From the NCBI GenBank assembly GCA_030390025.1, contig CM059432.1:80974001-81038000 (forward strand): a stretch of 64,000 nt of DNA, written 5' to 3'. The translations under genes were made by a program, and so were the position numbers. Positions within the stretch are counted from its first letter, which is position 1; each line of letters begins with the position of its first letter. The notes under the pieces are model-generated. The model was not told the origin of the DNA. It made no database searches and saw only the letters and a program-made list of their open reading frames with translations. Origin of the DNA: Squalus acanthias. Taxonomy: Eukaryota. Shown piece by piece: positions 1 through 64,000 of the stretch.

Positions 1-2125
1 GTGGTGGGTAAAGTTTTAGAAACAGTAATCAAGGAAAAAATTAACGGGCACGTGGAGAGATTTAAGCTAATTAAGGAGAGCCAACACGGGTTTGTAAAAG
101 TCAGATCGTGTTTGACTAATCTAATTGAATTTTGTGATGAAGTAACAGAGAGGATTGATGAAGGGAATGCAATGGATGTTGTCTACATGGATTTTCGGAA
201 GGAGTTTGACAAAGTACCACATAGAAGGCTGGTTAACAAAATTGAGGTTCATGGAATAGGTGGGTCAGTGGCAGCTTGGATAAGGAATTGGCTTAAGGAC
301 CGAAAACAGCGAGTTGTGGTAAATGGCTGTTTTTCAGACTGGAGGATGGTAGATAATGGTGTTCCCCAAGGGTCAGTGCTGGGGCCACTGCTTTTTTTGA
401 TATATATAAATGACCTGGATATTGAAATACAGAGTAGAATTTCTAAATTTGCCGATGACCCCAAACTTGGGGGTGTGGCAAACAGTGATGATGATATCAA
501 TCGACTGCAACAGGACATAGAAAGGCTAGCAGAATGGGCAGGCAAGTGGCAGATGGAATTTAATACAGAGAAGTGTGAGGTGATGCATTTTGGCAGAAGG
601 TACAGGGAGAGGCAATATACACTTAATGGCACAGTTTTAAAGAGGGACAGAGGGACCTGGGAGTTAATGTTCATAGTTTCCTGAAGGTGGCAGGACAAAT
701 TCTTCTTAGGCAGTCCCTTGGAACCGAAGATGACTTGCTTTCACACTAAAAATGAGTTCTCAGGTGACTGATGAGTCCAATGCGGGACCTACACTCTCTG
801 TCACAGGTGGGGCAGATGGTGGTTGAAGGGGCGGGTGGGGTGCTTGGGTTGACGTGCACTCCTTCCACTGTTTGCGCTTGGCTTCCGCTTGCTCCCAGCG
901 AAGAGACTCAAGGTGTTCGTTGTCTTCCCGGATGCTTCTCCTCCACTTTGTGCGGTCTTGGGCCAGGGATTCCCAGGTGCCGGTGGGGATGTTGCACTTT
1001 TTCAAGGAGGCTTTGAGAGTGTCCTTGAAGCGTTTTCTCTGCCCACCTGGGGCTCTCTTGCCATGTCAGAACTCCGAGTAGAGCGCTTGTTTTGGGAGTC
1101 TCGTATCAGGCATGCAGACGATGTGGCCCGTCCATCGGAGCTGATCGAGCGTGGTCAAAGCTTTGATGCTGGGGATGTTGGCCTGAGCGAGAACACTGAC
1201 GTTGTTACACCTATCCTGCCAATGGATTTGCAGGATCTTGCGGAGGCAGCATTGGTGGTACCTCTCCAGTGCTTTGAGGTGCTTGCTGTACATGGTCCAT
1301 GTCTCTGAAGCATACAGGAGGGTGGGTATCACTACTGCTCTGTAGACCATGAGCTTGGTGCTGGGTTTGAGGTCCTGGTCTTCAAACACTCTCTTCCTCA
1401 GGCGACCGAAGGTTGCACTGGCACACTGAAGGCAGTGTTGGACTTCGTCATCGATGGCAGGACATATTGAGAGAGTGGTTAGTAAAGCATATGGGATCTT
1501 GGGTTTCATAAATAGAGGTATTGAGTACAAAAGTAGAGAAGTTATGCTGAACCTTTATAAAGCGCTGGTTAGGCCACAACTGGAGTATTGCGTCCAGTTC
1601 TGGTCACCACACTTTAGGAAGGATGTGAAGGCCCTTGAGAGGGTGCAGAGGAGATTTACCAGAATGGTTCTGGGGATGAGGGACTACAAGGACAAGTTGG
1701 AGAAGCTGGATTTGTTTTCATTAGAGCAAAGGAGGTTGAGGGGTGATTTGATAGAGATGTACAAGATTATGACAGGTTTGGATAGGCTAGACGGGGAAAG
1801 GCTGTTCCCACTAGTTGATGGTACAAGGACTAGGGGACACAGATTTAAGGTTTTGGGCAAGAGATACAGGGGGAACGTGAGGAAAAACTTTTTTACGCAG
1901 CGAGTGGTGAGGACCTGGAATTCGCTGCCGACGGAAGTGGTGGAAGCGGAGACACTCAATGTTTTCAAGGGGAGACTGGATAGGCACTTGAGGGAAATAA
2001 ACTTGCAGGGCTATGGGGATAGAGTGGGGGAATGGGACTGACTGGATTGCTCTACAGAGAGCTGGCATTGACTAGATGGGCCAAATGGCCTCCTTCTGTG
2101 CCATTATGACTCTGACTATGACTAA
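1..2125 (+). mobile_element. CR1 LINE (HER1-like), 3' part of ORF2 and 3' UTR, split by an RTE insertion
   Basis: ORF 1..684 has RT motifs (QHGF, DFRKEFDKVPH, GVPQGSVLGPLLF, FADD). ORF 1454..2041 has the CR1 C-terminus (RPQLEYCVQFWSP, RRLRGDLIE, TRGH, FFTQRVV..WN.LP). Ends in a (TATGAC)-like tail near 2105-2123. Closely similar to the copy at 56497-58528. Confidence 0.95.
702..1454 (-). mobile_element. RTE-clade LINE, 5'-truncated, inserted in CR1
   Basis: Minus-strand ORFs: KLMVYRAVVIPTLLYASETW, LRWTGHIVCMPDTRLPKQALY, WESLAQDRTKWR. (AAG)n-like tail. TSD TGGCAGGACA(A/T)ATT at 688-701 and 1455-1468. The same site is uninterrupted in the sister CR1 at about 57525-57540. Confidence 0.93.
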
Positions 2126-2646
2126 GTTTTGTTTTTATGGGGCTTTTGTAATAAAGGTAGTTTTTCTATGTTATATGACTTTGCATTACTGGACAACATA
2201 GTGAACAAATTGTTTTCTTTTATTTTAGTTAGAATATATCTGTTTGAAGGTGGTATGTTGTGGCATCTTCCTATTTTTTCTTTTTTTTTATCTGCCAGTT
2301 TTCTTCCCTCTCCTCTTCATGTTTACTTGGTACTGTTCCACGTGTGCTGTCTGCTTTCTGGAAACTTACCTGACTGAGCTTTGCTGGAAGTGCATATATG
2401 TAGATGTATACATGCCAACTTACAAAGCTTGGAAAAGCTAATAAACAGCTTCAAAATAGCTGATAACTCAAAATAAAAATATGTAACTGAAAAACGGTCC
2501 TGAATAAAGACCAATGACTAAGGGCACTGCTTCAAGTCAACTACATTAATTAAATTCTTATTATAATGGAATTCAGGATTTTTGGGATCTTATTCCACAG
2601 TTCAGGTTGGTCGTTTGTTAAAACTGAGGCCAATGTTATCATGTAT

Positions 2647-2785
2647 GTGGGAGTACCTTCACCACACGGACTGCAGCGGTTCAAGAAGGCGGCTCACCAC
2701 CACCTTCTCGAGGGCAATTAGGGATGGGCAATAAATGCTGGCCTTGCCAGCGATGCCCACATCCCATGAACGATAAAAAAAAAGA
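2647..2785 (+). mobile_element. 3' end of LINE family B (CR1/L2 group)
   Basis: Matches 7092-7220 and the reverse complement of 34270-34400; AATAAA followed by an A-rich tail. Confidence 0.85.
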
Positions 2786-3546
2786 AAATATTTAGTTGGA
2801 ATTGGAGTGCAGTGGGACATGAACTTGTCATGAATTAAGCTGCAGCTATATCCAATTTTCCATTTTGTATTGGGGGTGGGGGGAGGGAGAAAACACTAAA
2901 GTACACAGTGCAATTTTTGTATTTAGAAATTTTTGATGGAAGTGAACTTGGACGGTGCAAAATTCATTTTCTGGGGTGTCTGTGGACATGTAAAGCCTTA
3001 GTACAGATGTGCACCCCAATTACATCTGAGTTTTCTTCCCTCTCCTCTTCACGTTTACTTGGTACTATTCCACATGTGCTGTCTGCTTTGTCTAGGATTC
3101 TTTGACACCAAAGAGAAAAATGTATATTACCAGCTGTTCAACACAGCTGGTTTTATGGTTACCAGGCTAGCACGGGTTATGTGTTTGTAGAGCAGTGGGT
3201 TCCCCTGATGATGTAGAACCTGAACCTTGTTAACATTTATCCAACTGGAGAACAGCAGCTGATGGGATGGTGTCAGCAACATCCACCACAATGCATGCAA
3301 AGCTTGTTCCCCCAAATGAGCAGTGTTTTGTTTTTGGAACAGTGGCAGTTGGTTCCACATACAAAGCATTAATGAGTGCACCAGCTGTTCCTGAGGGTCA
3401 TGGCTTCCAGTAATAGAGTGGACAGTGGTGTCGGACAATGCCCTGTAGATGTTAAGTGCATGTATTCCCATTTAATTTTTATTGCAGCCACAAATCTCTT
3501 CTATCTAGCTCTATGGAGCACTGCACTTGAAATGCTTGAAAATAGT

Positions 3547-3857
3547 GGCCCGGATTTTGCGGTGGGTATGGTAGCCACCCTGAGTACACCGCCATACCTC
3601 CTTTGAAATCCACTGCAAGTTCTGGATTTCTGCATGCATTTGCGCATGTGCGAAATCCGGAACTTGCAGCCTGTCAACGTACACACTGACAGGCCATCCG
3701 CACGGCCCACGAAAAAGCAATGCCTGCCACAGAGTTGGGCTATTTGCCCACCGACTGGTCAGCAATTGTATACGGAAATGTTACGGTTAGTGCAAACGGG
3801 TGCAGGACCTGTTCGCATCAGCATAAGGGGCTACCTCAGGCATGTTTTAAACATTTA
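3547..3857. mobile_element. Harbinger-type MITE end with internal palindrome
   Basis: Begins GGCCCGGATTTTGCGGTGGG, similar to the reverse complement of the element end at 44397. 18-bp inverted arms at 3613-3630 and 3652-3669. Confidence 0.6.
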
Positions 3858-4803
3858 AGCAAAGTGATGGAAGGTGTCATCGGCAGTGCTATCAAATGGC
3901 ACTTACTCACCAATAACCTGCTCACGGATGCGCAGTTTGGTTTCCGCCAGGACCACTCGGCTCCAGACCTCATTACAGCCTTGGTCCAAACATGGACCAA
4001 GGAGCTGAATTCCAGAGGTGAGGTGAGAGTGACTGCCCTTGACATCAAGGCAGCATTTGACTGAGTGTGGCATCAAGGAGCCCGAGTAAAACTGAAGTCA
4101 ATGGGAATCAGGGGGAAAACTCTCCATTGGCTGGAGTCATACATAGCACAAAGGAAGATAGTTGTGGTGGATGGAGCCCCAGGGCATCGCTGCAGGAGTT
4201 CCTCAGGGCAGTGTCCTAGGCCCAACCATCTTCAGCTGCTTCATCAACGACCTTCCCTCCAACATAAGGTCAGAAATGGGGATGTTCGCTGATGACTGCA
4301 CAGTGTTCAGTGCCATTCACAACTCCTCAGATAATGAAGCAATCCATGCCCGCATGCAACAAGACCTGGACAACATTCAAGCTTGGGCTGATAAGTGGCA
4401 GGTAACATTCGTGCCACACAAGTGCCAGGCAATGACTATCTCCAACAAGAGAGAGTCTAACCACTGCCCCTTGACATTCAACGGCATTACCATCGCCGAA
4501 TCCCCCACTATCAACACCCTGGGGGGTCACCATTAACCAGTAACTTAACTGGACCAGACACATAAATACTGTGGCAACAGGAGCAGGTCAGAGGGTAGGT
4601 ATTCTGCAGCGAGTGTCTCACCACCTGACTCCCCAAAGCCTTTCCACCATCTACAAGGCACAAGTAAGGAGTGTGATGGAATACTCTCCACTTACCTGGA
4701 TGGGTGCAGCTCCAACAACTTAAGAAGCTCGACACCATCCAGGACAAAGCAGCCCGCTTGATTGGCACCCCATCCACCACCTTAAACACTCACTCCCTCC
4801 ACC
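3858..4803 (+). mobile_element. LINE family B, frameshifted RT fragment
   Basis: QFGFRQDHSAPDL, ALDIKAAFD, GVPQGSVLGPTIFSCFINDL, FADD. Collinear with the reverse complement of 34650-35590. Confidence 0.92.
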
Positions 4804-6669
4804 CTGGGGGCGCTAACTGGAGACACAAAGGCACCCAATTTCGCCCCCTATGAGTGTAAAAGGCAATGCCTTGTGAATCTGAAAAAAACATACCTTTTAT
4901 TCTGTTCCTGGTGAACAATTAAATCAGAGCTGTCCACGTGTCGGAAAATGTCAAAGAGCCATACATACCGCCCATTTCCAGGCCCTGGTTACACAAACTG
5001 GAAAGCTTGACTTGAGCTGGCTATAGGTTAGCCCCGAATCCTACGATGGATTATGGGGTGACTTCAGCCAGTGGAAGTTAGCTGTTTTCCAGGTCCCAGT
5101 GTGAATAACGCCTGGTAAAGGTGATGTACGTGCCAAATGCAGATTGTTGGAATCTATGTGAATGCTGCGGAAAATAAATAAGGCTCACCAGGAGAGTGCT
5201 CCCTCTTCAGATAAGTGATCGATAGAGCTGTAAGTCAGGAAGGAATGGAGAATGAACAACAATTAAATTAATAGGAATAGAGAAAGAATGAAGCATCGAC
5301 AAAATGAAGATAAAGAAATGGATGCAAGGAGATAGAGATAGAGACAGACAAAGATAACTGTCAGAGAAAATGCAAAACAACAAAGGGCACGGGAATCAAA
5401 TTAGCAAATGAAAATATTTTACACCTATAAAATACACTATCCAACAGTCCAACTGAAAAATTATGTTGCTTGGCCCAAAAACATTCTGAACATTTTGTAA
5501 AATATTTTTGTAAAAAAATATTACCTAGAAATTACTATTAGCAATATTAGACAAATGCTTAACACATTTGTATGACATTTTTTGTCCACGACGTTAACAG
5601 TTAAATGGTTGACAGAGGAATATCATAAGTATGCATTAGCACTCATCAACTAATCACAAACATCTAACACACTAATATGTCTAGTCTTATTTCTATGTAA
5701 GGATTTAGTGGCTATGTAGTAATTATGTAGCCCAGAGTGTGTGGACAAATTGCTTCCTGGCCTCAACCAATGACTTAAAGCTGCTTTTCAAAAGTATATG
5801 GAGGGGCCGAGTGGTGATTTTCCAATTTTAATTCTGCCTAGCAGATGCATCTAACCTCATTTTACCCCACCTTTGACGTGGTTGAGATTGAAAAGTCAAT
5901 ATGTGAGTGGCACAAACTTTATTCCACCACAATATAACGCCATCATTAGGGGGCTTATTTTCACCCTCTTTGACGCGTGCAAGCAGGGTAAAAAAAGTGG
6001 CACAGTACTTTCTGCCCTATTTGTGCCATGAGGTGGCCCCTGCTATCTTGGCTCTAGTTAGGCCCTGGGCAGCCCAGTCGCCCACTGGTTTCCAGTGCCA
6101 GCATTATTAATTTATTTCGAGAGGTCCTGTCATGCCGATAGGACCCATTGCGATTTTCAGGTGATTCACTGGAACTAATGTTCAGGGCAACACCTGCACA
6201 GGAAACTGGACATTGCAGTAGGTTGAGTGTTTGGAGCACAATTTAAAGGGAACTCACATGTAAGTAGCTGGATCATAGGATCTATTCTGGTAGGAATTAT
6301 TGTTTTCTGCATAATGCCACATTTGTGTAGAAGAGAAGTTGTTGAAGGCTTTTTTCTGGACTGAAGGAGCCTTTTTAGTAGGTGGAAAGTCCAGTTTTGG
6401 CTGCCCTACATGTTTGGTGGAGGAGGAAGAGGAGCAGCAGCAGCATCCAGCATCAGCAACAACATGGGGAGCTACAACCTGCAAAGGAGGCTGCAGGATC
6501 CTTGGGAAGAAGGGTTAGCAAGTAGGTGACCATACTCAGCTCTTTAAATTGGCTTCTTTAATCCTGTCATGATACATAGAGCTAAAAACCATCGCCACTC
6601 ACAGGGTTGGGGGGTGGGGTGGGGTGGGTTGCCAAAAGTCCTAGTTTATTTGGATAGAATTCACCTCCG

Positions 6670-7222
6670 GCCTCCCCAAAGCCTTTCCACCATTTACAAG
6701 GCACAAGTCAGGAGTGTGATGGAATACTCTCCACTTGCCTGGATGAGTGCAGCTCCAACAACACTCAAGAAGCTCGACACCATCCAGGACAAAGCAGCCC
6801 GCTTGATTGGCACCTCATCCACCACCTTAAACATTCACTCCCTCCACCACCGAAGCACCATGGCGGCAGTGTGTACCATCTACAAGATACACTGCAGCAA
6901 CCAAGGCTTCTTCGACAGCACCTCCCAAACTGCAACCTCTAACACTTAGAAGGGCAAGTGGAGCAGTTGCATGGGAACATCTTCACCTCCAAGTTCCCCT
7001 CCAAGTCACACACCATCCTGACTTGGAAATATATCGCTGTTCCTTCATCATCGCTGGGTCAAAATCCTGGAATCCCCTCCCTAACTGCACTGTGGGAGTA
7101 CCTTCACCACACGGACTGCAGCGGTTCAAGAAGGCGGCTCACCACCACCTTCTCAAGGGCAATTAGGGATGGGCAATAAATGCTGGCTTTGCCAGCGACG
7201 CCCACATCCCGTGAATGAATAC
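6670..7222 (+). mobile_element. LINE family B, 3' fragment
   Basis: STIYKAQVRSVMEYSPLAWMSAAPTTLKKLDTIQDKAARLIG plus the family 3' UTR. Confidence 0.92.
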
Positions 7223-8389
7223 ATTTTTAAAAAGACAATGAATGGCCCTTAAAGAGACCATTGGAGGCCGTTGAAAAAACGGTGTAGGAATTTTTAAATT
7301 AACATTTTTTTGAGGCCAGGAGGAGCAGAAATTCCACTCCATGGTACTCATAAAGGCCTCTGTATTAATCCCTGCAAGACGGTTGGGAGGGGGGTGGTGG
7401 TAAAATGTACAACGTGACCCCAACCCGCTGCACATGCACCTGACGCCATTTCTGCTTGGGGCGTCCGAGTATCCCACCGTGGAGCGGCGGGATGCTTAAT
7501 TAACATATTTAAATCAGGCTCCCGCAGTACAATTGGGAGTCTGATTTGAAATTTACTGCTGTTGCATGAGTTTCCTAGGGATCAGGAAACTGGGCAGTGA
7601 AATGGAGGCTGGAGCTGTCAGCTCCCCGAGGTAAGTGGCTGTTTCAGCACTCCTTGTGGGCCAGGAGGAGCAGGAATGCTTCCCCCCCACCCACCCCGGC
7701 CCAATCTCCAGCTATTGCAGCTTTAACCAGCTGTAGTAAATAATCAAGTGGGTTTAATGTTGAACATGAGATATAAAGCACAAGGTGATAGCCATGTACT
7801 TTAATCATCACAATGTCCCTAATTACAGCACAAAACTCACCAGATTACTCATTGTAACCATTAGTAGAGAGAAGTCTCATGGTGTTAGTTTTGAAATTAA
7901 AATTGTGCTCTCAGAATACAGGACTTTAATGTGGAGTAATGGCTGCTTTGCTCTCAAGCCAATTAGATTCTGTTTGTTTATTAATCTGTCTTGTAATGTT
8001 TAGTAAATGAGAATTCAGGGTATTATAGAGGATTATTCCAAGCATCATTTACTTATCCTTTTTGAGACAGTCTCTGACTATAAAGTTATCATGTGACGTG
8101 CGAACAGCATTGGTTGCATTTTGTTTGTAACGTTTTTGATTAGCCAAATACAGTGGTAAATAATATATGCTATTATCTTTTTTCACTGCTGAATTAATTT
8201 TTTACACTTTGTCAATTGTTGAATAAAAATAACTGTTGAGAATTCTGATCCTGCATCCTCACATGCTTTAGTTGGTCCCTAACTGATGCAAGAGATGGTC
8301 TAACAAGCTGTGTATTCTGCGTCATCAGTCTCTGGAAAAGGGAGTAATTGAATGACTACCCAGTGGTGCAAGTCAATTGATATGGGTTT

Positions 8390-8590
8390 CCACTGCTGAA
8401 GTCCTTGTACCTGCCTTCATTGCCTCCAGACATAGCCACTGCGATGCTCTCCTTGCAGGCCTCCCATTGTTTACCTTACATGGACTCCAACTTGTACAAA
8501 ATTCTGCTGCACATTTTCTGTCCTGGACCAAGTCTTGCTCACCTCTCAGCCCAGTCCTCGCTAACCTACATTGGCTCCCTGTCTCCCAAT
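8390..8590 (+). mobile_element. L2 LINE fragment (ORF2 C-terminal region)
   Basis: AFIASR..CDALLAGLP....LQLVQNSAA......PVLANLHWLPV is the typical L2 C-terminal motif. Confidence 0.85.
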
Positions 8591-8694
8591 GAAATATTTA
8601 AAATGCAAAGTAAATCAAATAGCATGAGAATGTTAAAGAAAATAGATATTTTATTAGTATATACAACTAAAATGGGTTCAAATCACACTCTGAT

Positions 8695-8955
8695 ATTAGC
8701 AGGTGCATGGGTACATCATCACCTCAATGTTCTCCTCCAACTCGCACACCATCCTGACTTGGATATATCTCACGGTTCATTCATCATCGCTGGGTCATTG
8801 TCTTGGATCTCCTTACCTAACAGCATTATGGGAGTTCCTTCACTACATGGAGTGCAGCTGTTCAAGCAGGCCCACCATCCCCGTCTCAAAGGCAGCTAGG
8901 GCTGGGCAGTAAATATTGGTTTGCCAGCGATGACCATATGCCAAGAATGAAAAAG
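8695..8955 (+). mobile_element. Diverged 3' end of LINE family B
   Basis: Degenerate match to 6960-7220 (CACACCATCCTGACTTGG, GGGCAGTAAATATTGG..GCCAGCGATG). Confidence 0.75.
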
Positions 8956-9490
8956 TAAATAACATGTTTTCAACAGATTTTGTTAAAATAGCAGACAGTG
9001 GAATTACCTACAAATGCATGAATACTACATGAACAATAGAATACAAAAATACCATAAACAACAGCTTTACATGATCCTTCTGTTCATGGGAGATCAGTAT
9101 AGATCAATTTGATGTGGTAAACAAATGCTAGCTGACAACCAAATAGGTTTCTTCAATCCCAATTAAATTACACAATTAGTCTGAATTCACTCAGTCTAAT
9201 ATGAGCAATGTAGTGTGTGATAACAGATTAGTCTCTGCTACCAGAGATATGCATTAGTCTATTATGACAACAGTAAAGTCACATTAACATTTTGTTAAAT
9301 AATATGACATTAACATGCATCTTTTACATAATTTAAATACTACGCAATCCAGGTATTATTAAAGATATTTAGCACCAAAAATATACATAAAGATTTTTTA
9401 AATTGAAGAATGATATGACAAATGATGAGCTTTAACTGGTTGTGTTAATGCTAAAACCACATCATCAACAAATTACAAGGAAAGGTTATA

Positions 9491-10230
9491 GAGCTGGAGT
9501 TTCTGTTTGGTTGTGCTTTTTTTTGGCGTAATTCGCCCCAAATCAGCAAAACCAGGGCAAATGATCGCGGAATTTTAAGCGCAAATTACGTTCAGTGCAA
9601 CTCAAGTTTCCACGATCTTTTGCGCTTGTTTAAAAAGCATCACGCTAGAAGCTGGCCCTGCCCACAACTGGCCACGCTGCCAGGGTAAATTAATCACCAT
9701 TGTGAGTTTCCGCTAATTGCGCTTGTTTGCAAGCCTGCGAGGAGGCTCTAAAAATTATGGTTTTTTTTTTAGGTGCAAAGACACTAAAAGGCATGTTTTA
9801 AAAGCTTTTGAATATAATTTTTTTAATTTACTAACAAACTGACTACTGTACACCAATATAACTAGCAAATGATTCTGTATAGTTTTTTTTAAAGTCATTT
9901 TCAGTAATTTAAAATCGGGTTACTCACACAAGTGTTGGACTAGACACTCTGATTAAAAATGCTTATTTTTTTGATAAACCCATTTTCAGCTGTATTAATA
10001 AAACTGCATCTTAAATAAATCAAGGAATATTTTTTAAAGCAAACTTTAAAAAAATAAATTACGTTCTAAGACACTGCCTGATTGCGCTGGGTAATGGCAG
10101 ATTTTACGTTTGGCGACATGCAAATGAGTTTGAACTCGAGGGGAAAACAATATTTCTCCAAACTAGAGCAATTTTGGGCACAATTTGCACCTGGATCAGT
10201 GATTTGCACCCAAAGCGGAAACTCTACCCC
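9491..10230. mobile_element. PIF/Harbinger-type MITE
   Basis: Imperfect TIRs GAGCTGGAGTTTCTGTTTGG / reverse complement GGGGTAGAGTTTCCGCTTTGG. 3-bp TSD ATA (9488-90, 10231-33). Non-coding. Confidence 0.75.
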
Positions 10231-11194
10231 ATAATGTTTAGCCTTTTTCAAGTAAAGCAAATCTCAGAGAGGTTTTGGGTGTGCATTGATGTGCAAACAG
10301 CAGCATAACTTGGGAATTGGGGTGGTGATGTGACTCCCTCATACACTAAAGCAAGAGTTATGAGACCTACTCTAATAGGTAGTCTTACATCAGATGAGTG
10401 TCACACTGAGTGTAGTAGCACTCCAGCTACTGTAAAGTAATGCTTTTAAAAGTGCCCACATGGTCAGTTAAACCTTCTGGAAACATTTAATCTTGGTTTT
10501 GACTCTTATGAGAGAAGTGCTACTCCTACAGCTCTTTGAAGATTAAAAATTAGGCACCTAGAGAATGGAGATGTGCAGTCACTCAGCTCAGTGTAAGGCA
10601 CAGTCAGCATAAGGCAGTATTATTTGGGTCTACCAGCTGTACATGGCACTCTACTGGTCTGAAATTGGTGTCTCTAATATAACTGCAATACTTGTGTTTC
10701 CACAGTATCTCCTCCTTAATAATTAAGCATTACAGAAGGCCATCGTCACAGATGTCAAGATTTGCATTTTGTGACCTGGATATAACCAATTAAGGTCTCA
10801 ATTCTCCATTCAGATTAGTCTCACCTACTTCATTTGCTTGGTTAGCCATGTACTGCGATCCCCATGCCCATTTTCGGGTCTTGTCCAATTTAATCCCCAT
10901 TGTGCTCACTTGGGACGTGGCAGAGAAATCGAGTCAGATCCGAACCGAACCGATTTTTAGTTTTGGTTTATTTCCAGGTTTAGTTATCTGAATTCTCTCC
11001 AGAGTCTTCAACATGAAGGAGCGCAACTGCTGTAGCTGTTCATATCAGGAAATTAATACTTGTCCAAAATCATTATTGTACACTGGTAGTTTGTCACTTC
11101 AGTACTTTATTTTCAGTCAAGTGCAAGATTTACTCAATTGTATTTCAGTGAGTTTCTTGTTGCTTGTACTTCATCCAGTTTGCTTTTAATTCAT

Positions 11195-11310
11195 GGAAAT
11201 ACTCAGCAGGTCAGGCAGCATCTGTAGAGAGAGAAACAGAGTTAATGTTTCAGGTTGATGACCCTTCGTCAGAACTTCAGATTTCCAGCATCCGCAGTAT
11301 TTTGCTGTTG
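11195..11310 (-). mobile_element. Penelope-like element terminal fragment (family 2) with a short inverted piece
   Basis: 11195-11220 is the reverse complement of 39245-39270, while 11277-11305 matches 39290-39320 directly. Contains a hammerhead core. Confidence 0.7.
11240..11276 (-). ncRNA. Degenerate minimal type I hammerhead ribozyme
   Basis: Minus strand: AGUU-CUGACGA-AGGGUCAUCAACCU-GAAA-CAUU-AACU. Stem I AGUU/AACU. Stems II and III each carry a mismatch consistent with CpG decay. Confidence 0.65.
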
Positions 11311-12088
11311 CTTTCAATTTATGCTGAATTGATGCCCATTCTTGGTTCCCTTGCATTTTCTTTTTCTGTTGGCTGAAATTTAAGTCATCTAATTAATATG
11401 TATTTTTGTTGATTTTTTTAATCTATTTTTATTTAAGTATGTGTTGATAATATTGAAAGAACTAGTTTGAAGGAGTTGATGAGCCTAGCTGAGTAAGCAG
11501 GCTGAATTGATAGCCTCAGCTGGATGTAACACTGTTGATGTTAATTAAGCTCCTTTACACAGATTCCCAGTGATATATATGCACTCACCATTCAAACACA
11601 AATATATTGTTTGAAAATTAATATACATCGTCCAGAGAAAGAATATTTAAGTTGATCATAATTCGTATAGTATTTTAAAGGTGTATTGATGATGACTAAT
11701 TGATTAGTGTCAATATACAGGCTACTCCTGCCTGCACTACAGAAAAAATAAATATAATCTGATGCAATGCATTAGAAAGCTCTCAACAGCATAATTAAGA
11801 TCAAAAACCACGTGAGGAGGATTTTCCCCCAGGCACTGATATCAATCCTGGTTACCAACTGCAGGATAATCTTGGCTTAATTCTATTCTGTAATATTCAG
11901 TAATGCTTACTTTACTATTGCTACTTAAATAATTTTAAAACTGCAAACGGTGTATTTTTTTTAACTAGGTTTAGAAGTGCTGCTGCTGTCCCTGTAGTGT
12001 TAATGTCTCTGACATCACAAAGTCATAACTCGTGTTTCATTCTGTTAACCAGCGCAACAAATGGTTAAATTATGTGACTACACAGAAT

Positions 12089-13085
12089 GGGGGAAATTTT
12101 AACCCAAAAAAATACGGGTGGGTTGGGGTCGGGTGGGAAGTGAAAGTGTTAAAAATCTGAAGCCCGACCAAAATCCGCCTCCAATCCGGCCACTTCCGGT
12201 TTTAACGGAGGCGGGACGGGCCGTGCAGCCAACCCACTCCCAGGAGGCAGGTCACCCATTTGAATATTATAATGATGCTGCCGTGCCTCAGATTTAACCA
12301 CCATTTTAAATTTAACAGTGGTGGTCGGATTTTGTAGGTTTCATGAAACCCGGCCAGGTAAAGTAAGGTGAGGACTGCTGCATCCAGGAGGTACGTGCCT
12401 TTACACTTATCCTTATCTTCTGGATCCAGTGCCCCTACCTCACCCACCCCCGCGATCGGAGACTCCCCCACGAGGCCTCTGATCCCCTCCCCCGAGGCTT
12501 CCGATTTCCCCCCTGGGCCTCCGATCCCCCGACACGAGGCCTCCCCCCCGTGCCCCCACCGATGCTCCTCCGGCCCCCTGACGTCGTCTGCCTCCACCCC
12601 TCCATGCTCCTCTGACCCCCATGCGATGAGCCCCCAGATCCCCGATCAGCTTCTGGACTCACGATTAGCTGCTCCAGCCCAACGATGAGTTCCCGGCCCC
12701 CAATGTGCTGCTCCAGCCCCTTGATCAGCTGCTCGATCCCCCCCGTTGAGCTCCCAGCGCACCCCACCCCGTGCCACTCCGGCCCTCTGATGTGCTTCCT
12801 TTCCCCCGATGAGCTCCCAACCCCTGCCCCCATGCTGTTTTGGCTCTCCGATGTGCTCCCGGACCCCCCCCCCCCAACCCCAGTGCTCCTCCGGCCCCCC
12901 CCCCCACCCAACCTCCACCTGATCCCTCCCTCCCTCCTGTCTGTGGCCAAGTGCCACAGGCCTACCCGCCTGCAGCCAGCCAGCCTCTCAATCTGCTGGC
13001 TGCGGGTGGGAAACAGAGGTTTCAAATTTCTCGACCACTTCCGAGCCCCCTGCTCCCAACTCGCCAAAGTATTAAAATTCAGGCC
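12089..13085. mobile_element. PIF/Harbinger-type MITE with C-rich low-complexity interior
   Basis: Ends GGGGGAAATTTT / AAAATTCAGGCC. TSD AAT (12086-88, 13086-88). Confidence 0.75.
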
Positions 13086-13761
13086 AATAATTCAAAAAAT
13101 GAGTTTCCTGACGGTTTTTCTCTGCTACATACTATGAATAACTTGTACAGAACACAATGACCTTATTTCTAAAATTAATGTTCACTTTCTTTTTGTAATA
13201 TATTTGTTGAATGGGGAAGGTTGAAAGTGAAGCTGTTGATTTTTGAAATCGGAATGAGATTTACTGCTGCCACTAGCAGTACTCATAGTGTTCCTCTGTC
13301 TGAATTAAACACAAGCATAAGGTAATTATTTATTTTATATTGTATAAAAACAAATTGTAATTCATATCAAAATATCTGTACATGAATCAAAGTATTGTAA
13401 TAGATAACCTTTATGGGTTGAGTGGCTACAACCTTTTGGGAAAAGCAAAATATTAGACATTAACGATGCTTGTAAAAATGATGGGATGTAGTCCTTTGTG
13501 CTTAGAGCAGAGGAGAACTATGATAAATGTAACACTGCAGCAAATGCATATGTATAGTTGCAGCATCTCTCAAAAATTGCATTTGATTTATTATTACTGC
13601 AAAAATCCATTGCAGTCAAGATTATGAAGCAATATGGTAATAGGTTTCAAACCAATATAATTTATACATAAGCTGATGAGCTTTCAATGCAAACCAATTT
13701 CATTAATTTATGAGTGAACCTGAGATGTCTTGAGGCGGTCTGATGTGGTAACACATTATAG

Positions 13762-15160
13762 TGGGAGAATTTTAACTCCCTCTGTCCGGTGGAAACCAGG
13801 CAATGTAGGAGTTAAAAATCAGAGCGGTAGACATACCATTGGTTATCTACCACGCTGCTATCTCCCCTCCACAGGTGTAATAGCGGTTGAAGCACCCGCC
13901 TGATTCAGGTGAGAGCCTCATGAATACATTTAATTTGGGGTCCTATTACATAGATAGGACCCTGAAGCAATTTTTACTGGCCAAGCATCTGCTGTGGTCA
14001 CTCTGCTCAGTGTAAGACCTCACTCCTGAGACCTACAGGTTACTGATTCGTACTTGAAATTTACGAGAAATTACACAAAACACATGAGTTCCGTCTTTAA
14101 GATTTTATTATCCTTAAGACAGATTCAGAACCCTTATCATTATTGCTATGAATTCGAGCAGTGCACCAGTAATGTTACAAGAGATCATACATACAACCAC
14201 CCACAGATGATCAGTCCAGCGTTGATTGTAGGTCCTCGTAGGCGAGATGACTGGCCAGGCCAACTTCTTCCAACTGCAGTGCTGATATCTTTTAGTCATG
14301 TCCTTTATACAGTTCTTGTTCTTCTCTGTAAATTTCCATCATGCAGGCAGTGAGGGGCGTGCCTCCAGTGTTCGGCTTAAGTTGTCTGAGCTGTCAATCT
14401 CTCAAACATACACATCTTGTGTCTGCTGACCGTTGTTATTTGCAGATGTGGTCGGCCGACCATTTGGTCACAATACACATTGTGCAAAACTCGTTAACTC
14501 GTGTCCTGTTTTGCAGAACTCCTAAGGTCTGTCTCCTCCCTCAGCTACAGATGTCTCATTTCATGACCCCAGGGCCCGAAGGCTGTTCACATGATTTGCC
14601 TGAAGATGTACCTGTCTTTGTAACGCCCAACTGTTTGTTCCTGCTCAGGGCCTGTCGTTTCCTTAACTGATTAACAGCTTGCAGCCTTCACAGCTCACAG
14701 TCGCCACAGTTTATTTTATATTTGTTCAGCAGAAAGCCTCTCAAGGAATGCTGGTACATTAAATTTGGTCAACTTTTAAGTTTGGTCAAGTTACAGCAAA
14801 CTTTTACAGCAAAAGATTACAGTACACGCTGATTTTCTTACATCAGAAAAGCCTGTCGGCCAAGAAACAGAGAGTTTCAGAGTTAAATTATGAGAGAAAA
14901 TTATTTTTGAGGGTCCAAGAAGAAGCAGACCTTACAAAAAAATCATGGCCACTGCTGCCGTGGGCCCCACCCGCCTCCTGCAATTGCACTCCCCGCCCCA
15001 CCCCCTACCCCCTTTCTGAGGACTTGTCTTGCTGCTGGCCAGATGGCCTCTGAACTGCTCAATATTTCGCTGGCCCAGATCCGTTTGGGGTGGGTAACTC
15101 TCTTGTTCTAACCCCCCCCCCCCAACCCAGTGGTCAGCCCATGTGTTCAGCTGGCTGTCT
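13762..15160. mobile_element. Degraded Harbinger-type MITE hosting a solo LTR
   Basis: Starts GGGAGAATTTTAAC like other MITE ends here. MITE-like GC-rich sequence resumes after 14846. Right end not identified. Confidence 0.45.
14011..14842 (-). mobile_element. Solo LTR (Gypsy or ERV type)
   Basis: Termini TGTAAGA...TCTTACA (perfect 7-bp inverted repeat). 4-bp TSD TCAG (14007-10, 14843-46). Minus-strand TATAAA (14309-14304) upstream of AATAAA (14109-14104). Confidence 0.85.
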
Positions 15161-15164
15161 ACTC

Positions 15165-16235
15165 AAATGATACAATGATGCAAGTGAGTGGGCAAAACTG
15201 TGGCAGATGGATTTCAATGCAGGTAAGTGTGAGGTCAACCATTTTGGACCAGAAAAGGATAGATCTGAGTGTTATTTAAATGGTGAAAAGCTTGGAGCAG
15301 TGGAGAGTCCATGTACACAGATCACTTAAATGTGTAATCTGGTACAAAAAATAATCAAAAAAGCTAATAGAATGTGTTGGCTGGATTTTGCCAGTGCTCA
15401 GAGGGCGGGTTTGGAGGCAGGTCAAAGGGTAAAATCATTTTGATTGATGGTGGGTTGCGATCCCACCATCAACCATCCTCCAAACAATTTTCCCAAGAGT
15501 CGGGTCCCCGATTTGCGCATGGACTACCTGTTGATAGTAGTTGACAGGCTATTCTTTAATTCTGCCGTTTCTGCCTCGGGTTTACTGACGTCCGGACACC
15601 ACGCCAGGTAAGTGTGGCATGTTGTGAGTCTGCTGTAATGTTTCTGGATTGATGACAGCTGCAGAAGTGGTGTGAAGGATCCAGTGGTGCACTGGTGAGT
15701 CTCAGAGGTAAGAAAATGTTGGGAAATTCTTTTTTAATGCATTTACACATTTCTTTAGGTAACAAGTTTTGAAATCCATGTCCAGTGCCACCTCATTGGG
15801 AGAACCTCTCTCACCAGTGACAGATCGCTTCTGTCACCTCACCTGCAGCTGCCATCTATTCCAGCCTATGGAGGGAGTCATTGGAGAGCCTGGGTGCAAG
15901 AGCTCACTTTTGTACAGTGATTTTCAGTGTTTGCAGCACCTCAATGCTGTCAAACACTGGGAAATCAGCTGTCAAAAAAAATTGTGCATGGTCCCTTTAA
16001 GAAAACCGGCAGTTGACGCGTCATCAAATGATGTCATCTGACCGGCTTCCTCTTAATTGGCTGACAAGCCCGCAGGGCGGGCTTAACGAGGTCAATCAAC
16101 GTAACATCACGTCTGTGGGCCGGATGCAGTTGGGGGGCGGGACTAGAAGCCGGAAATCACCTGACCCACACCCAACCCGCCTCCATTGAAAAAATTGCGG
16201 CCTAAGCCTTTATAACTGGAGGGCTAGAATAATCT
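15165..16235 (+). mobile_element. Old CR1 fragment interrupted by a MITE
   Basis: GAGTGGGCAAAACTGTGGCAGATGGATTTCAATG...AAGCTAATAGAATG resumes as GCCTTTATA..GGCTAGAATA after 16205. Confidence 0.75.
15378..16202. mobile_element. Harbinger-derived MITE, same family as 42966-43844
   Basis: Collinear with the reverse complement of 42966-43844. Shares internal blocks with 25955-27175. TSD not preserved. Confidence 0.85.
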
Positions 16236-16236
16236 T

Positions 16237-18590
16237 CAATAATGAGGAAAATATTTGCATTAAAGAGTGACAATCTCCCAGGACCAGATGGTTTCCATCC
16301 CAGGGATTAAAGGAAGTAGGTGAGCACATTGCAGATACGTTAACTATAATCTTCCAAAGTTCTCTCGATTCAGGAACTGTTCCTTTAGTTTGGAAAATTG
16401 CGCATGTCATTCCGCTATTTAAGAATGACGAGAGAGGAATACCAGGGAATTATAGACCAGTTAGCCTAACATCTGTTGTTGTGAAATTGCTAGAGTCTAT
16501 AATTAAGGATAGGGTGACTGAAAACCTTGAACATTTTCAGCTGATCACAGAGAGCCAGCATGCATTTGTTAAAGGTAGGCCATCCCTGACAAACCTGACT
16601 GAAGTTTTTGAAGAGGTGAGTGGACAGGGGAATGTCTATGATTTTGAAGAAGGCATTTGATAAAGTCCCTCATAAGAGACTGTTAACTAAAGTTGAAGCA
16701 CATGGAATTGAAGGCAAATTATTGACCTGGTTAGGAAATTAGCTGAGCGGCAGGAGACAGAGAGTAGGGTTAATGGGCAGGTACTCTAATTGGCAGGATG
16801 TGACTAGTGGTGACCCGCAGGGATCTGTGTTGGGGCCTCAACTATTCATTATTTATTAACGACTTGGATGATGGGGTAGAAAGCCACCTACCCAAATTTG
16901 CCGATGACACAGAAATAGGTGGCATTGTAGGCAGTGTAGATGAAAGCATAAAATTACAAAGGGATATTGATAGATTAAGTCAATGGGCAAAACTGTGGCA
17001 AATGAATTTCAATGTAGGCAAATGTGAGGTCATCCACTTTGGAACTAAAAAGGATAGAACAGGGTACTTTCTAAATGGTGAAAAGCTAAAAACAGTGGAG
17101 GTCCAAAGAGACTTGGGGCTGGATTTTGAATGACCCATGGAGTCGGGTTTGGAGGCGTGTGGGGGGTTAAATTTGTGGGGTCGGGGGTCCCAACCCCATC
17201 CCGCCTCCACGCAATTTTGACAAAATCAGTCGCGGGGTTCCCGACTCCGTCCCGCCTCCAAGAGGCGGGAGAGGCCATTAAAGCCCTTAACAAGCCCTAA
17301 ATTGGCTCTGTAATGCCATTTTGCAACGTTTTAGCTAGTTTAACCCTTTTCTGACGTGAAGTACGCCTGGTGTGAAACACTCCAGTGAAACCTGGCGGGA
17401 GCGCAAGTGGATAGCTGACTATGAGCTGCAGGTCCACTATTACAACGGAGATGTGATGAAGGTAGTAGTAGTATTAGGTCTGAAAGTCGCCTCTGATGCT
17501 GCTGCATTGAATGTGTTTAGGACTTGGATGCAAAAAACTCTCTCTCTCTCTCTCACTCACTCACACACACATATCAATTTTGCATCCAGGTCCAATCACA
17601 TCAAAAGCCAGGCAGGTCCTCTCAGCAACAGGCAGATAGTCTCTGAGACCAGGCAGACAGTCTCTCACCTGCAATGCAGCAGGAATGATGACATCATCAG
17701 AGGCGACTTTCAGACTGAAACCACTAATTGGTTCATGGGTTCCCACATGCTGGAACTCAATTGCCCAATTAAGTGAAAATTGCATCATTCATCCACATTA
17801 ATCTGGAGTCGGGGGGGGGGGGGGGGAAACACGAAATGCGGATGACACGACCCCAACCCGACCCCAAGACAAAATCCAGCCCTTGGGGTCCAAGTACATA
17901 GATTATTAAAATGTCATGAACAGGTACAGAAAATAATCAAAAAGGCTAATGGAATGCTGGCCTTTATATTTAGACGACTAGAATACAAGGGGGTAGAAGT
18001 TATGCTACAGCTATATAAAGCCCTGGTTAGACCACACCTGGAATACTGTGAGCAGTTCTGGACACTACACCTTAGGAAGGATATTTTGGCCTTGGAGGGA
18101 GTGTAGCATAGGTTTACCAGAATGATACCTGGACTCCAAGGGTTAAATTACGAGGCGAGATTACACAAATTAGGGATGTATTCCCTGGAATTCAGAAGGT
18201 TAAGGGGTGATTTGATCGAAGTTTTCAAGATATTATGGGGAACAGATAGGGTAGATAGAGAGAAACTATTTCTGCTGGTTGGGGATTCTAGGACTAGGGG
18301 GCATAGTCTAAAAATTAGAGCCAGACCTTTCAGGAATGAAATTAGGAAACACTTCTACACACAAAGGGTGGTAGAAGTTTGGAACTCTCTTCCACAAACG
18401 GCAATTGATGCTAGATCAATTGTTAATTTTAAATCTGAGATTGATAGCTTTTTGTTAACCTAAGGTATTAAGGGATATAGGGCAAAGGCGGGTATATGGA
18501 GTTAGGTCGCAGATCAGCCATGATCTCATTGAATGGCAGAACAGGCTCGAGGGGCTCAATGGCCTACTCCTGTTCTTATGTTCCTATATA
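16237..18590 (+). mobile_element. CR1 LINE, decayed ORF2 and 3' UTR, interrupted by a MITE
   Basis: FINDLDDG..FADDT..LQRDIDRL, RRLRGDLIEVFK, FYTQRVVEVWNSLP. Ends CCTACTCCTGTTCTTATGTTCCTAT. Confidence 0.93.
17116..17882. mobile_element. PIF/Harbinger-type MITE
   Basis: Perfect 13-bp TIR GGGCTGGATTTTG / CAAAATCCAGCCC. TSD TTG (17113-15, 17883-85). Removing it restores CR1 GAGACTTGGGGTCCAAG. Confidence 0.93.
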
Positions 18591-19148
18591 AAGGGGAATA
18601 AGTTTTGCTACAACTATACAAAGCCCTGGTTTAGACCGCATCTGGAGTACTGTGTACAGTTCTGGACACCTTAGGAAGGATATATTGGCCTCGGAAGGAA
18701 TGTAGCACAGATTCACCAGAATGTTACCAGGGCTCCAAGGTTATGAGGAGAGATTACATAAACTAGGCTTGTATTTCATGGAATATAGAAGGTTAAGGGT
18801 TGATCTGATTTAGGTTTTTAGGATTTTGAAAGGAATTGATAGGGTAGATAGAGAGAAACATTTTCCACTGGTGGGGGAGTCTAGGAGAAGGGGACATGAC
18901 CTTAAAATCAGAGTCAGTCCATTCAGGAGAGAAGATAGGAAACACTTCTTCATGCTAAGGGTGGTAGAAGTGTGGAATTCTCTCCCACCAAAAGCAGTAA
19001 ATGCTAACTCAATTAATAATTTTAAATCTGAGATTAATTTTAAATCAAGGCAGGTTGATGGAGAAAGAATACAGATCAGCCATGATCTAATTGAATGGCA
19101 GAACAGGCTCAAAGGGCTGAATGGCCTACTCCTGTTTCTATGTTCCTA
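18591..19148 (+). mobile_element. CR1 3' fragment, directly following the previous copy
   Basis: DRVDREKHFPLVGESRRRGHDLKIR..FFMLRVVEVWNSLP plus CR1 3' UTR. Confidence 0.9.
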
Positions 19149-19195
19149 ATCCCCCCCTTATAACTTACCTCATCAAACTGCATCAGGAAATCTTA

Positions 19196-19361
19196 GGGCT
19201 GATTTAAGTTTTCGGCGGTTGTGGAAAATGGGCGGTAGCGGATTGGTCACCCATTATACGCCCAGAAGTCAATGATGAGGAAAATTAGCCTGGGTGTATA
19301 ATGAGTGACCGATCTGGTACCACCAGTTTTGTGCCCGGCGATGAAGTTAAAATCTACCCCC
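19196..19361. mobile_element. 166-bp Tourist-like (PIF/Harbinger) fold-back MITE
   Basis: TSD TTA (19193-95, 19362-64). Inverted arms of about 70 bp (..GGTCACCCATTATACGCCCAG / CTGGGTGTATAATGAGTGACC..). Confidence 0.88.
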
Positions 19362-19707
19362 TTATCTTTAAATCCACACACAAACATAATTTAAGTATCT
19401 CCCAATATAACTTAAACAAGAGCCAGTATAAACCACACGCAACATTTTATTATCTGCACACAAACCAATATAATTCACACTCAAACCACAGTGTGTTCAC
19501 ATACAAACCAATATAGTTTGTCCACAAATAGTATATATATTAATACATGCTAATCCACCAGCAAGCATTAGCTTCTTTAGCTCGCTGCTATATTTGATGT
19601 GGGAGGGGGATAGTTTTACCACCATTGTTAGCCACTTCAGCTTTGAAGCTCGTGTCTTTCTGGGTTTTGGCTGGGATTTTTCCATAGGATTTGCAGGCAT
19701 TGTTTTA

Positions 19708-19945
19708 TATAACCTCTCTGTCCTTGGCCTCCTACTCTGTTCCAATGAAGCTCAACGGAAGCTCGAGGAACAGCACCTCATCTTTCGATTGGCAGGGGAG
19801 TGGAACTAGCTGAAGTGCTCTTGCAGAGAGCCAGCACAGGCTCGATGGGCTGAATGGCCTCTTTCTGTGCTGTAAGCATTCTATGATTGGGCACTTTACA
19901 ACCTACTGGACTCAACAGTGATTTCAACAATTTCAGATCATAACC
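19708..19945 (+). mobile_element. Penelope-like element, GIY-YIG endonuclease C-terminus, split by a CR1 3' tip
   Basis: NLSVLGLLLCSNEAQRKLEEQHLIFRL resumes as GTLQPTGLNSDFNNFRS* after a CR1 3' UTR piece at about 19795-19884. GATTGG is repeated on both sides of that piece. Confidence 0.8.
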
Positions 19946-20589
19946 ACTGCTCCTATACCTCATAGTGTAGTTGCAGCAGTTCAAGTGGCCATACAAGTGT
20001 TGGTTGTACAGGTTATGCTTATCTGCTATGGACCAAAATTGCACAAATAGAAGTTTTGATTTAAAAAGGAACAGCTCATTTGTGGTAATTAAAAATATAC
20101 TGAAAGGTGGCTCCAAAACTGGTGGTCTCAGTTAGTTAAAGGAGTTCTGATTAGGCGTTGATTCTGTTTCACTGGTTGACGCTGAAGCTCCATCACTAGT
20201 CTTGCATATCAACAAGATACAGGCAATAGAAAATCATTGGGCGCTTACACTGGGTCGGAATGAGTTGCATGTTTTGAAATCTGTTGCACTGCTGCTTACA
20301 TTGTAAATATTTTATTAGCAGTAAAATACAGATCAAATACAGTCATAAGAGGCAGATAAAGAACTCACTGGACGTATAAGACTGTTGCTGTGAAATGATC
20401 TGCATGTAAATTGAGATGAAAGTGGTAGTATAACTTGAAGCCTGATGTCCAATCTGTAGTTTCATACTGCTTGGGTGCAGTATAATTACATCCCAGCGTG
20501 AAGCAATGATTTAAAAGTGCTCAAGCAGTCGAAAGGACAGCCTGCTAACTTTATAAACTTACTTTAGAGTCTTTTTAATATTGTGAGAA

Positions 20590-21042
20590 AACTCTCACGT
20601 GCCCTTTCTCATAACATTAAAAATGAGCCACCCAGGGAGTTGAGCTCTGCGCATGTATCCAAGCACACCAGTGCAGTATGCTTTTGTTCCTAAGATCAAT
20701 GCGGCCAGTAGCGAGAGGCAGTCAGCAGTATAAATCGGATTTGGCAGTTGCAAATTCTGATGTACAGATACTGTGTGAGACCACTAACAAAGCATTATGA
20801 CCCAAGAGACTGAATTTGGGAACTGTTAGCAGAGTAGGACGTATTTTCCTGCTAATGGTCTTAAGAATGAAAACATGTCGGCCTAAGCAGGTAAAGCTGT
20901 AATCTGAACACACATTTCAGTTTTTATTTTTCCAAAGCTGGAGAGATGCTTAAAGCATCAAGTTCTGAAGCACGCAAACAATATTATCTGGCCATGAATG
21001 TTCACAATTAGCAGATCTGCCGAAGCATTGCCTGTGGTGAGT
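20590..21042 (+). promoter_or_regulatory. Candidate promoter with two alternative first mini-exons (unidentified host gene)
   Basis: Repeat-free island. CACGTG at 20596 and TATAAAT at 20729. ATG 20855..20890 (MVLRMKTCRPKQ) ends at CAG|GTAAAG. ATG 20998..21036 (MFTISRSAEALPV) ends at GTG|GTGAGT. Both donors are phase 0. Confidence 0.35.
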
Positions 21043-21129
21043 CAGAAGTTTTGGGGTAGTGCTCGGATTCGGGATTGGGGGAGGGGTACATTGTCACTGA
21101 AAGCATTTGGAAAGAAGTTGGCTAACGAT

Positions 21130-21588
21130 GTGTCTAGTTTTGGGCACCCTACTTTAGGAATGATGTCAAGGTCTTAGAGAGAGTGCAAAGGATATTCACT
21201 AAGGTGATATCAGGGTTGAGAGGCTTGAGTTATGAGGAGGAATTAGAGTAACTGGACTCTTTTTTTCATTAGAAGATTAAGAGGAGATCTGTTCAAAATT
21301 ATAAGGGTTTTGATATGGTGAAAAGCTATTTCCACTGGCTGGTAAGTTGTCGACTAGAGGGCATACATTTAAGATCATCGTCCTCTGCATAAAAAATATT
21401 CTCCTACCTTCGCCCTTCATTCTTTTGAAGGTTAGGACATGTGATGGTAGCAAAATCTATACTAGCTTTTAGAAATGAAGTGGATAAATATTTGAACAAG
21501 AAACATTTAAAATAGAATGGGGAAAGAGCAATAAAATGGGATTAAGTGGCTATTTCATTCAGAGAGCTGGCATTAGTACAATGGTGCT
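21130..21588 (+). mobile_element. Old CR1 3' fragment
   Basis: Degenerate CR1 sequence (TTTTGGGCACCCTACTTTAGGAA, GATTAAGAGGAGAT, AGAGAGCTGGCA). Confidence 0.75.
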
Positions 21589-22796
21589 GTGGACCTGTCA
21601 GCGGCGTATGGCACAGCGTACGGCACATCGACTGCTTTTCAAGCTCTCCACCATTTTACTCTGCAGAACAACAATTCATCTTCTCAACTCCAAGCTTAGC
21701 AACCGACGCTTCCATGTGTACTCTGGCACCCAGAAGAGCAGATATAGGACATTGAACAATGGACTCCCACAGGGTTCTGTCCTGGCACCCATGCTATTCA
21801 ACGTTTACACCAGAGACCTTCCCAAAACAGAGTCCCGTAAGTTCATGTACGCTGATGACATTGCCTTGGCCACGCAAAACATGAATGTGTTCATCACTGA
21901 AGAAACCCTAACCAGTGATTTACAGAGGATGGAGACCTACTTCCACCGATGGCGACTTCGGCCAAACCCGCAAAAGACCATTACCTCAACATTCCACCTC
22001 AACACCCATCAAGCAAACCAAGCTTTGAAAGTCTCCTTCTGCAGCGCAGAGGTAAACCATACCAAAAAAAAACCCTATTTAGGAGTCACACTTGATTGCA
22101 CACTATCATATAGACAACATCTCCAGAACCTTGGAAAGAAATTAAAAAGTAGGGTCAACTTGATCCAGAAACTCGCCGGATCCACATTGGGAGTAGACAC
22201 TCAAACCCTCCGTACGGCAGCACTCGCCCTGCTGTACTCTACAGCGGAGTACTGCTCTCCAGCATGGCTATCAAGTCCGCATGTCAAATCCGTTGATGTC
22301 CTGCTGAATTCTACTATGAGAATTATCACCGGTACGCTTTTATCGATACCAACCCCTTGGCTGCCCGTGCTTGCAAACATCGCACCAGCACACCTACGCC
22401 GCGAATATGCAGTCTCCAGAGAATACAACCGCTACACCAGCAAAGACATGCCGATCCAGGCCGACTTGAACAACCTACCACCAACCCGTCTCAAATCTAG
22501 AAGGCCATTTTGGACCGTCGCTGAAGCCCTTCAGCAATCTTGAAGGATCAAACCTTCCTCGCAAACAGTGGACAACCATCAACCGTCTCAGAACTGGTCA
22601 TGGTAGATGCTACCACCTTCTCCATAGATGGAAGATTAAAGCATCCCTATCATGCGACTGTGGAACTCCTAATCGGACCCTGGAGCACATCATTGAGCAC
22701 TGCCCTCAGAGGAAATTTACACCGGAAACTTTGACCTGGATATCCAACTTAGATATTGACATTTGATTTGCTTTGCTACTACCGTACGAAAGAAGA
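21589..22796 (+). mobile_element. Vingi-like (Ingi-related) LINE, 5'-truncated
   Basis: RT motifs DLSAAY, NGLPQGSVLAPMLFNVY, YADD, YLGVTLD, YSTAEYCSPAW, WLPVLANIAP. C-terminal CCHC knuckle CDCG...EHIIEHC (about 22653-22703). (GAA)n tail. 14-bp TSD AGTACAATGGTGCT / AGTACGATGATACT (11/14). Confidence 0.85.
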
Positions 22797-23504
22797 AGTA
22801 CGATGATACTAAAGTCTATGGTCCTCATGGTACTTACACAACTTCATGTCCAAAAGGTGTTCAACATCAATAGGATTTTTCTGTCTTTGATCGTCAGGTG
22901 CTTATTGATGGCCAAAGGCAGAAATCATTGAGTACATTTTGCACTAACACATTTCAGTTTACAATGACATTTGCCTCTGCCACATTCTTCTTATCACATT
23001 TGGACTGTAAATTGCTGGCTGTTCTTTAAATTATTAGTCTAACATTGTCTATCAACACGTCTCAATGAGGATGCTTGCTAGTTCTGGATACATTTTCGTT
23101 TCAAGATAGGGCTGCATTGCAGTATTATAAAAGGCACTTTTCATATTTATGAGGTTCCACGAATGACTTTTGATCAAAAACCCCTTTTGATCAAAAGCTT
23201 CACTCGCAGTTACTATATAGTGCCTGTGAAGATGTTGGCAGAGGCATGGGCCCAACAGCAATTTAATATGCATAAAGGGGGAATCATGCCATCAGTCTCC
23301 TTTTTTATAACATCAAAAAGCTAAACAATTAGTCACCTGTTTTGTTTTTTGTCTGTTTCTTTTTATTTATATATTTTCTTGTTTGTATAGCTGGTTACCT
23401 CATCTGGGGAAATGTCTTTGAGTTAGTTACTCAGTCTAACAACGTGAGGGAACTGAATTAACATTAACAAACACAGGAGGCTTCCAAAACCTTGTCTACA
23501 TTTA

Positions 23505-24207
23505 GGGGGAGAAATTCCCCTAGAGGGCCATTTGGGGCACTAAGTCAAAAATGTTTGAAAAGTTAGCGCCAGGCGCCAACCTTTTCAAACATTTGAGAAA
23601 TTCCCATTTTTTGCTCCCAAGAGGGAAGTGGAGGCTAAATCAAGCGCTCCACTTGTCTCTTGAAATGCAGGAGGCCGGGAATGTCCTGATCCGGGGCGAT
23701 GTGCTCAACGCGTGGGGCTGCCGCGTTGCAGGGGCTCTTCCCTCAATTAAAGGGAAGGGCCCTCCGCTGCGAGCTCTGCATTTTGTTTTGGCATCTGCTG
23801 GAGCACCGGGGTGCGGGAGTGCCGCGCGATCAGCAGGTTGAACGATCGTGGCACTCAGCCCGCGTCTGGTGCTCAGAAATGTTTTTTTTAAATCAGCTTT
23901 TTTTTTCATGTTGGCCGGCCACTGCGCCTTTAAATGGTGAGCAGCCGGCCGCACTGTTCGCAATCCCTGCAGCAGTCGGTAACATTGCCCAGTACTGCCG
24001 TGGGGCACGAGGGGGTATTTTTCCCCCGAGGTGCTACTGGGGTGCTGCGCCCGGAGATGACATCATGATCTCCGGGTGCAGAAGATCGGGGCGATACCCG
24101 GTAGCGCTGCGGCTAACCTCTCGTGGAAATTCGCGGGAGGCGAAAAGCCATTTGCGCCCCATTAGCGCCTCCCACTGGAGGCGCTAACGATGGGAATTTC
24201 GCCCCCC
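23505..24207. mobile_element. GC/CpG-rich PIF/Harbinger-type MITE
   Basis: TIRs GGGGGAGAAATTCCC / GGGAATTTCGCCCCCC. Flanks TTA/TGA. Confidence 0.82.
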
Positions 24208-24744
24208 TGATGTTTAAAATAATTCAGTTTCTTCTGTATTTTGTCTCTCTCTGTTGGAGGATTCCTCTTCCATGCTAAGTAATTCCTCCAAACCAATTAC
24301 ATTGAATTGTTTTAAACAAAAAAGGAAAACAAGATGTTAAAGGCAACCATAATTCATTTTAAAGAATGTGATTTTTAGTCAGTATATATAAATGATAGTG
24401 GAAACGTTAGCTTTTGATGGTTTGCACTTGAATTCTAGCATGGAGAAAAAGGCCTTTTTTACTGAGTCTCAATATGTAAAGCTGCCCCTTTTTGCTGCTG
24501 CCTCTCACAGGTGCCGCTCTGTGCCTGTAATATTTTGTTTTCCATTGAGCATGTGCTTGTCATTCCATAGAAATTAATCCGTACAACATTTAGTATACAA
24601 ACATTTAACAAGTTCATATGCAAGTCATTTTCCCATTTTAACGGATGCTAACTCATCGACTTTAAGTAGATGAATGTGTTTGTTAAAATAGAAAAAGAAT
24701 TCCATGTGAATGCAGTAAGCACTTGTGTGCTAATTTTTCCAAAA

Positions 24745-25208
24745 TACCATCTCTGAACCAGTGGACACGGCCTGCACTTGAAAGGGGGGTAAATTCAAAA
24801 CTAATCTGAGGAAACAATATTTCAGTGAGCAATTGGTTAATCTATGGATCAAGCTCCCGAGGGAGATGGTGGAAGCAGTTGGTGTTGCTTTATTTAAATG
24901 CAAATTAGATAGATTTCTTTCAGAAAATAACATGTTGGGATACAGTACATGAGTAATCTGAGATATGACATGGTAAGTATAGCATGCTTGGGAGGAACAG
25001 ATGACTTTGGACCTTGCTTCTCAAAGCTCTCCACTACTGGGTGATTTCTTGTCATGTTTGGGTCTGTTGTAGACTAATTGATAGTGATTGATTGCTATGA
25101 TTAGCCAACAACTCCATTATCGTTGTATCATGTGGCTACCAGGATGATAGAAGGCGAACTAAATGGACCTTGGCCTTTTTTTTGTATAGTAATTCCTATG
25201 TTCCTATG
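24745..25208 (+). mobile_element. CR1 3' end (different subfamily, long 3' UTR)
   Basis: GGKFKTNLRKQYFSEQLVNLW..LP-like coding remnant. Tail TTCCTATGTTCCTATG. Confidence 0.75.
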
Positions 25209-25644
25209 CTGATGACACTGCAGTTTGTAATTCGGGAATTATCCAGCCTTGCTTATGGAAATATTCACTTCAGGACGTCACCTATCCTCCATTATATTAT
25301 GGTTGAAATGCAATGAAATTAACAAATAGACAAAACCACCATAATTACGTTTGACATGTTCTTGTGTGGAAATTATTCAGAAAATCTTGCACACAACTAC
25401 AGCATTGCCACATGGATATTGCACCCATAAATAAAGTGCACTGTTAATCTTAGAAAGGCATCAGTGAACAGTACTTTCCTTGAACTTTATTTGTTCAAAA
25501 ATATAAACTGGTGTATTTTGCTTGTAAGCAGAAAATACTGTAGAGTCGAATAAATCTTGATTCTAGATTTGTTGGGCTTATTTGTGCCAATAAATATTTG
25601 TCAAAGACTGCTGTGTAACTCTTCTAGGTTAAGATGGGAAATAA

Positions 25645-25954
25645 TCCCCACTGGTTGGGGATTCTAGGACTATGGGGCATAGTCTAAAAATTAGAACCAG
25701 ACCTTTCAGGAGTGAAATTAGGGAACACTTCTGCACACAAAGGGTGGTGAAGTTTAGAACTCTTTTCTGCAAACAGCAATTGATGCTAGATCAATGGTTA
25801 ATTTTAAATTGGAGATTGATAGCTTTCTGTTAACCAAAGTTATTAAGGGTTATGGGTCAAAGGCGGGTATGTGGCGTTAGGTCGCAGATCAGCCACGATC
25901 TCATTAAATGGCGGAGCAGGCTCGAGGGCTTGAATAGCCGACTCCTGTTCCTAT
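25645..25954 (+). mobile_element. CR1 3' fragment
   Basis: Closely matches 18270-18585. Confidence 0.9.
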
Positions 25955-27175
25955 GGCTGGAATTTTGCCGGTGCTCAGCGGACGGGATGGGTGGCGGGTC
26001 GGCTGTTAAATTTAAAATGATTGACAGCTGTCAAAACGCGCACACTGGACTTTCCCAATGTCGGGTCTGCCAGCGCTGAGCAGACCCGATAGGCAGCGGC
26101 GGGGGAGGCAATTAAAATCATTAGTGGCTTGTTTACAGACACTTATCAATGGTTTCTTTCCCAGCTTTTTGGATTTGACAGGTCGCCCACTGGTTTCCTG
26201 CTGTGCCTAGATCTCGTCTGTGAAGCTGAGGCGGGAGGTCAGTGGCCATTGACTCAGCTGATGAGTTGACAGCTTCAAATGTCAAGTCAAAGCTCCCAGC
26301 TGATTGATATATGTTCCCTTAACCACTAGCTTCTCTAAACTGCATTACCACTAGAGATTCAGGATACTGCCATGCTTTATACAAGTCTCCATCCAGTCTG
26401 ACCTCATTACCTCTCCCACCATTGACAGATCGCTTCTGTCATCTCTACTTCAGCTGCCATCTATTCCATCAGCATTGGTGCACTTTATAGTCTCTCACCT
26501 TGGTCTTCAGAATCCCACCACGATCAGCCCCATCACCAGGCACACCAGCAGCACCAGGCACACCAGCAGCACCAACAACAACACCAACCTTCTCCGCAAT
26601 CACCTGATGCTGCACAGGACAGAGGGCATCAGCACCCAACCACATTGCTGCCCGGGAGGCCAGGGATGGCCTCACCATGGCGACATTTACTTCACTTGAC
26701 GCTGTACACCCTGGCTGCCACATGATGCGCCAGGTTGGCACCACCCCACACCAACAACATAAAGCATCCCTACAATGCCCAAGATCGTTGAAAGGTTTGC
26801 ACCACTGCAGCCAGGTCCTCCTGACGACATCCCTGCTTGTGTCCTCCTGTGCAATGTGCAACCAGGCTGCGTTGGTGTCCTGGGGAGGGAAGAGGACCTC
26901 CCTGCGTATGGAGGGAGTCATGGGAGAGCCTGGGTGCAGCCCTGCACCTCTGTGCAGTGCTTGTCAGTGTCTGCAACACCTCAATGCTGTAGAACACTGA
27001 CAGCACAAATGTCAAACTATATTTGGGCATGACGCGTCATAAATTACATCATCAGACCCGCTTCCTTCAATTGGCCGGGAAACGCGCTGGGTGGACTTAA
27101 CAAGCCCAATCATCGGCTGAGACCGGCCACTGACATCGCCCGCCACGGACCCGCCGAGGTGGGTAAATCGTGGCC
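25955..27175 (-). mobile_element. Non-autonomous Harbinger derivative with a Myb/SANT-like gene remnant
   Basis: TSD TAT (25952-54, 27176-78) within the CR1 tail. Ends GGCTGGAATTT / AAATCGTGGCC. Minus-strand frames give RAAPRLSHDSL and RREVLFPP...AAWLHIAQE.TSRDVVRRTWLQWCKPFNDL, a trihelix Myb/SANT motif typical of Harbinger ORF2. Confidence 0.85.
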
Positions 27176-27787
27176 TATGTTCCAGTGTATCTGCTTTAGT
27201 AGCAGCGATTTTTAAAAAGTCTGAAAACTGGGAGTAGAGAAAAAACACAGTTGATATCTGTGTTAACTTCTGAAGATGATAAATATGATCTTCAGAACTG
27301 CTGAGCCTTGAAGTCATCTCATGGGATTTGATTAATGTAAAAGTAGGTTACAGTATACTAGTAATTAGAAGATTGCAGCATTTTTATAGCAACCTGTGGT
27401 AAGAGAATCATTTACACAAGATTACTTGAACTATTTCAGTCAATATTAACATTGTTTTCCTGTAGTGTACTGCCAAATATTGCGGGCGATAATGTATTGT
27501 ATGTACCTATGCTCACAGAATATTTAATTATACTGTCAATATTGTTCTGTACTATACATCTATTGTATAATATATTTGGTATTGCACCGTTGTGGATATG
27601 CAGCTGAATTTCATTTGATATGTTGTACGACCGTAGGTAAAGTTAATGATTCACCTGTATATTTAGGTACTAAGGAGATTTTCAATTTGATATTTTTTAC
27701 AATAGTATGACCATACGAAATGTAAAAGGCCAGTGGAATAATTTCTGTACCTTTTGTATGTAGGTATTTTAACTAGTTAAAGTAAAG

Positions 27788-29820
27788 ACTGCTGCCGCCC
27801 ATGCCGAGGTGGTGCAGTCTACTGCCGGGCCTTTTAGGGCTTGACCTGCTCAAGGTCGTCCTGCAAGGCCACCTGAAGTCTCCCCCATGAAAACTCAGCA
27901 ACCTTCCACCAGCCATGCTGCAGCCACTAGGGGAGCACCTAACAGGAGCACTAATCTGGAAAGGGCACTCGAATGACAGGCATTAAGGGATTGCAGAAGG
28001 TTCATTAGTTCATATCGTAGGTGTCAACTGATTTTTGATTAAAACATTTTTTTGGAATCCTTTGTGGTGTTTCTCATTTCAGCTTTGTGCCCAGGAGGAC
28101 GCTGTGATGTTCCGTGACAGAGGGCTGGTATGATGGGGATGTGGTGAGCAACGGGGATCTGGGGTTTCATTCATTGGAATTGGAATCTGATGAGGCGTTC
28201 ACTGACAGCCCGTCCGGAAGAGGGTTTGGCTGCACGCCTCCTCCCTTCCTGCTCGTCCTCTTTCTCTTGCTTATCTTCCTCCTCCTCTCACTCCTCCTCC
28301 ACCTGAAGTGGTCCCGCAATCCCTGGTGGCAAGGGCTATGCCCTCATGATGGCCAAGTTGTGAAGCATGTAGCAGACCACCAGGAAATGGGACAGTAATC
28401 CGCTGAGTACTGGAGGGCTCCTCCCGAGCGGTCAAGGAAGTGGAACCGTTGCTTCAGTAGCCCGATGTTCTGCTCGATAATGATCCTGGTGGAAGCATGG
28501 CTGTCATTATATGAGTGCTGGGCACAAGTGGGGGGGTTGTGGAGGGGAGTCATCAGCCAGATGCAGAGCAGATAGCCCTTGTCTCCGAGCAGCCACCCTC
28601 GAGTTTCATGTGGTGGCTGGAAGATTGAAGGCATCATGGCTGCTGCCAGGATAGCGGGCATTGACCATCAGGAAGCGCTGGGTGTGGTCGCACACCAACT
28701 GCACATAAGTGAGTGGTAACCTTTGCGGTTACGGAAGATCTCAGGATTGTTATGAAGCGTCCACAAAGCCACGCAGGTGCAGTCGATGGCGCCCTGCACC
28801 ATGGGGAAGCCCACTATCCTAGCAAGGCCATATGCGCGCTTGTCCTGCTTCTCTCTGTTCAGAGAGAAGAAAACGTAGTCCCTTCTCCTCGTGTAGAGAG
28901 CCACAGTGACCTCCCGGATGCAGCGATGGACAGCAAACTGTGAGCTGTTAGTTATATCTCCTGCTGCAAACTTAAAGGATCCGCTGGCGAAGAAATAGAG
29001 TGCCACGGTGACCTTGACTGTAACTGGGAGAGCCGTGGTCACTCTGCGCTGAGGCTGCAGGTCTGGTTGCAGGAGGTGGCAGAGTTCTGTGACCACCTTC
29101 TTGGTGAAACGGAGCTTCCTAATGCACTGCTCCTCCCTTAAGTGGATATAAGAGAAGTGCTCTCGGAAGACCTTAGGTGGGTAAGGCCTCCTGTTGAGAG
29201 CCTTCCTGGCCCTCCTCCTCCTTCCTCTGCACACATCTTCTCATCTTCTTTGCTGCCTCCACTGTGTTTCCCAAAGATACTCAAGATCGAGGGGAACTGC
29301 CAGTAGAGCCCCCATGACTGTGAGCAAGTGTTGTGAGCAGAAGCCATTAAATCAGAATGAAGGTGTTCTCCACTTGCCCCAACACTCCCTGTTACCTGAG
29401 GACCTTGAAAGAAGTTAATAAAGCTGCTGGAGTTGCAGAAAGTTTCACAGAGCCAGTCAAACTGCAGAAACATGTCAGGTGCAAGTTGTTTCTGATGACC
29501 CCTTTTAATACCGCTGCTGGAGCCTCCTTCCTGCTTGTCAACGCTTGCTCAGTTCGTCGCGCTTAAGGCATGCCGGTAAGTGGAGCGGCGATGTCGAAAC
29601 TCACAGATCGGGCATCAAGTGAGCGTTGCACACTCACTGATGTCATGATCTGCATAATCTACATAATTTTGGTGAGTGCCAACACCGGCAGCACTGATGG
29701 TCATCTGAAAATGGCAGTCGTCGCGAGATCCTCTGGCAGTGGGCGGAAAAGCGGCAGCCGCCATTTTTTCCCCCAAATCTGACAGTAACGGGAGGCGCTA
29801 AAGCCCTAAATTTCTAGGCC
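27788..29820 (-). mobile_element. Decayed PIF/Harbinger DNA transposon, left end missing
   Basis: Right terminus AATTTCTAGGCC followed by TAT. Contains the transposase pseudogene. 27790-28000 resembles the low-complexity 3' end of a convergent accessory ORF (inference). Confidence 0.85.
28170..29240 (-). pseudogene. Harbinger (HARBI1-like DDE) transposase, frameshifted
   Basis: LRFTK..V.ELC, VTVALYFFASGSF, GFPMVQGAIDCT, RNRKGYHSL, NARYPGSSHDA (another frame), LLGDKGY, LMTP, HASTR.IIEQ.IGLLKQRF, acidic tail. Confidence 0.93.
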
Positions 29821-30129
29821 TATTTGTCTTGTGTGGAATAGAATTCTGTTGAAAACTGTTGATTAACCTCTTTAAAAAAGGGCTGCAGGATTGAAGGTTA
29901 TATGATGAGTACAGACAATCAAATGTGGGACTTCATTTTTCCAGTTCTGCAAGAACCACAGAATAGTTGACTTTATTACAATCTTTTCAAATTGGAAGGA
30001 AGTTGGATTGAATAACTGAATGAATGGCCAGAAGTATTACAGTAAAAATAACAATTGATGTAAAATCTAGAACACATATGCCAAAAAGAAAATCACATTA
30101 TCGCCAGCTAAAATTCCACTAAAAGCTTT

Positions 30130-30420
30130 CCTGATGGTCTCGTGGGTAAAGGTGGCAGCCAGTGGAGCACTGATGTATAGAGACCAAGTGTCCCAGGTTT
30201 GATTCTTGGTATGTATTAAATTGGCTGATCTCAGTCAGGACAGCATTTGGGATGCCACAATTGACCTCAGTGCCATGGGTCAGGAAGGGGGAAAAAAAAC
30301 AGTCGGGATCCCTGCTCCTGACCACTATCCAGCGATTCTTGTTGGAAAGATTATTTGTATGGACATCTGGCTAGAAAAGGATTAGACTGGACTGTGATTC
30401 TCTTCACTGGTGAGTAGCCT
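30130..30420 (+). mobile_element. Old tRNA-derived SINE-like repeat
   Basis: Degenerate A box (TGGTCTCGTGG) and B box (CCCAGGTTTGATTCTTGG) followed by a non-tRNA body. Confidence 0.5.
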
Positions 30421-30769
30421 GTTTTTGGTCAATTTAAGACAAAATTATATTGGAACATTTGATTGAATGCGAAATGATCACCAGCAGTATTTATGTCAAT
30501 GGATATATCCTTGTTCCAAGCACTGCTATAGAAATAGTTGGGCTGATGATTGGTTGGCATTGTGTGCTCAGCACCAATTGTGGTCCTGAGTGAAAAGACC
30601 GAAATAGGAGGAAAAATTAGAGGGGGAAACAATTATGATAAAAGAGAAAGAAAAAGATTTTAAAAATTGAAGAAAAGGAGGGCATTGCGAGAGACATATC
30701 ATTCACGAACATGATTTCCTGCAAAATTAAAATTTCTACTCAGACTCGATCTAATTCCATGATGTTTTG

Positions 30770-31170
30770 TACCAGTAGTGTTTGCAACGACCTATTCATA
30801 TAGACCTACATTGACACATCAGAGAAGATCTGCATTAGGTGGCTATGATTTATGAAGGAGGCAGTGAAAGAAATATGCAGTCTCCTGGAGTCAGACCATC
30901 AGATTAAGTGTAGGACAGAGACTGTTCCATCATGGCCTGTCAAGGTGACTGGTACATTAACTTTTATACCAAACAACAGCAGAGGATATCTTCCGAATCT
31001 CACAACTAATAGAATGCCAATGTATCAAGCAGGTGACAACTTCCTTGTTTGTCACAGCAAGTTCCTTCATCAATTTACCCATGGAAACCACACAGCAGCA
31101 TTAGAGAACAACAGACTTTTACCATGTCACAGGTTTCCCACAAATTGTAGGGCATTATTGGTGGCATGAA
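30770..31170 (+). pseudogene. Ancient Harbinger transposase relic
   Basis: YIDTSEKICIRWL*FMKEAVKEICSLLESD...PVKVTGTLTF aligns by eye with YIHLREEQCIRKLRFTKKVVTELCHLLQPD...TVKVTVALYF of the 28668..29234 ORF. GFPQ motif near 31132. Confidence 0.7.
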
Positions 31171-31177
31171 TCCTTCT

Positions 31178-31895
31178 CGTAGGAACAGAAGTGAACCATT
31201 CAGTCCTTTGAGCCTGTTCCGCCATTCAATCAGATCATGGCTGATCCATACGTCAACTACATTTACCCATGTTTGATCTATATCTCTTGCTCCCCTTACC
31301 TAACAAAAATCTTAGCGATCTTAGTCATGAGCATTTCAATTGACCCAACATCCACAACCTTTTGGAGGAGGGAGTTCCAGATTTCCTATGTGTGAAAAAG
31401 TGTTTACTGATTTCACTTCGAAATGGCCTCGCTCTCATTTTAAGGTTGTGCCCCCTTGTTCTGGATTCTTCCAGCAGAGGAAATAGTTCTCTGTATCTAC
31501 CCTATTGAATTCCTTTATCATTTGGAAAAAACTTGATTAAATCACCTCTAATCCTACTAAACTCAAGCAAACACAAACCACATTTATGCAAACTGTCCTC
31601 AAAATTTAACCCTGATAATCTGGTGAACCTGCATTGCATCCCCTCTAATATCTTTCCCAAATCTGAATATAATACTGCAGATGGGATCTGACCAAGGCTC
31701 TTGGCAACTTCAGCATCAATTCCTCACTTTTGTATTCCAACCCCCTTAAGATGAGGCCAACATTCAATTAGCATTTTTGATTACTTTCTATACCTGTGCA
31801 GTAGATTTTAGTGATTTTTGCACTCGAATCCTTTTGCCCCTCCGCAGCTCCAAGTCTCTCACCATTATGAAAATATTCCGATTTGTCTTTGTGAC
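31178..31895 (-). mobile_element. Old CR1 3' fragment
   Basis: Reverse complement of CR1 3' UTR (CCGCCATTCAATCAGATCATGGCTGAT) and YFHNGERLGAAE.QKD. Confidence 0.85.
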
Positions 31896-32090
31896 ATGGA
31901 GCCTTGACCACTAACAGTGCATATTGAAGGATTGTGCTTGCGATTTCCCGATATGCACTCCTGTCAACCAAGGTGCCATGTCAGGAGTGGACATTTGTAA
32001 AATTGGCTGTATAATAAAAATTTTAACAGTCACAGTAAAACTCAAATTAGGGATTTACAAGGCTTCATAATAATCAATATTCACTGAACT

Positions 32091-33935
32091 ACAGTGGATG
32101 CACTGGTATTAATCTTCCACAATTCCCTAGATTCTAGAACAGTTCCCAAGGATTGGAAGGTAGCAAAGAAAGGAGGAAGAGAAAAAACGGGGAACTATAG
32201 GCCAGTTAGCCTGACATCAGTAGTAGGCAAAATGCTAGAATCTATTATTAGGGACGTGGTAACAGGGCACTTAGAAAATAATAATATGATTAGGCAGAGT
32301 CAACATGGTTTTATGAAAGGGAAATTGTGCTTGACAAATTCAAGTTTTTTTGAAGATGTAGCTAGTAGGATGGATAAGGCGGTATCAGTGGATGTAGTGT
32401 ATTTGGATTTTCATAAAGTATTCAATAAGGTGCCACACAAGAGGTTATTACACAAAATTAGGACTCATGGGATTGGGGGTAATATATTAGCATGGATTGA
32501 GGATTGGTTAATGGACAGAAAACAGAGAGTAGGAATAAACAGGACTTTTTCAGGTTGGCAGGCTGTAACTAGCGGGGTACCGCAAGGATCAATGCTTGGG
32601 CCTCAGCTATTTACAATCTATATTAATGACTTAGATGAAGGGACTGAGTGTAACGTTCCAAGATTGCTGATGATACAAAGTTTGGTGGGAAGGTAAGCTG
32701 TGAGGAGGCTGCAGAGAGATATAGACAGGTTAACTGAGTGAGCAAGAACATGGCAAATGGAGTTTGCACATTCTCCCCGTGTCTGCGTGGGTTTCCTCCG
32801 GGTGCTCCGGTTTCCTCCCACAGTCCAAAAATGTGCGGGTTAGGTTGATTTGGCTATGATAAATTGACCCTTAGTGTTAGGGGGGGATTAAATATGTGGG
32901 GTTATGGGGATAGGATGGGATATGTTAGGGGGAATTAAATACGTGGGGTTACGGGGGTAGGGTGGGATATGTGTACTGTGGGGATTAAAGCAGGGGACAG
33001 GGTACTGGATTTGGATGATCAGCCATGATCGTATTGAATGGTGGAGCAGGCTCGACGGGCCGAATGGCCTACTCCTGCTCCTAGATTCTATGTTTCTATG
33101 TTTCTATGTTTTTAATACAATGTGGGGAAGTATGAAGTTATCCACTTTGGTAGGAAAAACAAAAAAGCAGAATATTTTTGGAATGGTGAGAGACTGGGAA
33201 ATGTTTGCATTCAGAAGGATCTGGGTGTTCCTGTACATGAATCACAGAAAGTTAATATACAGGTACAGCAAGCAATTTGGAAAGCAAATGGTATGTTAGC
33301 TTTTGTTACAAAGGGATTAGAGAATAAGAGTTAAGAAGTCTTACTACAATTATAAAGGGCATTGGTGAGGCCACACCTGGAGTACTGTGTACAGTTCTGG
33401 TCTCCTTTCCTGAGGAAAGACATACTTGCCTTAGAGGGAGTGCAACAAAGGTTCACTAGACTGGTTCCCAGGATGGGGGTATTTTCCTATGAGGAGAGAT
33501 TGAGTAGACTAGGCCTATATTCCCTAGAGTTTAGAAGAATGAGTGGTGATCTCATTGAAACATATAAAATTCTTAAGGGGCTTGACAGGGTTAATGCTGA
33601 GAAAATGTTTCTCCTGGCTGGGGAATCTAGAACACGGGGTCACAGTCTCAGAATAAGGGGTTGGCCATTTACAACTGAGATGAGAAATTTCTTCACTCAA
33701 AGGGTTGTGAATCTTTGGAATTCTCTACCCCAGAGAGCTGTGGATGCTCAGTCATCAAGTATATCTAAGACGGAGGTCGATAAATTTTTGGGAACTAAGG
33801 GAATTAAGGGATTTGGGGATAGTGCGGGAAGGTGGAGTTGAGGTAGAAGATCAGCCATGATCTTGTTGAATGGCGGAGCAGGCTCGAAGGGCCAAATGGC
33901 CTACTCCTGCTCCTATTTCTTATGTTCTTATGTAC
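32091..33935 (+). mobile_element. CR1 LINE, ORF2 RT to 3' end, interrupted by a V-SINE
   Basis: [40 protein letters not shown]. Tail TTCTTATGTTCTTATG. Confidence 0.95.
32758..33112 (+). mobile_element. 5'-truncated V-SINE (HE1-like)
   Basis: V domain TGGAGTTTGCACATTCTCCCCGTGTCTGCGTGGGTTTCCTCCGGGTGCTCCGGTTTCCTCCCAC. CR1-derived tail ending (TTCTATGT)n. Confidence 0.92.
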
Positions 33936-34266
33936 TTATTGCTGCTTTGAATTTCAACTGTAAATACTTTACGGGCTAAAAATTCTAGTGTGCCAAAAAG
34001 CTGCCGGTGCTACCGTGGCCCACAGTTAATGGCTGCCCAAATTAATGGTGCTGCCTGCTGTTTAACATTGGCACAGCGCTAAACCTACCATATAAGGCTG
34101 GTTTTCGGGCACTACTCTCAACAGTAGGCCCAATGTAGTGTGGCCGTTGCGTCCCTGGAGCAAGAACAGCATTCTCTTAAAGCTAGCCTGTCATTTTAGA
34201 AAACAGTTTCAGTCCCTTAAAGAGGACCTGCCTTCTAAAATGAAAAAATAAAATTCATATTTTCAA

Positions 34267-36560
34267 TTTTTTTATTCGTTCATGGGATGTGGGCGTCGCT
34301 GGCAAGGCCAGCATTTATTGCCCATCCCTAGGTTCCCTTGAGAAGGTGGTGGTGAGCCGTCTTCTTGAACCTCTGCAGTCCGTGTGGTGAAGGTACTCCC
34401 ACAATGCTGTTAGCGAGGGTATTCCAGGGTTTTGACCCAGCGACGATGAAGGAAAGTCGATATACTTCCAAGTCAGGATGGTGTGTGACTTGGAGGGGAA
34501 CTTGCAGGTGAACTTGGAGGTGGTGGTGTTCCCATGCGCCTGCTGCCCTTGTCCTTCTAGGTGGCAGAGGTCGTGGGTTTGGGAGTTGTTGCAGTGCATC
34601 TTGTAGATGATACACACTGCAGCCATGGTACACCAGTGGTGGAGGGAGTGAATGTTTAAGGTGGTGAATGGGGTGCCAATCAAGCGGGCTGCTTTGTCCT
34701 GGATGGTGTTGAGCTTCTTGAGTGTTGTTGGAGCTGCACTCATCCAGGCAAGTGGAGAGTATTCCATCACACTCCTTACTTGTGCCTTGTAGATGGTGGA
34801 AAGGCTTTGGGGAGTCAGGAGGTGAGACACTCGCCGCAGAATATCCAGCCTCTGACCTGCTCTTGTTGCCACAGTATTTATGTAGCTGGTCCAGTTAAGT
34901 TTCTGGTCAATGGTGACCCCCAGGATATTGATGGTGGGGGATTCGACGATAGTAATGCCGTTGAATGTCAAGGGGCGGTGGTTAGATGCTCACTTTTTGG
35001 AGATAGTCATTGCTGGCACTTGTGTGGCGCGAATGTTACCTGCCACTTATCAGCCCAAGCCTGAATGCCATTCAGGTCTTGCTGCATGTGGGCAAGGACT
35101 GCTTCATTATCTGAGGAGTTGCAAATGGCACTGAACACTGTGCAGTCATCAGCGAACATCCCCACTTCTGACCTTATGATGGAGGGAAGGTCATTGATGA
35201 AGCAGCTGAAGATGGTTGGGCCTAGGATACTGCCCTGAGGAACTCCTGCAGTGATGTCCTGGGCTGTGATGATTGACCTCCAACCACCACAACCATCTTC
35301 CTTTGTGCTAGGTATGACTCCAGCCAGTGGAGAGTTTTCCCCCCGATTCCCATTGACTTCAGTTTTGCTGGGGCTCCTTGATGCCACACTCAGTCATATG
35401 CTGCCTTGATGTCAAGGGCAGTCACTCTCACCTCACCTCTGGAATTCAGCTCTTTTGTCCATGTTTGAACCAATGCTGTAATGAGGTCTGGAGCCGAGTG
35501 GTCCTGGCGGAACCCAAACTGGGCATCAGTGAGCAGGTTATTGGTGAGTAAGTACTGCTTGATAGCACTGTCGACGACACCTTCCATCACTTTGATGATG
35601 ATTGAGGGTTGACTGATGGGGCGGTAATTGGCCGGATTGGATTTGTCCTGCTTTTTGTGGACATGACATACTTGGGCAGTTTTCCACATTGATGGATGGA
35701 TGCCAGTGTTGTAGCTGTACTGGAACAGCTTGGCTAGAGGCACGACTAGTTCTGGAGCACAAACCTTCAGCATGACAGCCAGGATGTTGTCGGGGTCCAC
35801 AGCCTTTGCTGTATCCAGTGCGCTCAGCCGTTTCTTGATATCACGTGGAGTGAATCGAATTGGCTGAAGACTGGCTTCTGTGGTGGTGGGGACCTCAGGA
35901 GGAGGCTGATATTGATCATCCACTCAGCACTTCTGGCTGAAGATGGTTGCAAATGCTTCAGCTTTGCCTTTTGCACTCACGTGCTGGGCTCCACCATCAT
36001 TGAGGATGGGGATATTCATGGAGCCTCCTCCTCCCAACAGTTGCTTAATGGTCCATCATCATTCATGACAGGATGTGGCAGCACTGCAGAGCTTTGATCT
36101 GATCCGTTGATTGTGGGATCGCTTAGCCCTTTCTATAGCATGCTGCTTCCGCTTTTTAGCATGCATGTAGTCTTGTGTTGCAGTTTCACCAGGTTGGCAC
36201 CGCATTTTTAGGTACACCTGGTGTTGCTCCTGGCATGCTCTTCTACACTCCTTATTGAACCAGGGTTGGTCCCCTGGCTTGATGGTAATGGTAGAGTGAG
36301 GGATATGCTGGGCCATGAGTTTACAGATTGTGGTGGAATATGATTCTGCTGCTGCTGATGGCCCATCGCGCCTCATGGATGCCCAGTTTTGAGCTGCTAG
36401 ATCTGCTCTGAATCTATCCCATTTAGCATGGTGGTAGTGCCACACAACACAATGGAGGGTTTCCTCAGTGTGAAGACGGGACTTCGTCACTGCTACCAAT
36501 GCTGTCATGGACAGATGCATCTGCGACAGGTAGATTTGTGAGGATGAGATCAAGTAGGTG
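34267..36560 (-). mobile_element. LINE family B (CR1/L2 group), longest copy: endonuclease C-terminus, RT and 3' UTR
   Basis: LLDLILTN..SIGS (APE endonuclease end), NYRPIS, QFGFRQDHS, ALDIKAAYD, PQGSILGP, FADD, AATAAA and A-tail. Several frameshifts. Confidence 0.93.
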
Positions 36561-38399
36561 TGTGTATATTTCTATATATATAAATAATTAGAAATGCCCA
36601 TATCTCCATAGAAATTGCAATCAGCATCCTCCAATAGTCGTTAGGCCCTGATTTGCATATTTACGTTGTTTCTTGTCTGTTTTGGTTGGGGGTGCTGCAC
36701 GGCCATTTAAAGGCCTACCTGAAATTGAATGAGGCGGGGGCAAATGGTTGCACAAGTTCCCCAGCAGATATTCCTCTGCCAGTTTCCCACTTTTCAGGTG
36801 AGTAATGGGCTGCGGCAAGTGAAAATACTGAGCCAATCGACAGATGCTGAGGGTGCGAGCTGGGGTTTGAACTCATCCAGCGGAAGGGGTACTTGGAATG
36901 AATTGAGCTGAAGCAGCTAACAGTCTTCGTGTTATTTTGCAGTTGACTTTCTTGAATAAATTGTTGGTGACAGTATATTGATCAAAAGTCATTTTTATTC
37001 TAATCAATTTCATTTTCTTTTATTTGTAATGAGATCGAGGAGATGATTACAAATCAACTGGTGTCAAGGAGCAGCTCAAAACATTTATAATCGACATTTG
37101 ATATATTGATATATTTTTAATCTTTAAAAAATAGAAAAGACAAAGTGACATTTGGATTTGTATTCGACCAACCAGACCATTGCTTCCCCAAAAGCTACCT
37201 TAACATGTTACTCTCCTACATCTAACCTGTTCCTGCTCGGTCAGGGGAGGCCTAAACTTTCCCTGTCAGGCCCATAGGAGCACACATGCTCCTCTTGGCC
37301 CCATGGGGAAAGTAAATCAAAAAAAAATTAAAATGACTATTTTTGGCCCGTTCTTGTCCGGAATCATCATTCTGCTAGGTTCACCTAGCAGGAAAGCTAC
37401 AATGAGCTCCCCACTCAGGCCACCGGTTAAAATAGCATTCGGGTCCAAATGATGTAAATGGAGCTCGATCTGCATATTTGAAGAAGGACACATCACATTT
37501 TTGGCTCCTGTCCTTACCACTTGCTCAGAAGAGCAGGATAAAATTAAAGACTGCGGGAAGAGAGCTGGACTTTGGCGGGTAAGTCTTCTGGTCAATTTTA
37601 ACTGCCTTCCTGACGGGCAGGTGGGGTTAAAAATGAATCTAAAAATGCAAGCAGTCGAATACAAAAGAACCTAATATGTAAATATTAAAATTCACACATT
37701 TTAATTTTGCAGTAGCTAAGCTATTTCAGCATGAAATTTGGCTCTGTACTGGCTGTTTTGTAGGCGCTAATCGGCCTCCTGAAGGTTGAAAATCGGGCCC
37801 TAGATACGCACTCACGCACGTATGCACACTTCCAACGGGAAGTTAGCTGCCAACCTAAACATTTGATACATTTGCGGATTTGTCAGTGGTTGGAAATGTG
37901 ACTGTGTGCGTCTCTCATAAGCAGCATAACTCCTGTTAGTAGAGTCGCACATGGCATTAGTATTGGAAGCCACAAAGGTATCTCTGACCCATTCTCTCAC
38001 TATCTGAGCTAAATAACAATTGTAGAAATTTAAAACTGAGAATACTCATTCAACAAAATGAAGGGAAATTATACATCGAGGCATATGTTTAATTCTGATG
38101 AGAGATTTTTGGGAAGGTTGGTAGTTTACATGGACTCTTATTTGCTTCTCTCAAAGTCACTCATTTATGAGAACTGAGTGATGAATGTTCTCTTCATAGA
38201 CTGCACCTGACAAGTGTCATGAGTGCAAATCAGCAGACAGGATAGATGTTTCTGCTGACAGAAGACCCAGTTGGACTGCTGGGCAGTGAGCCAAAATGGT
38301 TAAAGATTGACTAAGACAGCCAATACAATTTACTTAGAGGTGAAGTAAAAGGCATTTCATTTCTACAAAAATTTTACCACTTTTTAGAAATAGACCAAA

Positions 38400-38512
38400 T
38401 TAGTTTCCCTACATTACAACAGTGACTACACTTCAGAAGTGCCTCATTTAGCTGTAAAGTGCTGAATGTCCTGAAATAGTGAAAGGTGCTATATAAATGC
38501 AAGTCTTTTTCT
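38400..38512 (+). mobile_element. DeuSINE (SacSINE1-like) 3' tail
   Basis: CCTACATTACAACAGTGACTACACTTCA...GAAAGGTGCTATATAAATGCAAGTC. Confidence 0.8.
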
Positions 38513-39244
38513 TTATTTTTTTGTTTTTCTTTCTTTTGTCAGAATTCAATCTTGTCTTACCTCTTAATTGGTGAGACAAGCAGTCTGGACTTTTTTTTAA
38601 AATTAGTCAATTTTTCAAGTTGGAAAACTGTTTGAGGATGCACTGGCCATTTTATTTTCATAATGTTATATGTACTAGCAGATCTCCTGTGGTGTTGCTC
38701 AAAGTAAGTCAGTAAATACATTGTGTTGTAAGGACAGATGGGTTATACCATGTAATGCACATTGTATTATTTTGCTGCCAAGGCGGACCTTGACCCTTTA
38801 AGATCATAGAGTCTAATTTCTATAAATAGGCACATCCTAATGCTAATGAATGGCCAATTTCTCTTATGAATATTGCAAGTCAATTAAATAGCAATTGTTT
38901 CCCTGTAGATTGGCAGTTGGTTGTAAATCATTGCCCCCACCCCCGACCAAATCACCAAGTTCAGAAAAACCAGGAGTTACTGATTGGCACATTTTCTCTT
39001 TTTTAAGACACTTTCTTTCAAACATTGTTTTTACATCTCTAACCAAATATGGTACTTTGAAGTGTGACATTTGAAATGTGATAGATTCAAAACTTGAATA
39101 TATATTAAACGATTATGTGCACAAGCACTCCATACTTCACATTTACCCCTTGCATTACAATTTTGTCACGCTTCTTCACCTCTCTAAGTAAGCTGAACTA
39201 TCCAGATGTACCATTACACTTCGCTTTCAGTCCTCCCTACACGA

Positions 39245-39324
39245 GGCTGCCTGACCTGCTGAGTATTTCCAGCATTTTCTGTTTTTATTTCAGATTTCTA
39301 GCATCCGCAGTATTTTGCTTTTGT
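39245..39324 (+). mobile_element. Penelope-like element 3' tip (family 2)
   Basis: GCTGCCTGACCTGCTGAGTATTTCCAGCATTTTCTGTTTTTATTTCAGATTT; same family as 11195-11310. Confidence 0.7.
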
Positions 39325-39419
39325 CCTGGGCGATGCTGTTGTCTCTAAACTGCGTCACACGACTTTATCTACAACCAACTTTTCTGTTTTGTTATATTTT
39401 AAAAATTAATGGAACTTTT

Positions 39420-40140
39420 AACTGTGGGGCGAGTCTCAAATGAGTGAAATAAATGCACCCTCAGCAGATGGAACCGGGCTTCAGGTGAGCTGTGCCAGCT
39501 GCAAATCAATTAAATAAATGTGGCCTCAGAACTCAAGTTGGACTTCAGTGGGGCCAACTAACTTCAAATTAATGAAATTAATAAATGTTCCCTGACTAAA
39601 TGGAATTGGACTTCAAGGGGAGTAGACCAGCCATGAAGTAATGAAACAAATGTGCCCTTAATAGATGGGATTGGGCTTTGGGGGAGCCAGCCAGCCAGCC
39701 TTGAATTAAATAAATAAATGTGCCTGCTGTAATCGGACTCCATGCAGAACGGGACATCTGCAAATTAATGGGTTAAATAAATGTGGCTTGAATAAATGTA
39801 AATAGGCTTCGGGGGAGCAGGCCAACTGTGAATTAATGAGTTAAATAAATATGCTCTGAATAAATACAATTGGGCCGGCCAGCTACAAATGAATGAATTA
39901 TATAAATTGGGGCTGAATACGTGAAACTGAGCTTCAGGAGAGCAGGCCAGCTGCAAATTGATTAATTAAATAGACATGCAGAACAAATCGAATTAGGTTT
40001 TGGCGAGCATCAGGAAAGCCACAACTAATTAATTAACTAAATGTACCCTGAATAAATGCAGTGTGGCTTTGGGGGTGGAGTCGGCTAGCTGAAAATTAAT
40101 TAGATAAATAAATGGAGGCTGAATCAATGAAATTGAGCTG
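39420..40140. repeat. Highly diverged tandem repeat, unit about 60-66 bp, about 11 copies
   Basis: Recurrent AATTAAATAAATGTG(C/G)C...GGGCTTCAG/GG...GCCAGCTG(C)A. Confidence 0.75.
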
Positions 40141-41242
40141 TCTGCTCCTCCAGTACAATCTCACTTCATCCTTCATTTGTAAAAACAATTGCCTCCATCA
40201 GACCTTCAACCTCGACAATTTCACTCCATCCCTCATTTGTGAGCAGACGTACCTGCTCTTTAAATATTATTTAGATTTTTATATGTTTATAAAAAGCCTC
40301 ACAAACTTTTTTTCATATTCCCTTTTAGTCTTTCTAATCTCCCTTTTCACTTCCCGACTACACTTTCTATATTCTTCCTAATTATCTTTTGTCTTATGGC
40401 CTTACCTTTGTTATATGTTTACTTTTAATCTCTCTATTTATCCATGGAACTCTCTACTTTGATGCACCCCTATTTGCTTTATAGAAATATATTTATTTTG
40501 TCCTCTATCTATCTTGTATTTCAAGATTCCCACTGCTGATCGATCGACCTGTTTGCTAACTTTTCAGCACAGATAATTTGGGCCAGATCCCTTCTTATCT
40601 CACTGAACATTGCTTTTTTCAGTCCAGCCCCCTTATCTTTGACCCTTTATCCTTTTATATTCTTGCATTGGACCGAACTATGTTGTGGTCACAATTCCCA
40701 ATTGTTCTCTTACTCTCACATCGATTATTTGTCTCATTTCAGTTCCAAGAATTAAATCAAGCAATGCTTCTTATTGGACTAGAAACATACTGATCTAGGA
40801 AGCAGTCCTGGCTGCATTCTAAAAACTTTCCCCATTTTGATCACATCCATTGGCCCATAATTTACAGTCAGCGGCGAAGCACAGATCTCGCGATCTCTGT
40901 GGCAAGAAGTTCGGCTTTTCCAACATGCAGTTGAAATCAGTGCAAGTTAATGGGGAATCGATAACTCGAGCTGCTGTGACATCAACAAGCTGTCTAAGCA
41001 GCCAATCACAATGCAGAATTTTCACAGAACGAGAACCAGGAAGTGAGTAAGTTCCTTTGATTCTAACTTTTAAAAAATGTTACAGAAAGCAAAACAAAGA
41101 TTGTGGCTCTCACCTGGGGACAAGGTAAACCTGAAATAAAGATGAACAAACTTTTTAAAATAATTTTATTTTAAGTTTCTTAAAAATGTTAATTTTTATT
41201 AAAATGGATACATTTGACACTCCACAAAATTAAGATTAGTTT

Positions 41243-44053
41243 TAAGAACGTAAGAATTAGGAGCAGGAGTAGGCCATTTGGCCCTTCGAGCTTGCTCCGC
41301 CATTCAATAAGATCATGGCTGATCTTCTACCTCAACTCCACTTTCCTGCACTATCCCCAAATCCCTTGATTCCCTTAATATTCAAAAATCTGTCGATCTT
41401 TGTCTTGAATATACTCAACGACTGAGCCTCCACAGTCCTCTGGGGTAGAGAATTCCAAAGATTCACCACCCTCTGAGTGAAAAAATTTCTCCTCATCTCA
41501 GTCCTAAATGGTCGACCCCTTATTCTGAGTCTGTGACCCCTGGTTCTAGACTCCCCAGCCAGGGGAAACATCCTCCCTGCATCTACCCTGTCAAGCTCTG
41601 TAACAATTTTGTATGTTTCAATGAGATCACCTCTCATTCTTCTAAACTCTCGAGAATATAGGCCTAGTCTACTCCATCTCTCCTCATAGGACAATCCCCC
41701 CATCCCAGGAACCAGTCTGGTGAACCTTCGTTGCACTCCCTCTATGGCAAGTATATCCTTCCTTAGGTAAGGAGACCAAAAATGTACACAATACTCCTGG
41801 TGTGGTCTCACCAGGGACCTATATAATTGCAGTAAGAGGTCTTTACTCTTATACTCAAATCCTCTTGTAATAAAGGCCAACATACCATTTGCTTTCCTAA
41901 TTGCTTGCTGTACCTGCATGTTAACTTTCAGTGATTTGTGTACAAGGACACCCAGATCTCTCTGAGCACCAACATTTCCCAATCTCTCACCATTTAAAAA
42001 ATACTCTGCTTTTCTATTTTTCCTACCAAAGTGGATAACTTCACATTTCTCCACATTATATTCCATTTGCCATATTCTTGCCCACTCACTTAGCCTGTCT
42101 ATATCCCCTTGAAGCCTCCTTGCATCCCCCTCACAACTTACATTCCCACCCAGCTTTGTATCATCAGCAAACTTGGATATATTACATTTGGTCCCCTCAT
42201 CCAAATCATTGATGTAGATTGTGAATAGCTGAGGCCCAAGCACTGATCCTTGCCGTAGTCCGCTAGTTATAGCCTGCCAACCCGAAAACTACCCGTTTAT
42301 TCCTACTCTCTGTTTTCTGTCAGTTAACCAATCCTCAAGCCATGCTAGTATATTACCCACAATCCCATGAGCCCTAATTTTGTTTAATAACCTCTTGTGT
42401 GGCACCTTATCGAATGCCTTCTGAAAATCCAAATACACCACATCCACTGGTTCCCCCTTATCTATTCTGCTCGTTACAACCTCAAAAAACTCTAACAGAT
42501 TTGTCAAACCAGATTTCCCTTTGATAAATCTGTGTTGACTCTGCCTAATCCTATTATTATTTTCTAAGTGCCCTGTTACCATGTCCTTAATAATAGATTC
42601 TAGCATTTTCCCTGCTACTGATGTCAGGCTAACTGGTCTGTAGTTCACTGTTTTCTCTCTTCCTCCTTTCTTAAATAGTGGGGTTACATTTGCTACCTTC
42701 CAATCTGCAGGAACCGTTTCAAAATCTATGGAATTTTGGAAAATAACAGCCAATGCATCCACTATCTCTATAGCCACCTCTTTCAAAATCCTAGGATGTA
42801 GGCCATCAGGTCCAGGGGATTTATCGGCTTTCAGTCCCATTAATTTCTCCAGTACTATTTTTTACTGATGCTAATTTCTTTCAGTTCCTCATTCTTGCTA
42901 GACCCTTGGTTCTCCACTATTTCCGGGAAGTTTTTTGCGTCGTCTTCAGTGAAGACAGACACAAAGGCTGCGATTTTTCCTATTGATGTGGCTTGGGGGT
43001 GGGACAGCTGCCTTCCAGGTTCCAGTCCCGCCCCCAATGACATCAGACGCACAGACGCGATTTTGCATCAATTGGCCTTGTTAAGCCCACCCTGTGGGCT
43101 TGCCGGCCAATTAAGAGGAAGCCGGTGTCAGATGATGTCAGTTGATGACGTGTAATCTGCCGGTTTTCTTAAAGTGGCCATGCACAATTTTTTTTGACAG
43201 CTAATTTTTCAGTGTTTGACAGCATTGAGGTGCTGCAAACACTGACAAACACTGACAATCACTGTACAAAGGTGAGCCCAGGCTCTCCAGTGACTCCCTC
43301 CTTAGGCTAGAACAGATGGCAGCTGCAGGTGAGGTTACAGAAGCGATCTGTCACTGGTGATAGAGGTTCTCCCAATGAGGTGGGACTACACACACAATCC
43401 AAAACTTATTACCTGCTGAAAAGTGTAAATGCATTAAAAATGATTTTCCCAACATTTTCTTAGCTCTGAAACTCACCAGTGCACCATTGGATCCTTCACA
43501 CCACTTCTGCAGCTGTCATCAATGCAGAAACATTACAGTAGATCCACAGCACGCCACACTTACCTGGTGTGGTGTCCGGACGTCGGGAAGCCCGCAGTAG
43601 ACCTGTCAAAATTGCAAAAAGCCTCTTAACTGCCTGTTAACAACCTGTTAACAAGCAGTTAAGTGCCTATAATCCTCTTCTTGCCGCTAGGTGTCGGGTC
43701 CATGCGCAAATTGGGGACCCGACACCTGGGAAGATTGTTTGGAGGCTGCTTGACAGCAGGTTTCTGACCCACTGTCAATCTTTGAGATTTTTTCGGATGT
43801 CCCGCCTCCAAACCCGCCCCCTGAGCGCCGGCAAAATTCAGGCCAAAGTATTTGTTTAATTTCTCTGCCATTTCCTTATTCCCCATTATAATATCTCCTG
43901 TCTCAGCCTGTAAAGGACCCACATTTACTTTCGCTAATCTGTTCTTTTTTACATACCTATAGAAGCTTTTACAGTCTGTTTTTATGTCTCTCACTAATTT
44001 ACTCTCATATTCTATTTTCCCTTTCTTTATCAATTTTTTGGTCCTCCTTTGCT
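41243..44053 (-). mobile_element. CR1 LINE, 5'-truncated, well preserved
   Basis: ORFs 43659..44033, 42289..42840 (KSPGPDGLHPR, NYRPVSL, DFQKAFDKVPH) and 41332..42243 (FADD to C-terminus), plus 3' UTR. Confidence 0.96.
42966..43844. mobile_element. Harbinger-derived MITE inserted in CR1 ORF2
   Basis: TSD AAA (42963-65, 43845-47) duplicates a Phe codon: LNKYF | FVSVFTEDD. Ends GGCTGCGATTTT / AAAATTCAGGCC. Confidence 0.92.
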
Positions 44054-44616
44054 TAAAATTTTCAGGGCCATAATATTTGTTTAGCAGTCAATACACTGTT
44101 AAAACCACAGTTACACCTCATCCAAAAAGGTCTAACTTTTAATGGGGTATTCAACAGCGATAATACCGTGGAAGACCTGAAGTTTTCGTCAGTCTCCCTG
44201 ATTTGACTGATTACACTGATTACCGGCTGTGGTGGGAAGGGCTACAGCGCAGCCAGTGCCAGAGCAGTGAATGACTGGCCACAACTTCAGGATTTCCGTG
44301 TTAGGATGCGCTACATCCTGAAGTTGCGGTCAGTTTCAAAGGGGAAATTACAGAATGCTGTTCGTTTGCTGTTATTACCCACCGCAAATTCTAGGCCATT
44401 ACCTTCATCTCCGTCTATTTAGGGATAGTTAAAATCGCTCAATATTATTTGCCTGTTGTTCTTGTGTATCTCTCTGAACTGGATGGACATCTCCCCCACT
44501 TTCTCCTCTCTAGTGTTTGATGGCCTGTATGCATCCCAAGAATTGTACCACTTCCCTTCCTATTTCTTAACTCTATACAATGGACTCTGCCTTAATGCCA
44601 GCCTAAAAGTCATAAT

Positions 44617-45378
44617 GGACCATAATTTGCTATCAAAATAATGGTGAGGCTAATGCCGTTTGCTGTTATGTATGTGCAGATGGTACAGCAACTTTAGGCG
44701 AGGGGCAGATGCGTGGTTCAACTGAAATATCCAAAAGTTGCTGTCCGAGTTGCTTTGCTAGTTTCACAAAAACAGCATCTCGCTTTCTGCTTCGCCATTG
44801 AAATGCATGAAGTTGCTGTATTTGCCTGGTAGATATGAACTAAACTCGCCACAGAAAGTTAAGTCTTGTTCATTTCAGTCTAGGTGCCCTTTTAACGATG
44901 TGATAAATGTTAATTACTGCCAGTCAACCACTCTGACATTGAAAATTAACTCTTACAAGTGTGGAGTCTCATTCATTCAGGTTTTAAGTGTTGTTGGAGA
45001 TTTTACAAATGCAAATTTTTAATTTGAATTATTTTTTACTTTCCCTTTCTGTCTCTTTTTTTCTCTCTCTCTCTATCTCTTAATCCAATCTTTCTTTCCT
45101 CTCTCTAGTTCTCTTTCTGTACCTGATTTGAGATTGAATTCAGCCACTCTAATTCCTTCTCAGTCCTTGCGCTGTTAATTTCACAATCCTTCAATCTGAT
45201 TGGTTAAGGAGATACATAGTGGCTTGCCCTGTTCACTCAGGTCCCAGATGCCTGGTTTCCCTCGCTGCAACATTTTCAGCAAATTGCCACGCAAAAAATG
45301 TAAATGCTTAAACGTGCAAGGGCCAGTCTAACTAATGGCAGACTCTGTTAGATGCCCTGCCACAGCAAATTATGGCCC
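44617..45378. mobile_element. Harbinger-type MITE
   Basis: 15-bp TIR GGACCATAATTTGCT / AGCAAATTATGGCCC (1 mismatch). TSD not preserved. Confidence 0.8.
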
Positions 45379-46273
45379 CTTATGTTCTAGTGCTGTGATA
45401 GAGCTTTTCATTAATGCAGCCACCCCACTCCCCTTTTTTCCTTTCCTATGTCTCTTGAAAATATTATAATCAGGAATTTGAGTTTCCAGTCTTGCCCAAA
45501 CCTAAGCCGCATCTCCATTGTAGCTACTATGTCATATCCCTCCATCGTTATTTATGCTTCTAACAACTTTATTTTGAATGCTTTGTGCATTCACATACAA
45601 ATCAGTTAATCGTGACTCCAATTATTTTGATAATTGACCCTTATTCATTTTCCAGATTTTCTCGTTCTATTTTTTGAAGACCCTCGGTCCTTCTCCAACA
45701 CTGTATTTATCTCTCAGACTCAGAGCCTGTTTATTTCTCTTCTCTAATAATATTTCTCATATTTATTTCAGCAAAGCCTGCCACCTCTATTCTAAGAGCT
45801 TTATTAATCCTGCTCTTTCTCTCTAGATTCAAATCTGCACTTTCCCCACACCTGCCATATTAGTTTAAATTCTGTTCCACTGCACTGCTCTATTTACCCT
45901 CTCCACGAAGACATTGATGCCACTTCAGTTCAGGTGAAGGCCGTTCCTTCAATGTCACCTTCCCTTGTTCCAGAACTTGCTCCAGTGCTCCAAGGATGTG
46001 AACCCCTCCTTCCAGCTCTGCAGCTATGCATTGACCTTCCTAATCTTCCTCTCCTTAACCTGTCCAGCACCTAGCACAGGAAGCAATCCAGAGGTTACTG
46101 TCCTTGCGATCTTGTTTTCAATCTAGTGGCTAACTCCTTAAACTCCTTCTGAAAGACCTTAAATGTACCTCTATCTCTGTCATTGTTTCCACATGGACCT
46201 GCCCTTCCCAGAAGTTTTTCAAACCATTCTTTGATGCCCTTCACCTTGACACCTTGACACTAGGGAAGCAAAG

Positions 46274-46880
46274 TCTTCTGAGGCAGTCCCTCGGAACCGA
46301 GGATGACTTGCTTCCACGCTAAAAATGAGTTCTCAGGTGACTGATGAGTCCAATGCGGGACCTACAGTCTCTGTCACAGGTAGGGCAGATGGTGGGTGGG
46401 TGGGGTGCTTGGGTTGACGTGCGTTCCTTCCGCTGTTTGCACTTGGCTTCCGTTTGCTCCCCGCAAAGAGACTTGAGGTGTTCGGCACCTTCCCGGATGC
46501 TTCTCCTCCACTTTGTGCGGTCTTGGGCCAGGGATTCCCAGGTGTCGAAGGGGATGTTGCACTTTTTCAAGGAGGCTTTGAGGGTGTCCTTGAAGCGTTT
46601 CCTCTGCCCACTTGGGGCTCTCCTGCCATGTCGGAGCTCCGAGTAGAGTGCTTGTTTTGGGAGTCTCGTATCGGGCATGCGGACGATGTGGCCCATCCAT
46701 CGGAGCTGATTGAGTGTTGTCAAAGCTTCGATGTTGGCATGAGCGAGAACACTGATGTTGGTGCGCCTATCCTGCCAATGGATTTGCAGGGTCTTGCGGA
46801 GGCAGCGTTGGTGGTACCTCTCCAGTGCTTTGAGGTGCCTGCTGTACATGGTCCATGTCTCTGAGGCATACAGCAGGGCA
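46274..46880 (-). mobile_element. RTE-clade LINE 3' fragment, same family as 702-1454
   Basis: LLYASETW, LRWMGHIVRMPDTRLPKQALY, RKRFKDTLK, CPTCDRDCRSRIGLISHLRTH (C2H2 finger). Confidence 0.93.
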
Positions 46881-47349
46881 GGTATCCTCAAAGGAGGTTA
46901 GGGCTGCCGTTGCCCCAGGCACCCCGCCCCCACCAACTCCGCGTTTGCGAAACCTCCTGAACTCCCACCAACAACCTACCCTGTATATCCACCGGCCAGG
47001 ACTCGGCAAGCTGGCACATCTGGTGGGCAGCTCGGCGCATCTATCTTAATGAGGCCTGGCTGTTAAAATGGACTGGGCCTCTCGAAGCACCTCCCAGGTG
47101 GCAGGTCTGCACGTTCCATTGGCCGATTACCCCGGAGTTAATATGACCCCTTATGTATTCCTGCACCTCTGAATCCGATCTCCCTCTGCTGGCCGTTAGG
47201 ATGCTCCCCCACTACTCCCCTCCTACACTATCCCCATGTCTTGAACTGTCCAGTGCTGTCTCTTAGATGACAGCATTCTGGACAATATTACCCAGAAACC
47301 CCTCCTCCTCTCTACTGCTAAAACTTATAATGAATTACTATGAAGTGGA

Positions 47350-48193
47350 GGGGGGAATTTTGCCAGCCCTGGGGAGGCGGGTATGGAGGCGGGATGGCCG
47401 GGAAAATGGCAGAAACTGGGAGCGGGTACCGAACCCGCTCCCAACCTGCCTCCGTGCCATCTTCCCGGGAGGCTGGTCCCCGACTCGCGCAGGGACCCAT
47501 CTCCTCGAGACGGGAAGGGGATTACAGCCACTTAACTGCCTGTTAACTGGTAGTTAACAGGCAGTTAAGAGGCTTATCCCCATTTTACCCCTGCAAGTGC
47601 GGGCTTCCCGATGGCTGCGAACCTCGCCAGGGTCAGCGAGGCGAGCAGTGGGTCTGCGGGGGTGAGAGGGATCGAAAAGTGCACTGTGGAGGTGAGTGAT
47701 GGGTGCAAGTGTGGAGAGGTAAGTATGAGAGGTGAGTGCAAAGTGTGAGAAAAAGTTTACTTACCTTTGCTTCTTCCTGCAGGCTTCAACCCTTGGGGAT
47801 CCGGAGGTGCCTCCTCTCAATGGCAGAGATGACAGAATGGCTGCTGCATTCTCCGATGCAGCAGCCATCTGATTTCTGCTAAGGAGAGAGGTTTGGTGAG
47901 TCTTCAGTACAAGGGCTCACCTTAGAACAGAGATTGTCAGTGTTTGATAGCTTCTCAAAGCTGTCAAACGCTGACAATTCATCTGTCAAAAATTTTTGAC
48001 AGATGAAACGTCATACGCTGACGTCCTCTGTCACCGGCTTTCCCTTAATTGGCTGGCTAAGCCCGCAGGGCGGGCTTAACAAGGTCAATCAAGGGAAAAT
48101 AGCGTGGATTGGCCGGACGTCGTTGGGGGCGGGACTGAAACCTGACAACCAGCAGTCCCGCCCCCAACGCGCCCCCATTGAGAAAATCCAGCC
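47350..48193. mobile_element. Harbinger-derived MITE related to the 15378/25955/42966 group
   Basis: Ends GGGGGGAATTTTGCC / GAAAATCCAGCC. Shares GCCCGCAGGGCGGGCTTAAC.AGGTCAATCAA with about 16068-16100. Confidence 0.8.
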
Positions 48194-48204
48194 TGTAGTG
48201 ACTG

Positions 48205-48335
48205 TTGCTATGTTGGCAAACACAGCAGCTATTTCATGCACAGAAATATCCTATAAAGAACAATGAAACAAATGACCAGTTAATCTGTTTCTGTGGCATT
48301 GATTAACGGGGAAATGTTGGTCAGGACACCGGGAC
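48205..48335 (-). mobile_element. DeuSINE fragment
   Basis: Reverse complement similar to 51890-52010 (AAATGACCAGTTAATCTGTT, CAGGACACCGGGA). Confidence 0.7.
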
Positions 48336-49199
48336 CAGTGTGCATTAAATGGTCATTGTATTTAGTTTTGGTAAACTAATCTTATTTGTGTGGTGAGTAT
48401 AATTTGTGAATATTAAAATAACCATGCAGCATTTTAGCATTAAGATGTGCAGCAACTATTGGAGACTCTTGGAAAGTTTAGAGGTAGGCCGATGAATTAG
48501 ATTAACACTCTCATAGTCAGCTCCAGGAAAAGCCATTGGAAGCTTTCCTCCAAAATAGAGGCCAAAACCCCCCCCAGCCATTTGATGAATCCCTTTATAT
48601 TAATGCTGCATTAGCCACTGAAAGGTGACCGGTAAAAATAGTAAACTTGAATTTTTTTCAACCAAGTTGGATAGCAGGAGCTGAACCTAATGTTACTCAG
48701 GAATTCCTCACGAGAACAAGTCCATTCATTTAGTGCAGATGTTACCAAGCTTTGGAGATTCATGTACCATTCATACCCCTGCTTTTTCCTCAGGAACTGT
48801 ATATTGTAATCCCCCAAGAAGATGGCAGAGTTCCATCCTATTCATTTTGAAAATTAGGAGAAGAAATTGAGAGAAGTTCAAAATGCTCACCCTGCTTTCA
48901 GTCATGTAGGGATTGTTAGCCTCAAATGGCTAACTACTTCAAGGATCTCTATTTTCACGCAACAGTCAGGAGATGTCACAGAAGTGTCTTTCGTTTTAAC
49001 TGGTACAGCCTCACAGAGCCAGAGGAGGTTCATTATGGGGTGATCCTAGCACAGGGAAATGGACGTTGGCCCCATCTGGTACACAGTAACTGATTGCTGT
49101 TGTACCTGAACCATCTCTAATAGATCAAATGTCCACTTCTAGAGAAACAGTGGGGATTGAAACATCCTGCGCTGTGCTGAGATCACCCTATAATGCATT

Positions 49200-49525
49200 T
49201 CCTCTGGCTATCTCTGTAACCTCCTCCAGCCCTACAACCCTCTGAGATCTCTGCGCTTCTCCAATTCTGGCCTCTTGCTCCACCATTGGTGCCTTCAGCT
49301 GCCTAGACCCTAAGCTCTGGAACTCCCTCCCTAAACCTTTTCACCACTGTACCTCTCTCTCCTCCTTTAAGATGCTCCTTAAAACCTACCTCTTTGACCA
49401 AACTTTTGGTCACCTGTCCTAATATCACCTTATATGACTTGGTGTCAAATTTTGTTAACATTCCTGTGTAGCGCCTTGGGATGTTTTGCTATGTTAAAGG
49501 CGCTATATGAATGCAAGTTGTTGTG
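49200..49525 (+). mobile_element. L2 LINE 3' end
   Basis: CTCTGGAACTCCCTCCC, CTTAAAACCTACCTCTTTGAC, TAAAGGCGCTATATGAATGCAAGTTGTTG. Confidence 0.88.
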
Positions 49526-49683
49526 ACGTGAGGCTGCATCAGTGACTCTTGTTCTTGGCCAGCCCGTCCTCCTTACGCCCCCCCTGATAACCTCATCGTG
49601 TCCCCCCAAGGGAGGCATGCTCCCCAGTTTGGGAACCTCTAATTTAGTGCATAGCTATAGGTATTCTGTCTAAGCTAGCATTG

Positions 49684-50085
49684 ATGCGGAGATGCCGGTG
49701 TTGGACTGGGGTGGACAAAAATGAGAAGTCGCACAACACCAGGTTATAGTCCAACAGTTTTATTTGAAATTACGAGCTTTCGGAGCGCTGCTCCTTCGTC
49801 AGGTACAGTGAGGGAATACGAATCAGTTACAAAGCACATATAGACAGAGAGCAATGTGTCTGCAGAGATACAATCCGTCAGGGAGGCATTACATCAAAGA
49901 CACAGCAGAATACAGCTAAGACAATGAGGTGGGGTCACAGGGGGTCCAACGTGTCAAATGCTGCAGTCTGCAGTTAAGCTTTTTACTTTTTTTTAAACTG
50001 GAAATCACATCTGTGAACAAGACAACGACGACTCTAGTCTGGACTCTAGTCACGTCCTGTAGCGTGACATGAAACCGAGATCCCG
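49684..50085 (-). mobile_element. Penelope-like element (family 1), 5'-truncated
   Basis: 10-bp TSD GCTAGCATTG (49674-83, 50086-95). Minus strand begins with the endonuclease C-terminus RDLGFMSRYRT* and ends in the same terminal repeat as 59189-59315. Confidence 0.88.
49771..49805 (-). ncRNA. Minimal type I hammerhead ribozyme
   Basis: Minus strand: UAC-CUGACGA-A-GGAGC-AGC-GCUCC-GAAA-GCUC^GUA. Complete core, stem I UAC/GUA, stem II GGAGC/GCUCC, palindromic AGCU stem III. Confidence 0.85.
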
Positions 50086-51229
50086 GCTAGCATTGTGCAG
50101 CCTTGCACGTTAACAGTACCCTTTGCACTGTGTGAAATCATGGTTCTTATGAATTACTTCCAGTGGGAAATGCGTAACCATGTTATCTCCTTTAAAAACA
50201 ATAAACAGAATGGGATCAAATTGTGTTGAGAGACTTGAAATCACCTTCTGATTTGCTACCTTTGCTTCTTATTGGTCAGTGTCAGAAGTTTGACTGAGAT
50301 AAATTACTGTATGTTTTGTATTGGGTGATTGCAGGCTGTGAAAGCGCACTGTCTGTTTTTATCAAAATGTCCATAAATCACCATGGCCCAGGGGTTCAGT
50401 GCAGTACAAAATGAAGAAATTATTTATCACGACCAATCTTGATTTGAAGATGGTGTCTATTTAAGTCATTCTCTAATAAATTATCAATGAGCCATGAGCC
50501 AGTGACAGTTTTTTTTTTGCTTTAGTAGAATTTAAATATATTTGCTGTTGCATTAATTAAACAGCCATATCTGATTAGTTTTATTTCTAGTTGCATCTTT
50601 ATGTAACTATTTTCAAATCGATTGAGCCAGTAAGTAATGCTAAATAATCATCCTGGGAAATAAAGCTACATCAGTTTAAGTAGTGTGTAATTGTACATTA
50701 GTGGTGGTCTCACTGTGTTGGCACTGAATGCTGAGGATTGTATTCAATCCAAGTACTTCCATCTTTTTTTTCTTTTATGGAAGGTCTCTTATAAACTGTA
50801 CTTTACAGATAGAAAAGCATATGTGAGGGAGAAGGGAATAGAGGGTTATGCTGATAGACGGGAGGAGGCTCGAGTGGAGCATAAACACTGGCAAGGACTG
50901 GTTGGGCCGAATGGCCAGTTTCTGTACTGTATATCCAATGTAATATTTCCTTTAATTCTAATTAATAGGTTTCTATTATCACAAGCCTGAAATATTGTCA
51001 TATTTGTACTTTTCTGAGCTTATGCTATATGTAATATTTGGATGAATTGAATTTAACCTGTATACTTGAATTACAGTGAATAGATTGGTATGACTGGTGG
51101 ATTATTGATGACTAGTTAGTTAAGCCGGTAGATTGTCCCTATACCCAAACGCTTTTTACTTGGAAAGTTTTTTGTCAGCTCTTTTTTTCTCTTCTTTTCT
51201 TGCTGTGGTGGTCATGATGATCATGTTAA

Positions 51230-51821
51230 CTCCTGAGGTGTGAGGGTAGCAAGTGACCTGCTCCAGAACCTCCAGCAATGCTGCTTTTTGATCACCCACA
51301 AGGTAGCAGACAACAGGGAGTCAAATGGAGCCAAATTAGAGCAGAGCAAAATGAGAGAGGGGAAAAAAATGAACCTCAGGCTCCAAACTTCCACAACAAT
51401 GAGTAGGCCTGCTAAAAGTTCACCCAGACCTGAGACAACAAAGTTCTGCCACCTGCAAATGATGATTGCTGAAAACTCCTTTTTAATGGTGGAGCTGCAG
51501 CTGTTACTAAGCAATCCACTTGTGAGGCCGCCAGCATTACCTGGCGTGTTCCAGAGAAGGCGTGTTGGATGGGGGAAATGTCTAAAAATCAGAAAGGCCT
51601 CTCAAAATTGGATTATAGAGGTAATTAAGTGGTTGTTAAGGGCCTTAAGGGCCTATTCCGCCTCTTGGAGGCGGGATGGAAACAGGGTCTGAAACCCCGA
51701 TTCTGGGAAAATTGCTCGGAGGCGGGATGGAGGCGGGATCGGGCCCCCATGCCATTTTTTGCGATTTTAACACCTCACACGCCTCCAATTCCGCCTCCTT
51801 AGGCCTGGCAAAATCGAGCCC
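51230..51821. mobile_element. Partial Harbinger-type MITE related to 17116-17882
   Basis: Reverse complement of 51560-51821 (GGGCTCGATTTTG..TTGGAGGCGTGTG..TCCCGCCTCCAAGAGGCGG..GCCCTTAACAA) matches 17116-17330. Left limit uncertain. Confidence 0.75.
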
Positions 51822-51834
51822 CATGTCTACTTGT

Positions 51835-52120
51835 TCAGATAGATGTAAAAGATTCCATGGTACATCTCAGAGAAGAATGGGGAAGGTGCCCCCGTATCCT
51901 GGCACATATTCAGCCCTCAATCGGCGGTGCCAAAACAGATTACGTGGTCATTTATCTCATTTGCCTTTTATAGGACCTTGTTGTATGTAAATTGGGTGCT
52001 GTATTTGCCTACTTAACAACAGAGAGCACACTTCAAAAAAGTAATTAATTGTCTGTGAAGGACTTAGGGACATCCAAAGTATATAAAAGGTGTTATACAT
52101 ATGCAAGTTCATTTTATTTT
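51835..52120 (+). mobile_element. DeuSINE (SacSINE1-like) body and tail
   Basis: GTAAAAGATTCCATGG...AAAACAGATTACGTGGTCATT...ACACTTCAAAA...AAAGGTGTTATACATATGCAAGT. Confidence 0.8.
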
Positions 52121-53449
52121 CCTGAAGGACGTAAAGGAATCAAAATTTTCACAGTACTTCAAAGTGGATATTTTATTTAATTCCGCAGCATTTTAGTAAA
52201 TTAATAAATACATTTAGTATTCTTAATAAATAAAACAAACAGAGTGGAAGGAATTGAAGAGAGACAATTACAGGAGTAAAAATGAGGGATAATTTCGAGA
52301 AAAAAAAATGAGGAAGGGGCTAACAGAATTAGAAATAATGGCATGAAAAGTTGAATTAAATTTCTTTTGGTGCACATAGTCACTGATTTTCTCAATTACT
52401 CGTGTAAACGGGTTTCCTCTGCGAAATTACAGCAGCGGAGTGAGAGCAGCTGGGAGGAAATTCTGGGCCAATATCTAAGGGTAGATTTTTCTGCCTCCAC
52501 CTTGGTGCCAGACAGGAATAATGAACCTGATGCGTGTTGCTCCTGTCCAGGCCCAAGAGTACTGGGATTTCTTGACTGTGTCATTAACCTCCCTGGTGCA
52601 GGTTGCCTCCTGGCAGGGACTAGCTGTGGTAGAAGGGGCAGGAAAGTAATGGACAGCTGTAGCCCTCTCAGGCCTGCTGCTGTGTGTTGGGCATCGTAGG
52701 TTGGGTTTTCGTGCGACTGATGGAGCTCAGTAAGGAGTCAGAAAGTTGTGATTGCGTGTGTGTGTGTGTATCATGGACGGTTGTTAAAAAAAATTCAAAT
52801 TGACCTAGTTTGAAGTCTTTGGCCTCTCCATGGAACCTCTGCAGAAACTCTGACCATCAAGGGTTGGGGCAGGCTACAGCACCATGCTTTTCTGGGAATG
52901 CAGCCAGTGATTCTTAATGGAGGCCAGGAACACCCCTTCCTGCCTCATTAATATGGCTCTGACGAGGTTGCTTACTGCAGTTCCAAGCCTACTTCTTCCC
53001 CTCCACTGTTGAGGCCCTTGAAATTCTTGACCTTTGCAGTAGAAAGCTAGCATAACTCAAGAGGAACATCCTCTCGATCTGCAAAGACCTATTATTTTTC
53101 AATTTAAACGATATACATTGGTCCTGCTTTAGCAATGGGTAATGATTTTAATAAACAGTGCAGACATATGTTCAAAAAAAATTACAAAATATAAAACTGG
53201 TACTTAATGCAATTAGTGGTCTGGGCATATTACAATATTTCTCCTTTCACTATTTCAGATTTGCGCTCGAGGAAATTAATCATTCCCTGGGGCAAGGTTC
53301 AGAAAAATCCACCCTCTAATATGTGATAAGGCATTTTATATACACAGTAGTTTTACAGATGCTGTGCAATCTGCCGTGTATTGTGTTATTGGAAAACTGT
53401 CAACATTTTACCTATTGCTCATATAATTCTCCATGTTAAATAAATAAAA

Positions 53450-55770
53450 TTGAAATAGTGAAGCCTGGAGGTAACAAAAGCATGGATGAGGGTTTCGGCA
53501 GCAGGCAGGGTTGGAGATGGGCTGTTACGGAAGTGGAAATAGGTAGTCTTTGTGATGGAGAGGATATGGGTTGGAAACTCATCTCAGGGTCAAATCGGAC
53601 ACCGAGGTTGTGAACAGTCAGCTTCATCACAAGACGGTGTTCAGAGAGGAGGATGGAATTGGAGACAAGGGTACAAAACTTGTGGCGGGAATCAAAGACG
53701 TTGGTTTCGGTCTGCCCAATGTTGAATTGGAGAAAATTGCAGCTCATCCAGGACTGGATGTTGGACAAGCAGTCTGACAACACATGCAGTGGAGGGGTCA
53801 AGGAAAGTGCTGGAGCGATTAGAGCTAGGTGTTGTCAATGTACATGTGGAACCTGACATGTTGTCAGATATCATTGGATGATGTCACTAAGATTTGCAAG
53901 ATCCGAAATGTATCTTTAAATTGTCCGTGACTATATCAGACCACTCCTGGTACAGGTATATTGTGTATAAGTATAACAGATTTATTAAGCACGTTACATC
54001 CAGTACAAAGAAGTAATACTTAACAAGATGATAGTCGCAATCTGTTCCTTGGAACCCCAACGCGCCCACCGGGTGACTGCGGCATGGTCTCTTTTCTCAG
54101 TCTTGCTGTGTTCTGTTGACTGAAGTTTCTCTTCCTCTGGTTTCGCGCTGCCTTCAGTGTTCAATAGCTGTTCCTTTTTTCCCTTTTTTCCCCCTTCAAA
54201 ATACATAGCAACTTGCAGCTGCTTGGGCTATCTCACCATTCTGACCTTTAATAGTACGGTCTATGATTTCCTCCCTTTTTCTGCTGTGAGCTTTGAGTAT
54301 GAGAACTTTTACATAGCCAGACTTCCCACAAATTACGGCAGATGTCTTTTGCCTTTCTCATAGCCCATTATCTAGCTTTTCTGAAACTTCAGCGATAAGG
54401 GATGTTAGGTGATGAAAACCCCTATTCTACTTTAAAATATAAGTAATATTTATTCTTCACTGGCTTCTTGTTTTTAATATAACAGAAAAATTACACTATT
54501 TCAGCACTATTCTTGCAGTTAACATAATGTTGGCTTAATTTTACCATCATGCTTTGCTTCTCAGCCTTGTGTCTTTTTAACTAAGGTTATACATATTGTA
54601 ACAAAGATTTTATGCTTCTAACATGCATTATTATATATCATAGTAATTCTAAGAAAAGCATTGCATTTAAAACATTATAAAATCATACAGATAAGCTCTA
54701 TTCTACAATATCCCTACCTTGAGGGCGAGGCATTTTTGCCAATGTCGGATATCATTGGATGATGTCACTGATGGGCAGCATGTAGATGAGGAAGAGGAGG
54801 CGATCAAGGATATATCCTCGGGGAACTCCAGATGTAATGGTATGGGAGCAGGAAGAGATGCCATTGCTGGAGATGCTCTGGCTACAATTGGACAGGTAAG
54901 AGTGGAACCAGGCAAGAGAAGTCCCATTCAGCTGAACAACGAAGGAGAGACATTGGAGGAGGGTGGTGGTGTTGACTGTGTTGAAGGCTGCAAAAGTGGG
55001 TCCAGAAGGGCGAGAAGAGATCGTGCACCAAGGTCACCATCAGAGAGGATGCAATTCGTGACTTTGATTAGAGCCATTTCAGTGCTGTGGCAGTGGCGGA
55101 AACCTGGAAAAGATGGACATGGATTTGGGGGCGACAACATGTTCAAGGACTTTAGAGAGGAAAGGGAAGTTGGAGATGGGGTCGAGGGTGTTTTTTTGGC
55201 GGAGGGGTTGATAATGGTAGTTTTAAAAGGGGCTGGGACCATACCTGAGGGGAGGAAACTATTTACAATATCAGTTAGCATGGGAGCCAAGAAGGGAAAT
55301 ATAGTGGTCAGCAGTTTCGCAGGAATAGGGTTGAGAGTAGAAGGTGGGTTTCATGGACAGGATAAGCTTGGAGAGGGCATGAGGGAAGATAGGAGAGAAA
55401 CTAAAGAAAGAGGTGGGTTCAGAGATAGGGCAGGGGAGGACCTTAGGGGAAGTTTGGCTTGGTGGGAAAGGAGAAGCAGGGAGCAAAGACAGCTGAAACG
55501 GATGGGTCTCAATCCTAGCAACAAAGATGTACATGGGCCCCTTGCATGTTGTTGGAGGTGAGAGCAAATGGGGCAGGGAAGAGGGGTTTAAGGCGATGTT
55601 TTGTAGTGTTAAAAGAAGCCGGGAGTTGTCTTTGCATTCCAAGATGATCCTGGAGCAGTGAATAGTTTTGGCAGAGGGGGGCAGGGCCCAATAATCCTTG
55701 ATGTGGCCCAGGTAGATCTGGCAATGGATGGCTAAACCAATTGTGTGCCAACTATTTTTCAGTCTGAGCC
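53450..55770 (-). mobile_element. Old L2 LINE (RT region) split by an ~854-bp insert
   Basis: LSDCLSNIQSWMSCNFLQFNIGQTE, VHNLGVRFD, GFRHCHSTEMALIKVTN, IVNSFLPSGMVPAPFKT. Confidence 0.88.
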
Positions 55771-56496
55771 AATTGGATGAGGGAGTGAAGATGGCAGCCA
55801 TACCAGGGGGAACAACCAGGATGGGAGATGGTAACAGTTTTACTGGGGATAAGGGCATCACAACCATGTAAAGCTGTCATAGATGACAGGGTCCTGCAGT
55901 ACAAGCTTTCCGTACCCACACTGTACAAACACTAGGATCGGTACCTGATGAGGATATTTATCAAGGGCATCAGACAAATCTTTAACCTCTTCACCTTAAC
56001 TCCTCATCAAGGAACCGCCCGTCTAGGGTTTACCACTCAGTCTATGACTAGGAGTGAATGATGCCAAAACATGGCTCACTAAACTGTCTTGCATCAACTA
56101 ATTGGATTACATTACCAATACCATTAGGATCCACACAGGTTTCTGAGTTAATAAATTAACCCTTTCTTGCCATATCATCAAAGAGAAAGGCAGATAATAA
56201 AGTTGTGAACTAACAATTATTTATTAAGCTCAGAATCGTAATTAGCGGTACTTAATCATTGACTATGCAGACTCTTAGTAGAAAGTATTAAAAGACAAAA
56301 TGAATAACAGAGGCTACAAACACAATTCAGTAATGTAGTTTTTATTTGACAGTTGGTAGTTGATGTGTGATTGGATAGCCAATCTAGTGAGCAATGTCTC
56401 CAGAACTTGTACAACTTCACTTTAAGAGCTGGTTGCCTGGCCTTCCTCTGGGATGATGGTTTTAACCTTCTGAGACTTCACATTGATGAAACTCCT

Positions 56497-58528
56497 TTGT
56501 ATTGGTGTTTACTAAGGAGGTGAATGCTGACAAAATATCGGTAGCAGTGGAAAAGGTAGAAGCAATGGAAGGGGTGAAAATTGATAGACAGGATGTACTA
56601 GAAAGGCTGGGTATGCTTAGAGTGGATAAGTCGCCTGGTCCAGATGGCTTGCATCCCAGATTGCTAAGGGAATTGGGGGAGGAGATAGCGGAAGGGCTTG
56701 CCATAATTTTCCTATCTTCCCTAGATGCGGGGGAGGTGCCTGAGGATTGGAAAGTGGCAAATGTGACACCATTATTCAAGAAAGGGTGTAAGGACAATCC
56801 TAGTAACTACAGGCCAGTCAGTTTAACATCAGTGGTGGGTAACGTTTTAGAAACAATAATCAAGGAAAACATTAACGGGCACTTGGAAAGGTTTAAGCTA
56901 ATTAAGGAGAGCCAACATGGATTTGTAAAAGGCAGATCATGTTTGACTAATCTAATTGAATTTTTTGATGAAGTAACGGGGAGCATCAATGAAGGGAATG
57001 CAATGGATGTTGTCTACGTGGATTTTCGGAAGGCGTTTGACAAAGTACCACATAGAAGGCTGGTTAACAAAATTGAGGCTCATGGAATAGGTGGGTCAGT
57101 GGCAGCTTGGATAAGGAATTGGCTTAAGGACAGAAAACAGCAAGTTATGGTAAATGGCTGTTTATCAGACTGGAGTATGGTAGACAGTGGTGTTCCGCAA
57201 GGGTCAGTGCTGGGGCCACTGCTTTTTTTGAAATATATAAATGACCTGGATATTGGAATACAAAGTAGAATTTCTAAATTTGCCGATGACACCAAACTTG
57301 GGGGTATGGCAAACAGTGAGGATGATACCAATCGACTGCAACAGGACTCAGAAAGGCTAGCAGAATGGGCAGACAAGTGGCAGATGGAATTTAATACAGA
57401 GAAGTGTGAGGTGATGCATTTTGGCAGAAGGAACAGGGAGAGGCAATATACACTTAATGGCACAGTTTTAAATAGTGTGCAGGGACAGAGGGACCTGGGA
57501 GTAAATGTGCATAGGTCCCTGAAGGTGGCAGGACATATTGAGAGAGTGGTTAGCAAAGCATATGGGATCTTGGGTTTCATAAATAGAGGTATTGAGTACA
57601 AAAGTAGAGAAGTTATGCTGAACCTGTATAAAGCGCTGATTAGGCCACAACTGGAGTATTGCATCCAGTTCTGGTCACCACACTTTAGGAAGGATGTGCA
57701 GGCCCTTGCGGGGGTGCAGAGGAGATTTACCAGAATGGTTCTGGGGATGGGGGATCTTAGCTACGAGGACAGGTTGGAGAAGCTGGATTTGTTTTCATTA
57801 GAGCAAAGGAGGTTGAGGGGTGATTTGATAGAGGTGTACAACACGGTGATTTGATAGAGGGGCAACACGGTGGCATAGTGGTTAGCACTGTTGCCTCACA
57901 GCGCCAGGGACCCGGGTTCGAATCCGGCCTCGGGTGACTGTCTGTGTGGAGTTTGCACATTCTCCCCGTGTCTGCGTGGGTTTCCTCCGGGTGCTCCGGT
58001 TTCCTCCCACAGTCCAAAGATGTGCGGGTTAGGTTGATTTGGCTATGATAAATTGACCCTTAGTGTTAGGGGGATTAAATACGTGGGGTTACGGGGATAG
58101 GGTGGGATATGTGTCGGTGCAGGCTCGATGGGCCGAAATGGCCTCTATCTGCACTGTGGGGATTCTGTGATACAAGATTATGACGGGTTTGGATAGGCTA
58201 GACGGGGAAAGGCTGTTCCCACTAGTTGATGGTACAAGGACTAGGGGACACAGATTTAAGGTTTTGGGCAAGAGATACAGGGGGGACGTGAGGAAAAACT
58301 TTTTTACGCAGCGAGTGGTGAGGACCTGGAACTCGCTGCCGATGGAAGTGGTGGAAGCGGACACACTCAATGTTTTCAAGGGGAGACTGGATAGGCACTA
58401 GAGGGAAATAAACTTGCAGGGCTACGGGGATAGAGCGGGGGAATTGGACTGACTGGATTGCTCTACTGAGAGCTGGCACGGACTCAATGGGCCGAATGGC
58501 CTCCTTCTGTGCCATTATGACTATGACC
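56497..58528 (+). mobile_element. Young CR1 LINE (HER1-like), 5'-truncated, interrupted by a V-SINE
   Basis: Open 450-aa frame with a complete RT ([37 protein letters not shown]). Continues at 58171. (TATGAC)n tail. Confidence 0.97.
57859..58170 (+). mobile_element. Full-length V-SINE (HE1-like, tRNA-derived)
   Basis: A box TGGCATAGTGG (57871-81), B box GGTTCGAATCC (57915-25), V domain, CR1-like tail. TACAA repeated on both flanks. Confidence 0.93.
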
Positions 58529-58604
58529 CTGCTCCTGGGTAAATTCACCTGGTAGCTGTATCTGGACTAGTTGGTTTAAGTCTCCCTTCCCTGATCTAAA
58601 ACCT

Positions 58605-58827
58605 GAAGACTTCACTTAGAGTATTGTGTGCAGTATTGAGCTGCACACTAAAGGAAGCATATTGAGGCCGAAGAGAGTGTACAACACTGATTCACGAGAA
58701 TGCTGCCTGGTACGAGGAAATACAAGTATGAAGAAAAACTTGAAAAATTGTGTCTTTCATTAGAACAATGCAGATTATGGGGCAATATAATAGAATTGTT
58801 TAAAAATATGAAGGGATGGGATTGGGT
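58605..58827 (+). mobile_element. Old CR1 fragment
   Basis: CACTTAGAGTATTGTGTGCAGT...TTTCATTAGAACAA..AGATT. Confidence 0.7.
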
Positions 58828-59273
58828 ATCATAGAATCACAGAATAGTGCAGCACAGAAGGAGGCCATTCGGCCCATTGAGTTTGTGCTGGCTCTTTCGA
58901 AGAGCAATCCAGTTAGTCCCACTCACCCGCTCTTTCCTGATATCCCTGCATTTTTTTTCTCCTTCAAGTATTTATCCAATTCTCTTTTGGAGGCTACTAT
59001 TGAATCTGTATCCACCATGCTATCAGGCAGTGCATTCGAAATCCTAACCACTATTTGCATTAAAAAGTTTTTCCTCATATCACCTCTGGTTCTTTTGCCA
59101 ATCACCTTAAATCTGTGCCCTCTCGTTATCGACCCTTCAGGCATTTGGAAACTTCCTGGCTTTTGTACTCTCTGCCTCTATTTATAAATGTGGAGATGCC
59201 GGTGTTGGACTGGGGTGGACAAAATTGAGAGGTCGCACAACACCAGGTTATAGTCCAACAGTTTTATTTGAAA

Positions 59274-59315
59274 TCACAAGCTTTCGGAGTTATCGATTGC
59301 TCCTTCCTCAGGTGA
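59274..59315 (-). ncRNA. Minimal type I hammerhead ribozyme (left arm)
   Basis: Minus strand: UCAC-CUGAGGA-A-GGAGC-AAUCGAUA-ACUCC-GAAA-GCUU^GUGA. One stem II mismatch. Confidence 0.75.
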
Positions 59316-59358
59316 AGTAAATCTATATATGCTTTGGCGATTCTGTATCTAATTTACT

Positions 59359-59400
59359 TCACCTGAGGAAGGAGCAATCGATAGCTCCGAAAGCTTGTGA
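59359..59400 (+). ncRNA. Minimal type I hammerhead ribozyme (right arm)
   Basis: UCAC-CUGAGGA-A-GGAGC-AAUCGAUA-GCUCC-GAAA-GCUU^GUGA. Stem I UCAC/GUGA, stem II GGAGC/GCUCC, palindromic AGCU stem III. Confidence 0.85.
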
Positions 59401-62075
59401 TTTCAAATAAAACTGTTGGACTATAACCTGGTGTTGTGCGACCTCTCAATTCTATTTATAAAGCCCAGGATCCCATATGCTTTATTAACTGTTTTGTTAA
59501 CCTGTCCTGCCACCTTCAAAGATTTGCGCACAAGCACCTCCTCAGTGTCTCTGTTCGTCCACCCACTCTAAAATCGTACCATTTAGTATGCATGGTCTCT
59601 CCTCATTCTTCCTTTCAAAATGAATCACCTCACACTTCTCTGTGTTGAAATTCATCTGCCATGTGTCCGCCCATTCCACCAGCCTGTCTATGTCTTCTTG
59701 CAGTCTATTACTATCTTCCTCACTGTTTACTACACTTCCAAGTTTCGTGTCATCTGCAAATTTCAAAATTGTGCCCTGTACACCCAAGTCCAAGTCATTT
59801 AATGTACATCAAAAACAGCCGTGGTCCTAGTACTGAGCCGTGGGAACCCCACTGTATACCTCCCTCCAGTTCGAATAACAGCCATTCATCACAACTCTCT
59901 GTTTTCTATACCATAACCAATTTTTTATCCATGCTGCTACTGGCCCTTTTATCCCGTGGGCTTCAATTTTGCTAACAAACCTAATATATGGTACTTTATC
60001 AAATGTCTTTTGAAGGTTCATTTACACAACATCAACTGCACTGCCCTTATCCACCCTCTCTGTTACCTCATCAAAAAACTCAATCTTAAGTTAGGCAAAC
60101 ACGATTTGCCCGTAACAAAAATCCATGCTGGCTCTCCTTTATTAGTCCTCATTTGTCCAAGTGGCTGTTAATTTTCCCCCGGATTATTGTTTCTAAAAGC
60201 TCCCCCACCACTAACGTTAAACTGACTGGCCTGTAGTTACCAGGTTTATCCTTCTCCTCTTTTGAACAAGAGTGGAAGATTTGCAATCCTCCAGTCCTTT
60301 GGCACCATCCCTGTATCTAAGGAGGATTGGAAGATTGGGGCCAGCACCTCCACCATTTCTACCCTTACTTCCCTCAGAACCTAGGATGCATCCCACCCAG
60401 ACCGGGTGACTTACCAACTTTAATTATCGCCAGCCAGTCCAGTACCTCCTTTTTATCTATTTTTATCTCATCCAGTATCCCAGCAACCTCCTCGTTTACC
60501 ATGGCTTTGCCAAAGTCCTCTTCCTTGGTAAACACCGATGCAAAGTACTCATTTAGTACAACAGCCATGCCTTCTGCCTCCACCAGTAGTTCTCCATTTT
60601 GGTCCCTAATCTGCCCCAATGCTCCACTGACGACCCTTTTACTGTTACTATACTGTGCATATAGACGACCTTTGGATTCCCTTTTCTGTTAGCCACCAAT
60701 CTATTCTTCTACTGTCTCTTTGTCCCTCTTATTTCCTTTTTCGCTTCTGGTTTTTACTTTTTATATTCAAATTCTCCCTTGTATTATCAAGCTGACATCT
60801 GTCATACGCCCCCTTTTTCTGCTTCATCATGCTCTCTAATTCTTCATCATCCAGGGAACTCTGGCTTTGGTTGCCCTCCCTTTCCCCCTTGTAGGAATGT
60901 ACGTAGACTGTACCCGAACCATCTCCGCTTTAAAGGCTGCCCATTGCTCCATTACATTTATGTCTGCCAGTCTTTGAGTTCAATTTACTTGGGCCAGATC
61001 CCTCCTCAATTCGCTGAAATTAGCTCTCCTCCAGTTTTTTTATTCTAGATTGCTCCTTGTCCTTCTCCATAACTAATCTAAACCTTACAATACTATAATC
61101 ACTATTCCCAAGATGCTGTCTAACTGTGACATTCTCCACTTGACCCACCTCATTCCTCAGGACTAGATCCAGCAATGCCTCCTTCCTTGTTGGGCAGGAA
61201 ACATACTGATCCAAGAAAATTCTCCTTAACACACTTCAGAAATTCCTCCCCTGCTCTGCCCTTAACACAATCACTGCCCCATTCAATATTGGGGTAGTTA
61301 AAGTCTCCCATTACTCTACTTTCTCATCTCTGTCGTTCTTGCAGCCCTCAGTAATTTCTTCACAAATCTGCTCCTCTATCTCCTTCCCACTATTTGGTGG
61401 CCTATAAAATACACCAAGTAGCTAATAATTCCTTTATTGTTTCTCAACTCCAACCAAATAGATTCTGTCTTTGATCCCTCAAGGACATTCTCTCTATCTA
61501 GCACTGTAATATTTTTTCCTTAGGCAAAACTGCTACCCCTCCTCCTTTTTTCCCCTTCCCTATCTTTCCTGAATACTTTGTACTTGGGAATATTAAGCAT
61601 CCAATCCTCCCCTTTTTGTGCCAGGTCTCCGTTATTGCCACTACATCATATTCCCACATGGCTATTTGCCCCTGCAGCTCACCGACCTTATTAACCACAT
61701 TTTGTGCATTTACACCCTTGCACTCCAAACCTAACTTAGACCTCTTTGTATTTTCGATGATCCCACCTAATTCTGTGTTATTTCTAACTCTAACTGTCTC
61801 TCCCAGTCCTCTGAGCACCTTGTTTCTACTTTTTAAAACTACATCCTGGCATAGCATGGCCAAATTAGTTTAAACCCACCCCCACAGCACTAGTTAACTG
61901 TCCGCAAGGATATTAGTCCCAGCTTTGTTCAGGTGCAACCCATCCATCTTGAACAAGTCCCTTCTGCCACAGAACTGATCCCAATGTCCCAGGAATCTGA
62001 CGCCCTTCCTCCTGCACCATGTCTCTAGCCTCACAGTAACCTGCCATATCTTCCTATTTCTACTCTCATTAGCAC

Positions 62076-62425
62076 AGGTAGAGAGAAGCAGACTTTTTCC
62101 AGTAGTTGAGGGGTCAAGAACAAGGGGCCACAGATACAAAATTAAATGCAAGAGATTTAGAACAAGAGATTTAGAACAGAGGACAGGAGCAACATCTTTA
62201 CACAGAGTTGTGAAGCTGTGGAATTCACTTCCAGGGTTAGTGGTTGAGGCAGAAACTACATCAACATTCAATGATAGGTGGATGAAGGAAAAGGGAATAA
62301 AGGGATATGAGAGCAAGGCACGTAAATGTGATTAGAACTATTTACTTGTGTGGAGGTTGATTGCCAGCACGGACTGGTTGGGCTAAATGGTTTGTTTCCA
62401 TGTTGTAACTTGTGTATTTCTATGT
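62076..62425 (+). mobile_element. CR1 3' fragment
   Basis: GGTAGAGAGAAGCAGACTTTTTCCA..ACAAGGGGCCACAGA..TTTACACAGAGTTGTGAAGCTGTGGAATTCACTTCC plus 3' UTR. Confidence 0.85.
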
Positions 62426-64000
62426 TTAAAGGAAATCTGTAAATATAAGTGATATACTTATACTTGGCTGGTACATCTGTACAACCTTAATCTCTTCCTC
62501 TCCCACTCCCACTCTCTCCTGTCCGAGGATGAAGGCTGACTTGCCCAGAGATGCTCTTTCTGCCCTTTAAAGAAACATTTCTATATACTCTAAATAAAGA
62601 ACGTCACTACTATGTAAAGATTAAAGCTAACTGAACATTTATGCACTTCTATTACTACTACAAGAACTACTAACATTTTTAGTGTCAAAACACCATCTTG
62701 TATATCCTTTATTCTCGAGGAAACCTCCTTGATTTTATGAACCAATCTGAATGACACATGTCAGAAGGGTTCACTCCTTTTGGTGTCAATAACCTCAGAC
62801 AGCCATGTTGTTACCCCTGAGGACCTCCGGTTAATGAAGCATCAGTATTCAAACATGCCAGGCCATGCTTGCACTCCCCTAACTTCTCAATTTTTCTTTC
62901 AACAAAGAATCTTACACACTTTCAGATGAGCGACATATTTATATCTCCCTAATGAGATGTTTTAGGGCCTGTTGCCTTGATGACTTATGCCCCCCGGTAC
63001 CAGTAAGGAATTCTTTGTTTCTATAAGTCTTCATGATTTTAATTAGTATTAGTCATTTTGATTTCCCAGCATGAAGCCCGACTACTGACTCCACTTTGAG
63101 GACACATTTAAGACAATTCTTTGGATATTTTTCTTTAACTGGGACAATTCTTAGAACATTTTTCTTTAATTAAGGCACTTTTTAGGGAATTTTACCTTCA
63201 AAGCTCCCCTCGGTAGGGGCTCTCCAATGCAGGCAGAAACCCGATTGAACCTGGGAAATTTGCTGGGTCACCAGTTCCTCGATTATGCAGGTAGATGTCC
63301 TGCTTCACTACACTTACAGCTGTGTAACTGTCACAGAGGAAAATTTACTCCTGATCTTAAATGTCATACAGCTCATTTATTTTCTGTGCAATAGAATGTC
63401 TTGCACTCATGTGTCATTCAGAAAATTTAAAGTGATTAGCCCAGGCTGCGAATAAGCTGCAATAGATCAATATATCAACAGTTGTTGCTTTACATAATAA
63501 GCGTTCCACAGACAAATTAACTACCAGTTATTGGGGAAAAGTTATGTGAGATTCATGTTCAAAAATTGAAGACCATCAAATTGCAAAGCCACTGAATCAT
63601 ACATCGTATTGTTAAAATTTCAGAGTGAGGTACATTAGAATAGGTTTAGGGGAAGATTTCCTTTGTGCGCTAGGAATAGTGAAATTGTAATCCCGTATAT
63701 AAAGAACACATTTCACGTAGTGGACAGAGAAAATTTCACACACACCTATGTTTTTAAATCAAAATAAGGAAATCTCAGTCCAAATGAGTGATACGTCTGC
63801 TGACCACAGCCATGGTTTTTTAACGTTACTCACCTGAGAAACTTCTTGACTGCAGTTTACTTTAAGATGCAGAGGGAGACACACTGCATACCATCACAGT
63901 TGTCTTCTCATATCATGGAGACTCGATACTTTTTAACGCTTCCAAGATCTGTTCTATGTGATGAAGTGAGAAAAAAAAAACACTAGCAATGGTCCTAATG

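Follow-up and report, generated by a model that had tools for sequence, protein, structure and literature searches.

The window, that is, the whole stretch of 64,000 nucleotides from Squalus acanthias analysed here, holds at 59177-59462 a short fold-back insertion. The insert measures 262 bp between the two copies of a perfect 12-bp target-site duplication, the left one (59177-59188) lying within a hot-spot site of a CR1 and the right one (59451-59462) having its first base in common with the end of the insert's pLTR. It opens with a 34-nt tail of a Penelope-like element (PLE) on the minus strand (59189-59222, one CpG-type change), which in a full copy is found just 3' of the pLTR and 5' of the ORF start. 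The tail is followed by an arm on the same strand (59223-59322), by a 29-nt loop (59323-59351) and by a second arm on the plus strand (59352-59451). The two arms are inverted 100-nt copies of each other with a single mismatch, at 59290, and only the left arm is tailed. The size of the insert, the perfect duplication, the two arms with one mismatch, the loop and the one-sided tail, as well as the location inside a CR1, had been claimed in a first-pass annotation made from the letters alone, and all were borne out. The computed hairpin of the insert reaches -201 kcal/mol (z = -29.5 against 200 shuffles).

Comparison with sibling copies revealed what the arms and the loop consist of. The tailed arm represents the last 96-99 nt of the pLTR, while the supposed loop is the right arm's own upstream continuation on the plus strand, so that the tail-less arm, loop included, covers ~130 nt of the 3' part of the pLTR up to its end. 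A foreign spacer was ruled out, as the loop is native pLTR sequence both in sibling copies and in L062, a near-full copy of the element. The joint between the two arms is head to head, and a 3-nt microhomology (AAT, 59320-59322) is found there when the insert is compared with its siblings.

The insert disrupts an old antisense CR1 fragment (59140-60100, minus strand, ends approximate) within its RT coding region; this fragment is ~74% alike to another CR1 at 56650-57604. No empty orthologous allele could be distinguished from the CR1 paralogues, and no host gene was recognised on inspection of the 25 stop-to-stop frames of at least 150 aa in the window, those that could be placed being repeat-derived. 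Elsewhere in the window, an older tailed single-arm copy of the same PLE family (49685-49844, minus strand, ~90% alike over 125 nt) carries a hammerhead core that reads CUGACGA. From their translations, we take the frame at 28668-29240 (minus strand) to be part of a Harbinger-like transposase, and that at 21488-22543 (plus strand) to be part of the RT of a different LINE clade.

Assignment to a Penelope-like element family

At 97.8% and 98.5%, the two arms closely match the ends of L062, a locus composed of an inverted 2.9-kb arm followed by pLTR, ORF, pLTR and tail. The L062 ORF contains an RT (Pfam RVT_1, E 2e-9), and its nearest named relatives are shark proteins (85-92%), so that a cartilaginous fish is the most likely host; a search of PDB sequences gave no match under E 0.4. 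L062 is frameshifted in the endonuclease and Pfam gave no GIY-YIG on this ORF, so the endonuclease motifs were taken from sibling copies, many of which are open through the ORF end, and in which the GIY-YIG residues (CCHH, R, H, E and N) are all present. Upstream of the GIY-YIG domain, the linker of the family ORF contains a CX4CxxC motif. A CX2-5CxxC linker before GIY-YIG is characteristic of the Neptune and Nematis type and is absent in Penelope and Poseidon, according to PMC8557442. The linker, together with the vertebrate and deuterostome relatives, suggests that the family is of Neptune type.

The insert consists of pLTR-end sequence of an element whose single ORF combines an RT with a C-terminal GIY-YIG endonuclease bearing the CCHH motif, as is typical of EN+ PLEs, and its layout comprises an inverted 5'-truncated copy, a 30-40 bp tail at one end and a target-site duplication. 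Complex insertions of EN+ PLEs have been described as an inverted 5'-truncated pLTR with a one-sided tail of 30-40 bp (PMC8557442, PMC3846280), and share with the insert the head-to-head pLTRs, the duplication of ~12 bp and TATA/Inr-like motifs; in the present insert, however, the two copies are only ~100-130 nt long and the ORF is gone. Of the two alternatives raised in the first-pass annotation, the former, a PLE insertion of young age and extreme truncation, gains support from the match of the arms to the ends of L062. Judged from its sequence, the insert is a pair of 5'-truncated pLTR ends of a young, apparently Neptune-type PLE, joined head to head, one of them tailed. It is a real, young and ordinary PLE stump, with a layout already in print (PMC4209133, PMC8557442, PMC3846280). 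The last 34 nt of the arm have 15,636 exact copies in the 3.7-Gb genome.

Target site, arm layout and 5' ends across the family

We then compared insertions across the family. Their flanks form a palindrome, approximately CYCTGGY-N12-RCCAGRG, with TG-N16-CA as the preferred site. A profile derived from 37 distinct sites, with offsets left free where the duplication is not 12 nt, clearly separated the 22 sites held out from random DNA (p 2e-11), with 7 of these 22, sites of older subfamily copies included, scoring at background. Of 20,000 controls, no more than a rounding fraction reach the score of the insert's own site (12.5 bits). TG at -4/-3 and CA at +3/+4 each occur in 28 of 36 fold-backs, against a background of 7.6%, in a set that has repeated CR1 sites. 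The two half-sites are kept equally relative to the tail side (28/36 each), and among exact 12-nt duplications TG and CA are each present in 10 of 14. Overall, duplications are 12-13 nt long in 35 of 59 cases.

The CR1 position hit by the insert is used repeatedly: 324 tail-less ends are found there genome-wide in one orientation, both orientations occur, and inspection assigned 9 of 75 unbiased insertions to it, while 6,642 exact empty copies of the insert's CR1 site are present in the genome. The perfect target-site duplication is real but common to hundreds of independent insertions. At least three more hot spots, two CR1-like sites and a short repeat, were seen in other repeats and are used repeatedly by the family, the loci concerned being L045, L058, L060, L104 and L105; L034, L037 and L089; and L050, L051, L065, L067 and L073. 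The targets of older-subfamily copies (L020, L021, L022, L025 and L030) lie outside the palindromic profile and may share another motif, a hint that specificity changed over time.

The arm layout was evaluated in an unbiased set, namely the first 100 of the 15,636 end matches (contig C1, 0-17.5 Mb), from which three L062 matches and groups under 89% identity were omitted. This set resolved into 75 insertions, 43 of them fold-backs and 32 single arms. Every one of the 43 fold-backs carries a tail on exactly one arm, and in 39 of them the other arm ends within -5 to +14 of the pLTR end. In selected sets, the same one-tail arrangement was found in 31 of 35 (three with no tail, and one, L121, with two) and in 8 of 8 fold-backs, and a further set had a tailed partner arm in 17 of its 19 cases. 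Complete single arms (n = 30) are tail-less in 22 cases and tailed in 8, and many of the tail-less ones have their own duplication; tail-less single arms being frequent, the pLTR end seems to be a priming site in its own right. The arms are identical in 26 of 30 fold-backs and differ by one change in the remaining four, against a mean of two differences between copies. Moreover, stem II and its loop are identical within 27 of 30 fold-backs, compared with 14% between copies, so that both arms of a fold-back derive from one template. The lengths of the two arms are correlated (rho 0.69, n = 42; 1.0, n = 8; 0.57, n = 19), which speaks for coupled synthesis, and among 62 unequal pairs the tail-less arm is the longer in 43 (p 0.003).

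The 5' ends are also distributed unevenly. Measured from the pLTR end, 23 of 114 lie at -94 to -99, against 1.5 expected, and none at -100 to -105; a subfamily indel at -100 can inflate the calls at -99, yet 19 of 114 are still at -94 to -97. In the independent set of CR1-site insertions, in which the flank resembles the element closely enough to blur a few of the endpoints, 9 of 98 fall in the same interval (2.1 expected, p 3e-4). The tailed arm of the insert ends at this pile-up, at -96 to -99. Position -95 corresponds to 59356 in the tail-less arm, an A within an initiator-like motif; a TATA-like box in the loop (59324-59330) precedes it by 30-32 nt, and we presume from consensus and spacing that the two are a TATA box and an Inr, which would give this stretch a promoter role. 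These positions point to an RNA start near -95, with run-off of the cDNA there. A TATA box plus Inr has been described within a PLE pLTR (PMC3846280), and Inr/DPE elements for Drosophila Penelope (PMC2377424).

Hammerhead motifs and predicted RNAs

The hammerhead core that had been noted on each strand was confirmed, starting at 59363 on the plus and at 59311 on the minus strand, with a stem II of 4-5 bp. The right-arm motif (59359-59400, plus strand) is a minimal type I hammerhead with a predicted cut after 59396, and consists of stem I (59359-59362/59397-59400), the core (59363-59369), a bulged A (59370), stem II (59371-59375/59384-59388), GAAA (59389-59392) and a palindromic stem III region; its variant is the commonest of the family (45 of 246 arms). 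In the left-arm motif, likewise a minimal type I hammerhead (59274-59315, minus strand; predicted cut after 59278), the change at 59290 weakens stem II by a C-A mismatch at its last pair. In the predicted folds, the centroid of the right arm is the hammerhead, whereas the left arm no longer takes this form.

Cervera and de la Pena (2014, PMC4209133) describe the minimal type I hammerheads of PLEs by a CUGANGA and GAAA core, a bulged base, the G10.1-C11.1 pair, a helix I of 4-5 bp and a palindromic stem III. All of these are found in the right arm, which is also predicted to fold accordingly; the left arm has the stem II mismatch. The core, the bulged base before G10.1-C11.1, the short helix I and the palindromic stem III are thus shared with the published motifs, whereas the present family, known from sequence, has a stem II of 5 bp and a loop II that is self-complementary in common variants. 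The same work notes pairs of hammerheads on opposite strands 100-700 bp apart, and links single motifs to truncated PLEs. The Rfam hammerhead families gave no match at E <= 10, with either the whole insert or a single arm as query, and matches to generic hairpin (microRNA) families were rejected, as they were under the gathering score.

Loop II (59376-59383) is the most variable part of the hammerhead in the family, yet it is self-complementary in several common variants, and the lowest-energy dimer pairs through it, which could represent a dimerisation signal or a trap. Computed energies were -36.9 kcal/mol for this loop II-paired dimer, compared with -23.5 kcal/mol for a hand-drawn active dimer and -26 kcal/mol for two monomers. 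In 20 of 246 arms (e.g., L064 and L096), CCGACGA replaces the CUGANGA core, partly with a two-sided change in stem II.

Regarding the cut itself, 8 of 114 5' ends lie in the cut region at -52 to -58 (1.7 expected, p 4e-4), an excess that failed to replicate in the independent CR1-site set (1 of 98). Genome-wide, 200 ends are exactly at the cut, against 105 and 59 at two control positions, as unnormalised counts. The 30 cut-end loci that were inspected include about five joints at stem I microhomology and four point variants, and the pile-up at the cut site is confounded because of such microhomology joints. In a few fold-backs, both arms stop at the cut (L170, L177 and L182/183). Both arms of the insert extend through the cut site, and therefore their template was uncut or re-ligated. 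The hammerheads appear to be mere passengers, carried along with the pLTR when uncut RNA was copied.

The first-pass annotation had expected transcription in either direction to give a 100-bp double-stranded RNA that sequesters the ribozyme. In silico, this holds for read-through RNA in either direction, as the antisense arm would be made first in both and the duplex is predicted to bury the ribozyme; it does not hold for RNA begun at the predicted start of the pLTR, which lies inside the right arm and would include one arm only. As the ribozymes are on opposite strands, no tandem dimer can form in cis. One raw RNA run gave 0 reads on the element, and the other RNA records are contigs in which related sequence is present. 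The mismatch at 59290 would be an A-C pair in the duplex of minus-strand read-through RNA and a U-G pair in plus-strand RNA. An A-C mismatch within a perfect duplex is of the kind favoured by ADAR.

Formation of the insert

We consider it probable that a young Neptune-type PLE left the insert as a one-off product, truncated at the 5' side and joined head to head, likely by twin target-primed reverse transcription; among the routes weighed here, priming from both ends of a staggered cut fits the genomic footprints best. In such a process, an RT-GIY-YIG protein, probably dimeric, would bind the two half-sites of CYCTGGY-N12-RCCAGRG and make a 12-nt staggered cut with 3' overhangs. Both overhangs would then prime cDNA on the same RNA molecule, or on RNA of the same source copy, one at the tail end and the other at the pLTR end. 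The tailed cDNA would have halted at -96 to -99, beside the predicted RNA start, which has an Inr-like A at -95 and, ~30 nt upstream, the TATA-like box. The tail-less cDNA would have been extended to about -130, which would make its template a 3' pLTR or a read-through RNA. The two cDNA ends would finally have been joined via the 3-nt microhomology and filled in. For the family as a whole, we give roughly even credence to the broader proposal that it is a sequence-selective retrotransposon, that its dimeric GIY-YIG endonuclease reads the palindrome and cuts with a 12-nt stagger, that both DNA ends are primed on one RNA at two fixed starts, and that symmetric twin priming normally yields the inverted pLTR and one-sided tail typical of PLEs. 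Most of the stumps would then be cDNAs that ran off at the RNA 5' end, and a smaller number would stop at the hammerhead cut.

The second arm might instead result from fold-back self-priming, in which a cDNA or an antisense-templated intermediate snaps back at a short palindrome, is copied to the pLTR end and has its centre trimmed asymmetrically. Self-priming has been proposed in PMC3846280; followed by loss of the centre, it predicts identical arms, correlated lengths and microhomology, and would account for the present insert unaided; in addition, many joints are near-symmetric or lie on short palindromes, and the tailed arm is the longer in 19 of the 62 unequal pairs. Plain snap-back from the tailed cDNA, however, needs a tailed arm at least as long as the other and cannot yield an insert with ~99 nt on the tailed side and ~130 nt on the tail-less side, nor the 43 of 62 unequal pairs with the same imbalance. 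Very unequal arm pairs, such as 1415/97, 623/89 and 400/58, would demand large one-sided losses, and tail-less single arms make up 22 of the 30 complete ones, many with a duplication of their own, so that we regard self-priming as possible but rather unlikely. The junction could also have been inherited, had reverse transcription started from the tail of a source element with a pre-existing inverted arm upstream and copied through it. Such a source does exist in L062, and it would yield one tail and matching arms; nevertheless, shared joints would be expected, and the joint of the insert is unique, while those loops that are shared occur on different variants. Moreover, the far arm abuts the duplication at the pLTR end in 39 of 43 fold-backs, rather than at variable points, and inheritance is very unlikely.

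Under the other alternative of the first-pass annotation, the fold-back would be a mobile, non-autonomous mini-element with ribozymes, akin to a retrozyme or a MITE, in line with its own duplication, its lack of protein and the 158 loci with similar short fold-backs, a few of which share identical loops. The annotation had suggested a genome search with the loop and its junction, a unique joint indicating a one-off PLE product, and this search returned a single exact match in 3.7 Gb, whereas a MITE-like family would have the same internal junction at many sites. Among the 50 listed of the 158 short fold-backs, loops differ widely and their lengths form a continuum, and the pairs with a common loop (L125/L126 and L128/L130) have different stem II variants and different target sites, and therefore separate origins. 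The unique junction and the varied loops argue for a one-off product and against a mobile mini-element; the loop is, besides, native pLTR sequence. Non-LTR retrozymes (bioRxiv 10.64898/2026.07.22.740005) are likewise protein-free, derived from a pLTR and equipped with a type I hammerhead, but they are head-to-tail tandems with ribozymes on one strand, whereas the insert is head to head with a unique joint. Its opposite-strand ribozymes could not make a tandem dimer in one RNA and would be buried in read-through RNA, and one arm already has a stem II mismatch. A mobile mini-element is thus exceedingly improbable.

Twin priming is known from LINE-1, where each target end primes a cDNA of its own, microhomology serves to join both cDNAs and a duplication is formed. 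The two L1 cDNAs copy adjacent parts of the RNA, while in the insert both would have copied the same pLTR end from two fixed starts, giving a palindrome. Within PLEs, a close parallel is the protein of PAc, the Anolis carolinensis Poseidon element studied by Frangieh et al. (2024, PMC11167929), which is predicted to be dimeric. In vitro, both strands were cut and extended, RT started at two sites that bound the tail, and uncut RNA served as template, in agreement with the model presented here; the fold-back statistics and this in vitro result together favour twin priming. PAc nevertheless belongs to another clade, without the CX2-5CxxC linker, and reportedly prefers AT-rich DNA with ATT, unlike the palindromic motif found here, and the main text of PMC11167929, in the parts drawn on, describes no palindromic site, stagger length or inverted-arm model. 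The palindromic and non-repetitive target of the shark family also differs from the microsatellites reported for Neptune and Naiad.

The origin of the inverted ends and the one-sided tail of PLEs was named as open in PMC8557442. A literature search covering titles, abstracts and selected passages found no paper on twin priming or a palindromic target for PLEs, nor the family footprints described here (palindromic target, 12-nt stagger, one-tail rule and 5'-end pile-up). The insert itself is minor, one among thousands of dead stumps, and the interest lies in these family-level footprints. Being young, present in over 15,000 end copies and marked by a defined palindromic target with a 12-nt stagger, the family offers a ready in vitro substrate. 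Moreover, it explains the litter of short intact hammerhead motifs in such genomes, which should be taken neither for separate ribozyme genes nor for microRNA hairpins.

The pLTR also adjoins or contains other elements. In L024 (1-1430) and L028 (1-1440), a LINE with the end of a long ORF and a Cys/His motif, which we take to be Tx1/L1-like, adjoins the pLTR; the point of contact, ~15 nt short of the pLTR end, is identical in the two loci, and the LINE possibly targets this PLE. In L011 (1631-2524), L194 and L217, a TIR element of ~0.8-0.9 kb, a DNA transposon, sits at the same TTG(G) site of the pLTR (-35), with both ends present in L011 and L194, and so uses one position within the PLE recurrently.
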